Source: Octopus sinensis (lineage: Eukaryota). Taken from it: a stretch of DNA of 64,000 nucleotides. The position numbers and the translations under genes were made by a program. Position 1 is the stretch's first letter. Every line of letters begins with the position of its first letter. The notes under the pieces were generated by a model. The model ran no database searches. It was given only the letters and a program-made list of their open reading frames with translations, and was not told the DNA's origin. The stretch lies in contig NC_043023.1 in assembly GCF_006345805.1 (NCBI RefSeq), forward strand, positions 5,704,001 through 5,768,000, given 5' to 3'. Shown here one piece after another: positions 1 through 64,000 of this stretch.

Positions 1-229
1 CATATACCCCCCTCCAACCCTATCGCATTTGTTTTAATTTATTCATTCCCATGAAATGTATGACATGGTGAAGGTGAAGTGAGTCACACTTCACCCCAGG
101 TAGGAACTGAAGTCAGGATCCAGGGACTTAAATATGCTACATTGCCGACACCCCTCTCCTCTCCCCAGCCAAATAACCTCACCTTTATATTACAAGCCAT
201 ATAGACCCTACCTTTAAATTCATAACGAT

Positions 230-957
230 AATAATAATAATGTTTTCAAATTTTGGTACAAGGCCAGCAATTTTGGGTGTGTGATCAAGTCAATTACATC
301 GACCCCAGTGCATAACTGGTAATTATTTTGTCAACCCTGAAAGGATGAAAGGGAAAGTTGACCCCAGCAGAATTTGAACTCAAGAACATAAAGATGGGTG
401 AAATGCTGTCAGTACGCGACTAGAAATTATTTTGTTGACCCTGAAAGGATGAAAGGCAAAGTTCACCTCGGTGGAATTTGAACTCAGAATGTAGCAGCAG
501 ATGAAATACCACTAAGCATTTCACCCAGCGTGTTAATGATTGTTGCAGATTGCCACCTTAATGATAATAATAATAATCCTTTCTACTATAGGGACAAGGC
601 CTGAAATTTTGCGGGAGGGGACCAGTCAATTAGATTGAACCCAGTACATAACTGGTATGTAATTTATCAACCCTGAAAGGATGAAAGGCAAAGTCGACCT
701 CGGCAGAATTTGAACTCAGAGCGTAGCAGGAGACAAAATACCACTAAGCATTTAACGATTCTGCCAGTTTGCCACCTTAATATATTAACAATGGTTTCAA
801 ATTTTGACGGAGGGTCAACAATTTTTGACGCTAAACATTTTGCCCGGCATTCTGTTAGTTTGCTGTTTTAGCAGAAGGAAATATTGCAAGTGACTTTGTC
901 CAATGCCAGCTTGCCAATAATAATAATAATAATAATGATGATGATGATGATGATGAC

Positions 958-1000
<43 letters not shown>

Positions 1001-1217
1001 GTAATAATAATAATAATTCTTTCTAATAGAGGTACAAGGTCCGAAATTTCAGGGGAGGGAGTAAGTCAACTACACTGACCCCAGTACTTATTTTATCAGC
1101 CCCCAAAAGGATGAAAGGCAAAGTTGACCTCGGTGGAATTTGAACTCAGAAGATTGTGATGAGCAAAATACCGCTAAGCCCGGCAGGCTAACGATTCTGC
1201 CAGCTTACCAACTAATG

Positions 1218-1262
<45 letters not shown>

Positions 1263-1830
1263 TTAATAATAATGATAGTAGTATTGATGATGATGATGAT
1301 GATGATAATAATTGTAATAATAATAAAGGGGATAACGGTAATGATGATGTTGATGATGGTGATGATAATGAAACTAGAGATGGTATTTAAATAACAATTC
1401 CTTATATAGGCAGAAGGCAAGGAATTTTTTTTAAGCGGTGGCATTACTCATTTATGTTGGTACCAGTACATAACTGGTACTTATTTTTTAGCTCCTGAAA
1501 AAAAAAAACTGAAAGGTGAAGTTACCCTAGACAGAATTTGAACTCAGAATCTAAAGTATTTCATTTGATGCTCTACCAATTCTGCCAACCTACCACCTTG
1601 GATAATTTCTAATTTAGACATATGGCCCAGAAGTTTGAAGGATGTAGGGTCAGCTGATTAAATTGACACCAGCATTTAACTGGTACTTCATTTTATTGAC
1701 TCTGAAAGGATGAAAGGCAAAATTGATGTTGCTGGGACTTGAACTCAAAATGTAAAATAACATAAAGAGGCTTAACCAAATATTTGTAGACCATTTTAGT
1801 CAGATGTTCTACCAATTTTTCCCGTCCCTC
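230..1830. repeat. Head-to-tail cluster of ~6-7 degenerate SINE-derived units separated by (AAT)n
   Basis: Recurring ACTGGTAC..TTTATCGACCCC GAAAGGATGAAAGGCAAAGTTGACCTCGG..GAATTTGAACTCAG block about every 200-300 bp. Confidence 0.85.
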
Positions 1831-1864
1831 TGCCTTAAAATACTATGCAAAAAAGAAAAAAACA

Positions 1865-2045
1865 ATATGATAATAAATCATAATAAATTATATAAATTAT
1901 AATGAATTATAATAAATTATATGAATTATAATAAATCATAATAAATTATATAAATTATAATAAATTATAATAAATTATATGAATTATAATAAATTATAAT
2001 AAATTATATGAATTATAATAAATTATAATAAATTATAATACATTT
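1865..2045. repeat. AT-rich short-period tandem repeat (ATAATAAATTAT-like)
   Basis: Direct reading of the sequence. Confidence 0.85.
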
Positions 2046-2573
2046 CAATAATAATGTTGCTGGTTGCTGTGAGTGATTCCGACAATGAATTCACATCCTG
2101 TGTGTGTATGGAGTGGGTATTTTATGGGGTGGGTGTTTCTTTGTGGTGGGAGGGGTTGAAAAATCTTCTGTGTGTGTATGTATGTGTATGTGTATGTTAG
2201 GGGTGGAGCAGTTAAATGTAGTGGTGAGGGGGTGGTGGTAGTGATGCTGCTATTAAGAGTCATAATTTATATAGGATATGCGTGTGTGTGTGTGTGTGCG
2301 TGCGCGCACGCATGTGTATCTCAGTGCTTGCTTGGAAATTTGAACTTGCGCCTGCTCCCTCCACTCACATCGAAATCTACACCCTCGTTTTCTCTCATCC
2401 TTTACCCCCCCCCCCCACTGCCACAGCCATTTTTGCTTCTATAGCAACAGCAACAAAAATGAAAAATAAAAAAAAACAACAGAAATAATTTTAACAATAT
2501 AATTGTAACAACAATAACAACGATAACAACAATATATATAATAATGATAATAATAATAATAATAATAATAATG

Positions 2574-2606
<33 letters not shown>

Positions 2607-2746
2607 TCTAATTTTTGGCACAATGCCAGTAATTTTGAGGGGAAGGGGCCTTAGTTGATATTGTCAACCCCACTACTTGTCTGGTACTTTATTTAACGAC
2701 CCCTTGGAGGGATGAAAGGAAAAAGTTGACCTTGGCAGGATTGGAA

Positions 2747-2789
<43 letters not shown>

Positions 2790-3174
2790 TTGATGATGAT
2801 GATGATGATGGTTGCAAATTTTGGCATGAGGCCAAGAGGTTTGGGGGAGGGGCTAAGTCAGTTAAATCGACCCCAGTGTGCAGCTGGTACTTATTTTATT
2901 GACCCTGAAAGATGAAAGACAAAGTCGACCCCCCCACTGGCATTTGAACTAGTGATTTATCCAAGCTGTGTTGCCCTAATTACGATAATGACATCGACAT
3001 CTTTTTAATTAAAACGGCAAGGCATTGAAGAATTGTGAGGGTCACTAAGCCGCCTGACAGATCTGCTCTGGCTCACCGTGGCCTCTATTCAAGAATCTGC
3101 CATCATCAGCTTTGCCTTTTGTCCTTCTGGGGTCAATAAAGAAAGTACCAGTATAGGGCAGCAGATTGGTGGAA

Positions 3175-3802
3175 CTGTTAGAGTACAGAATGTGTTTTCT
3201 TGTATTGCATCTGTTAGAGTACAGAATGTGTTTTCTTGTATTGCATCTGTTAGAGTACAGGATGTGTTTTCTTGTATCGGATCTGTTAGAGTACAGGATG
3301 TGTTTTCTTGTATTGCATCTGTTAGAGTACAGGATGTGTTTTCTTGTATTGCATCTGTTAGAGTACAGGATGTATTCTCATGTATTGTATCTGTTAGAGT
3401 ACAGGATGTGTTTTCTTGTATTGTATCTGTTAGAGTACAGGATGTATTTTCTTGTATTGTATCTGTTAGAGTACAGGATGTGTTTTCTTGTATTGTATCT
3501 GTTAGAGTACAGGATGTGTTTTCTTGTATTGTATCTGTTAGAGTACAGGATGTGTTTTCTTGTATTGCATCTGTTAGAGTACAGGATGTATTTTCTTGTA
3601 TCGGATCTATTAGAGTACAGGATGTGTTCTCATGTATTGTATCTGTTAGAGTACAGGATGTGTTTTCTTGTATCGGATCTGTTAGAGTACAGGATCTGTT
3701 CTCTTGTATCGGATCTGTTAGAGTACAGGATCTGTTCTCTTGTATCGGATCTGTTAGAGTACAGGATCTGTTCCCTTGTAGTATCCTATTTGTTAGAGTA
3801 CA
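3175..3802. repeat. 36-bp minisatellite, ~17 copies, no indels
   Basis: Unit CTGTTAGAGTACAGGATGTGTTTTCTTGTATTGCAT; appears as 12-aa repeats in the ORF track. Confidence 0.97.
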
Positions 3803-4432
3803 TGGTGTTGCCTTGCTGCATGTTAACCATGTTGCCACTTCATGCTTTGAAAGCAATACATGTGACATCATTGGCACCATGAAGTATTGATGTAGGGATG
3901 TGGAAACATCAGGCTTTTCATGTTTGAAATGTTTGGGTAGCTACTGGTCTGCCCAAGCCTGCACCTTGGTGAGAAATTGTCAAAGTGATGAATCTCTGAG
4001 TATGTATGTGTGTGTGTATGTATGTATTATATGTGTGTGTGTGTATGTATGTATGTATGTATGTATGTATGTATGTGTGTATGTATGTATGTATGTATGT
4101 ATGTGTAAATTGCAGGGAGGAAAGGGGAGTGGGGAGAAGCCAATACACGTTAGCAAAAGGGTTCCATTGGCAATGGGTAGTGTAGGAGAGGTGAAGGAAG
4201 AGGAGGCAGTTAATTGGAGTTTCAAAAAAAAGGGGCAGATAGCAGGGTGAGGGCAGCAATGATGCTGGAAGTATGAAAAATAAATACAGGGACAGACCAA
4301 ATTAGTAATTTAAAATGATTAATAATGATCAGCAATTTTTAATATGAGAAGGCAGAAGGAGACAGGCAAAGTGGGTCGACAAGGGCTTTCGAAATGTGTA
4401 GGGGGTGGTGTTAGGTAGACGTGATCAAGAAA

Positions 4433-4480
<48 letters not shown>

Positions 4481-4606
4481 CAAGCACACCAATGAAGGAA
4501 ATAAAAAAATAATTAACATCAGTCCCACCCACTCTGTTTAATTAGATTCTAATTACATTCTAATTAAACTAATGTTAAAATACCCAGCTTTCTCTCCTTG
4601 AACATA

Positions 4607-4659
<53 letters not shown>

Positions 4660-4762
4660 ATATAATATATATATATATATAATATATATATATTATATAT
4701 ACATATATGCACAGTCACACACACACACACATATATATACACACACACATACATATACACAG

Positions 4763-5283
4763 ACATGCAGGGAGTAGACACCTTTTATTTTCAAAATTTC
4801 TGATCTAAGCGTCTTAATATGTTTTCAGCTGTGTCGAATTTACAATTCTAATTATTCTTTTTCATTCCAGGTGCCATTATATTAAACATTTGCAAAGAGT
4901 AACCATGCCACACACAAAAGATTCCGCACAACTGTCAGATTTTCAAAGAGGTCGTATTGTTGGGCAATCTGGGGCTGGTCTTAGCTAACGAAAAATTGCC
5001 GAAAATCTTCAAATTCCTCTTGCTACTGTTAATAGAATTATATTGCAATTCAAAAGCCAAGGAAAAAACTCAACAGATTCTCGTCCTGGCCAACCTGGGC
5101 CCTCGGAAATAGAATTGTAGAAAACAAATCCCGTTCGTAGGCTTCTGACATTGCAAAACAGCTAGAAGTTAGTCCAAGAATGGGTATTATGGACGAGCAG
5201 CTAGAAGAAAACCTCTCCTTCAACCAATTATTATCAAATAAAAGATTTTGAAAATTAAAGGTGCCTATTCACTTCCTGCATGT
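4763..5283 (+). mobile_element. Tc1-family transposon, internally deleted and defective
   Basis: Imperfect TIRs ACATGCAGGGAGT..CACCTTTTATTTTCAAAAT / ATTTTGAAAATTAAAGGTG..ACTTCCTGCATGT; stop-interrupted Tc1 N-terminal HTH ([29 protein letters not shown]) and GRAARRKPLL. Confidence 0.85.
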
Positions 5284-5384
5284 CTGTGTATATATACTTT
5301 AATATATATCTATATATTTACACTATAATATATAGATGTAAATATATATACATCTATGTATTATATATATATATATATATAGTA

Positions 5385-5422
<38 letters not shown>

Positions 5423-5492
5423 GTATACATATATATACATATATACATATTATACATATGTATACATATATATATATACGTGTGTGTGTATC

Positions 5493-5534
<42 letters not shown>

Positions 5535-6219
5535 TATTATATATTTATGTATATATATAATATATATATATATATATGTATATATATGCATATATATTAT
5601 ATATTTATGTATATATATATATGTATATATATATATATGTACATGTATGTATATATATATATATATGTGTGTCTATATATATACCCTAACTTAAGCTCAA
5701 GTGGTGGGATGTGGCTGAGTAAATACTTTCTTTGGAATATATTTTTGAAGAGTGAGGGTTGTGGGGGAGGGGGTCTAGTTGGTTGGTTTGTTGGGTGGGT
5801 GGGTGGGTGGTTAATTGAATTATTTGGTTGGTCAGTCAGTTGGTTGGTTGGCTGCAGGTCGCATTGGTAGTGTTGGTGGTGATGGTGATGATGGTGGTGG
5901 TGGTGGTGGTGAAGTTAGTGTTGGTGGTGGTGGTGGTGGTGATGTTGCTGGTGGCAGTTGTCATGGTAGAGTTTTGGGGAAGATGGAGAGGGTTAAGATT
6001 AAGATAAAGATTATTGGATAAGGCTTAAGAAGTCTGTAGGTGCTGGTGAGAGGATGCAGGTAGAAATGGTTTTAGTGAGCAGTTAAAATAGAGTGAGAGA
6101 TAGAGATGAAGAGAGTGGTTGTGTGTGGGTGGAGTTGAGAGAAAGAGAGGTGTAAGGGAATGTATATGTAAGGGATGCATGTAGGAGGGAAGAGGAAATT
6201 GTATATGATTGTGTAGGAG

Positions 6220-6670
6220 GTGAAACAGACTGGGTGTGGTTCAGTGAAGAAAGTGATAGTGGGTGGGCACGGTTATGTTTGTGTAGTAAGTAAAACAGTT
6301 TAGAAAGTAGTAGTAGGTGTGGCTGTGTGCAGAAAAATCAAGTGATAGTGGGTGTAGTCGAGTATGAAGAAGAATCAGACAATGGGCGTGGCTATGTGTG
6401 GGTAGGAAGTGAAACAGATAGTGGGTGTGGCTGTGTAAAAAGTGATAGTGGGTGTAGCAGTGTGCAGAAAAATTAAGAGACAGTGGGCGTGGCTGTGTAG
6501 GAAGAGGAAAGGGATAGTGGGTGTGGCTAAGTGTGTTAGGGAGAAAGAAATAGTGTATATTGCTGTCTGTAGGAGGTGAAACGGATAGGTGGGCATGGCT
6601 CTGTATAGAAGGGGAAAGTGATAGTGGGTGTTTCTGTAAAAAGATAGAAATAGTGGGTGTAGCTATGTAA
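6220..6670. repeat. Degenerate tandem repeat built on GATAGTGGGTGTGGCTGTGT
   Basis: The motif recurs about 10 times with variable spacing. Confidence 0.75.
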
Positions 6671-6789
6671 AGGCGGGGAAAAAGGGCAGAGATTGGTAAT
6701 TTATTGTTGCTGTTTAGCCTGAGAACAATCCTGATCAAGTAGAGTTTAAGATCAAAGGCAATCCAGCTGTGACCATCACGTTTGTTGAG

Positions 6790-8146
6790 GGTTGTCTAAA
6801 ATTACATTATTTAATGTGTCCTTTTCTGTGTTTATTTTTTTTGAAGACAACAGAATACAATTTTTGAAGAAAATTTTGCTGCTATGTCTAACCTTGTTGA
6901 GTGGTTGTGTAGAAGTGCCCAGATTGGCTGCACGGTCTCCATTTTTTCATGAGTGTCATAGGTTGCAAGAGGAGGGGGACGGGGGGAAAAGGGGAGAAAC
7001 AGGGAAAGTGGTACTCTTCTTTTTCCTAATAACCCACCACTCTCCACCTTCCTCTGCTACATGCACACATACTAAGCTCCTCCCACCACCTTTATTCTTC
7101 CGTCTGTCTGTTTGTCTCTCTCACTCCTTCTCTGTCTGTTTCTTCCTTCCTTTACACACTCACACATACACACACACTGCCCTAATCTCCCACCCCCCAC
7201 AATTCTACTCCACCTCAGCTGCCGTACAGCGATGGCCACTGACCAACAGTTCACACCACATCACAAGACAATGACCACAACGAAGACAACACAACCTTTC
7301 ACTTACTACTGTAACTACTACTACTACTACTGCTACTACTACTACGACCATCACCATCGCCATCACCATGGCGATGACGATGACAATGACGACAACAATC
7401 ACAAACACTACTACCACTGCCACCACCTCCACTGGTTTACCACACTACCATCACCACCGCGACTATGACAACGAGACAACAACACCACCTGACCTGACCT
7501 CACCTGACCTCACCTGACCTCACCACGCCTTGCCCTCCCGCATCAACACACCCCCTGGTACCAACTCACTGTCGCATTTCGCTCTGCCCATTATATCTAC
7601 TCCATCACTCCACTCCAACACTCACTCACACTCACACTCACGCACTCTCCCTCTCTTCTCTGCTGTTCCTCGTCTCCCCCCATTTTTTTCATATCTTTAT
7701 TTTTTTTTCCTTTCCTTACCCTTCCTGTTCTTACCCCTCCCTGTTCCACCCCCGAACTCAACAGCGTGGTGGCAGGCGGGGGAGGGGGTTGGTTTGGTTA
7801 TGGTTTGGTTGGTTGGTTGATTCGGGTTTTGAAGAGGGGTGGATGTGGTGGGACAGGGGGAAATTCATTAGCTGTGAAGATTATTTTGGCAATTTCTTTT
7901 CTTTTCATGAAGGGTTTTCTCTGTATTTAAAGGGTGTCCTGATAAATGTGGGGACACTCTTTCCACCTATTTTGACTTGATATTTTTCTTTTCTTTTCCT
8001 TTCTTTCCTTTTTTAAATTCTTTTTTTAGAAAAAAACCTGCTTCATTTCGAAAAAAAATTTTTTTTTAAATAAAAAAAAAAGAAAAACAAAGCACTGCTA
8101 CTTCATTCCACCCCGCCTAACAATCCCCAGACCCTTAAAATTTGCT
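6790..8146 (-). other. Putative synapsin 3' UTR, extent unknown
   Basis: Follows the stop codon; minus-strand AATAAA at 7696-7701 and 6831-6836. No transcript evidence is available. Confidence 0.4.
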
Positions 8147-8417
8147 TCACATGTCCCCGAAAATTCCAGCGAAAGTCTTCCGAAGGTTTTGCATTGTGTC
8201 CTCATCTTGGCCCTGCCCCCCTGGGGCCGGCGGGTGCGCCTGGTTCCCTGACTGCTGTTGTTGGTGAGGGTGCTGCTGTTGGCTTTGTTGTTGCTGGTGT
8301 TGTTGTTGTTGTTGTTGCTGCTGCGGTGGTGGTGGCGGCGGCTGCCCCGCTGCTTGCGGTGGACCCTGTCCTGGCTGTCCGGGCCTTGCTGGAACACCAG
8401 GTTGCTGACCGGGAGGT
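8147..8417 (-). CDS. Syn: Synapsin terminal coding exon 12: Pro/Gln-rich D region plus E domain ...DEDTMQNLRKTFAGIFGDM*
   Basis: Acceptor CATTTTTCTCAG|A; TGA at 8147-8149; the E-domain motif resembles vertebrate LRKSFASLFSD. Confidence 0.96.
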
Positions 8418-9009
8418 CTGAGAAAAATGATAAAAACAACAGTTAAAATTTAGCAAAGGAAGTTCTTAAAATGCACCCAACAACAACAACAACAATAATG
8501 ATAATAATAATAATCATTCCTACCATAAGTACAAGGCCTAAATTTTGTACCGTCAATTACATCAACCCCTATACTCAACTGGTACTTAATTTATTGACCC
8601 CAAAAAATATGAAAGGCCAAGTCAATGTCGGTGGAATTCCTTTCTACTATAGGCACAAGGCCTCAAGTTTTGTAACGTTGGTTACATTGACCTCAGTGCA
8701 TAACTGGTACTTATTTCATCAACCATGAATGGATGAAAGGCAAAGTCAACCCCTGCAGAATTTGAACTCAGAATGTGAAGATGGACAGAAAACCGCTAAG
8801 TATTTCACCTGGTGTGCTAACAATTCTGCCAGCCCATTGCCTTAATAATAATGATAATAATAATAATAATGATAATAATAATAATAATAATAATGATAAT
8901 AATAATAATAATAATAATAATGATAATAATAATATTAATAATAATAATGATAATAATAATAATAATGATAATAATAATAATAATAGGAAAGCAAAATATT
9001 TGCTATTGA

Positions 9010-9900
9010 TCTCGTGCAGGATACCCAAACTGAACAACCCGAGGGAAGTACGGCAACTATTGTTGCAAAGAAGGTGAAAATGATGGCAATGAAAAAAGCG
9101 CACGAGCAATTGGCTGATAGGTGGGAGGAGAAACCTCTGCACGGCAAATATGTTGATGTTGACCAGAAGCAAACCCATCAGTGGCTACGGAGCTCAGGGC
9201 TAAAAGCAGAGAGCGAAGGTTTCATCCTGGCTGCTCAAGATCAAAGCCTATTAACCCGGAACTACCAGGCCAATGTGATGAAAAATGGAGCAGACCCAAA
9301 ATGCCGATTCTGCAACGACATGATTGAAACAGTGGACCACCTAATCTCTGGATGTAAAGTCTTAGCACCAGTGGAGTATAAATTAAGACATGACAGAGTT
9401 GGCCAATATCTACACTGGCTAATAAGTCGGCATTACAATATCAAAACTGCCGACAAGTGGTATAATCACCACCCTGAGGCTGTGGGACTTTCCAGTACAT
9501 ACAGACCGAACCATCAAGGCCAATAAACCAGATATTGTTCTTAAAGACCAAAACAATAAAGTTTGCTTATTGATCGACATGAGCATCCCCTGTGATCATA
9601 ATATCTCAGCGAAAGAGTTTGACAAGCTCAGAAAATATAAAGACCTACTCATTGAAATTGAGAAAATGTGGCATCTCAAGGCGGTTACAATACCAGTGAT
9701 CGTAGGAGCACTAGGAATGATCAAGAAGGGAACCGAAAATTATATGAAAATGATCCCTGGCTTACCATCCCTGCAAGAAGTGCAAAAGATTGTCTTAACT
9801 GGTACATCACACGTATTGAGAAGAGCATTGTCGATGTGAGAACTGTTGCTGCTCATGTATTTTAATTTAACTTTAAAAAAAAAAAAAAAAAAAAAAAAAT
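9010..9900 (+). mobile_element. 5'-truncated R4/Dong-clade non-LTR retrotransposon (zinc knuckle + restriction-like endonuclease) inserted in (TAA)n
   Basis: ORF pieces ..GFILAAQDQSL..CRFC..ETVDHLISGC..RHDRV.., NKPDIVL, IDMSIPCDHN, K..KYKDL, VIVGALG, ending in poly(A); flanked by long (AAT)n at 8845-8985 and 10020-10155. Confidence 0.85.
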
Positions 9901-10083
9901 TAACGAACTACTGAGTTTGGTTTAATGGCCTACCAATGTATACTATGAGTTTCTTTGCCCTAGGAGTCGGGAAGACACTCGGCAAGAAATGGAAGCAAAT
10001 TTGAAAGAAGAAAAAAAAAAGTAATAATAATAATAATGATAATAATAATAATAATAATGATAATAATAATAATAATAATAATG

Positions 10084-10144
<61 letters not shown>

Positions 10145-10204
10145 TAATAATAATATATATTTTACCCCAGTGTCACTTTGATGGCATGCACTGCTCTCTC
10201 ACTC

Positions 10205-10244
<40 letters not shown>

Positions 10245-10259
10245 TAATAAAAAAATTAA

Positions 10260-10485
10260 AAAAGATATTCAGACAAATACATAACAAAAACACCAGGACT
10301 TACAAACACATATAACATACAGAAAATTGCACTACTAGGCACTGCACACATCCTGCGCAGAACACTTTCCATACAATAACCATCAGAGTATCACAACAAA
10401 TCACAGCACATACCCAAGGCACACAGAGCTGCGCTCGGTAGTGAAGTGAAAGCACGCTATAAAAAATAAAACTACTGAATAATAA
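10260..10485 (+). mobile_element. 3' end of a second R4/Dong-like element embedded in (AAT)n
   Basis: Translates ..TPGLTNTYNIQKIALLGTAHILRRTLSIQ*, homologous to the C-terminus of the 9570-9839 ORF (QKIVLTGTSHVLRRALSM). Confidence 0.75.
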
Positions 10486-10496
10486 TAATAATAATA

Positions 10497-10543
<47 letters not shown>

Positions 10544-10553
10544 AATAATAATG

Positions 10554-10587
<34 letters not shown>

Positions 10588-10799
10588 TAATAATAATACT
10601 AATAATAATGATGATGATGATAATAATAATGCTTTCAAATTTTGGCACAAGGCCAGCTGTTTTGGGGAAGGGGTTAAGTTGATAGCATCAGTCTCATTGA
10701 TCAACTGGTACTTATTTTATCGACCCCAAAAGGATGAAAGGCAAAGTTAATCTTGGCAGCATTTGAACTCAGAATGTAAAGATGGACCAAATGCCTCTA

Positions 10800-11126
10800 A
10801 GCAAATGGACCCCAGAACTATTCTTTGTAAGCCTAGTATTTATTCTATCGGTACCTTTTGCCGAACCGCTAAGTTATTGGAACGTAAACACACCAACATT
10901 GGTTGTCAAGTGATGGTGGGGGAACAAATGCAGACATACAAACATACACACACACACACATATACGATGGGCTTCTTTCAGTTTCCATCTACCAAGTCCA
11001 CTCACAAGGCTTTGGTCGGCCCGGGGCTATAGTAGAAGACACTTGCCCAAGGTGCCACGCAGTGGGACTGAACCCAGAACCATGTGGTTGGTTAGCAAGC
11101 TACTTACCACACAGCCACTCCTGCAC

Positions 11127-11160
<34 letters not shown>

Positions 11161-11370
11161 GTATATATATATATAATTATATATATATATACATATACAC
11201 ATATATACGATGGGCTTCTTCCAGTTTCCGTCTACCAAATCCACTCACAAGGCTTTGGTCAGCCCGAGGCTATAGTAGAAGACACTTGCCCAAAATGTCA
11301 CGCAGTTGGACTGAACCCAGAACCATGTGGTTGGTAAGCAAGCTACTTACCACACAGTCACTCCTGCACC

Positions 11371-11372
<2 letters not shown>
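10800..11372 (-). mobile_element. tRNA-head SINE, one long copy plus an adjacent shorter copy
   Basis: Reverse complement begins GCAGGAGTGGCTGTGTGGTAAGTAGCTTG..GGTTC.GGGTTCAGTCCCACTG (A/B-box-like); more than a dozen related copies occur in the window. Confidence 0.9.
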
Positions 11373-11421
<49 letters not shown>

Positions 11422-11526
11422 ATACAAACACAATTTATATCTAGAATTATATTACCATGTACTTCCTTTATCTTAATATTAGGGAGATTTAGCTGTTATT
11501 TCTAGCATGTGAAGAATCTCACTTAC

Positions 11527-11628
11527 CCGCCATCAGTTTGACCAGTACGTGATCCAGCTGGCCGTGGAGGTGGTGGTGGTGGAGTGTCTGCCGTGTACTG
11601 TTGTTGTAGGGAGCCACTGGGTCCTTGA
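11527..11628 (-). CDS. Syn: Synapsin exon 11 (Pro-rich D region): (S)QGPSGSLQQQYTADTPPPPPPRPAGSRTGQTDG(G)
   Basis: Acceptor TCTCTACTACAG|T, donor GG|GTAAGT, 102 nt, phase 2 at both ends, open in the required frame. Confidence 0.88.
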
Positions 11629-11947
11629 CTGTAGTAGAGAATGAAAGATCATCAGTAGTGGTGGTCATGGCAGTGCTGGTGATGGGGATGGTAGTGGTGG
11701 CTCTGGTGGGGATGGTGGTGGTGATTGTGATGAAAGTGGTGGTGGTGGTGGTGGAGGAGAGGGTGGTGGGAGTGCAGCTTGTGTTGGTGATTGATGGTGA
11801 TGGTACTACAACTGAGGTTGGTGCTGGAGGTGGTGAAGGAGGGATATTGGTGACCGGTGGTGGTGATGATGGGGTTTGTGGTAATGATGATGATGATGAA
11901 GTAGTGATGGTTGTGGTGTATTATATGTATCTATATAAAGAAAACAT

Positions 11948-12735
11948 GGGAGGCGTAATGGCCCAGTGGTTAGAGCAGCGGACTAGCAGTCGTAGGATCA
12001 CGGTTTCGATTCCCAGACTGGGCGCTGTGAGTGTTTATTGCGCAAAAACACCTAAAGCTCCACGAGGCTCCAGCAGGGGGTGGTGACAATCTCTGTTGTA
12101 CTCTTTCGCCACAACTTTCCCTCACTCTTTCTTCTGTTAGCCTGCTCGCTTAGCCAGTGGGGTGGCGTCATTTGAAGGCTTAAACAATGTGAAGAGCATT
12201 GTGACCAGCAGTGCGCATTGTGACCAGCGATGCGCATTGTGACCAGCGATGCGTATTGTGTCCAGCGATGTGCATTGTGACCAGCAATGCACATTGTGAC
12301 CAGTAATGCGTATTGTGACCAGCGATGCATATTGTGACCAGTAATGCACATTGTGACCAGCGATGTGTATTGTGACCAGCGATGTGTATTGTGACCAGCA
12401 ATGCGCATTGTGACCAGCGATGCGCATTGTGATCAGCAATGCACATTGCGACCAGTAATGCACATTGTGACCAGTAATGCGCATTGTAACTAGCGATGTG
12501 CATTATGATCAGTGATGCGCATTGTGACCAGCAATGCACATTGTGACTAGCGATACACATTGTAACTAGCGATGTGCATTGTGACCAGTGATGCGCATTG
12601 TGACCAGCGGTGCACATTGTGACCAGCGATGTGCATTGTGACCGGCGATGCGCATTGTGACCAGCGATGCGCATTGTGACCAGCGATGTGTAACAACATC
12701 TGATAGCCTGGTCAATCACGGTGATCACGATGATA
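11948..12735 (+). mobile_element. tRNA-head SINE containing an internal 19-bp minisatellite expansion (~25 units, 12205-12690)
   Basis: Head GGAGGCGTAATGGCCCAGTGGTTAGAGCAGCGGAC..GGTTTCGATTCCCAG; unit CATTGTGACCAGCGATGCG; the related copy at 27270-27380 has a single unit. Confidence 0.9.
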
Positions 12736-13459
12736 TAAACAAAACAAGAAATTAGGAATTTTTGGGTATTGTTCCATAATTCTCAAATTTAATGTATTTT
12801 GATTCCTGAGACAACATACTGGATTGTAATAATGGAATAAGCAGATGTGTTTTAAGAGGAAACAGCCGGGGTTTACCCTAACTAACCACACAATAGGTAT
12901 GAAGGTATGCTGAAAAGTTTCTGGCTTTAAGGGTATTGCAAAAGGCCTGGTTGGAGCCCCTATCTTCTGAGTACTTTTTACAGGGTTTAGAAAACCGAAA
13001 GGACTGCTGCAATCACCATCATCATCATCATCATCGTTTAACGTCCGCTTTCCATGCTAGCATGGGTTGGATGGTTCAACTGGGGTCTGGGAAGCCCGAT
13101 GGCTGCACCAGGCCCAGTCAGATCTGGCAGTGTTTCTACGGCTGGATGCCCTTCCTAACGCGCAATAAGTATGTGAATCTGAGAGGGGAATATGTTGGAT
13201 AAAATCATAATTGTGGAGGCGCAATGGCCCAGTGGTTAGGGCAGCGGACTCGCAGTTGGAGGATCGTGGTTTCAATTCCCAGACCGGGTGTTGTGTGTGT
13301 TTATTGAGCGAAAACACCTAAAAGCTCCACGAGACTCCGGCAGGGAGCAGTGGCGACCCCTGTTGTACTCTTTCGCCCCAACTTTCTCTTACTCTTTCTT
13401 CTTGTTTCACACATACACACATATACATTTATACAGGATGTTCATGTAGAATTATCAGT

Positions 13460-13830
13460 GAGTGCCCAGTAAATGGTTGATGCAACGCTAAGGCCATGGT
13501 CTACAAAGCAGAGGTGGAGTCCACAAGAAGAAGGAACAATAGCAACAGCCATAACAACATAAGGACAGACACAGAAATATGTTGTAGCAATGGTGAGCAC
13601 CTGTAAAACCAGGTTAAACAACCATAGGTCCTTTTTTTAGGATTCCAGAGAGGTGCAAGTTATGATATTTGCCAGCTATAAAATAATGCTTAAAAGATTA
13701 GGAATTGCTGTACAGAATTAATTGGAAGTTGCTAGAACAGCTTGGGCCATACATCAACAGAAGCAGATGGTGCAAATTTTGATTGGACGAGAGGGCAATA
13801 ATCATAAAAAACTTGCACGATTTTGGTGCA
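13460..13830 (+). mobile_element. Penelope-like element GIY-YIG endonuclease remnant
   Basis: Broken frames read CPVNG*CNAKAMVYKAEV.. and KYVVAMVSTCKTRLNNHRSFFR, matching the PLE pattern CPLxGxC..VVYKA..YIG..FKxRxNNH. Confidence 0.7.
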
Positions 13831-14164
13831 TTCTTGAATTTAAAAAGTGGGAGTTTTTGTCAGTGCCCCCTTGATAGAAAATTTATTCTAGAAGCATGGT
13901 CTTCCCTGTTTGCAGACTAGTGAAGGAAAAAGTAAACACGTTCACTTATTTCAGACACGTCTGGAATCATTCAAGGGGAGGTAACTCTGTCCTTATCAGA
14001 ATTTTTTTTTCTTTCTTCCGGTACAGGGTTGTTTTCCGCTACCAAAGGGATCAGGACTATATGAGGTGTAGTCAAAAAGTATCTGACTTTTGGCAAAAAG
14101 ACAAGTAATATTAAAAAACTCACTATTTTGATTTAGTTTCTTTTAAACTTAAACATAACTCTGA

Positions 14165-14410
14165 GCACCTTTTCAAACTCCACCTGTCTAACACCCATGG
14201 GCATATTTACAAAGTCAGAAAACAGCACAGCTCCCGTGACTTTCGGAAGCATTTTTCCCCCTAAGAGTTGCTGAAGCATGGAACAAACTGCCAGCATCAG
14301 TTGTTAGTTGTCGGAGCACTGCATCCTTCAAAACTTCCATGCTTCCTGAGATTCGCCAACACTACACCTGATTTTCTCCCCTCCATACACACACAAGCAT
14401 GTATCTGACT
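14165..14410 (+). mobile_element. CR1/L2-type LINE 3' end
   Basis: Reads ..GHIYKVRKQHSSRDFRKHFFPLRVAEAWNKLPASVV..STASFK.., a typical CR1-superfamily ORF2 C-terminus. Confidence 0.75.
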
Positions 14411-14689
14411 CATGCATTGTTCGCTTTCCAGACATTTGTACATTACTGCATATGCTTTATGTGCACTTTCGACAAGTTGTGGTGCACCTGAGCACTGGAT
14501 ACAATAATTTCATTATCATTATTATTATTATAAAGTATTCACCCTGGGAGCATTTCGCCCAGTGTGCTAATGTTTCTGCCAGCTCACCTCTGTTCTAGTT
14601 GGACTGTCACATGTTCTATTTGGACTGACAGGGGAGACATTTCCCCACTGTGACTCCGAAAGTATTCACCTTGGGAGCGTTCCTTCCAC

Positions 14690-14990
14690 TGCTGGAAACA
14701 TTTCTAGAAATCACTTTTTGGGATGCTGTAGACTGTGCCGTCGAATTTTGCTTAATGTCTTCTGTGGCTCAAATCTTCTCCCTTTGAGTGCTTTTTCTTA
14801 GCTTTGGGAATAGCCAAAGGTCACACAAAGCCAAGTCTGGGGAGTAGGAAGCCTGATGAACAGGTGGTGTGTTTTTGCTTGACAAGGAATGCTTGAACGA
14901 TGTGAGTAGAATGAGTGGGGGTGTTGTCATGGTGGAGCTGCAAGTTCTTTGCTGCCCACAGGTTGGGTTGTTTTCACCACACAGCTCCAC
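14690..14990 (-). mobile_element. Mariner transposase C-terminal fragment
   Basis: QASYSPDLALCDLWLFPKL resembles the mariner YSPDLAPxDF.LF motif. Confidence 0.7.
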
Positions 14991-15420
14991 AAAGGCAATG
15001 AAGAACCACCATGTAGCAGCGAGCTGGCAGAAACGTTAGCCCGCTGGGCAAAATGCTTAGCGGTATTTCGTCTGTCGTTACGTTGTGAGTTCAAATTCCG
15101 CCGAGGTCAACTTTGCATTTCATCCTTTCGGGGTCGATAAATTAAGTACCAATTAAGTACCAAACTTAGTATAAATTAATAATTTAAATAATTTTTAAAA
15201 TTTTAACTTTAAATTTAAATAATTTAAATTTTGAATCTTATATTTTATATATTTTGTATTTTATATTAATTAATTTTATTTCTATGTATTGGTTTGTGTT
15301 TTTCATTGTTTGATTTGCCTAATAGTGGTTTTATCTCTAATTTAATATATATATATACATATATATATATATATGTATGTATCTATACATATATGTGTGT
15401 GTGTGTATGTACATACATAC

Positions 15421-15480
<60 letters not shown>

Positions 15481-15853
15481 TTAAACTATGAAGACGCATG
15501 GCTTACTGGTTAGGGTGTTACCCTCACAATTGTGAGATCGTGGTTTATATTCCCAGACCAGGATTTGTGTTGTGGTTATGAGCAGAAACACTTCATTTCA
15601 CATTGCTCTCAGATAATTCTGTCTTATGATGTTTGGCACATGACGCACCTGTACAGGTAATGTTGATTTGACGGAGGGAATGCACCTATGCAGACACAAA
15701 CGAGACCGACAGAATAAGTACCAGGCTTTAAAAGAAATAATAATAAGGTTGATTCATTTGAGTCGTCAAAGAATTCTTTAGGGCAGCACTGCAGTTTGGT
15801 TAAAGAAGATGAAGAAATATAAAGGCACAGAATATATTATTGATGGAACTTAC

Positions 15854-15963
15854 CTCATTCCTGGTTTGCAGTAAATCTGCATTTTCTGCAGCACCATCTC
15901 AGAGATGAGGCGTCGGTCCTCCTCTTGAGTCTCCCCTAACAGAACCATTGATGAGTCGTTTAC
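15854..15963 (-). CDS. Syn: Synapsin exon 10: VNDSSMVLLGETQEEDRRLISEMVLQKMQIYCKPGM(S)
   Basis: Acceptor CTAATTACAG|GTA, donor AG|GTAAGT, 110 nt; end of the C domain. Confidence 0.96.
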
Positions 15964-17136
15964 CTGTAATTAGTGCAAGGCAGGTGAGGAAGAGAGAGAA
16001 AGAGAGAGAAAGAGAGATTTTATTAGTTTTAAGCTACTGATGTTTGTGGTAGTGGTGGTGGTAGCGATGGTGGTGATGTTGTTTGGTGTTGTTGTTAGTC
16101 TGGTGCTGACATTGTTGTGGTGTTCATGTTGGTGTTGTGTGGTGGTCATGTTTTGTTTGTGGTGTTGTTGCTGTTGTAATAGTGTTGTTGTTGTTGTTGC
16201 AATAGTGGTATGAATTATTGCTGTTGTGGTAAGGGAGAGCTGTTATGGCAGTAGTGTTGTGGTAGATGAAGTGTTGTGCTGGTAGTTGAGATGGTTGAGG
16301 CGATGGTGGTGGCAGTGGTGGTTGTGTTGGTGATGGTGGTGGTAATTGAGATGGTTGTGGTGGTGGTAGCAGTGGTGGTTGTGTTGGTGATGGTGGTGGT
16401 AATTGAGATGGTTGTGGTGGTGGTAGCAGTGGTGGTTGTGTTGGTGATGGTGGTGGTGATGGTTGTAGTGGTGATGTCTTGGTGGTGGTAGTTTTGTGGT
16501 GGTAGTCATGGTGGTGGTGATGGTGGTTGTGACAATTGTAGTGGTGGTGGCGGTGATGGTGGTATTGGGCATGTGGGTGGTGGAGGTGGTGTTGCAGTGG
16601 TTGCATGGGTTTGATATGTTGCTGTTGTTCTTGTGGTGGTAGTAATGGTTGAGGTGGTGGTGTTACTGCTATTGTTGTAGCGCTAATAGTATTTATGTTG
16701 ATATAGTTGCTGTCATTGTTGCTTTTGTTATCCACATACATACATACAAATACCCACACACACACACAGAGAAACACAGACACACAGACACAGACACACT
16801 CTCTCACACACATACACTCACATACAGAAGCACAGAAACACACACACAACACACACAGAAACACAGACACACACACACTCTCTCACACACATACACTCAC
16901 ACACAGAAGCACAGAAACACACACACACACACACACACAGAAACACACACAGACACACACACTTACACTGTCTCATACACATACACACGGACACACACAC
17001 GCACAAACACATGCACACTCACACACAGAAGCACACAAACACATACACACACATAGAAACACATACACACACACACACAGAAGCACATAAACACACACAC
17101 ACAGATACACACACACACACACACTAGCTGTCTTAC

Positions 17137-17239
17137 CTCAATGACATATTCACGGCCATCTTTACCCTGCAGGGCTTCCACAGCTACAATATCCAGACCT
17201 CCAAACATTTGGCTGCACTCATCAACCCACAGCTTATAT
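17137..17239 (-). CDS. Syn: Synapsin exon 9: (R)[34 protein letters not shown]
   Basis: Acceptor GTATTACAG|A, donor GAG|GTAAGA, 103 nt. Confidence 0.97.
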
Positions 17240-17278
17240 CTGTAATACAATGGGGGACAGGCAAAGGATCAGTGGCAA

Positions 17279-17690
17279 TTTTATTACTTTATTGCCCACA
17301 AGGGGCTACAAATAGAGGGGACAAACAAGGACAGACAAACGGATTAAGTCGATTATATCGACCCCAGTACGTAACTGGTACTTAATTTATCAACCCTGAA
17401 AGGATGAAAGCAAAGTCGACCTCGGTGGAATTTGAACTCAGAATGTAACAGCAGATGAAATACCTATTTCTTTACTGCCCACAAGGGGCTAAACACAGAG
17501 AGGACAAACGAGGACAGACAAATGGATTAAGTCAATTATATCGACCCCAGTGCGTAACTGGTACTTATTTTATCGACCCTGAAAGGATGAAAGGCAAAGT
17601 CGACCTCAGCGGAATTTGAACTCAGAACGTAGTGGTAGACGAAATACCGCTAAGCATTTTGCCCGGCATGCTAACATTTCTGCCAGTGGC
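17279..17690 (-). mobile_element. SINE with a head-to-tail duplicated 184-bp 3' unit (2 units)
   Basis: Junction GAAATACC|TATTTCTTTAC at ~17464. Confidence 0.85.
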
Positions 17691-18419
17691 AATCTTACTG
17701 AATGAAAACCCCTCTATAGCCCCTAACTTAGCAGTTTACATATGTAAAAGAAAAAGGGTAGGGTTTGACAGGGGTTTATGTATCTATGGATGTGAACGTA
17801 ACTTTATTTGATGAAAGGGGACAGGCACTGTGACATGGGGTCTGGTAGGTCTGACATAACTGTCTCTGACCCCATGACATACTGTTTGTCCCCTTTGTAT
17901 TGGAGTAAGTGATAGAAAGGGGACTAGTAGTGTGCCATGGGGTCAGAGAGGTTTGAAATAACAGAACCCTAATGGACCCTATTACTATTGTGATAGGAAA
18001 AGGACAAGTATGCCATGGGTTCAGAGAGGTCTGACATAACAGAACCCTTAACATAAAGGTGGTTGGGTCAAAAAGAGGTGGGTGTGGAAAAAGGAGAAGG
18101 GGTGAAAGATGAAAGGTGGGGTGGAGCAAAAGAGAAGGAGAGGGACAAGAAGAAATGGAGTGAGACTAAAAGAGGTAGAGTGGGGGAAAGAAAGGAGAAG
18201 TGGAGTGAGGCAATGGAGAAGGTGGGGCAAAGAGAAGCAGGGTGGGAGATGGAAAGTATGGGTGTGGAAAAACAAGGAGGAGTTAAGAAGAGGTGGAGGC
18301 AAAGCAAGAAGATGTAGCTGGGGGCAGAGTATTCCACTAATATTGTCTTTTTGGGGTGAATGAGGGATGATCAGGTATTTGTCAGTTTGGGAGCCTGTGC
18401 CCAAACAAATAGTGTGTGT

Positions 18420-18985
18420 CATCATTATCATTGTTCGACCGTGGTCGAGACAATGGAATTTACCATGCTACGCCAGACTTCACGGTCCATCATGGCATTA
18501 CGGAGGTCCTGTTGCTGGATGCCTGTATCCCTGGAGATTACATCAGGGTAGGAGAGTGTGTGCCCTCTGGTATTGCGAGTAGATGGCTTCCAGAGGAGAA
18601 GAGTAGAAATTACTTCTTTTTCAGCTCTACAACAATGTCCAGCAAACTGGACTCTCCTACCTTTCACAAGAGATGACACTGGTGGTAGTTTCCCATATAT
18701 TTGCATTTTGGTTGGATGGCGCTTCCACGAGAGATTTTGAGCTCTCATAAGGAGGCGAGTGTAGGCTCCATCCAACCGCCTCTCAAGCTTCTTTGATAAC
18801 GTCCAGGTTTCTGAGCCATATAGTAGAATTGGTTCAACTGTGGCTTTGAAGATTTCAAGTTTAAGTCTCTACTTAGATTTGATGACCAGATCTTATGCAT
18901 ATCATTGCAGGCTGACCAGGCCATACTCTTTCTAGTTAGAAAGTCTTTTCCAGATATGTATGACCCAAGATATTTGAAATAAGTG
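18420..18985 (-). mobile_element. RTE-clade LINE 3' fragment with (TGA)n tail
   Basis: DGAYTRLLMRAQNLSW..RRVQFAGHCCR..; a near-identical copy lies at 35062-35455. Confidence 0.85.
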
Positions 18986-19050
18986 TGTGTGTGGTCAGTT
19001 ACTAATGTAGTCAGCTACTAACCAGGGGCCGAAGGAAGTGACCTACTCAC

Positions 19051-19125
19051 CTGTCATTCATAGCTATCTGTTCCAGCATTGCTGACCCGGTGTTGGCTTT
19101 CCAGTTTCCTGATATGGATTTGCGG
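19051..19125 (-). CDS. Syn: Synapsin exon 8: (I)[24 protein letters not shown](R)
   Basis: Acceptor CTATTTTACAG|C, donor AG|GTGAGT, 75 nt. Confidence 0.97.
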
Positions 19126-19544
19126 CTGTAAAATAGAAAAATTAAAAAGAATGAGGGTGTGTGTGTGTGTGTGTGTTTGTCATCCCACCACTGTTATGCA
19201 AAGACACACACACATACACATATATACAACGGACTTCTTCCAGTTTCCATCTACCAAATCCACTCACAAGGCTTTGGTCTACCCAAAGCTATAGTAGAAG
19301 ACACTTGCCCAAGGTGCCATGCAGTGGAACTGAACCCAGAACCATGTGGTTGAGAAGCAAGTTTCTAACCCCACAGCCACACCTACTCCATGCAGGTAAC
19401 TGCTGATTGTCTTAGATTATCTCCCCCTTTTCCTTCTGAATCAGCTGCAATTGCTGCTAGGTTCTTGTTTCCTTTCTCTTGAAGCAAAGGAAACTGCAGT
19501 TGATCAAGAATTTATCTTGCATGGTATTTAGTACACCCTTGTGT

Positions 19545-20500
19545 TGTCTCTCTCTCTCTCTTTCTCCCTTTTTCTCTCTCAATTTATTCCTCTCTCTCTG
19601 CCTCCCTTTCTCCCTCTTTCCCTCTACTCTTCTTCTCTTGCTCTCTCCATCTTTCTCTCTCTCTCTTTCTTTCTCTCTCTATATCTCTCCATTTCCATCC
19701 CCTTCTCTCTTCCTGTCTTTCTTGCTCCATCTCTCTATCTCCCCTTCAAAATCCATCTACTCTCTTTCTCTTGTCGTCTCTCTCCATCTTTCTCTCTCTC
19801 CCTTGTTGTCTCTCTCCATCTCTCTCTCATCATACCTCTCCATTTCCCTCTCTTCTTCTCTTCCTCTCCCTCTACTAGTCTCTCTCATGTTTCTCTCCCC
19901 ATCTCTTCCTTTCTCTGTTTCTCTACTCTTTCTCTCTCACTCTATCTCTTTTTTGCTATCTCACTCTCTCTATATCTCTCTCTCTTGTTCCATCTCTTCA
20001 TCTCTCTCTCCCCATCTCTTTTCTCTCTCTCTTTCATTCCATCTCTCTCGCTCTCTTTACTCTCTCTCCAGCCTCCTCTCCTTTCTCTTTCTTTATCTCT
20101 TCCTCCCCCTCTCTACTCTGTCTCATTCTCCCCCTCTCTATTCTCATTCTCCTCCTCTCTATTCTCATTCTCCCCCTCTCTACTCTGTCTCTTCCTCCCC
20201 TCTCTAATCTGTCTCATTCTCCCACTCTCTTTCTATCTTCTCTATCTTGTCCCCTCTCTTTCTATCTCTCTCTACTCCCTCTCCATCTCATCCTCTCTAC
20301 CTCTCTCTCGCCTCATCTCTCTCTACTCTTTCTCTTTTCCACCCTTCTCTCTCTCACCCCATCTCTTCTGCCCCCTCTCCCCTCTCTATTCTTCCTCTCC
20401 TCTCTCCCTCTACTCCTTTCTCTCACTCCATCTCTCTACACTTTCTCTCCTGCTCTCTTCTTCTCCCCATCTCCCCTCTCTCCGTCCTCCTCCTCACTCT
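19545..20500. repeat. ~950-bp CT-rich low-complexity tract directly downstream of the exon 7 donor
   Basis: Almost purely pyrimidine on the + strand. Confidence 0.9.
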
Positions 20501-20506
20501 ACTTAC

Positions 20507-20649
20507 ATGAATGCCTTGTAATTGTTGCCTATCTTCTGCACACGGATGTCGTACTTGCAGTCAATGAATGGCTCTGTGGTGGCATACGTCTTGGTCACAG
20601 CCACGACACTGGAGATGTCTTGGAAGGCATGATGGTGGTCGATCTTCAC
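20507..20649 (-). CDS. Syn: Synapsin exon 7: [47 protein letters not shown](I)
   Basis: Acceptor TATTTGCAG|GTG, donor AT|GTAAGT, 143 nt. Confidence 0.97.
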
Positions 20650-20689
20650 CTGCAAATACACACAAACACACAAACGTATATATATATAT

Positions 20690-21270
20690 AGTCCTTTCTA
20701 CAATAGGCACAAGGTCTGAAATTTGGAGGGGTGGGGTAAGTCAATTTCATTGAGCCCAGTGCGTAACCGGTACTTAATTTATCGACCCTGAAAGGATGAA
20801 AGGCAAAGTCGACTTCGGTGGAATTTGAACTCAGAACATAGCAGCAGACGAAATACCTATTTCTTTACTACCCACAAGGGGCTAAACACAGAGAGGACAG
20901 ACATGGACAGACAAACGGATTAAGTCAATTATATCGACCCCAGTGCGTAACTGGTACTTATTTAATCGACCCCGAAAGGATGAAAGGCAAAGTCGACCTC
21001 AGCGAAATTTGAACTCAGAACGTTGCAACAGGCGAAATACCTATTTCCTTACTACCCACAAGGGGCTAAACACAGAGAGGACAAACAAGGACAGACAAAC
21101 GGATTAAGTCGATTATATCGACCCTAGTGCATAACTGGTACTTAATTTATCCACCCCGAAAGGATGAAAGGCAAAGTTGACCTCGGTGGAATTTGAACTC
21201 AGAATTTAATGGCAGACGAAATACAGCTACGCATTTCGCCCGGTGTGCTAACGTTTCTGCCAGCTCACCA
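20690..21270 (-). mobile_element. SINE concatemer, three 184-bp units
   Basis: Identical junctions at ~20857 and ~21041. Confidence 0.85.
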
Positions 21271-21292
21271 CCTTACACACATATAATACATA

Positions 21293-21850
21293 TATTGGGT
21301 TGTCTGGAATGTTCATGCCGACTTTTAAAGGAAAGAAAAAGGTCAATAAATACTTGCCATTACATTTTTAATCAACCAAATATGAACCATTTTGTTGCAC
21401 AGTGTGTCTCTATCTTTCCTTTAACTTGAAAATACTCTCTTCCCAGAACTGAGGTGGTTTCATGGCAAAGAATTCATCAAGGTATCTTTTTACATCATCC
21501 AAGGAATTGAAATTTTTACCATTAAGACTATTCTGCAGAGACCTGAATAGGTGAAAACCTAAAGGAGCAATATCTGGTGAATATGGAGGGTGGGGTAACA
21601 CATCCCAGCCGAGCTGCAGCAATTTTTGTCTGGTTCCCAAAGCATCAAGTACCGAAAACGAACTTTCTTATCTTCCATTTTAAAGGGTTACAGAATTAAC
21701 ACAGGTTATAGGAACATAAACCTTCTTCCACGAAAAGATAGCTTAAACTGTGCTCTAAATGGAGGTGTAGTCAAATCCTATTTTTTGGACTCAACCATGT
21801 TCGAAATAAGTCGAAAGATAATCAGCATGAACTTTCCAGACAACCCAATA
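21293..21850 (-). mobile_element. Non-autonomous mariner deletion derivative (~560 bp)
   Basis: TA-flanked TIRs TTGGGTTGTC.GGAA../..TTCC.GACAACCCAA; carries WDVLPHPPYSPDIAP..HLFRSLQ. Confidence 0.92.
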
Positions 21851-21949
21851 TATATATTAATGATGTAAACATACATAAATACATACATACATATGGTATA
21901 CTTATGTATCAAACCACTTTCTCTATCATTTAGTCATAAGAATAGGTCT

Positions 21950-22260
21950 CTGAAAGTTTTATGGTTCACCCCTTCCCCTTCTCCCTTAATGTTAGGACAA
22001 AGGTAGGTAGAAGATTCTTGTACTTAATAGATATCCACTTTCGTAGAACCCATAAATATAATAAATTCTTTAACAGGTACATGGTTAAAATTACCTTTTC
22101 TTGTCCCCCTAATGTTAAGTCAAATATCAATAAAGCAACAGATAACTCAAGCCATCCCAGGAAGTACATGTAGAGACAAATATAAATGTCCCCTAGGTAG
22201 AAATGTGGTAAATACACTATTGTTTATGATGTTTAGGTTTCAGTGAACTATGGCAATGGG
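21950..22260 (+). mobile_element. Penelope-like element remnant (RT thumb/linker to start of GIY-YIG)
   Basis: PFSLNVRTKVGRRFLYLIDIHF..HKYNKFFNR..VKITFSCPPN, then CPLG..CGKYTIVYDV. Confidence 0.8.
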
Positions 22261-22293
22261 CAAACTAAAATCAAACATTATACTGGACCAGTG

Positions 22294-22362
<69 letters not shown>

Positions 22363-22500
22363 TAAAGAGAGTGTATTTTTGCCTTGTTAACAATTAACAA
22401 TTAATATTGTTTTTTCAAACAATATTGATAGCGTCCAGTAAATCACTATACATATCCATCATTTTTTACTAAAATGTCTTACTGACGAGTTTCGTTTTTC

Positions 22501-22587
22501 ACTTCCCTGAAGAGAAGATTGCATTGTTTTAAACCATTTATTCTTTTGAATAATATCAGTGAAATCTTCGAAACATGTGTCGAAAGT
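22501..22587 (+). ncRNA. Type I hammerhead ribozyme motif with long stem II, PLE-associated
   Basis: ACUUCC-CUGAAGA-GAAGAUU..AAUCUUC-GAAA-C(AUGU)G-UC-GAAAGU; ~250 bp downstream of a PLE remnant. Confidence 0.7.
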
Positions 22588-23173
22588 AAAAGTATTTAAT
22601 TTATAACTGTGTTAAACTCCATACGTAAGAAATAAATAAGAGTCAGTTGAATTATGTGATTAAGTTGAGGCACCAAGTCAGTCCAGTATTGTCCATACAG
22701 TTCGAAGTTAGGTGAATAAAAAGCAAATAAGTAACAAGAATGTCCAGGTATCAGTGCATTACAGCCGTTTCAGGTGGCTCCATTTAATCAATCAATGCAA
22801 ATATTTGAATTAACTCGCTTTCCTTGGATGCCTAAGACTACATAGGTTTTCAACATACAGGAAAGTCCATTATAATGCTTTAGCAATTGCTTTTTATATG
22901 TATTTATGTATGTACAGTTCTCACACATACACACAAAATGCACACACACACACACACTTCTTACTGGGAGCCATTGTACTGCTCTCATGGACTGGTGTTC
23001 ATTTAAATCATTTGTCTTGGTTTCTTTACTGGACATCGTTTTCTTCACCGGCCACTTTACAGAATGCACTGGCTGCAATGTCGTGTGGCACCAGCACAGG
23101 AGAGGTTGTCAAGTTCCCAGTGAGACAAAACAAGAAAGATTTCTCAACCCTGCATTTATATATAAGATAATAA

Positions 23174-23229
<56 letters not shown>

Positions 23230-23247
23230 ATAAATGTGAATACTGAC

Positions 23248-23310
23248 CTTTCCCATACCAGAATGAGCATGTCCAATCTTCACCACAACTGGAAATTTTG
23301 GAGTGACCAG
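23248..23310 (-). CDS. Syn: Synapsin exon 6: LVTPKFPVVVKIGHAHSGMGK
   Basis: Acceptor TTTCTCCCTCAG|CTG, donor AAG|GTCAGT, 63 nt; conserved GHAHSGMGK loop. Confidence 0.97.
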
Positions 23311-23718
23311 CTGAGGGAGAAAAACATTGGTGTAGTGTTAGTGTCTCTTGATCAATAAAACTGGTCATTTAAAGAAGGTAGAATCATGGAGAAATAACAA
23401 CAACAACAACAATAATAATGATGACGATGATGATGATGTTGATAATTGGAAATGACATGAGGGTAGAGTATGCCCCCAAAAATTGCTCTATTGGAGACAG
23501 CTAGACTTTTGGGATTGGTGCTTGGGTGTTGAGTATCCTCCATGATACTTAACATCCAAATACTGAGTCTTATAATTTGTGGTAAGAGACCCTGTCAGAC
23601 CTCTGACAACAGGTTGTTGTCTGCTCTCAAAGAATCAACCAGAGTAAGTAAGACCTCTGTGAAGTAAAATATAATGATGATGATGATGATGATAATGATG
23701 ATGATGATGATGATGATG

Positions 23719-24382
<664 letters not shown>

Positions 24383-24884
24383 TAATAATATAATAATAAT
24401 ACGCCAGAAAAGGGGAATGCACACATACATATGGATAGATTCTAAATAGATTATTTTAGTAATCCACAATAACAAAGAAGTCAAAATCAAGTAGACAAAC
24501 TAGCTAAGTGTACTTGGTATGTATTGCCTTTCGACAAAATGGCCAGATGTTTCAACTTCCATTTCATCAGAGAAGACTCTTCTCTGAACAGATGAAAGTT
24601 ACATATATGAATACATATATGTCAACAACAATGAACAATGGAATGTATAAAGTGTAAGAATAAATAGAGTAGTGGCTGAAAATTGAATCAGGAATAAAAA
24701 ATGTCCAAGCAATGGAAAATTGAATAAAGGAAACTGCAAAAATGCCTACATGCAATTTTTAAAAACTTGTGAACCTGTGAGTTGAAATATAGCACAGGTT
24801 AGAATGTATGAACATGCATGTGAGTGTATATTTAGGTATGTGTATGTGTGTGTGGGTGGGTGTATATACATACATTTAAATATA

Positions 24885-24976
<92 letters not shown>

Positions 24977-25727
24977 CTAATGTAGGATAAAATATTTTTT
25001 CAAAAAAATTTTTCCAAAAAAATTTATCAATGGCCAGCATATTAAAAAATACCTTAAAGGTTAAAATTATAAATACTTCAAAATAAGGGCAACGAAAAAA
25101 TTTTTTGTTTGCCTTTATTTATGAATTGTTTATATGTATATATATATACATATATATATCATATATATGTATATATAATATATATGTGTGTATATATTAG
25201 GTATACTTATAATATATATGTTATACACATACATACATATATACATACATACTAGGAGAGGTTGAAAAGTTCTTGGCTTTGGGTAAAAGAAAATGCAGGA
25301 GGATCAGTTAATTATGATTTTATTTAACATATTCCACTCTAGGGTTCACACACTTATTGCAGTGGCCCTTCAGTTTTTCTAAGACCTGTAAAAGAACTTG
25401 GATGTTTAGGCCTTCAACCAGGCCTTTCATGATAGCCTTAAACTTTTCAACACACCCTCATATATATATATATAAACAAATAAAAATGTATGTGTGTTTA
25501 GGGTTCTGTATGAGTGTGTAGATATTACACACATAATATGAATGTATTTTACCTGTGCATGTAAAAGTTATAGGGAATTTTAGAGCAATATATAGATACA
25601 TGTATCTATATATTGTAATTAATAGTCTGTGTATATATTAGTGAGTATGAATATTACAAAATTAGTGCACAAAAATGCATGCAGTGTTTGTGTATACACT
25701 GAACATAGAAATATACATACCTATATA

Positions 25728-25770
<43 letters not shown>

Positions 25771-25781
25771 TTGTGTGTGTG

Positions 25782-25817
<36 letters not shown>

Positions 25818-26067
25818 ATAAGCTATTCTCAAATGCAGACAGATGACAGATTTTCTGGCTGTTGACAGATTTTTCTGCAAATCATGGATAATTTATCCTG
25901 TTCATGCTATTATATTATTATTATTATTATTATTTTGTGTCTGAGAATAAATTATTTCCTTATTTGTATCTTTCTAATATATCTCAACGCTTCTAAAGTA
26001 AACTTTGTTTCTTTACTTTGATTGTAAGTTGAGTATATATATATATACATATATACATATACATATA

Positions 26068-26209
26068 GTGGTTGTATACTGTCAACTTAACATGACAGTC
26101 CTGTAAGGGAATTACACCACCGCTATTTAGCCCTAGGAAGCATTGACTAAACAGTGGTGGTGTAATTCCCTTACGGGACTGCCATGTTAAGTTGACAGTA
26201 TACAACCAC
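26068..26209. repeat. Foldback inverted repeat, 63-bp arms with 4 mismatches and a 16-nt loop (probable MITE)
   Basis: Arms 26068-26130 and 26147-26209 checked base by base. Confidence 0.95.
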
Positions 26210-26648
26210 CCTATGCTCCACCACCATACATATCTCTATGAGATATTTAGAAATTTAATATTTCTGATCATATACATATATTTATATATATACATATACA
26301 CATACATACATATATACATATATATACATACATATATACATATATACATACATACAAATATACACATGCATACATATAAATACATATACATACATATATG
26401 CATATATGTATATATGAGTGTATGTGTGTATATATATGTATATGTCTATGTATACAGTTGCATACACATACCTGATAAATGAAAGGCAAAATGCAGTGAG
26501 GTGTAATATAAGTGATAAAAATTGTGATTATACATGCATATATATATGTCTGGGTATATATATGTATTAATGTTTGGCACAGCTCCATGTAGCTTAAATT
26601 TTCATAGGCTTGTAGAATGAACCTAACACATACACACACACACATACA

Positions 26649-26682
<34 letters not shown>

Positions 26683-26819
26683 CATACATAAAAGCATACA
26701 TACATATATATATATATATAGTAAATCCAAACATGAAAAAAAGATAAAACACAACAACATGAGGACGTGGAACAAATATAGTGTTATTGGACGCTCAGGA
26801 AAGGAAAGAAAGAAGGAGG

Positions 26820-26854
26820 GTTTAACGTTTCGAGCGGAGCTCTTCATCAGAAAC
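26820..26854 (-). ncRNA. Minimal type I hammerhead motif, sense to synapsin pre-mRNA (intron 5)
   Basis: GUUU-CUGAUGA-A-GAGC(UCC)GCUC-GAAA-CG-UU-AAAC, within a repeat that recurs at 63110-63290. Confidence 0.65.
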
Positions 26855-27642
26855 ATAGGAAAAGGAAAGATCCAAGGAAGGGAAGACGGAGAAAGAAAAT
26901 CGATATATATATATATATATGGGTAAAAATAAGTGCAAAAGAGAACAATTCAAACTTTTTGAGAAGTCCAAAAAGAGAGAAAGAATGATTTCTAATAAAG
27001 ATTCATCATATTCATAAAAAACAGCCAGAGCAAGTCGTAAGAATATGAAAACAGTAGTTGTAAAATATTGTCATAGTATAAATATAGCATAAACAATTAT
27101 AGAAAAATGGAAGAGAAAAAGATGTTGCATCAAAATTATATTTAATACAAATTATTTTGTATTAAATATAATTTTGATGCAACATCTTTTTCTCCTCAAT
27201 TATTCTATAGTCGTTTATGCTATATTTATAACTATGAAGATATTTTCAACTATATATATATATATATATCACCGTGACCGGCCAGGCTATCAGATGCTGC
27301 TACACATCGCTGGTCACAATGCGCTTCGCGCTGTTTTAGCCTTCGAATGACGCCACCCCGCTGGCTAAGCGAGCAGGCCAATATATATATATATAAAACA
27401 CCAGCATCGGTTGTCAAGCGATGTTAGGGGGACAAACACAGACACAAACATATACACACACATACATACATATATATATACATATATACGTCAGGCTTCT
27501 TTCAGTTTCCGTCTACCAAATCCACTCACAAGGCTTTGGTTGGCCTGAGGCTATAGTAGAAGACAAGATGCCATGTAGTGGGACTGAACCCAGAACCATG
27601 TGGTTGGTAATCAAGCTACTTACCACGTAGCCACTCCCCCTC

Positions 27643-27676
<34 letters not shown>

Positions 27677-28138
27677 CACACACACACATAAATGCATACA
27701 CATACATACATATATACACCCAGATACAGAGTAACAGAATTTGAAGCAAATTCAAGATGGCTTCTTGATGTCAGGCTACTATTGGTCAACTCAGTTTGTA
27801 TGCTATTACTGTTCTGAAAGCAGCATCAATTATTTTCTTTCTTCTTAGGCCCTTATTGTCAGGATATATATTGATAATGAAGAAAATAATAGATGTGGCT
27901 TCGAGACAAATAACACCATGTGAACTGAGTAGACCGATAGAAGGCTAACACCAAGAAGTTATCTTGAAATGGAGTCACATATTGTCACACTCTCTCCAGA
28001 GGCTTGATGAGTTAGGTTCACTCTACAAGCCTCCAAAAACTTTAAATTGCATGGAGCTGAATCAAATTGTTATTAAATACCACATGTAACCCCAGCCAAT
28101 TTTGTTGAGCACCATTTTCTTTTATTTGTCTTGTTATT

Positions 28139-28185
<47 letters not shown>

Positions 28186-28584
28186 TATATATATACATAC
28201 ATATATATGTCTGTATATATATATATATATATATACACACACATATATACACATATATTTATGTTTTGTGTGTGTGTGTGAGTGCCTGCAGGTGCATGGG
28301 AGTGCTGGGTGGTGCTAATGTACATGTAACAGGAAGCTGTGCACAGTTTGGAAATCAAGGTTTGTGTCAAAGGAATCATGTGACTATGCCCTTTTATTTT
28401 GCAGTAAACTGGGGTTTTAATTTGTGTAACTATCTTGAAGGCATTGGCTCATGCCCATCCTGTCCTCTGACCTTGCAGCCTGTGGGTTGCATGCTGCTGC
28501 AGTAATCTATGAATGGCATGCCAATGAGGAATTTCTTTAGTAGCATGGCTCACCCAATGATATACTATATATATATATATCTCG

Positions 28585-28925
28585 TTACCTGCGTCGCCTT
28601 ACTGGCACTTGTGCTGGTGGCACGTGAAAAAACATTCGAGTGAGGTCATTGCCAGTGCCACTGGACTGGCCTCTGTGCAGGTGGCACATAAAAAGCACCA
28701 TTTGAGCATGGCCATTGTCAGTACCGCCTGACTGGCCCTCGTGCCGGTGGCACATAAAAGCACCCACTACATTCTTGGAGTGGTTGGCGTTAGGAAGGGC
28801 ATCCAGCTGTAGAAACTCTGCCGGATCAAGACTGAAGCCTGGTGCAGCCATCTGGTTCGCCAGTCCTCAGTCAAATTGTCCAACCCATGCCAGCATGGAA
28901 AGCAGACTTTAAACGATGATGATGA
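28585..28925 (+). mobile_element. SINE body with (GAT)n tail; related copies at 39045-39425, 63350-63545 and, reversed, 13020-13165, 54090-54310, 60300-60495
   Basis: Shared GGTGGCACGTAAAAAGCAC..TTAGGAAGGGCATCCAGCTGTAGAAAC..CCAACCCATGCTAGCATGGAAAGCGGACGTTAAACGATGATG. Confidence 0.85.
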
Positions 28926-29525
28926 TATATATATATTTATTTATTTATAAATGTTTAACTTTCAGAAATTGTCTCCCCTTATCCTTTGTAGTCACTAACA
29001 ACTATCATAAGGCTTTTGTTTGCTACATCTCACTCAGAGAGGAAAATCAACCCCAGAACATGTAAGTGTCAAAGCCTGTCATTATCAAAATGCCTTTTTA
29101 GTCCTGGAAATATTGCAAAAAAACATATTTATGCTAAGTTATATTTTCTGTTTTGTCATTGACTGGGGACTGTTTCAGATCCAAACATCTGATGAGTTCA
29201 GAAAAATGATGTTCGCATGAAACTGTAACTAATGTAACATATTATTGTTTGTAATATTACTCTAAAACAGTGTGTGTGTGTGTGTGTGTGTGCATGTGCA
29301 TGCACTATGTACACACACACACTTATATATTAGTGAATCAGTATCAGGGAATAGGTGAATAGGTGAATAGATAAAGGTGTGCACAGCTTCCTAAACATAT
29401 GATTGGTAACCGTACTTCAAATATCTCGTATATTTACCTGAGAATGTACATTGATTCAAATGTTAAGAATAATAAGAATTATTACAATAATGATAATGAT
29501 AAAAATAATAACAGTGAAGACGATG

Positions 29526-29571
<46 letters not shown>

Positions 29572-29750
29572 CGTATTACTTATATTATTAGTAAATATAA
29601 AAAGCCTATCTACACACCAACCCACTTGATTGCATGTTTGCGCATATTTATATGTAAATGTATATACACAAAACTCAAAGCATGTATGTACATACATACA
29701 TACATACACACATACATACATATACATACATACATACATACTACATACAT

Positions 29751-29785
<35 letters not shown>

Positions 29786-29812
29786 TATACTTATATATAT
29801 ATGTATATATAC

Positions 29813-29872
<60 letters not shown>

Positions 29873-29911
29873 GTATGTATGTAATATATATATATATACA
29901 TGTATATATAT

Positions 29912-30010
<99 letters not shown>

Positions 30011-30244
30011 GCATATTACACACATAAATATGTATACACACTCATATATGCACATATACACACATACATGCATCATGGACACATTAGTTTCAATATACTA
30101 AGAACGCCACTGCTTTGCTAGACACAACTAATTCATAGCACTACATAATCTACCAGGTACAGGCAAACTAATGCATAATCAAACTAACAGGGGAGACAAG
30201 CAGGTTTATTTCAAACATGGAAAATGTGGGAAGGACAAAGTAAA

Positions 30245-30690
30245 CTACAGAAAGAAAAGAAAAAGAAAACAAAAGCAAAACAAACCAAAACTGCTGTTTT
30301 ACTTTGTATTTCTATATTTCGGGGCTATAACCCCTTCTTCAGGACAGTTGGCAAAGGTGAGGGATGGAAAAGTCATTGCTTAGATGTATACTCTTTACTC
30401 TTTTACTTGTTTCAGTCATTTGACTGCGGCCATGCTGGAGCACCGCCTTTGGTCGGCCCGGGGCTATAGCAGAAGACACTTGCCCAAGATGCCACGCAGT
30501 GGGACTGAACCCGGAACCATGTGGTTGGTTAGCAAGCTACTTACCACACAGCCATTCCTGCACCTATATAATAATTTTTCCATCTCTCACCTTTTCCAAA
30601 TGTCCTGAAGAAGAGGTTATGGCCCCAAAATATAGAAATAAAAGGTAAAACTGCAACTTTGGTTTGTTTTGTTTCCCTTTTCTTTTGTAG
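30245..30690. repeat. Inverted pair of ~120-bp hammerhead-like repeats (30245-30372 and 30575-30690) flanking a SINE
   Basis: The reverse complement of the right arm aligns with the left arm; each carries CUGAAGA-A-G(G/A)GG..CCCC-(G/A)AAA-UAUA. Confidence 0.85.
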
Positions 30691-31216
30691 TTCTGGCCTT
30701 ACACTACAAATTTCTTTCATATATATATATATATATATAATATATATATATAAATATTTTGTGAAGGTGTATGGTGTAGTGTTTAGGGAATTGTGGTCAT
30801 ATTCAGAAGATTCTGGTTTCAATTTGTAAACTTGGGTACAGTGTGTTCTTGAGCAAAACACTTCATTTTATGTTGCTCCAGTTCACTCAGCAGTAAATAA
30901 TCAATCCTGCAGTAGACTGGTGTCCTGTCCAGGAGGAATGGTGTGACCTCAGGCACTCATCTGCCAAGAAAATTGGGTAAATGGCTCCATGAATCTGAGG
31001 GCTCAAAACAGTACTTTAAACACACACACACATACACGCACATATACATGTACGCATATGTGCATGCGTATATATTATATATATGTGTGTGTATATATAA
31101 ATAAACATGTATATATATATCATATATACTTCATATATGATATATACTATACTACTATACATATACATATATATATATATTTATATACTATACATTTACA
31201 TATATATTTATATACT

Positions 31217-31253
<37 letters not shown>

Positions 31254-31818
31254 ATGTAATATACATGTGTGTATGTGTGTGTCTGTGTGTGTATTCTGCA
31301 AACATTTTTAGATGCAATACAAGGGTACATCATTGTGCCATATGACATGTCTTGGTGGAGTTCGTCCTCATCTTTGTCTGGTCTGGTCTCCAGGCATAGA
31401 GACACACAGACAGACAGACATACAGAAGGAAGGAAAGAGTGAGAGAAAGTGTAGAGTGACTGGTATTTTAATTTTATTGACCCAGAAATGACAAAAGGCA
31501 ATGTAGACCTCAGCATGGTTTGAACTCAGACATCTCTGCTGACAGGCTACTTAGACTGGTCCCAGATGCATGTCTGAACCAAAGTTTTTTGAAAGTAGTG
31601 GGGTGTGGTTTGACGTTATCTGAATGTGTGTGTGTGTGTGTGTGAGGGAAGGGGGCATCTTCATCTAGAACCTCTAAATTTTTGGATGCTATCTGCAACG
31701 TTTAGTCTAACGATGAACTAACGATGAACTAACGATGAACTAACAGAAGTACAGTTTCCAAAGCAAATGAAAGGGGACAGGCAAAGGATCAAGAATAACT
31801 CACCCAAAGATTACTCAC

Positions 31819-31908
31819 CATTTCCTTGTGGTTTGGATAATACGCTTGGTCGATCAATGGGAACTTGTCCGGTCCAAGTTTCTTTTGGATCTGGATTAAG
31901 TGTGCCAT
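31819..31908 (-). CDS. Syn: Synapsin exon 5: MAHLIQIQKKLGPDKFPLIDQAYYPNHKEM
   Basis: Acceptor CTCTCCCCACAG|ATG, donor ATG|GTGAGT, 90 nt. Confidence 0.97.
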
Positions 31909-32139
31909 CTGTGGGGAGAGAGGGGCAGTGAGAGAGAAAGAGAGAGAGAGAGAGAGGGGAAGAAGAGGAGGAGGGAAATACAGAGAGAAGGGAGAAGGAT
32001 GTGGGAGAGAAAGGGTGACGGTGTACAAGTGAGAGGGAGGGAGTTTTATGGATGGCTAGATGATGTGTTAGACTGACAAAATCTGGTTGATTGGAAGATA
32101 TATTTATAGACACAGATGAGTAATTTTCTAAATAGATCA

Positions 32140-32332
32140 ACAGATAGGTAGACAGGCAGACAGACAGGTAGCTAGATAGATAGATAGGGAGAGAAAGAGA
32201 GAGAGAAAGATAGACAGAGAGATAGACACACAACAGATAAATTGATAGGCAGAAAGGTAGATAGATAAGTAGATAGACAGATAGACAGAAAGAGAAAAAT
32301 GACAGTCAGATATATGATTCCACATATATACA

Positions 32333-32368
<36 letters not shown>

Positions 32369-32376
32369 TGTATGTG

Positions 32377-32407
<31 letters not shown>

Positions 32408-32509
32408 ATATATATATATATAGATAGATAGATAGATAGATATAAAGATAGATAGACAGATACATGCATAAAGACAGACAGACAGACAAACAGATAGATA
32501 GATATATAA

Positions 32510-32585
<76 letters not shown>

Positions 32586-32733
32586 GTAAGTAGATAGATA
32601 GATATATAAACAGATAGATAAATAGATAGATAGATAGACACATAGATAGATAGACAGACAGACAGATAGATAGATAGACAGACAGACAGATAAGATAGAT
32701 ATATAAATTAGTAGATAGATAGATAGATAGATG

Positions 32734-32790
<57 letters not shown>

Positions 32791-32864
32791 GTAAGTAGAT
32801 AGATAGATATATAAACAGATAGATAGATAAATAGATAGATAGATAGACACATAGATAGATAGAC

Positions 32865-32911
<47 letters not shown>

Positions 32912-32977
32912 TAAGATAGATATATAAATTAGTAGATAGATAGATAGATAGATGGATAGATAGATAGATAGATAGAT

Positions 32978-33030
<53 letters not shown>
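32140..33030. repeat. ~890-bp (AGAT)n/(AGAC)n compound microsatellite with an internal ~220-bp duplication
   Basis: The interruptions GGTAAGTAGAT..TAAACAGAT and ATAAATTAGTAGAT each occur twice. Confidence 0.9.
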
Positions 33031-33083
33031 CAGCTGGAGAGGAAAAGAAATGTTTCAGGGAGGCAGTAGAGAATTTGACTTAC

Positions 33084-33234
33084 CACCCAAGGTTTATCTT
33101 GAAAGTTGTAAATGGAATCCATAGAATTAATACTAGGAACACCGCCATAATGGAACCCCATGATCAAGTTACGCCAGTCCTCACAAGCGTCACGCACATG
33201 TTGTCTGACGAGCACAAAGTCTGGCTTGAAAGAC
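33084..33234 (-). CDS. Syn: Synapsin exon 4: (R)SFKPDFVLVRQHVRDACEDWRNLIMGFHYGGVPSINSMDSIYNFQDKPWV
   Basis: Acceptor CTCTGTGCAG|G, donor GTG|GTAAGT, 151 nt. Confidence 0.97.
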
Positions 33235-33384
33235 CTGCACAGAGAGAAAATAGGAAACTTGGTGATAATGAAATTAAATAAAGGAAATTGTTTTTAATTT
33301 AGGCAAAGAACCAGGAATTTGGTGGAATGAACGATGGGGGATTAAATCAGTCTCTGAACTAAGCATTCGGAATGGATGTCTGGT

Positions 33385-33612
33385 TTAACCCTTTAATGTT
33401 TAAACATGCCATATCAGGCCCAGATATTCTACATGTTTTATATTCAAACTGGTGGTATCTGGCCTCTCACACCTAACCTACATTGACATCCTAAAATAAA
33501 CAATCACATCATTGAAACCTCAAAGCTATGAGATAATGCATAATTTAATTCAAAACAATTTGAGTGAAAAAGTATTACATTTAACAGAGTAATCTGAACA
33601 CTAAAGGGTTAA
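33385..33612. mobile_element. TTAA-flanked MITE (piggyBac-like ends); a similar element lies at 42073-42292
   Basis: TTAACCCTTTA.TGTT.A.A ... TCTGAACACTAAAGGGTTAA. Confidence 0.65.
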
Positions 33613-34039
33613 GGATATGTTCCACTAACAAACTGGGAAGACTCAGTATGAGGCTGTCTCAAAGGATGCCACTAGAATTGGGATAATATTGTTTTTATTA
33701 GGCATGGCTGTGTGGTAAGAAGCTTGCTTCCAGAAGGGAGGGGCAATACAGATCTACGTAGAGATGCTGGATGACCAGAGGGAGGAGCCCATGCCCTGGA
33801 CAGAGGACGAGGTGCGGCCTTTGTAGGTGACTATGAAGGTCATATTGGATGTCGCTATAGTCAGGGTGATGAACACCTTCTCAAAGGACATGTTTAGATA
33901 TGCCTTCTGTGGCCCCGACCTGGAGCCTAAGGGAAGCATACAGCCTAGTCGGGAGGGAGGATGATTGAGCTTTGTGTATAGTATTTATAAATATTATATG
34001 TTATATATATTATATATTATATTCATCTTTCATTTTCAT

Positions 34040-34595
34040 CTTCCTTGGCTCCAAAATAAATCGAGATGGTGACTGCACTCCAGAAATAAGACGGTGGATA
34101 GTACTAGGCAGAGAGGCAATGGTCAGCATGAGGAGGGTCTGGAAGAGTAGAGACATCAGACTCGCTACCAAATGCAGATTGGTGAATGCAATTGTCTTCC
34201 CAATAGCAACATATGGATGCGAGACCTGGACACTAAAGAAAGCTGACCAGAAGAGAATTAATGCATTGGAGAAGACTTTTACGGATTCCATGGACAGCGA
34301 GGCTCACCAATGGAGAAGTTCTTAAGCAGATAAGGCCGAAAATGTCGCTAGAAGCCAGGATCACCAAGCATAGATTGACATATTTTGGCCATATTATGCG
34401 GAGAAAATCCCTGGAGAAGGACATCATGCTCGGAATGGTCATTGGCAAGAGAGGAAGAGGCCGACCAAGAACCCGCTGGCTTGACACCATCAAGAGTGAT
34501 ACCGGAATGGACATAACCAATCTGAAAGGATAGAACTGACTGGAGGACACTGATCCATCGAGTAACCGAGAGTCGACTTCAACTGAGCGGATAGA
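34040..34595 (+). mobile_element. RTE/BovB-like LINE 3' fragment
   Basis: FLGSKINRDGDCTPEIRR..VFPIATYGCETWTLKKAD..LRIPWTAR..YFGHIMRR..GKRGRGRPRTRWLD. Confidence 0.92.
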
Positions 34596-35061
34596 TAGAT
34601 ATATGTAATTATTACTATGTTGTTGTTTGTAATGGACTGTTAAGTCCAAAAATTGAAAAGTTGTAAAAGTTGTAAGAGGTTTAATACCTCGTTTTGTGTT
34701 TGGTTTTAAAGAACAATGTTTTAGAGAAGCAGAAGTCCAGCCCACAAAGCTACTTTACTCTATGTACAGCCTTTATGGCAAATATAATGAAATAAAGAGG
34801 CTTGCTTCCCAACCACATGGTTCTGGGTTCAGTTCCTCTGCAAAGCACCTTGGACAAGTGTTTTCTACTATAGCTTCAGGCTGACAAAAAACTTGTGAGA
34901 GGATTTGGGAGATGGAAACTGAAAGAAGCTTGTTGTATGTACACATATATATGTTTGTGAGTCTTTGTGTCTGTGTTTGTCCACCCCACTATTGGTTGAC
35001 AACTGGTGCTGGTGTGTTAACGTCTCTGTAACTTAGTGCTTCAGAAAAAGTGACCAACATC

Positions 35062-35455
35062 ATCATCATCATTGTTCGACCGTGGTCGAGACAATGGAAT
35101 TTACCATGCTATGCCAGACTTCATGGTCCATCATGGCATTACGGAGATCCTGTTGCTGGATGCCTGTATCCCTGGAGATTACATCAGAGTAGGAGAGTGT
35201 GCGCCCTCTGGTATTGCGAGTAGGTGGCTTCCAGAGGAGAAGAGTAGAAATTACTTCTTTTTCAGCTCTACAACAATGTCCAGCAAACTGGACTCTCCTA
35301 CCTTTCACAAGAGATGACACAGGTGGTAGCTTCCCATATATTTGTACTTTGGTTGGATGACGCTTCCACGAGAGATTTTGAGCTCTCATAAGGAGGCGAG
35401 CGTAGGTTCCATCCAACTGCCTCTCAAGCTTCTTTGATAGCGTCCAGGTTTCTGA
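35062..35455 (-). mobile_element. RTE-clade LINE 3' fragment, same family as 18420-18985
   Basis: ORF 35069-35416 is nearly identical to ORF 18428-18775. Confidence 0.88.
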
Positions 35456-36518
35456 ATAGGTACCAGGCTTGTAAAAAATATAAGCACCGGGATGGGGGTG
35501 GCGGGGTGATACATTTAACTAAAAAGTCTTCCAAGCAGTGCCCCAGCATGGCCACAGTCATATGTCTGAAGCAAGTAAAAGGTAAAAGACATGGAGTAAC
35601 TCTACATTAAGCCCTGGAATGTGCAACTTCCTGCAAGTCAGACTTCCTCAAGGCCCCAGCAGACAAAATGGAAAAGGTGATGCCCCAGAATATGGCAAGG
35701 AATATGTGTTTGAACAGCCACTCAGACTCACAGGGGTCACACTTGCGAACAACATCTCTGTCCTGGAAATGGTAAGCAGGGGTACACTCTGGGGGCCAAG
35801 ACACCAGAGGTCTCCACTGCCACAGGCTCAACTATAAACTTGTCAGAGAGCAAATATGGTCTGGGGGCCAAGAACGCTAGGGGTTTCCACTGTTACAGGC
35901 TGGCGCTTTATATCAAACATTTGTTTATTGTTTTGGTAAAACAAGCAATTGGTTGTTTGTCAAAGACCTTATGCCAATATCTTGCAACCTCATCAAGGAC
36001 ACGTCTCCTCCCTTCAAGGTCTGCCTTAAACAAACAGTTGATTAGTTGGTTAGATTGACTAACCAATTGACTAACAATAAAGAAAGGATATTGAACTCAT
36101 TTCTACAGCTGAGTGAACTGGAGCAATGTGAAATAAATTGTCTTGCTCAAGAACACAATATGCAGACCAGTCCGGGATTTGAACTCACAATCTCATGATT
36201 GTAAGCTCGTTGCTCTAACCATTGAGCTATGCACCTTGTACAGCAAGTTTCTTCTTTAAGTTTTTGTCTTCTAAATCCACTCACAAGGCTTTGGTCAGTT
36301 TAAGGAAACGTAGGGTTCCACAAGGTGGGATTGAACCCAAAACCATGTGGTTGGGCAGCACACTTCTAACCACACAACCACACCAGCACCTCATCATAAT
36401 GATCAATTGGAAATAAATCTGATTTGCTCCTGTAACCTGGGGCAAATAATACCACCACCACCACCACCACCACCACCATCATGAACAAGAACAGTAGAGT
36501 ACAAGCAGTGCCACCTAC

Positions 36519-36610
36519 CTGACAACTCTGGTGCCATTCCGCAATACTTGAATGTCGACCATGGTCCCTTGGTCTGTGTAGGCAGCAACATTGATTTCAG
36601 GAAACTCTGC
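36519..36610 (-). CDS. Syn: Synapsin exon 3: AEFPEINVAAYTDQGTMVDIQVLRNGTRVV(R)
   Basis: Acceptor CCCTTCCAG|GCA, donor AG|GTAGGT, 92 nt. Confidence 0.96.
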
Positions 36611-37019
36611 CTGGAAGGGCATGGAAAGGTTGGTGACTTGAAGAAAGAAAACCTTTTCTCAAACATGCCTGCAGACACACACACACACACACAGGAATAA
36701 ACACATATGCAGACTTACATACGCACACAGATAAGAATAGACACACACACTTATATACAAACACACACATATGCACAGTCACACACACACACACCTGTAC
36801 AGAAACAAACATATAGATACACATACATATACACGCACACAGATACATATACACATTGACTAACATATATACACAGACACATATGTACACAAGTATATAC
36901 AAAGACATACACACACACACACATACACCCTGATAAATGCACACAGACACACATGTTCTCACACACACACAAACACACACATACACACACACATTCTGTA
37001 TATTTCTCAACCTTATATC

Positions 37020-38200
37020 TGATACATGAAGTCACCCATAGTCCAATCCTAACACACACACCTACCCTGGGTACCTCAGAACCTTACTCTGATACACACA
37101 CTGGGTATTTCAGAGTTCCAAACCTTACACAACCAAGCCTGGGGTGCTAGGGAGCTCTACCTTGAACACACATATCTACCCTGGGTACACCAAAGCTTCA
37201 ATCCTTACACACCCATATCTAGTGTATTATGAAATCCCACCCTGAACACACACACACAACAAACATACCCTGAGTATTCCTGAGTCTCAATCCTTACCCA
37301 CCCATACTTGGGGCACTAAGACACCCCCACCCTGAACACATATGCAACGTATGTACCCTGGGTACTCCAAATCCCCATACCTGAGTGTTATGGAGCCCCA
37401 CCCTGATCATTCACACAATATGCCTACTCTGGGTACTCCAGAATCCCATGTCTCAAATATCTGCATTTGGGGTGCTAGGGAGCCCTGCACTGAACACAAC
37501 ATATCTACCTTGAGTGGAGCCTCAATCCTTACACACTAATATTTGGTGTGTTAGGGAGCCCTACTTTGAACACACATATAACACACCTACCCTGGGTATT
37601 CTAGTCCCAATTCTTACACACCCTGAATACACATAACATATCTACCCCAGATACTCCGGAGCCATAAACCTTACACACCCATTCTTGGGTGTAATGGAGT
37701 CCCATTCTTATTTCTTTTTGCCCACAAGGGGCTAAACATAGAGGGGACAAACAAGGACAGACAAACGGATTAAGTCGATTACATCGACCCCAGTGCACAA
37801 CTGGTACTTAATTTATCAACCCCGAAAGGATGAAAGGCAAAGTCAACCTCGGCAGAATTTGAACTCAGAACGTAACGGCAGACGAAATACCGCTAAGCAT
37901 TTCGCCTGGCATGCTAACGTTTCCGCCAGCTCGCTGCCTTATGGAGTCCCGTTCTGATCTTACACATGACAAACCTACCGTGGGTACTTCAGGACTCCAG
38001 ACCTAACACATCCAAATTTGGGGTGTTAGCAATCCAGACCCTGATCACACACACAACATATCATCTACTCTGGGTACTTCAGAGTGGCACTTCTGACATA
38101 AATATACCCAAGGTACACCTAAGTTCCTGACATAAATATACCCAAGGTACACCTAATTTCTCCACTAGCACCCACACATATATGCCACCCGTATCCCATC
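37020..38200. repeat. Degenerate satellite-like array (ACACA..TACCCTGGGTACTC motif) interrupted by a SINE (37709-37940) with a 15-bp TSD
   Basis: TSD ATGGAGTCCC(A/G)TTCT at 37694-37708 and 37941-37955. Confidence 0.8.
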
Positions 38201-38212
38201 CGGGGTACTCAC

Positions 38213-38270
38213 CTGCTCTATGCGTATGTCCCAGTCACCAAATAGCTTCTTACCGCGGAAATATTTCGAC
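38213..38270 (-). CDS. Syn: Synapsin exon 2: (W)SKYFRGKKLFGDWDIRIEQ
   Basis: Acceptor TTGACAG|G, donor CAG|GTGAGT, 58 nt, phases match neighbours. Confidence 0.96.
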
Positions 38271-39649
38271 CTGTCAATTAAGAAGAGAGGAAATAAGAAA
38301 GAGTGAAGAAGATGCATACGTTTAGAGGTAACCGGGTTTGTCCCACCCTCATCACCACCATCATCATCATCATTGTAACTTATAGTTTCTTACTCTTTGA
38401 AATACCAAATTCTGCTCCTTCCGTTAATGACTACCTCCCCATCTCTCGTTATTTTATGTTAACAAGGGAGCCTCAACGTGGTCGCCCTGTCTCCTAGAAA
38501 CAGCAGCTAAATCTTCCTACAAATCACACTTTTTCAACTTACATAAAAATGTACATTGTGGATATCGATGTATAAAAAGATGGGATGGTCACTGGATATG
38601 GACTGACTTGGGGTTAAGCAACAACAACATCAACTGTAACCACTAATACTAACTACTATACTGTACTCTATACTATACTACTATACTATATTCTACTATA
38701 CTATATTCTCCGTTTTTTTGTTTGGTTATTTTTTTTGTCTTTGTTGCCGTACACATTCGCTAGCTTTCTTACAAAGGGGTCTAATGCCTTTAGCTTAGAC
38801 TTTTTTGGGGGCAACCAGATCGAACGATCTCAAGTGTAATTGCCTGAAATGGTTGTGACTTCTGAAACTGGCTGAGGAAAGAAAGCCACGAATGACCTGT
38901 CTTTTTTTGCCTGTCCTTCTAATTGTTGTTTCTCTTATCCTTCTTTGTATCATCTATCTTTCCGGATATTTTATTGTCTTCTATTGTGTTTTTGTTTCAG
39001 TTTGATATTTATGAGCATGACCATTGAATGAGCTACAAACTGGCCTCCGTGCCGGTGGCAAGTAAAAAGCACCACTCGAGCGTGATCACTACCTGCATCG
39101 CCTTACTGGCACTTGTGCTGGTGACACATGAAAAAACATTCGAGCAAGGTCATTGCCAGTGCTGCTGGACTGACTCCTGTGCAGGTGGCACATAAAAAGC
39201 AAAATTTGAGCATAGCCGTTGCCAGTACCACCTGACTGGCCCTCGTGCAGGTGGCACGTAAAAGCATCCACTACACTCTTGGAGTGGTTGGCATTAGGAA
39301 GAGCATCCAGCTGTAGAAACTCTGCCAGATCAAGATTGGAGCCTGGTGCAGCCATCTGGTTTGCCAGACCTCAGTCAAATCATCCAACCCATGGAAAGCA
39401 GATGGTAAACGATAATGATGATGATGATATATATATATATTTTCTCAACACTCAGTTTCCATCAAGGAAATTATCACTGAAGATCTCTGTTGGCCCAGAC
39501 CCGTGGTGGAATGTGGTGGAACATGTCCACCAAAGGTTCCACACTGCAATGGCTGAAGTAACAGATAAAAGGTAGCATGTGTATTAACTGCAGTTTTGCA
39601 TTCAGCAACAAACTTGCTAACTGCAATTACTTTCAGAAAATGCAACAGT

Positions 39650-40075
39650 TAGGCAGAGGAGTGGCTGTGTGGTAAGTAGCTTGCTTACCAACCACATGGT
39701 TCCGGGTTCAGTCCCACTGCATGGCACCATGGGCAAGTGTCTTCTACTATAGCCTTGGGCCGACCAAAGGCTTGTGAGTAGATTTGGTAGACGGAAACTG
39801 AAAGAAGCCCGTTGTATATATGTATATGTAGCTATATATGTGTGTGTGTATATGTTTGTGTGTCTGTGCTTGTCCCCCAACATCGCTTGACAACCGATGC
39901 TGGTGTGTTTATGTCCCCGTAACTTAGCGGTTCGGCGAAAGAGACTGCTAGAATAAGTACTAGATGTACAAAGAATAAGTCCTGGGGTTGATTTGCTCAG
40001 CTAAAGGCAGTGCTCCAGCATGGCCACAGTCAAATGACTGAAACAAGTAAAAGAGTAAAAGAGAGTAAAGAGAGT
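39650..40075 (+). mobile_element. Full-length tRNA-head SINE; further copies at 45720-46100 and 58095-58265 (+) and at 51405-51812, 52820-53235, 56165-56625, 61245-61610 (-)
   Basis: GGCAGAGGAGTGGCTGTGTGGTAAG..GGTTCCGGGTTCAGTCCC head through ..GACTGAAACAAGTAAAAGAGTAAAAGAG tail. Confidence 0.9.
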
Positions 40076-41153
40076 TGTAGTTAGCATATTAGCATGTGTG
40101 CCGTTAATGTGCGATTGTTGGTGGCGCAGAAGTTAATGAAGCAGATATACACTGCATTGATAGAATGCAGTCGTTGGCACTGGAAGTGCAGTAGGTATAT
40201 TCTGCATTGTCAGAGTACAGTTGCAGGTGCTGGAAATGTAATAGATTATATTCTGCATTGTCAGAATGCAATTATTGGTGCTGGAAGTGCAGTAGATATA
40301 TGCTGCATTGTTAACGTGCAGTTGTTTGCATCAGAATTGCAGTAGCACAAACGTTCCTGTCAACTTGATTTTGTTAAAGCAGTTTGACATTGAAAAGTGC
40401 AATTGATGCTTTTATCTTCAAAATCTGTGTGCATTTGGTGCATCACTGATTGAAAAAGAAACTGCAGCTGCTGCAGTTATACTAACATGAACGTACATCT
40501 GGTGCATTGCAAGATTAAGATAAAACTGCAGCTAGCATATTTGATATTGATAGTAATAGCAGCTGGCTAATTCATTGATGAAAGCAAATCTGCAGTTGAT
40601 GCACATTTTGTTGCAGGTTGTATTCTTATAAACTGCATTATGTGAGCATGTGTTGTAGTAGGAGTCTTAACAGTTGCTGTGCAGATGTTAGAGATGCAGT
40701 TGTCATTGCATAAGTCGCTTATAACATAACAGTAATTGGTGCACCAAACACCATAGCTGCAATAGGGTGCAGTTGCTTCAGTTTATCAGTTGTGGCTGCG
40801 TGGTAAAGTAGTTTGCCTTGCAACCAAGTGATTTGAAGTTTAGTCCTACTGTGTGACACCTTTGGTGGACACATTCCACCACAGGCCTGGACCAACAGAG
40901 ATCTTCAGTGACAATTACTTTGATCGAAAATGAGTGTTGAGAAGATATATATATATATACTTTTAAGCCTTTGAACATTTTCAACCCTTTTATTAGTTCT
41001 CTACTTATTTCTTTAACCCTTCTCTTCCTAGTATGTACCTTTGACGTCAAATTTACTAACGGTTTTTTAAAACACCTAATAACGTTCTGTTTATCATGTA
41101 GGCAGTCATCGTAATTGTTATAATGTCTTGTTGTTGAGAGAGGCTCTCTCTTT

Positions 41154-41235
41154 CTTTCCTGATGAGAAGATTGCATTTTACACCGTTTATTCCTTTGGAA
41201 TAATACCATGTTGTCTTCGAAACATATGTCGAAAG
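41154..41235 (+). ncRNA. Canonical type I hammerhead ribozyme motif with intact core
   Basis: CUUUC-CUGAUGA-GAAGAU..GUCUUC-GAAA-C(AUAU)G-UC-GAAAG; all three stems pair; GUC cleavage triplet at 41228-41230. Confidence 0.8.
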
Positions 41236-41589
41236 TAAAAGAATTTTAATAACATCTCCATTTATTTAGTTATAAAACGAATAACAACAGATGGATTGTG
41301 GTTCACTACAACTGTTTCAGGCATATTTTTTTTATTGATGAATAAAACCCCATTTTCATCAGGTGAATATAAGTAAGAATAAAACATTTCAAAACATCTC
41401 AATTCCAAAGCAAAAATGCCATTGGTCTGACCTTGGTGGTTTACTATTTTGGGACCTGATTTACTTGAATTCTGAATTTATATATATTTATATATATGTC
41501 AGCAGTGGTGTCCGAGTATTAAATCATACCTACATATATATATATACATAGGGTATATATAGTGACTGAGAGAGCCTCTTTATCTTGAT

Positions 41590-41905
41590 ACATGCAGAGG
41601 ATGCTGTTCAGGCCAAGTGCAGTATAGAAGAGCCGGGGACTTTTAAGGCAGAAGAGAGTTGGCAGGGGATGAGGAAGTGCATGACACTCTTTGCATCTTC
41701 GATATCTGATCCCTGCCTCTTGATGTCAATTATGTTCTGAGAGGTCTGTTTCCTTAAAGAGGACATGCTTCAGTCGTCTAGATTTCAGGCCTATCTTCTG
41801 CTGGAAATAGCACACTGAGTTGATGGAAAACTGGCAGTTGGTTTCAATGGGGAATGAGCTCACATGCTGACCCTTGACAAGGGCTTCATTGAATGAGTCG
41901 TGATA
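41590..41905 (-). mobile_element. Degenerate LINE (RTE-like) 3' fragment
   Basis: Broken reading ..YFQQKIGLKSRRLKHVLFKETDLSEHN* followed by a Cys/His-containing tail; weak similarity only. Confidence 0.4.
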
Positions 41906-42785
41906 TTTCAATTTCTTTACCTACATACACCAAAAATTAAGAATGTAAATATCTATTGTTATAAATTAACAGTATGCACCCTAAATAAGGGAGAATCTAA
42001 GTGGCTGTTTCATTTGTTAGAAATAGCAGCCAGATTCTGTCAGATCAATCTTTCTTATGAAGAACACTTTGCTTAACTCTTTCATTACTGTATTTATTTT
42101 GAGATGCTCTGTGCTTCTCTCAATTATTTTAGACATAACAAAGAATTTAGTAAAATAACTTAGTTATCAATCAGCTAGTGTTAGGAACATAAATTGTGAC
42201 TAAGGTTTGGTGGAAGATTTTAATTCAGAAAACAAGACATTTGTACTCAGAGTCAGAGCTGGTTTCAGCTGGGTTGGAAATGAAAGGGTTAATGTAGCCC
42301 TAGATTTACTGATTAAATAAAAGATGGGGGTGGTCATGGTTGGAACACATTTGGTCATAGATCTACTTGATCATTAATGATCTGGGGTTATATAACAATG
42401 TCTCCCTAAATAAGCTATATGTACCCTATAACACCCTCTATGTACCCTTATGTATAAACCTTGGTGAGCTGAAAGGAAATTCCATATTTTATAAGGGAAT
42501 ATTTTTGAAATTAGACATAAGAATGCAGAAGACATATACAGGGGTGGACAAAAGGTATGCAGTTGGTTGACATGTAAGCACTTCAAATGTGTATAGAAAT
42601 AAAAAAAAAAAAAAAAGAAGGACTTCTATGAACTAAGGATCATCTAAAAATCCCTTAGTCATCTTATGAACCACTTAGGTTTAAAAAACAGAAATAGAGA
42701 AATGAAAAGACCATTCCACTCGTATTAAACAACCATGTGCCTACTTTTGTGCATGTGTGTGTGTGTGTTATGCAAAGGAGTAGGG

Positions 42786-42840
<55 letters not shown>

Positions 42841-43836
42841 GAGTTAATCAAATATGTCTATTGAAAACAAATTGTACTGGATTTCATAAAAATGCTCTTG
42901 GCATGAGAAATGTCTAAAACCTTAAAAGGTATTTAGAGATTCAATTAGTGCGATTAAATATTAGAGAGTAAAAATTAGGAAAAGTTATATCTTAAAAATC
43001 ACAGTAGATACAAGTCCATGATATAAGCAATATTGTATTTATAAATAAATAGATAAAATACAGCTATGATCATTAAAAAATTTTTTAAAAAGTTTTGAAA
43101 GTCCTTATGACTGTTTCATGAATATACTACTCTCAAAATGAGATAACCGTTATTGGGAAGTGTATCCACTTGTCAGAGAAAAGGATAAATGTCAGTGTAG
43201 TAAATCGAATGATGGAAATGCTATCTAAAATCGGATGAGAAAGGTGTTGTTAAAAAAGTTATTGGTATAAATCTGTGTTGGTATAAATTTGAGCTAAAAA
43301 TTTTGAAAAAATAAAATATATCCATGGTAAAATCCGTGGTAAGAATCCACAATGGCAGTGTGCAGATAGAATTCCCGTAATTCATTTCCTTTTCAGTGTG
43401 TAATCCATAAGTATAGTTATGGATCCTTAGCTGTACTTTATCTATTTAGCAATACAATATAGCTTATATTATGGACTTGTATGTGTATAATGGATATGTT
43501 ACAATATATACACCTGAGCTCTGTATACAATAAATTCATTATCATTATTATCATATATATATATATATACTTACCTATACACATGTCTGTGCATATATGT
43601 GTGTATACATATCTATGTGTGTGTCTGTGTCTACACACACACATATATATAGAGAGAGAATAGAATAAGAAATAGAAAGTCCATGCTACAGAATTATACA
43701 TTTGAAAAGAAAGAACAGAAATCTAATTTAATAATTAGATGTTTATAAAACATTAGGTGTTTATGATTTATAATTACCTAATTATTACAGTGGAAATATA
43801 TTCAGAAAATCTATTTCTATTAATTTTTTTTCAAAT

Positions 43837-43867
<31 letters not shown>

Positions 43868-43873
43868 CACACG

Positions 43874-43901
<28 letters not shown>

Positions 43902-43904
<3 letters not shown>

Positions 43905-44463
43905 TGGGTTGTCCGGAAAGTTTGTGCCAATTTATAGTAGCTTACCTTTCAACTTATTTTAGAACATGGTTGAGTCCATAAAATAGGATTTGACTACACC
44001 TCCATTTAGAGCACAGTTTAAGCTATCTTTTCATGGAAGAAGCTTTATGTTCCTATAACCTGTGTTAATTCTATAACCCTTTAAAATGGAAAGTTCATTT
44101 TCGGCACTTGATGCTTTGGGAACCAGACAAAAATTGCTGCAGCTCGGCTGGGATGTGTTACCCCACCCTCCATATTCACCAGATATTGCTCCTTCGGATT
44201 TCCACTTATTCAGGTCTCTGCAGAATAGTCTTAATGGTAAAAATTTCAATTCCTTGGATGACGTAAAAAGATACCTTGATGAATCCTTTGCCATGAAACC
44301 ATCTCAATTCTAGGAAGAGGGTATTTTCAAGTTAAAGGAAAGATGGTGACGCATTGTGCAACACAATGGTTCATATTTGGTTGATTAAAAATGTAATGGC
44401 AAGTATTTATTGACCTTTTTCTTTCCTTTAGAAATTGGCACAAACTTTCTAGGCAACCCAATA
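43902..44463 (+). mobile_element. Non-autonomous mariner deletion derivative, same family as 21293-21850
   Basis: TA-TTGGGTTGTCC..GGCAACCCAA-TA; same internal deletion junction. Confidence 0.92.
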
Positions 44464-47289
44464 TATATATATATATATAAAGAGAAAAGAAGTGTATAAC
44501 CACGCAAGAAAGTATATAGGAGAATTTGTTTTGGGGTTTGAAATCGTAATTGTTAATATCACCCAAAATAACTGAACTTTCAATCATGTATGACTGTTAC
44601 GAAAATCATTGAACATTTGAACTTGTATTGATGTCTATCTCTGCGGAACTCCTTGGAACTTGTATGAATATTTGATTATTTAAGTATGTTTTTCTGAATT
44701 TTCCCTTGTAACTTTAATCTTTTGTAAACCCATTTCAAGTTATTTTTCTATTTTAACATTGATAAACAAAAATAGTTGAAACCGGTTTGGTATTTTAATA
44801 AATCTGTAATGAAAGTTAAAGCTGACTACGAGTTTTGATATTTGAGTCCCAAAACAAATTCTCCTATATATGCTATAAAAATATATACATATAAATATTC
44901 ACACACACACACACATGCACACATCTGTATATATTTATGATATCCATGCAATATAAAATACATGCAAGATACATGCAAATATACATAGAAATACTCACAA
45001 ATGTATATACATACACACATTTAGTCATGTGTATGTGCCCACCCATCCACCCCTGTTGGCCATGATATGTGACAGAGGCTGGGACACACCTTTTAGCATC
45101 AGTAAGGCAGTGCCACCTGACAGGTGATGGTGATTCATCTCCCTTGAAGAGAAACAGACAAAGACATACTTCCCAGCACAAGTCAGCTTCTCGTCAGGGG
45201 GCGCTGGAGTGCAGACTTAAACCAAATGCCAGAGTGAGGAGATGATGGTTTCGTAACTTGGTGGCCCCCATGCTTACATATATTCTTACAGTGATAGTGG
45301 TGATGGTGATGGCGATACCAAAGTGGGCATAACTGATGGTGGAGTATGGTCCTGTATGGGGTTGCTAAGTATACTAGAAATAACAGCTGAAATTTTGAAA
45401 TGAGAAATTCAACTTTTCTTTGGGTAATTTTCATTACTAACTACAAATCATGATTTTGAACTTTTCTCACTCAGACTTATCAGATTGAGAAAATAATGGA
45501 TTTCTTCACACTTCTTTGTAGCTGTGAATATTATTTTTACCAAACATTTCACTCAAGAAAAAATATTTGTCTGAAAAATTTGGCAAAATTTGAACATTTC
45601 TAGTGAATCATTTAGAAAATTTTGAAGTGAAAAATTCAATTTTCTTTGGCTATTTTCCTTACTAACTATAAATAGTGATTTTAATGCTTCAAATTATATC
45701 TTTCCATTAAAAAAATATAAGAGGCTGCTTCCCAACCATCTGGTTCCAGGTTCAGTCCTACTGTGTGGCACCATGGGCAAGTGTCTTCTACTATAGCCTT
45801 GGGCTGACCAAAGCCTTGAGAGTAGATTTGGTAGGTGGAAATTGAAAGAAGCCCCTCATATATATATGTATATATCTATGTGTGTGTCTGTGTTTGCCTC
45901 CCACCCCACCCACCCATTCACCACTTGACAACTGGTGTTGGTGTGTTTACCTACCCAAAACTTAGCAGTTTGGCAAAAAAACCCGATAGAATAAGTACCA
46001 GGCTTAAAAAGTAAGTACTGGGGTGATTCATTTGACTAAAAGTTCAAGGTGGTGCCCCAGAATGACCGCAGTCTATGTACTAAAAGAGGTGAAAGATAAA
46101 AGATAGAAGATATATGCTATACTAATACTTCACTCTTGTTGCCTGTCTGTTGATTCCCAAGAGCATCTAAGATTTGAATGTTGTTGAAACCACCAGATAG
46201 AGTGGTACTGCCTAAGTGTCAAAACCATAGTGACATCAGTTAGGCAGCTGAGGATGGTAATGTATATTTGATATTTGAAATGCTTGTTTATGAACTTTTT
46301 ATATCTTGGTGTCCCATTGATCTAAGCTGAAATTGCGAGGATAATCTGGTACTTGACTGAAGATAGAAAACTTCAAATGACCCATCCTTGTTTTATTTGT
46401 ATCGTCTGTCTGGATGTTTTGTTGTTGTCCCTTTTTGTATCACCTAACTGTCTGGATGTTTTGCATTCTTGTCCCATCTGGTATTTTATATATATATATG
46501 TGTGTGTATATATACTATATATATATATATATATCCATTATATGCAATAGAATCAGTATATATGTATGCACACACATACATGCAAACATACAGATATACA
46601 TACAGGCATATATATATATATATATAATGTATGTATGACTGCATGTATCTACTTTTGAAAATGTAAGGATTCATATAAGGCAATGGAAGGGCCTCTTTGA
46701 GGTCATTTAATCTGCTAGAAATAGCAGTCTATAAGGCGGCGAGCTGGCAAAAACGTTAGCACACCAGCTTAGCGGCATTTCATGTTATTACATTCTGAGT
46801 TCAAATTTCACTGAGGTCGATTTTGCCTTTCATCCTTTTGGGGTCAATAAATTAAGTACCAGTTGTGCATTGGGGTCGATATAATCGACTTAATCCCTTT
46901 GTCTGTCCTTGTTTGTCTTTTCTATGTCTAGCCCCTTGTGGGCAATAAAGAAATAAGAAATAGCAGTCTAATTTTTCTCAAATCACACATTAATGTCTTC
47001 CAAAACAAGAAGACCGAGTGAGGATGAGCACATATTAAATTATGTAGTCTTAGATACACTGTGCCTGATTTAAAAGAAATGGGCCAGGCCTCTGCTGGAG
47101 CATCTCTTGATCATAGCTCTGCCAGATTGGTGCCTGGACTGACCAAGTGACCATCACCACCATCACTGCTGCTGCTACTACTACTACTACTACTACTACT
47201 ACAAATAACAAAAAGATATAAAACATATAAAAAATCCCTCCACCCCACCCCTATAAAATAATCCCAAGGAACAAAAATAGGGGCCTTAC

Positions 47290-47570
47290 CAGTCGGTGTG
47301 GGGATCGTCAATGACAAGGAGGGTCTTACATCGGTCCTTGTTGACATTTGACCTCTGACCTGAGAATATGCCCTTGGCAATCCCGACCGCGCTGGTCTTC
47401 GATGGGGAACTGGGCGCACTCGGCGAAGGCCCCTTCCGTATCGGAAGCACGGGGACCTGGCCTTGCTCTTGGGCATCACGTAGCTCGCCCTGGAGGTCAC
47501 CTGAGCTGAAGCGTCTCCGGAGGAAGCTGACTCCCGTCGAGAAGTTGTCCTTGAATGTTGAGAACGAAAT
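47290..47570 (-). CDS. Syn: Synapsin coding exon 1 (domains A, B, start of C): ISFSTFKDNFSTGVSFLRRRFSSGDLQGE...KDRCKTLLVIDDPHTD(W); 5' end uncertain, no ATG
   Basis: Translation of the minus strand; donor TG|GTAAG at 47290/47289; in-frame TAA at 47595-47597 upstream. The 3' boundary is firm; the 5' boundary is placed at the ATT codon by inference. Confidence 0.9.
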
Positions 47571-48723
47571 TTTGACGGGTTTTGTTGGAACGATTTAAGG
47601 GAAAAAATGAGAAAGACTTTTGGAGAGAGAAAAAAAAGGAAGGAAGAGGGGAAAGAATTGTTTGTTTTGTTGTTTTTCTTTTTGTTAAATATGAGACAGA
47701 CAGACAGAGAAAGGAAAGAAATGGAAGGATGACCTTTTTTAAAAAAAATTGAAGGAGGATTGTAGAAGGCCCCTGAAGAAGTAAGTTTTGATCTTTTGTT
47801 TTTTAAATAAAAGAGAAATGATGGAGAAAATTGGAGCCAAAAGATGTCCAGAAGAAGGAATCAGGCGTTTTCTGTATCTTTTTAGATGAAAGATTGAAGA
47901 GCTAAAGGCATAGGTGAAGGAGAGGAGGAGAAGGTGAAGAATGTAGAGAAAGAAGGAGGGAGTTATAATAGTGGCAGTAGGAGGAGAAGAGAAAGTAGGA
48001 GGTGAAAATTAGAGAGGAGGAGAATTTGGAGAAAGGAGGAAAGAGTAAAGGGTAGGAGGTGCAAAGCAAGAGGAGAGAGGGAAAGAGTAGGAGATTGTGG
48101 GTGTGGCTAGGTAGGAAGCAAGGAGGGAGGAGGGTGGTAAGGAGGTAGATAGGTAGGTAGATAAAGAGAGCGGTGGGAGGAGCAACAGGGAAGAAGTGTG
48201 AGGGGGAGAGAAAGAGGGTGAAGTAGGAAGACTTTGAAAGGTTAAGAGTGAAAGAAGAAGGAACTTGAACAGGAATTGTTAAACCGATTCTTTGTTGATA
48301 GAGAGGTTATTGTAGTTCAGGCTCTTGTTGCATTCACAGGTCCTTAGCTGTTGAGTTTTTCCCTTCTTTTTTAGCAACCATACACACAGATATATGTATA
48401 TATAATTTTATATATACATATATATGTATATATATCTATGCGTCTTTCGTTCTTTGACAGCCCTTTTTCTCTCTCTCTCTGTTAAATTCTTCTTTCACTC
48501 TTTCTTTCTATCCACCTTCACTCTCTGCCTCTGTATGTATGTATCTCTCTCTTTGTGTTTATCTCTCTCCCTCTCTCTCTCTCTTTCAATTTCTGTCTTC
48601 CTTGGTTGTGGTTACAATCTGGTGTAAATCCAATCTTCAGCTACAGCAGCGCCACCTAGAATCAAAGAAAAGAAAAAGAAATGAAGATAAGATAATAATC
48701 TATTGCAATACACAAACATGCAA

Positions 48724-48796
<73 letters not shown>

Positions 48797-48845
48797 TATA
48801 ATATATATATATATATACACATATATATATATATATATATATGTA

Positions 48846-48930
48846 CTTTATTTAAAGCAGCAGAAAATTCAACAAAACCTGTTACTCAGAGTAACAGGTT
48901 TTGTTGAATTTTCTGCTGCTTTAAATAAAG
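48846..48930. repeat. Perfect 42-bp-arm palindrome with a 1-nt spacer
   Basis: 48846-48887 is the exact reverse complement of 48889-48930. Confidence 0.95.
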
Positions 48931-49176
48931 CATATTACTCTACCACTGGTATTTGAGTACTCTTTTTTCCACCTTGTTTCACATTTATGTGTTTACTCCG
49001 GTATATATATATATATTTAAAGGGCTAAAAACCACTATGTGGTCAGCCATATGCTAGAAGTAGATCACCTATGATCAAACTACAAAGAAAACAATGTTCT
49101 CTAGAGGAAAATTCAGTGGACACCAGAACAATATGCGGGCAAGATAGATGAAAATTATATAAAAAACCAGATTTAC

Positions 49177-49252
49177 TCGCAGACCAGCGGTTTCGCCTAT
49201 TAACGAATGAATCACTTACGTAATCCTTCGTCCGTAGGACTCATCAGTACGA
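49177..49252 (-). ncRNA. Type I hammerhead ribozyme motif with intact core, 1.6 kb upstream of synapsin exon 1 on the same strand
   Basis: UCGUA-CUGAUGA-G(U)CCUA..UAGGC-GAAA-CC(GCU)GG-UC-UGCGA. Confidence 0.75.
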
Positions 49253-49641
49253 TCGTTCCACAGGTAATATAATTTGTAAAACTAATCACCAGTTTTCCGT
49301 ATAAAAACAGACACGTGCTTAGTTTCACCGATTACATTGGGGTTAATTTCAAATGTCTGAGTTTTGGTATATATAATGTCTGGTATATATATATAGATAT
49401 ATATATAACGGGAAGCTTTATGAAAATAGACAAAAGACGAAGGCAGGTTTACAGAAATAAACAAAAGACGAAGGCAGGTGGAATACAAACAAACAATTAT
49501 ATATATATACACACATATATGTATATGCATATATATTGATAAATAGATATATAGATAGATAAGTACACAGAAAGATAGATATGAACACATATATATTTAA
49601 AGATATGTGTATGTGTATATAAATGGGTGTCTGTTTGTATG

Positions 49642-50154
49642 TATTGTAAATCCTCGAGTATAGTCCGCCCTTGAGTATAATACACAGGGGATTTTTAGGG
49701 GTCTGTACCTCTGAAAAACCTACACCTTGTGTATAATACGCACCCCTTCTCTAACTTGAGTCAAAGAGGTCTATATAACGTCCTTGGTTTGTAAAAATGT
49801 ATATGGTAACATCCTTTATTATTATTGTATATATAACATAATGCAAACGTGTAGCTTTTTTGTGCATTTTGTTTGCAGACAATAAAGAAATAACAGTAAT
49901 AACAGTAATAACGTTTAATAAATGTTGCTTACTGCAAGTTATGGATGATTCTTTTATGACTTCATTGCTTTCAGGTCTAGCTTAAGGGATTTTTATGCCC
50001 AACATCACAAAATGCGTCTGAATAAACATTGCCGGACTCAGAAATTGCTTAGAAAATATTTTTCATTTTTAACCTCATATATAATACGCACTAGGGATTT
50101 TAACCTTTAAATTTTTTGGGGGGAAATGCGGATTATACTCGAGGATTTATTGTA
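49642..50154. mobile_element. pogo/Tigger-type MITE
   Basis: TIRs TAAATCCTCGAGTATA.TCCGC / GCGGATTATACTCGAGGATTTA with subterminal GTATAATAC repeats. Confidence 0.7.
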
Positions 50155-50429
50155 TGTGTGCATAAAGATATATATATATATATATAATAATAAAATGAGA
50201 GGAATAAGTATATAGTCTGTGTAGTTATTTGGCAACAACATAAAATAAAAAAAATGACCATCCCAAAATATAACAATATCAGTTTCAATGCAGGATTTCT
50301 CAAATAGTGGACTTGGTTAGAGTGATAAGAAATGGGTCCCATATGTGCAACCCAATGGAATTAGAAAGACACATACAACACTTCATTCACTGTATGCAGT
50401 TTTCTGGCTAAAGCCAAAGAGACAGGATT

Positions 50430-50940
50430 AGAGTGTACAAAGGAACAAGTAAGTACAAGACCATCATAGCGAGTGATGCCAATGGGATCTGCCTGCTATA
50501 CAGGAGTAAATCCTGAAATAGCTTAGAAAGGACCAAGAAGAAAACAGATAAGGTCAAGTCATGGTGCAATAACCAAAAATACCAGAGTGTCATGTTTGTT
50601 GGTGCTACCCCTGAAAGCAAACTAGAATACCTTTTTTGGAAAAGCTTAGATAAGAAAATCTTTGGATTATATTAGTAGACAGGCCAGGAACACCATAAAA
50701 CCCCTATTCTGTAGAACATATCCATTCAAAAGGTCCCAGTACAGTATGCAGGGTGAACCCACAATTTAAATGTAAGATTAGAAATGTAGTCTATAGCACC
50801 TGGTGTACTGAGGGACAGTGCAGAAACAAGACAACATACAATGGAGAGACAGCACGTAGCATAGGAAGGAAGATAGATGTACACTGGAGAAAACATAGAG
50901 GAGAAAAGCTTGTCAGTGCTCTATTATTGCTCAATTAGAA
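50430..50940 (+). mobile_element. Penelope-like element remnant (linker + GIY-YIG)
   Basis: YQSVMFVGATPESKL.. and CKIRNVVYSTWCTEGQC..TYNGETARSIGRKIDVH. Confidence 0.7.
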
Positions 50941-51616
50941 CATAGAGGCTTGGTTAATATATATTTACATATTATATTTTATTATATTTGCAGTTATATA
51001 AATATATAAATACACACACACTCACACTCTCACACACACACACAGATGCACACACTCACACTCTCTCACACACACACACACACACGCACACACACACACA
51101 CACACACACATATAGGTATGTCATATTTTCTGCTTTTCTGGAGGCCTTCTGACAAATTCTCACTTATTAGAAAGTGAAACGAGTCACGTTAGATGATGAA
51201 AATAATGAAGTTTGGTGGGTAAGAGTCTGATGCATTGGGGATACATAAAAAGTGAGGGTTCAAGAAAGTTGTATACCCTTATCATATGGGTAGTCATGAT
51301 GGGTATACTGGGCTTCGTATATTTTACCCCAGTGTCACTTTGATGGCATGCACTGCTCCCTCACTCAATAATAATAAGGATTGAACATCAATTAAGACTT
51401 ACTCTGTCTCTCTTGTATTTGTTTTAGTCATTTGACTGCGGCCATGCTGGAGCACCACCTTTAGTCGAGCAAATCAACCCCAGGACTTATTCTTTGTAAG
51501 CCTAGTACTTATTCTATCGGTCTCTTTTACCGAACCGCAAAGTTACGGTGACGCAAACGCACCAGCATCAGTTGTCAAGTGATGTTGGGGGGACAAACAC
51601 AGACACACAGACATAT

Positions 51617-51649
<33 letters not shown>

Positions 51650-51988
51650 CATATATGCGATGGGCTTCTTTCAGTTTCCGTCTACCAAATCCACTCAAAA
51701 GGCTTTGGTCGGACTGAGGCTATATTAGAAGACACTTGCTCAAGGTGCCACGCAGTGGGACTGAACCCGGAACCATGTTGTTTGTAAGCAAGCAACCTAC
51801 CACACAGCCATATGAATTTATTTCAATGTATTTTATTTTATGTGCAGATTTTCGATGCTACCTTACGTTTCATGTATTATAGTTTGGAATTTTCAAATGT
51901 TCGACTTAAAATTTATGATAATCCATCTCCACGTTCTATTTGACTCTGAGACTTCACAAGACTTCAGGCATTATTAGGTGGTCCAAAG

Positions 51989-52558
51989 TATTGGGTCGTC
52001 CAGAAAGTTTGTGCTGATTTATAGTAGCTTACCTTTCGACTTATTTAGAACATGGTTGAGTCCATAAAATAGGATTTGACTACATCTCCAGTTAGAGCAC
52101 AGTTTAAGCTATCTTTTCATGGAAGAAGGTTTATGTTCCTATAACCTGTGTTAATTCTGTATCCCTTTAAAATGGAAGATAAGAAAGTTCATTTTCGGCA
52201 CTTGATGCTTTGGGAACCAGACAAAAATTGCTGCAGCTCGGCTGGGATGTGTTACCCCACCCTCCATATTCACCAGATAGTGCTCCTTCAGATTTTCACT
52301 TATTCAGGTCTCTGCAGAATAGTCTTAATGGTAAAAATTTCAATTCCTTGGATGACATAAAAAGATACCTTGATGAATTCTTTGCCATGAAACCACCTCA
52401 ATTTTGGGAAGAGGGTATTTTCAAATTAAAGGAAAGATGGAGATGCATTATGCAACAAAATGGTTCATATTTGGTTGATTAAAAATGTGATGGCAAGTAT
52501 TTATTGATCTTTTTCTTTCGTTTAAAAAATCGGCACGAACTTTCCAGACAACCCAATA
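51989..52558 (+). mobile_element. Non-autonomous mariner deletion derivative, third copy
   Basis: TIRs as above; ORF 52210-52482 carries WDVLPHPPYSPD.APSDFHLFRSLQ. Confidence 0.92.
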
Positions 52559-54325
52559 AAATTCGAAATACAGAGATGAGGGGAAGTAAATATTTAGTGA
52601 TTTTAGCAGTTGTTATTTCCCTTGTGTATTGATTTTGAAAGTGGTTGTAAAATAGCCAAGCATACTTGTTTTAGCAATTGCCATTCTATGGCACATATGA
52701 CTGTGCGGCAAGCGTGAGTCATGCTCTGTGCAAAATTATGGAGAATATGCATTTTGGGGGGAATGTTGTACAAGTATGCATATTATATAATCTGCATCAA
52801 CGTGGGTATAATCTTTAATCGTTTGCTTGTTTCAGTCATTTGACAGTGGCCATGCTGGAGTACTGCCTTTATTTGAACAAGACCCCAGGACTTATTCTTT
52901 GTAAGTCTAGTACTCACTCAATCGGATCGGTCTCTTTTGCTGAGCCGTTAAGTTATGGGGATGTAAACACACCAGCTTCGGTTGTCAAGCGATGTTGGGG
53001 GGACAGACACAGACACACACACACACTCACACACACAAACACATACACACACACACACACATACATATATACGACGGGCTTCTTTCAGTTTCCGTCTACC
53101 AAATCCACTCACAAGGCTTTGGTCAGCCCGAGGCTAAAGTAAAAGACACTAGCCCAAGGTGCCACACAGTGGGAATGAACCCAGAACCATGTGGTTCTTA
53201 AGCAAGCTATTTACCACACAGCCACTCCTGCGCCTATATATTATCTATATAATATATATTATCTTTTATCTTTTACTTGTTTTAATCATTGGACTGCAGC
53301 CATACTGGGGGCATGCTTTGAAGGGTTTAGGTCTAATGAATTGAACCCAGTATTTACACTTTTTGAAGCATGGTACTGATTCTGTTGGTTTAAGTTAAGC
53401 AAACATAAACAAACCAACCCTGGTGGTCAGCTAGTGGTGGTAGGCAAAAGCAAACACAAAGACACACATGCACATGCGTGCATATGACAGGCTTCTTTGA
53501 GTTTCCTTCTTATTTCTTTATTGCCCACAAGGGGCTAAACACAGAGGGGACAAGCAAGGACAGACAAAGGGATTAAGTCGATTACATCGACCCCAGTGCG
53601 TAACTGGTACTTAATTTATCGACCCCGAAAGGATGAAAGGCAAAGTCGACCTCGGTGGAATTTGAACTCAGAACATAGCGGCAGATGAAATACCGCTAAG
53701 CACTTCGCCCGGTGTGCTAACGTTTCTGCCAGCTCACTGCATTTGAGTTTCCTTTGGCCAAACCCACTTATAAGGATTTGGTCGGCCTGAGGTTATAGTA
53801 GAAGACACTTGACAAGGTGCCATGCAGTGGGATTCAACCCAGAACCATGTGGTTGCAAAGCAAACTTCTTACCACACAGCCATACCTGCACTTAGAGATG
53901 TGTATTATTTTCTTTAAGGATTACATCTGGGAAAAAGGGATAGTGCTCATAGCCTTCAGATGAGTCCAGTTGCACATATATATATATGTGTGTGTGTATG
54001 CAACTTTGTAACTCCTATTAGCAGACAAAACATGTGTAATGGTGAATAATAATACTAAAGCATTTTTCAATCACTTGTTTGATATGTATCATCATCATCA
54101 TCATCTTTCCATGCTAGCATGGGTTGGACGCTTCAACTGGGGTCTGGAAAGCCAGAAGGCTGCGCCAGGCTCCAGTTTGATCTGACAGTGTTTCTACGCC
54201 AACCACTCCGTTAGTGTAGTGGGTGCTTTTTACATGTCACCGACACAGGTGCCAGACAAGGCTGGCAAACGGCCACGATCGGATGGTGCTTTTTACGTGC
54301 CACTCTGAATGTATATGTATATATA

Positions 54326-54370
<45 letters not shown>

Positions 54371-54883
54371 TATATATATATTATTGTATATATATATATA
54401 TGCGTGTGGGAATATATATATGTCTGTATGTATATATATATATATATGTTGTTGTGTGTGGTGTGTGTGTGTGTGGTGTGGTATATATATACATATATAT
54501 ACACATATATATATATAGTTTATAGATCCAATAGAGGTTGAATCAACAAAAGAATACTCCATCAAGTGAGAGATGAATATCAATTTAATGTACAACCAAA
54601 AGAGCAACCAATAGTTTCATGCTTTTATGATGCTTTAGCTAGGCATATTTATAAAATTCACCATGTATCTCAAAGCAATTTTTTCAGGCTCTGTGTATGT
54701 GTTATATATATCAGAAAGAAATTAGGACACTGGTCAGTGAGAAAGTAATAAAAATATGGGGGGAGAAAAAAAAGCATGACAAAGGTTGATAGGTTAATGC
54801 ATATAATGGAACAAGAAAGAAAATTATGATTCCCATCCTCCATGTATATACACACAACACTCACACATACACACATATATATG

Positions 54884-54927
<44 letters not shown>

Positions 54928-54934
54928 AAGTATG

Positions 54935-54995
<61 letters not shown>

Positions 54996-55433
54996 AACAT
55001 ATATACATATATGTATATATGTATGTGTGTATATATATATATATCACACAACATATACATATATGTATATATGTATGTATATATAATGCCAGATCTGACT
55101 GGCCTGGTGCAGCCTTCGGGCTCCCCAGACCCCAGTTGAACCGTCCAACCCCTGCTAGCATGGAAAACGGATGCTAAATGATGATGAAGATATATGATAT
55201 ATATATATATATATAATAAATATATATATATATTTTCTGTGTATCTTTCTGTTGAAGAGCGTAGGCTCAAAACGTAAAAGACTTGTTTTATTTCTATTCC
55301 TGAGCGCCATACTAATACATTTACTTGTTTGTACTCCACCTGCCTTCGTCTTTTGTTTATTTTCATAAACCTTCCCGTTATATATATATATATACACACA
55401 CACAAGTATATAGTATATATACATACATCATAC

Positions 55434-55474
<41 letters not shown>

Positions 55475-56029
55475 ACACACACCACACATATATATATTTA
55501 AAAGTCTTTGTGAAAATTACTTGATAAACTATTACTAAATGTTTTTAAAAAGTTATAAAATCTTTATCATGCATATATATGTATATATATACATATATGT
55601 GTATGATTGTGGTTATATATATATGTGTGTGTGTGTGTATGTATGTATATGTGTGTGTATGCATACATACACATCTACATACACAGATATAATATATATT
55701 TAAAAGTTGAAAAAATACTTGATACTGTGACAAAATTTAAAGAAAGACTTCCTTAAAAGTTATCAACTATTTAAAAAAAATATTTCAAAAATCAGAAAGA
55801 CACGAATCTTTTAGAAAGAATCTTTTGAATTCTGTGCAAGTGCTTTTGTTGTTATCACTTACACAGGAATATAGAAACTAGTTTCCAAAACTTTCGTGAC
55901 ATTCTGTTTTTCAAAAATACTTTTTTTGAATAGTAAATAACTTTTAAGAAAATTTTTCTTTAAACATATATGTATATTGGTATGTATATATGGAAGGATG
56001 GATATTTGGTCGGATTGATAAATAGATAA

Positions 56030-56073
<44 letters not shown>

Positions 56074-56376
56074 GGAAAGAGACGAATATTAATAGATAGG
56101 TAGACCTGTCTTTTGCAGGAAATAGTGTGTTGATTTAGATGGAAAGCTATGTATGTATGCTCTTTACTCTTTTACTCTTTTACTTGTTTCAGTCATTTGA
56201 CTGTGACCATGCTGCAGTACTGCCTTTAGTGAAGCAAATCAACCCTGGGACTTATTCTTTGTAAGCCTAGAACATATTCTATCTGATCTCTTTTGCCGAA
56301 CCGCTAAGTTACGGGGACGTAAACACACCAGAATCGGTTGTCAAGCAATGTTGGGGGGACAAACACAGACACACAA

Positions 56377-56414
<38 letters not shown>

Positions 56415-56415
56415 A

Positions 56416-56447
<32 letters not shown>

Positions 56448-56698
56448 TATACATACATACATACAGCGGGCTTCTTTCAGTTTCTGTCTACCAAATCCAC
56501 TCACAGGGCTTTGGTCAGCCCGAGGCTATAGTAGAAGACACTTGCCCAAGGTTCCAAGCAGTGGGACTGAACCCAGAACCATGTGGTTGGTAGGCAAGCT
56601 ACATACCACACAGCCACTCCTATGTATATATAACCTTTTTTTCGTAATGAGATAAAAAACCATGGCTGTGTATATTTTAGAACGTTAATAAATAGAAG

Positions 56699-56746
56699 GT
56701 CTTACAGCTGTTTCAAGGATATTTATTATATACCTTCATCAGAGAC
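56699..56746 (-). ncRNA. Minimal type I hammerhead motif with palindromic stem III
   Basis: GUCU-CUGAUGA-AGGUAUAU(AAUAA)AUAUCCUU-GAAA-CAGCUG-UA-AGAC. Confidence 0.65.
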
Positions 56747-57678
56747 GGCGTGAGAAGATGGTTAAGCAATAGTTTTATTTAGATAAGATATGAAATAGAG
56801 AGTGAGGTGGAGGAATGAAAATAGATGTGAGATGTGTAGGGATATTGTAATTGTAGATCCATTATTTAGACAGAATGGTATAAGATTCCAATACCGTATG
56901 AGTAAAATCCAATAGTATTTAAAACTGGTCATTCCAAGTATAGAGTTTCTACACAGTGTTACTGAATCAAGGGTTATATATATATATATACATATGTTTA
57001 TATCATATATATATGTGCTATCTCGACTGTTTGTGTCAACATAAAAATAAACACAATCTACCTGTAAGGCCTAATGTGCAGGTGGCACGTAAAAACACAC
57101 TACATACAGTGTTGGCGTAACATCCACTGTAAGACACATTGCCATTACATACACCTTCTGGCTAGAACCCCGGTCGATGTAATCTAGCATGGAGAACGTT
57201 AAGGATTATATACATATAATACAGGCACACACAACACACATCCATACATATATATGTAAATAGCATGTGTGGATATACACCCACACAACACAACACATAT
57301 GTATATATCTTATATATATATATATATATCTATATATATTATATATGTATACTATATACTATATCTATATATATATATATATATGTACCATATATAAATA
57401 TACATGTATACTAAAACACACATATATATATACATATATATATATAATCATATATATACCTACATATACTATTATAATATACACACACACATACACTGCC
57501 CCCACATATCTATATATCATACATATACATGTATGTAATACATCTGCATGTACCACACAATACATATACACATATATAAATTTACTCTACACACACACAG
57601 ACTCCATACATATACACATACTTATATACAATGTATACATACATATCTGTGCAGTCGTCCTTCACACCCACTTAAAAA

Positions 57679-57778
57679 NNNNNNNNNNNNNNNNNNNNNN
57701 NNNNNNNNNNNNNNNNNNNNNNNNNNNNNNNNNNNNNNNNNNNNNNNNNNNNNNNNNNNNNNNNNNNNNNNNNNNNNN
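57679..57778. other. Assembly gap (100 N)
   Basis: Run of N. Confidence 1.
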
Positions 57779-57924
57779 ATATCCTTAAGTTCACTTATGG
57801 GAAACATTTTGAATATGCATACAAAAGCTATTCTACTATGGAGCCTACAGTCTAATGATGCTAACTGGCAATACCAGTTTTGAGGCTGCACTGAGCTGTG
57901 CCGATATAATGGAAGATAAATACA

Positions 57925-57970
<46 letters not shown>

Positions 57971-59060
57971 TAATAATAATGATAATGATAATACTAATGA
58001 TAATCCTGAGATAGAATTTATAAATATGCATTAAAATCTTTATAAATTCTATCTTAGGATTATAATTGTTACTTCTATATATATATATGTATTTTTTAGG
58101 CGTAGGAGTGGCTTTGTGGTAAATAGCTTGCTAACGAACCACATGGTTCCGGGTTCAGTCCCACTGTATGGCACCTTGGGCAAGTGTCTTCTACTATAGC
58201 CTTGGGTCGACCAAAGCCTTGTGAGTGGATTTGGTAAACAGAAACTGAAAGTAGCCTGTTGTATATATGTGTGTGCGTGGCTTAATGGTTAGGGTGTCAG
58301 CACCATGATTGTAAGATTGTGGTTTCGATTCTTGAACCGGGCGACATGTTGTGTTCTTGAGCAAAACACTTCGTTTCATGTTGCTCCAGTCCACTCAGCT
58401 GGCAAAAATGTGTAAAGTTGTGATGGACTGCGTCCCATCCAGCTGGGGAACACATACACCATTGAAACCGGGAAACCAGGCCCATGAGCCTCGCTAGGCT
58501 TTAAAAAGGGCGCATTTATTTTTTTATTATATATATATATATTGTGTGTGTGTGTGTGTGTGTGTGTGTTAGTCCCTCAAACATCGCTTGACAACTGATG
58601 TTGGTATGCTTATGTCCCCGTAACTTAATGGTTCGGCAATAAGAGACCGATGGAATAAGTACTAGGCCTACAAAGAATAAGTCCTGGGGGTCGATTTGCT
58701 TGACTAAAAGCGGCACTCCAGCATGGCCACAGTCAAATGACTGAAACAAGAGTATATATATATATATACAATAAAAGCAATTAAGATTCAAGTCAATTCT
58801 AATGAATTTACTTGAATGCGGTACTTAACTTAGATGCACCAGAAAACTATATGGTGTTAACCATACAGTAATGTGGGGTGATTAAGGTGTATTCCATTAG
58901 AAAGTACGAGTACAAAGTAGAGTTCATTAATTTAAATCTTGTGTATACATGGATCTACATTGTATCAAAACGTGTAGTGTTTGTAATAGCATGTCTGTTA
59001 AAAGTACTATTCTGTTGACTATGTATTCAATTATATGATATATATATCTATATATATATA

Positions 59061-59125
<65 letters not shown>

Positions 59126-59334
59126 ATATGGCAAATGAACGGAAGATGGAATATACAAGAATTTATTATTAATCACAACAATTGTTTTGACACATCTAGC
59201 ATATTAATTCCTCATGGATAGAGCACTCAACAACTGGTTCAGGGGTATCCAGTGGTGCAGATGTATCTCATCGGGTGATAAATAAAAACATATATATATA
59301 TACATATTCTATATATATATATGTATGTGTGTTT

Positions 59335-59518
59335 GTGTGGCTCATCCTGGAACGACTTCGCTGTCCCACCAAGTTTCTACAGATGGTGATCCAGCTGCAT
59401 GAGAATCAGCGTGGTCAGATCAGACTCAATGCTGACCTGTCGGAGCCCTTCCTCATTTCCAACGGCGTGAAGCAGGTTGCGTCCTGGCTCCGACTCTCTT
59501 CAGCATCTTCTTCAGCAT
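59335..59518 (+). mobile_element. RTE LINE reverse-transcriptase fragment
   Basis: ILERLRCPTKFLQMVIQLHENQRGQIRLNADLSEPFLISNGVKQ, then frameshifted VLAPTLFSIFFS. Confidence 0.85.
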
Positions 59519-59541
59519 GATATATATATATATATATATAA

Positions 59542-59616
<75 letters not shown>

Positions 59617-59800
59617 TATATAATATATATAAATTGAGATAGGGGTTGTGAGTGTAACCTTCTATGGGATAACATATATCCAATATACTGCTAGTAAAGC
59701 ACTCAGAAATGCTAATACATAAATGCTAAGAATTGCGATGCAATTAATTCATTTATTGTATTATATGGGCGAAGGTAAAATGTTTTACCTCAAATTCATA

Positions 59801-59896
59801 ATACAAAATAAGAAAATGGAGGAATACACTTTAATCAATAATCAACTACCAGATAATATTGATTAAAGTGTATTCCTCCATTTTCTTATTTTGTAT
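59801..59896. repeat. Perfect 40-bp-arm hairpin with a 16-nt loop
   Basis: 59801-59840 is the exact reverse complement of 59857-59896; a diverged single arm lies at ~60872-60920. Confidence 0.95.
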
Positions 59897-60503
59897 ACAT
59901 AATATATATATAAAATATATATATATTAATTTTATTAATATTTTATTAATATTTAGCAGAAGTAGCAGAGTGACTCGAGGTCCAGGAGTTTTGTGCTGGC
60001 ATTTGTATCAACTGCTATATAAACACGCAGAACTTCAGCCTGTAACTAACTTCATAAGTGCCAATGGATGAAACTTTTGGACCTTGAGTCACTCTGTTTC
60101 TTCTGCTAAATATTGATAAGAAATATATATATAGGTGCAGGAGTGGCTGGTAAGTAGCTTGCTGACAAACCACAAGGTTCTGGGTTCAGTCTCACTGCGT
60201 TGCACCTTGGGCAAGTGTCTTCTCCTATAGCCTCGGGTTGACCAAAGCCTTGTGAGTGGATTTGGTAGACGGAAACTGAAAGAAGCCCGTTGTATCATCA
60301 TCATCATCATCATCATCATTTAACGTCTGCTTTCCATGCTAGCATGGGTTGGACGATTTTGACTGATGGCTGGTGAATCAGACGGCTGCACCAGGCTCCA
60401 ATTTTGATCTGGCAGTGTTTCTACAGCTGGATTCCCTTCCTAATGCCAACCCCTTTGAGAGTGTAGTGGGTGCTTTTTACGTGCCACTGGCATGATATAT
60501 GTG

Positions 60504-60577
<74 letters not shown>

Positions 60578-60613
60578 ATATAATATATAATATATATATA
60601 TATATATATATAG

Positions 60614-60649
<36 letters not shown>

Positions 60650-62140
60650 CGAGGCGCAATGGCCTAGTGGTTAGGGCAGCGGACTTGCGTCGGAGGATCG
60701 CGGTTTCGATTCCCAGACGGGCGGGCGTTGTGTGTGTTTATTGAGCGAAAACACCTAAAAGCTCCACGAGGCTCCGGCAGGAGGTGGTGATCCCTGCTGT
60801 ACTCTAAAAGGCGGGTGCCCGCATGGCCACAGTCAAATGACTGAAACAAGTACAAAAAAAAAAAAAAAAAAATACAAGATAAGAAAATGGAGAAATACAT
60901 CTAAATCAAATATCAATTACCCCTATCTCATTTACAACCCCTTTCTCAATATATATATATGTGTGTCTGTGTTTGTCCCCCAAACATCACCTGACAACCA
61001 ATGCGGTTCAGCAAAAGAGACCGACAGAATAAGTACTGGGCTTACAAAGAATAAGTCCTGGGGTCGATTTGCTCGACTAAAGGCGGTGCTCCAGCATGGC
61101 CACAGTGAAATGACTGAAACAAGTAAAAGAGTAAAAGTGTAAAAGAGTATATATATGGACACAGACACACATGTATGTATGTCTCCATGCAGAGGTGTCT
61201 ATAATGTATCTGTAAATGTAGATAGACCACATATACTCTTTTATTCTTTTACTTGTTTCAGTCATTTGACTGCGGCCATGCTGGAGCACTGCCTTTAGTC
61301 AAGCAAATCGACCCCGGGACTTATTCTTTGTAAGCCCAGTACTTATTCTATCGGTCTATTTTGCCGAACCGCTATGTGACGGGGACGTAAACACACCAAC
61401 ATCGGTTGTCAAGCAATGCTAGGGGGACAAACACACACACATACACATACACACATATATACGACAGGCTTCTTTCAGTTTCCGTCTACCAAATCCACTC
61501 ACAAGGCTTTGGTCGGCCCGGGGCTATAGCAGAAAACACTTGTCCAAGATGCCACGCAGACCATGTGGTTGGTAAGCAAGCTTTTTACCACACAGCCACT
61601 CCTGCGCCCATATACATATATACATCTATGTGTTGGTCTCAGTGTTTACATGAAAACCATGCTGAAGCCTGCTGTTGTTCTTGTGTGTATTGTGTTTGCC
61701 TCAAGTTATGTAATATGGAAGCCGATGAGATTGACTTTGGACCGTTGCCCAGGATGGCAGTGATCCAATGACTGACACCCATAAAAGATTTACGCAACAA
61801 AACATTATCGAAGATGTATTATGTGTATGCGTGTGTCTTTGTGTGTGTGTAATTGTGTATGGTTGTGTGTATGTATTGACATCTATCTATCTATCTGTCT
61901 GTTTCTCTGTCTGTCTATCTATCTAGCCATCCATCCAGCTATCCATCTATTTACCTATTTATCTATCTAGTTATCTATCTGTCTGTCCGTTTGTTTGTCT
62001 GCCTCTTTGTCTATCCACCTATCTGTCTGTCTATCTGTCTATGTATCTATCCATCTATCTATTTGTTTGCTATCTCTCTCTCTCTCTCTCTCCCTATCTA
62101 TCTAACTATCTATCCGTCTATCTATCTGCCTGTCTGTCTT

Positions 62141-62180
<40 letters not shown>

Positions 62181-62242
62181 ATATATATATTATAATATAT
62201 ATATTATATATATATATAAATTGAAGTGTACAGTATTATCTA

Positions 62243-62274
<32 letters not shown>

Positions 62275-62891
62275 TCTTCTACTATAGACTCAGGCTTTGG
62301 TTAGCCAGAGGCTATAGTAGAAGACTCTTGTCCAAGGTGCCACGCAGTGGGACTGAACCTGGAACTATGTGGTTGGTAAACAAGCTACTTACCACACAGC
62401 AACTCCTACACCTACACATATATATATTATGTTAAATTGTTGTATGTCCAAATTTGGCCAAATGTATTTTTTTTCAATATTTATTTTTGCTTGCAATAAC
62501 CAGTTCTTTTGGCTGAATTACTGTATCTCCAGCTGTTCCAGATGCCAAGATACCAAAAATTGTCAAAGTGTAGTACAATGGTTTTGCTTTGGAATGGTGA
62601 ATCTATTATTTCATTTTCTGAAAAAGCAATGTTTTGGTCTTACGACACTTTTGTATAATAGCAATGATATATGATCTCTCAAACAACAATATTACTGACC
62701 ACAACTTTGCACTTTTGGCCACTTCACCCCATTGACCAACAATGGTTTAAATGGATGAAACTTTGAAGTATTGTCAATAATATTCTTGCTTAAGGATAAT
62801 GAATTTGTACTCTGCAAAAGTAAATATATATATATACATATATATATACATATATATATATATATAATATATATATATATATAATATATAT

Positions 62892-62922
<31 letters not shown>

Positions 62923-63293
62923 TATAATATATATATATATATGTATATATAAATGCAAAGAATGATATATGTATATATATATGTGTGTGTGTGTGTATAT
63001 ATATATATGTTATGGTGTGTATATATATATATATATATTATATATATATATATATATCATACATACATATATATATATATATATAATGTATATATAGTTA
63101 ATCCAAACATGAAAACACAAGGAGAAAACACAACAACGTGAGGACGTGGAACAATATAGTATTATTGGACGCTCAGGAAAGAAGGAAAGAAGGAGGGTTT
63201 AACTCGAGTGAGTGGCGGTCAGAAACATCGGAAAAGGAAAGATCCAAAGAAGGGAAGACAGAGGAAAAAATCACCAACGGTACACACACGGAA

Positions 63294-63326
<33 letters not shown>

Positions 63327-63559
63327 ATATATACACATATACATATATATATATGTAGTGCCGGTGGCACATAAAAAGCACCCACTACACTCTCGGAGTG
63401 GTTGGCATTAGGAAGGGCATCAAACTGTAGAAACTCTGCCAGATCAAGATTGGAGCCTGGTGCAGCCATCTAGTTTGTCAGCCCTCAGTCAAAATCATCC
63501 AACCCATGCTAGCATGGAAAGCGGAACGTTAAAACAATGATGATTAATATATATATGTG

Positions 63560-63604
<45 letters not shown>

Positions 63605-63623
63605 TATATGTATGTATTATACG

Positions 63624-63685
<62 letters not shown>

Positions 63686-64000
63686 ACACACACACATTTT
63701 TTTCCATTTATCTATTCACACACAACAGAAGCCCAAACGCAACCTGGAGTACAACAATGACATTACTACTGGACAGAACAGGGTGAAAGCTTAAGGTGGA
63801 TAAGCTCTATACTGTACACTACTATGTTCTTAACAGGCAATCATCATGTATATATCTATGTTCCATTCCTCCGGGTGAAATGCTTAGTGGTATTTCGTCT
63901 GTTGTTACGTTCTGATTTCAAATTCCGCCGAGGTCAACTTTGCCTTTCATCCTTTCGGGGTCGATAAATAAAGTACCAGTTTCGCACTGGGGGCCATATA

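What the first reader, a model, noticed from the sequence alone, without database searches (positions are those of the whole stretch)
47526..47597. Synapsin appears to start at a non-AUG (AUU) codon
Seen in sequence: the frame reads TAA ATC GTT CCA ACA AAA CCC GTC AAA ATT TCG TTC TCA ACA TTC AAG.. with no ATG until exon 3. There is no AG between the stop and the ATT, so no upstream exon can splice in ahead of SFSTFK. The ATT (47568-47570) sits in CAAA-ATT, the invertebrate consensus start context. The Met expected before xFLRRRFS in vertebrate/gastropod synapsins is GTC (Val). From memory, Drosophila synapsin initiates at CUG with an N-terminus like LNFSSFKSSFTSNVNFLKRRFSSGDL, which aligns gap-free with ISFSTFKDNFSTGVSFLRRRFSSGDL and puts CUG and AUU at the same position. 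Inference: a conserved near-cognate initiation site in protostome synapsins, likely to be mis-annotated by gene finders. Alternatives are ACG at 47535-47537 (+4 G), an unseen ATG exon joining at 47549, 47530 or 47526, or a single-base assembly error.
Basis: partly seen in the sequence, partly recalled or inferred. Interest (0 to 1): 0.85.

Follow-up and report, generated by a model that had tools for sequence, protein, structure and literature searches.

The report
Octopus synapsin starts at AUU codon
The octopus gene for synapsin, a major nerve-terminal protein, has no ordinary ATG start codon and most likely begins at an ATT codon; a non-ATG start was already published for octopus in 2019, but with a different codon, and this ATT turns out to be conserved across molluscs, a spider and other invertebrates.

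Summary
On the minus strand, exon 1 of a complete 12-exon synapsin gene reads TAA ATC GTT CCA ACA AAA CCC GTC AAA ATT TCG TTC. There is no in-frame ATG before exon 3 (residue 130) and no AG between the stop and the ATT.

A non-AUG start for this gene is already published. Maiole et al. 2019 (PMC6817820) reported it for Octopus vulgaris and O. bimaculoides, but named the ATC right after the stop as the initiator.
- At that position, 31 of 31 distinct Ile-bearing sequences use ATT, never ATC or ATA. They come from octopods, a snail, bivalve-like contigs, a spider and unnamed invertebrate contigs.
- Other Ile codons in the same exons are only 23% ATT.
- The only alternative at that position is ATG (Aplysia cDNA, Elysia, Nucella, Batillaria, one metagenomic lineage).
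- The CAAA-ATT-TC context is nearly invariant.
- Fourteen distinct sequences have an in-frame stop three codons upstream.
- The published ATC is CGG in Argonauta.

Four insects carry CTG at the same position, which matches the newer fly numbering (S22). No direct evidence of initiation exists yet. The phenomenon is known; the choice of codon and its deep conservation appear to be new.

The parts
47595..47597 (-). In-frame stop codon TAA, nine codons upstream of the ATT; it closes the reading frame upstream
   Evidence: The same stop is shown in O. vulgaris cDNA clones and O. bimaculoides exon 1 in PMC6817820 suppl. 1.
47592..47594 (-). ATC, the Ile codon named as 'predicted initiator' in the 2019 paper; rival start site
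   Evidence: Fig. 1 legend of PMC6817820. Context ccttaaATCg has T at -3. The codon is CGG in Argonauta.
47571..47585 (-). Conserved 15-nt initiation context ACAAAACCCGTCAAA (-15 to -1), with C at -4 and A at -3
   Evidence: 14 of 15 bases identical in Argonauta, while the next three 15-nt bins upstream match at 3/15, 0/15 and 2/15. CAAA or CAAG precedes the ATT in nearly all ATT carriers.
47568..47570 (-). ATT, the proposed AUU start codon of synapsin (codon 1; probably decoded as Met by initiator tRNA)
   Evidence: ATT in 31 of 31 distinct homologous sequences, ATG in the other 19, no other codon. Control Ile codons are 23% ATT. Aplysia, Elysia, Nucella and Batillaria have Met here.
47290..47570 (-). 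Coding part of exon 1 (domains A and B and the start of C), ending ...HTDW with donor CGACTG|gtaagg
   Evidence: Against Argonauta, the first 38 codons are 20 identical, 18 synonymous and 0 nonsynonymous.
47529..47531 (-). GTC (Val14) at the position of the second, conventional Met of MNFLRRRFS in most molluscs and of the vertebrate start
   Evidence: Also Val in Argonauta, the Loligo cDNA, Nucella, L004 and the ISYSSF-type contigs.
47535..47537 (-). ACG (Thr12), a minor rival near-cognate start with G at +4 and T at -3
   Evidence: The residue is Ser in most other taxa.
47474..47476 (-). First ATG downstream of the ATT. It is out of frame (+94, frame +1) and opens a 79-codon ORF running into exon 2, so ribosomes that scan past the AUU would start here.
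   Evidence: An ATG lies at the same offset in Argonauta and L002.
47760..47779 (-). Site of published RT-PCR primer 218F; marks at least about 190 nt of 5' leader colinear with the genome in O. vulgaris cDNA clones
   Evidence: This amplicon (218F/219R) does not cross an intron.
47569..47588 (-). Site of published RT-PCR primer 200F (CCAACAAAACCCGTCAAAAT), which ends on the AT of the ATT. With primer 201R in exon 7 the product crosses six introns.
38213..38270 (-). Exon 2 (SKYFRGKKLFGDWDIRIEQ); no Met
36519..36610 (-). Exon 3; contains the first in-frame ATG (36562-36560, residue 130)
33084..33234 (-). Exon 4
31804..31908 (-). Exon 5 (31908-31819) plus the alternative 15-nt extension 31818-31804, which encodes VSNLW (the Syn8.2 isoform)
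   Evidence: PMC6817820
23248..23310 (-). Exon 6
20507..20649 (-). Exon 7 (carries the primer 201R site)
19051..19125 (-). Exon 8
17137..17239 (-). Exon 9
15854..15963 (-). Exon 10
11527..11628 (-). Exon 11 (102 nt; skipped in the published short isoform)
   Evidence: PMC6817820
8147..8417 (-). Exon 12, ending ...NLRKTFAGIFGDM plus the stop codon (domain E)

Best explanation
The window carries the complete synapsin gene of an Octopus species; exon 1 matches the printed O. bimaculoides exon 1.

Shown or strongly supported:
- The mRNA has no AUG that could begin a protein containing the conserved domain A.
- Comparative evidence points to the AUU at 47570-47568 as the place where scanning ribosomes most likely start. 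It sits in the context C(-4)A(-3)AA-AUU-UC.

Inferred from general knowledge of near-cognate initiation:
- The AUU is read by initiator Met-tRNA, giving M-SFSTFKDNFSTGVSFLRRRFSS, probably trimmed and acetylated to Ac-SFSTFK.
- Ribosomes that scan past the AUU would meet an out-of-frame AUG 94 nt downstream.
- Synapsin output would therefore depend on how strictly the start codon is selected (eIF1/eIF5-type control). That last step is speculation.

The AUU and its context look ancestral to protostome synapsins. Lineages with an AUG at this exact position, or with a second in-frame AUG 13 codons downstream, are the variants.
For: 1. The frame is closed by TAA nine codons upstream. No AG lies between the stop and the ATT, and there is no in-frame ATG until residue 130 in exon 3.
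2. Exon 1 is translated from codon 1 onward. Octopus versus Argonauta shows 18 synonymous and 0 nonsynonymous differences in the first 38 codons.
3. Similarity between Octopus and Argonauta begins abruptly at -15: 14/15 identical, then 3/15, 0/15 and 2/15. The published ATC and the TAA are not conserved there; they are CGG and ACC.
4. Seventeen codons upstream of (K/R)RRFS, 50 distinct sequences carry either ATT (31) or ATG (19) and nothing else. ATT carriers include Octopus, Argonauta, Bulinus, the spider Trichonephila, bivalve-like contigs and unnamed invertebrate contigs, forming at least 11 clusters.
5. In those same sequences the other Ile codons of exon 1 are ATT 22, ATC 55 and ATA 18. 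The invariant Ile of LLxID is ATT 8, ATC 16 and ATA 3.
6. A at -3 occurs in 31 of 31 ATT carriers, and AAA or AAG precedes the ATT in 30 of 31. ATG carriers have a variable context.
7. Fourteen distinct ATT sequences (TAA at codon -4 in twelve, TGA in L013, TAA in L063 and L080 among them) have an in-frame stop only three codons upstream. In the ISYSSF-type contigs no AG lies between the stop and the ATT, and there is no downstream Met.
8. Aplysia cDNA AAK83050, Elysia, Nucella (which also has Val downstream) and Batillaria start with Met at exactly this position.
9. The Loligo pealei cDNA AAC24823 is colinear through ..QTAKISFSGFRDNFSTGV.. and has no Met.
10. Published RT-PCR with primer 200F (47588-47569) and a reverse primer in exon 7 crosses six introns. 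The mature mRNA therefore contains the sequence immediately upstream of the ATT.
11. The same ATT appears in the O. bimaculoides genome and in O. vulgaris cDNA clones, which excludes an assembly error.
Against: - There is no direct evidence here or in the literature I could read: no initiation-site ribosome profiling, N-terminal peptide or mutagenesis.
- AUU is usually a weak near-cognate codon, yet synapsin is abundant.
- The +4 base is U. In mammalian screens, non-AUG initiation depends strongly on G at +4 (PMC9082881).
- No stabilising RNA structure was detected downstream (z = 0.36).
- Bivalve-like and insect sequences conserve in-frame sequence upstream of this codon. There the codon may be internal, so the ATT conservation could partly reflect some other nucleotide-level constraint.
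- Most metagenomic sequences are unnamed, and many are close relatives of one another.
- The 2019 paper names ATC instead.
Confidence: 0.78

Rival explanations
1. Translation starts at the ATC (47594-47592) immediately after the in-frame stop, as stated in Maiole et al. 2019, giving a protein that begins (M)VPTKPVKISFSTFK.
For: ATC is a near-cognate codon and the first codon after the TAA. It has G at +4 and is the published 'predicted initiator'. TKPVK is the same in Argonauta.
Against: - It has T at -3.
- The codon is CGG in Argonauta, and similarity between the two octopods stops at -15, downstream of this codon.
- The paper's only argument is the upstream stop.
- In many other taxa a stop lies three codons before the ATT, so no equivalent upstream start can exist there.
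Confidence: 0.08
2. An unseen upstream exon carrying an ATG is spliced to the AG at 47549 (or 47530 or 47526). ISFSTFK would then be intron or alternative 5' UTR, and the protein would start conventionally.
For: AG dinucleotides occur at those places, and a fairly pyrimidine-rich stretch precedes 47549. The Argonauta gene model starts exactly at DNFSTGV. Insects do have an intron shortly upstream of the homologous codon.
Against: - ISFSTFK is conserved as protein across phyla and is annotated coding sequence in Aplysia cDNA.
- The Loligo cDNA is colinear through it.
- Published RT-PCR from primer 200F to exon 7 shows spliced mRNA containing the sequence just upstream of the ATT.
- The Argonauta model is flagged partial, meaning no ATG exon was found.
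Confidence: 0.04
3. Initiation occurs at more than one near-cognate codon (AUU plus ACG at 47537-47535 and/or AUC), giving a mixture of N-termini.
For: ACG has G at +4 and is present in Octopus, Argonauta and L002. Multiple minor non-AUG sites are common on mRNAs of this kind (PMC9082881).
Against: ACG has T at -3, and the residue is Ser (not ACG) in most taxa. Only the ATT is conserved.
Confidence: 0.07
4. The ATT is a sequencing or assembly error for ATG, or RNA editing turns it into AUG.
For: ATT and ATG differ by one base, and cephalopods edit many neuronal mRNAs (general knowledge).
Against: The same ATT appears in the O. bimaculoides genome, in O. vulgaris cDNA chromatograms from two tissues, in Argonauta and in 28 other distinct sequences. 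A-to-I editing cannot change U to G. There is no in-frame AUA between the stop and domain A.
Confidence: 0.01
5. Only the first in-frame AUG (residue 130, exon 3) is used, and the protein lacks domains A and B.
For: It is the first in-frame AUG.
Against: Exon 1 is under strong purifying selection at the protein level (0 nonsynonymous versus 18 synonymous differences). It carries the conserved RRFS kinase site. An out-of-frame AUG at +94 would intercept scanning ribosomes first.
Confidence: 0.01

Closest known systems
Octopus vulgaris / O. bimaculoides synapsin as described by Maiole et al. 2019 (Sci Rep 9:15430, PMC6817820; KY768851-3, XP_014784838)
   Same: It is the same gene and the same exon 1 sequence, with the same conclusion that translation starts at a non-AUG isoleucine codon downstream of an in-frame stop. 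The 12 exons, the alternative exon 11 and the 15-nt VSNLW extension of exon 5 are all present in the window.
   Different: The paper names ATC, the codon right after the stop, as the initiator and argues only from the stop. The evidence here points to the ATT eight codons downstream. The paper also states that only mollusc synapsins have an unusual start, overlooking Drosophila.
Drosophila melanogaster Syn, listed by FlyBase with a CUG start (PMC4528330 Table S3; PMC1660579; PMC4749839)
   Same: It is a synapsin with no AUG upstream of domain A. A CTG with A at -3 sits at the position that aligns without gaps with the octopus ATT in four of four insects examined. The renumbering of the PKA site from S6 to S22 equals a start at that codon.
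   Different: - The codon is CUG, not AUU.
- Edman sequencing quoted in PMC1660579 gave an N-terminal Leu at LKRGFSS, 16 residues downstream.
- An intron splits the RRFS codons.
- Insects conserve an in-frame G-C-x-x-x-C-x-P stretch upstream, so the real fly start may lie further upstream.
Aplysia californica synapsin cDNA (AAK83050), with Elysia, Nucella and Batillaria gene models
   Same: They share the N-terminal peptide (M/I)SFSxF(K/R)xxFxxG preceding (M/V)xFLRRRFSS, and their start position is identical to the octopus ATT.
   Different: They have a normal ATG there. Most also keep the second Met, although Nucella has Val like octopus.
EIF4G2 (DAP5/NAT1), the textbook case of exclusive, conserved non-AUG (GUG) initiation (PMC9082881)
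   Same: The sole productive start is a near-cognate codon. The context is conserved, with C at -4 and A at -3. An out-of-frame AUG ORF lies shortly downstream.
   Different: It uses GUG with G at +4, whereas synapsin has AUU with U at +4. Initiation at the EIF4G2 GUG is demonstrated experimentally; here it is not.
TEAD1/TEF-1 AUU start and the AUU-initiated PTEN proteoform
   Same: Both are eukaryotic proteins initiated at AUU. The PTEN case is cited in PMC9082881. The TEAD1 case is from my own knowledge and was not checked here.
   Different: They are unrelated proteins. The PTEN AUU form is an extension that exists beside an AUG form.

Membership tests
Synapsin protein family | Synapsin pre-ATP-grasp domain (PF02078) followed by the ATP-grasp domain C (PF02750) | tested here: met
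   PF02078 E = 2.7e-48 (residues 77-178); PF02750 E = 2.2e-109 (residues 180-381)
Synapsin protein family | N-terminal domain A with the RRxS kinase site 1, and C-terminal domain E | tested here: met
   FLRRRFSSGDL in exon 1. The protein ends ..NLRKTFAGIFGDM. Both align with published synapsins. Pfam Synapsin_N did not reach E <= 0.01 on this protein, but homologues carry weak precomputed hits.
Genes with exclusive non-AUG (near-cognate) initiation | No in-frame AUG between an upstream in-frame stop and conserved coding sequence | tested here: met
   TAA lies nine codons upstream; the first in-frame ATG is residue 130
Genes with exclusive non-AUG (near-cognate) initiation | No splice acceptor through which an AUG-bearing exon could join upstream of the conserved coding sequence | tested here: met
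   No AG lies between the stop and the ATT. Published intron-spanning RT-PCR from a primer at -18..+2, and a colinear squid cDNA, agree. Rare non-AG acceptors were not excluded.
Genes with exclusive non-AUG (near-cognate) initiation | Near-cognate codon in a strong context (purine at -3, G at +4) | tested here: inconclusive
   C at -4 and A at -3 are present and conserved (31 of 31 have A at -3). The +4 base is U in 28 of 31; PMC9082881 stresses G at +4 for mammals.
Genes with exclusive non-AUG (near-cognate) initiation | Evolutionary conservation of the near-cognate codon itself and its flanks beyond what protein coding explains | tested here: met
   ATT in 31 of 31 sequences against 23% at control Ile codons. 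The codon exchanges only with ATG. The context is conserved even where a stop lies three codons upstream.
Genes with exclusive non-AUG (near-cognate) initiation | Direct demonstration of initiation (initiation-site ribosome profiling, N-terminal peptide, start-codon mutagenesis) | not testable with these tools
   No such data were found for cephalopods in the searchable library
Same start site as Drosophila Syn CUG | Near-cognate codon at the homologous alignment position | tested here: met
   CTG 17 codons before KRRFS in D. palustris, Carabus, Pararge and Culex, aligning without gaps with the octopus ATT. The S6-to-S22 renumbering is in PMC4749839.
Same start site as Drosophila Syn CUG | Experimentally determined fly N-terminus at that codon | tested here: inconclusive
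   PMC1660579 quotes Edman data giving Leu of L-K-R-G-F-S-S, 16 residues downstream. The source papers (Klagges 1996, Godenschwege 2004, Nuwal 2011, Niewalda 2015) could not be read.

The most novel reading that the evidence does not exclude
An AUU start codon in an almost invariant (G)CC-AAA-AUU-UC context is the ancestral start of protostome synapsins. It is kept in molluscs, chelicerates, other arthropod-like lineages and the unnamed ISYSSF-type invertebrates. It has been replaced several times by AUG, and replaced or supplemented by CUG in insects and possibly by an upstream GUG in bivalves. In lineages that lost the second Met (coleoid cephalopods, the spider, the ISYSSF-type contigs), a weak near-cognate codon is then the only way to make full-length synapsin. 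This suggests that production of a major synaptic-vesicle protein is tied to start-codon stringency. I found no report of this cross-phylum conservation in the searchable literature.
Probability: 0.6. Interest if true: 0.6.

Novelty: already known. Interest (0 to 1): 0.42.

Why it matters
For annotation: cephalopod, spider, insect and many mollusc synapsin models are truncated, flagged partial or given invented first exons because pipelines insist on ATG. Fixing the start at the conserved ATT or CTG restores the true N-terminus and consistent numbering of the PKA/CaMK site (S22).

For biology: genes whose only productive start is a near-cognate codon are few (EIF4G2 is the standard example). 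A deeply conserved AUU start in an abundant presynaptic protein would be a good natural model for how context compensates for a weak codon. It would also allow a test of whether neuronal control of start-codon stringency tunes synapsin levels.

For the octopus literature: the analysis corrects the published initiator from ATC to ATT and links the mollusc and Drosophila observations, which that paper treated as unrelated.

Tried and rejected
- RNA structure downstream of the AUU that might boost a weak start: folding 47600-47451 gave -34.9 kcal/mol and z = 0.36 against shuffles, so nothing special.
- ATG-free 5' leader as a signature: there is no ATG for 341 nt upstream (374 nt in Argonauta). 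However, the strand is G-poor, and shuffles give P(0) of about 0.06-0.34, so this is not evidence.
- A-to-I editing creating an AUG or removing the stop: impossible for AUU. There is no in-frame AUA, no in-frame upstream ATG within 800 nt, and several in-frame stops.
- Rfam scan of the whole window: no hits.
- Nested TIMP gene, as seen in insect Syn loci: not found by motif search or by tblastn with a crude translation of the Culex TIMP region. This was a weak test.
- Papers that could not be read: Klagges 1996 (PMC6579133) and Niewalda 2015 (PMC4429153).
- DNA look-ups for the Cryptotermes and Tribolium models failed.
- My first impression was that bivalves have an ATG-led extension. This was withdrawn because the 'M' in prokaryote-style ORF calls is GTG in the three loci whose DNA I could read.
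This was revised after finding the S22 renumbering.
Full report
**1. What is at the coordinates**

The feature lies on the minus strand. Read 5' to 3', positions 47597-47526 are TAA ATC GTT CCA ACA AAA CCC GTC AAA ATT TCG TTC TCA ACA TTC AAG GAC AAC TTC TCG ACG GGA GTC AGC. This translates as *IVPTKPVK-I-SFSTFKDNFSTGVS and continues FLRRRFSSGDLQGE...HTDW up to a gtaagg donor.

- There is no AG between the stop (47597-47595) and the ATT (47570-47568).
- The first AGs downstream would start an exon at 47549, 47530 or 47526.
- The codon that is Met in vertebrate and many mollusc synapsins (MNFLRRRFS) is GTC here (47531-47529).

**2. The gene**

A spliced alignment places a complete 12-exon synapsin gene in the window, with every intron GT-AG. 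The coding exons are 47570-47290, 38270-38213, 36610-36519, 33234-33084, 31908-31819, 23310-23248, 20649-20507, 19125-19051, 17239-17137, 15963-15854, 11628-11527 and 8417-8147. The product is 512 residues counted from the ATT and carries Pfam Synapsin and Synapsin_C. Exons 1 and 2 contain no in-frame ATG.

**3. It is already in the literature, with a different codon**

Maiole et al. 2019 (Sci Rep 9:15430, PMC6817820) cloned O. vulgaris synapsin and inspected the O. bimaculoides locus. [quoted passage not shown] Their Figure 1 legend names ATC as the predicted initiator.

Their supplement prints O. bimaculoides exon 1, which matches the window, and O. vulgaris cDNA that differs by Ser to Gly in GVGF. 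It also gives useful experimental facts:
- Primer 200F (CCAACAAAACCCGTCAAAAT) maps to 47588-47569, ending on the AT of the ATT.
- Its partner 201R maps to exon 7, so that cDNA product crosses six introns.
- Primer 218F maps to 47779-47760. Clones from it show the leader and the TAA colinear with the genome, although that amplicon spans no intron.

Their alignment file also shows two informative N-termini. The squid Loligo pealei cDNA AAC24823 begins FFFDLFFQTAKISFSGFRDNFSTGVGFLKRRF, with no Met and Val at the second position. The Aplysia cDNA AAK83050 begins MSFSNFKDSFGSGMNYLRRRF.

**4. Which codon? Octopus against Argonauta**

The Argonauta hians gene model is annotated 'partial' and begins at DNFSTGV. 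Its genomic DNA reads ...cgggtgagcACAAAACCAGTCAAA-ATT-TCGTTCTCAACCTTCAAG.
- From the ATT onward, the first 38 codons are 20 identical, 18 synonymous and 0 nonsynonymous. The stretch is therefore translated and under purifying selection from codon 1.
- Upstream, 14 of 15 bases are identical in -15..-1. Identity then falls to 3/15, 0/15 and 2/15.
- The Octopus TAA and ATC are ACC and CGG in Argonauta.

No near-cognate codon lies within the conserved 15 nt. The ATT is the only near-cognate codon shared by the two octopods upstream of domain A.

**5. Which codon? Wider comparison**

Protein searches returned many exon-1 reading frames from molluscs and other invertebrates with the pattern K-I-S-F-S-x-F-(K/R)-x-x-F-x-x-G-(M/V)-x-F-L-R-R-R-F-S-S. 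I fetched DNA for 90 loci and read the codon 17 codons upstream of (K/R)RRFS.

Among 50 distinct sequences that have this N-terminal peptide, the codon is ATT in 31 and ATG in 19, and nothing else. ATT carriers are:
- Octopus and Argonauta;
- an unnamed Logan contig (L002);
- the snail Bulinus truncatus;
- an ENA contig (L004);
- the spider Trichonephila clavata;
- three bivalve-like contigs;
- a large set of unnamed metagenome contigs (TAKISYSSFRDNISSGVNFLRRRF);
- several arthropod-like contigs.

Together they form at least 11 clusters at 80% nucleotide identity.

As a control, the other Ile codons of exon 1 in these same 31 sequences are ATT 22, ATC 55 and ATA 18. The invariant Ile of LLxID is ATT 8, ATC 16 and ATA 3. 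An ordinary Ile codon would not stay ATT in every lineage.

The flanks are also fixed. A at -3 occurs in 31 of 31 sequences, AAA or AAG at -1 in 30 of 31, and GCC at -2 in 22 of 31. The 19 ATG carriers have variable upstream sequence. This asymmetry is what one expects if a weak start codon needs its context and a strong one does not.

Fourteen distinct ATT sequences have an in-frame stop only three codons upstream: TAA ACC GCC AAA ATT in twelve, TGA in L013, TAA GCC GCC AAA ATT in L063 and TAA TCA GTC AAG ATT in L080. Most of them have Val at the second-Met position. In the ISYSSF-type contigs no AG lies between the stop and the ATT. In the arthropod-like L063 the stop overlaps a possible acceptor (cttaag|cc), so that case is weaker.

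Sequences without the extension (MMNYLKRRFSS) start at the downstream ATG. Annotated proteins of Elysia, Batillaria and Nucella (MSFSSFRENLSSGVTFLKRRF, with Val downstream like octopus), and the Aplysia cDNA, carry Met exactly where octopus has Ile.

**6. The Drosophila link**

- FlyBase lists Syn among genes with a CUG start (PMC4528330 Table S3).
- Diegelmann et al. [quoted passage not shown] That is the old numbering, with the PKA serine as S6.
- Kleber et al. 2016 (PMC4749839) refer to the same serines as S22 and S549, '(loc. cit. S6/S533)'. This is a shift of 16 residues, which is exactly the distance to the Leu of T-L-N-F-S-S-F-K.
- In genomic DNA of D. palustris, Carabus, Pararge and Culex, the codon that aligns without gaps with the octopus ATT is CTG in all four, with A at -3. 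The downstream Leu (the old start) is CTG only in the fly and TTG in the other three.

Which fly codon is really used remains open. Insects also conserve an in-frame G-C-x-x-x-C-x-P stretch upstream of the CTG. In the fly it lies in a separate exon but in frame, with ATT or ATA in good context further upstream.

**7. Mechanism proposed**

Shown:
- No AUG can open the domain-A reading frame.
- The frame is closed nine codons upstream.
- The mRNA is colinear there.
- The ATT and its context are under nucleotide-level constraint and exchange only with ATG.

Inferred:
- Scanning 43S complexes initiate at the AUU with Met-tRNAi (the general rule for near-cognate starts, PMC4528330), giving M-SFSTFK.
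- Ribosomes that scan past would next meet the out-of-frame AUG at 47476-47474, which opens a 79-codon ORF. An ATG sits at the same offset in Argonauta and L002.
- Leaky scanning therefore yields no synapsin, and output should be sensitive to start-codon stringency.

Points against high efficiency: the +4 base is U, although G at +4 is considered critical for non-AUG starts in mammals (PMC9082881), and no significant downstream hairpin was predicted.

**8. Rivals**

- ATC start (the published one): poor -3 base and not conserved.
- An ATG exon spliced in at 47549: contradicted by protein-level conservation of ISFSTFK, by the squid cDNA and by the intron-spanning RT-PCR.
- ACG or mixed starts: possible as minor events.
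- Sequencing error or RNA editing: excluded by independent genomes and cDNAs, and by the chemistry of A-to-I editing.
- Start at Met130: contradicted by selection on exon 1.

**9. Novelty and score**

Non-AUG initiation of octopus synapsin (2019) and of fly synapsin (1996-2006) is published, so the finding as stated is already known. Two things appear to be new, within the limits of the library I could search:
- The conserved codon is the ATT, not the ATC.
- This ATT and its CAAA context are shared by molluscs, a spider and several unnamed invertebrate lineages, alternate only with ATG, and align with the insect CTG.

That is a moderately interesting addition for translation-control and synapse biology and a practical fix for annotation. 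It still lacks any direct evidence of initiation.

Noticed in passing
window 47476-47474 (minus strand): The first AUG downstream of the proposed AUU start is out of frame (+94). It opens a 79-codon ORF that runs across the exon 1/2 junction. An ATG lies at the same offset in Argonauta and L002. It arises from the conserved R-D-(A/E) codons, so it may be only a by-product of protein conservation.
   Followed up: partly
L007, L008, L035 (bivalve-like contigs), 21-26 codons upstream of their ATT: All three conserve GTG GCN with A at -3 and G at +4 at the head of a conserved in-frame extension (..DLFxxxxFSSxxxxxxxK-I-SF). None has an in-frame ATG. The 'M' in the prokaryote-style ORF calls is this GTG. 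A GUG-initiated longer synapsin isoform in bivalves is possible.
   Followed up: partly
L006 (D. palustris) 3741 and 5384; L088 (Carabus) 1705; L089 (Pararge) 5372; L090 (Culex) 1974: Insects have CTG at the position of the octopus ATT. They also conserve an in-frame G-C-x-x-x-C-x-P stretch upstream. In the fly it sits in a separate upstream exon; in Carabus and Pararge it is in the same exon. Another Ile codon (ATT in the fly and Carabus, ATA in Pararge) lies in a GTC-A-N-N context still further upstream. The true insect start may therefore be upstream of the annotated CUG.
   Followed up: partly
L006 9338-10614, L088 8308-9059, L089 20712-21544, L090 5075-5835 (all opposite strand): A TIMP gene (PF00965) lies on the opposite strand just beyond the 3' end of each partial insect synapsin model examined; since the models are truncated it may sit within the full gene, which as I recall is the known Syn/TIMP nesting. 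A motif search and a crude tblastn found no TIMP in the octopus window.
   Followed up: partly
metagenome loci, e.g. L025 and L046 (Ga0056108), L011 and L048 (Ga0126335), L023 and L029 (Ga0209255): The same metagenome samples contain both an ATT-type synapsin exon 1 (TAKISYSSFRDNISSGVNF) and an ATG-type one (MALSSWRENFSSGVSF). They could be two paralogues in one host genome or two different animals. The organisms are not named in the records.
   Followed up: no
window 31818-31804 (minus strand): A second GT donor lies 15 nt after the exon 5 donor (GAAATG|gtgagtaatctttgg|gtgagt). Using it adds VSNLW, the published Syn8.2 isoform.
   Followed up: yes
window 18419-18868 and 35060-35518 (minus strand); 8987-9836 (plus strand): Two copies of a retrotransposon-like ORF fragment lie inside synapsin introns (96% identical over 396 nt; 93% at protein level). 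A third fragment has a weak zf-RVT match (E = 3.7e-4, below the Pfam cut-off).
   Followed up: partly
window 57679-57778: A run of exactly 100 N, which is an assembly gap.
   Followed up: no
window 47160-47210 and 32100-33050, 19500-20500: A (CTA/CTG)n microsatellite sits about 80 nt into intron 1. Long CT-rich and TCTA-type simple repeats fill several introns and create long spurious ORFs.
   Followed up: no
L005 (Trichonephila) 2327; P0061, P0134, P0138, P0146: Gene models in public databases handle this start in inconsistent ways. The spider model has a 3-aa 'MGG' first exon. Three Drosophila models graft unrelated N-termini onto ..RFSSGDL. The Argonauta, Cryptotermes and Ctenocephalides models are flagged partial.
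   Followed up: partly
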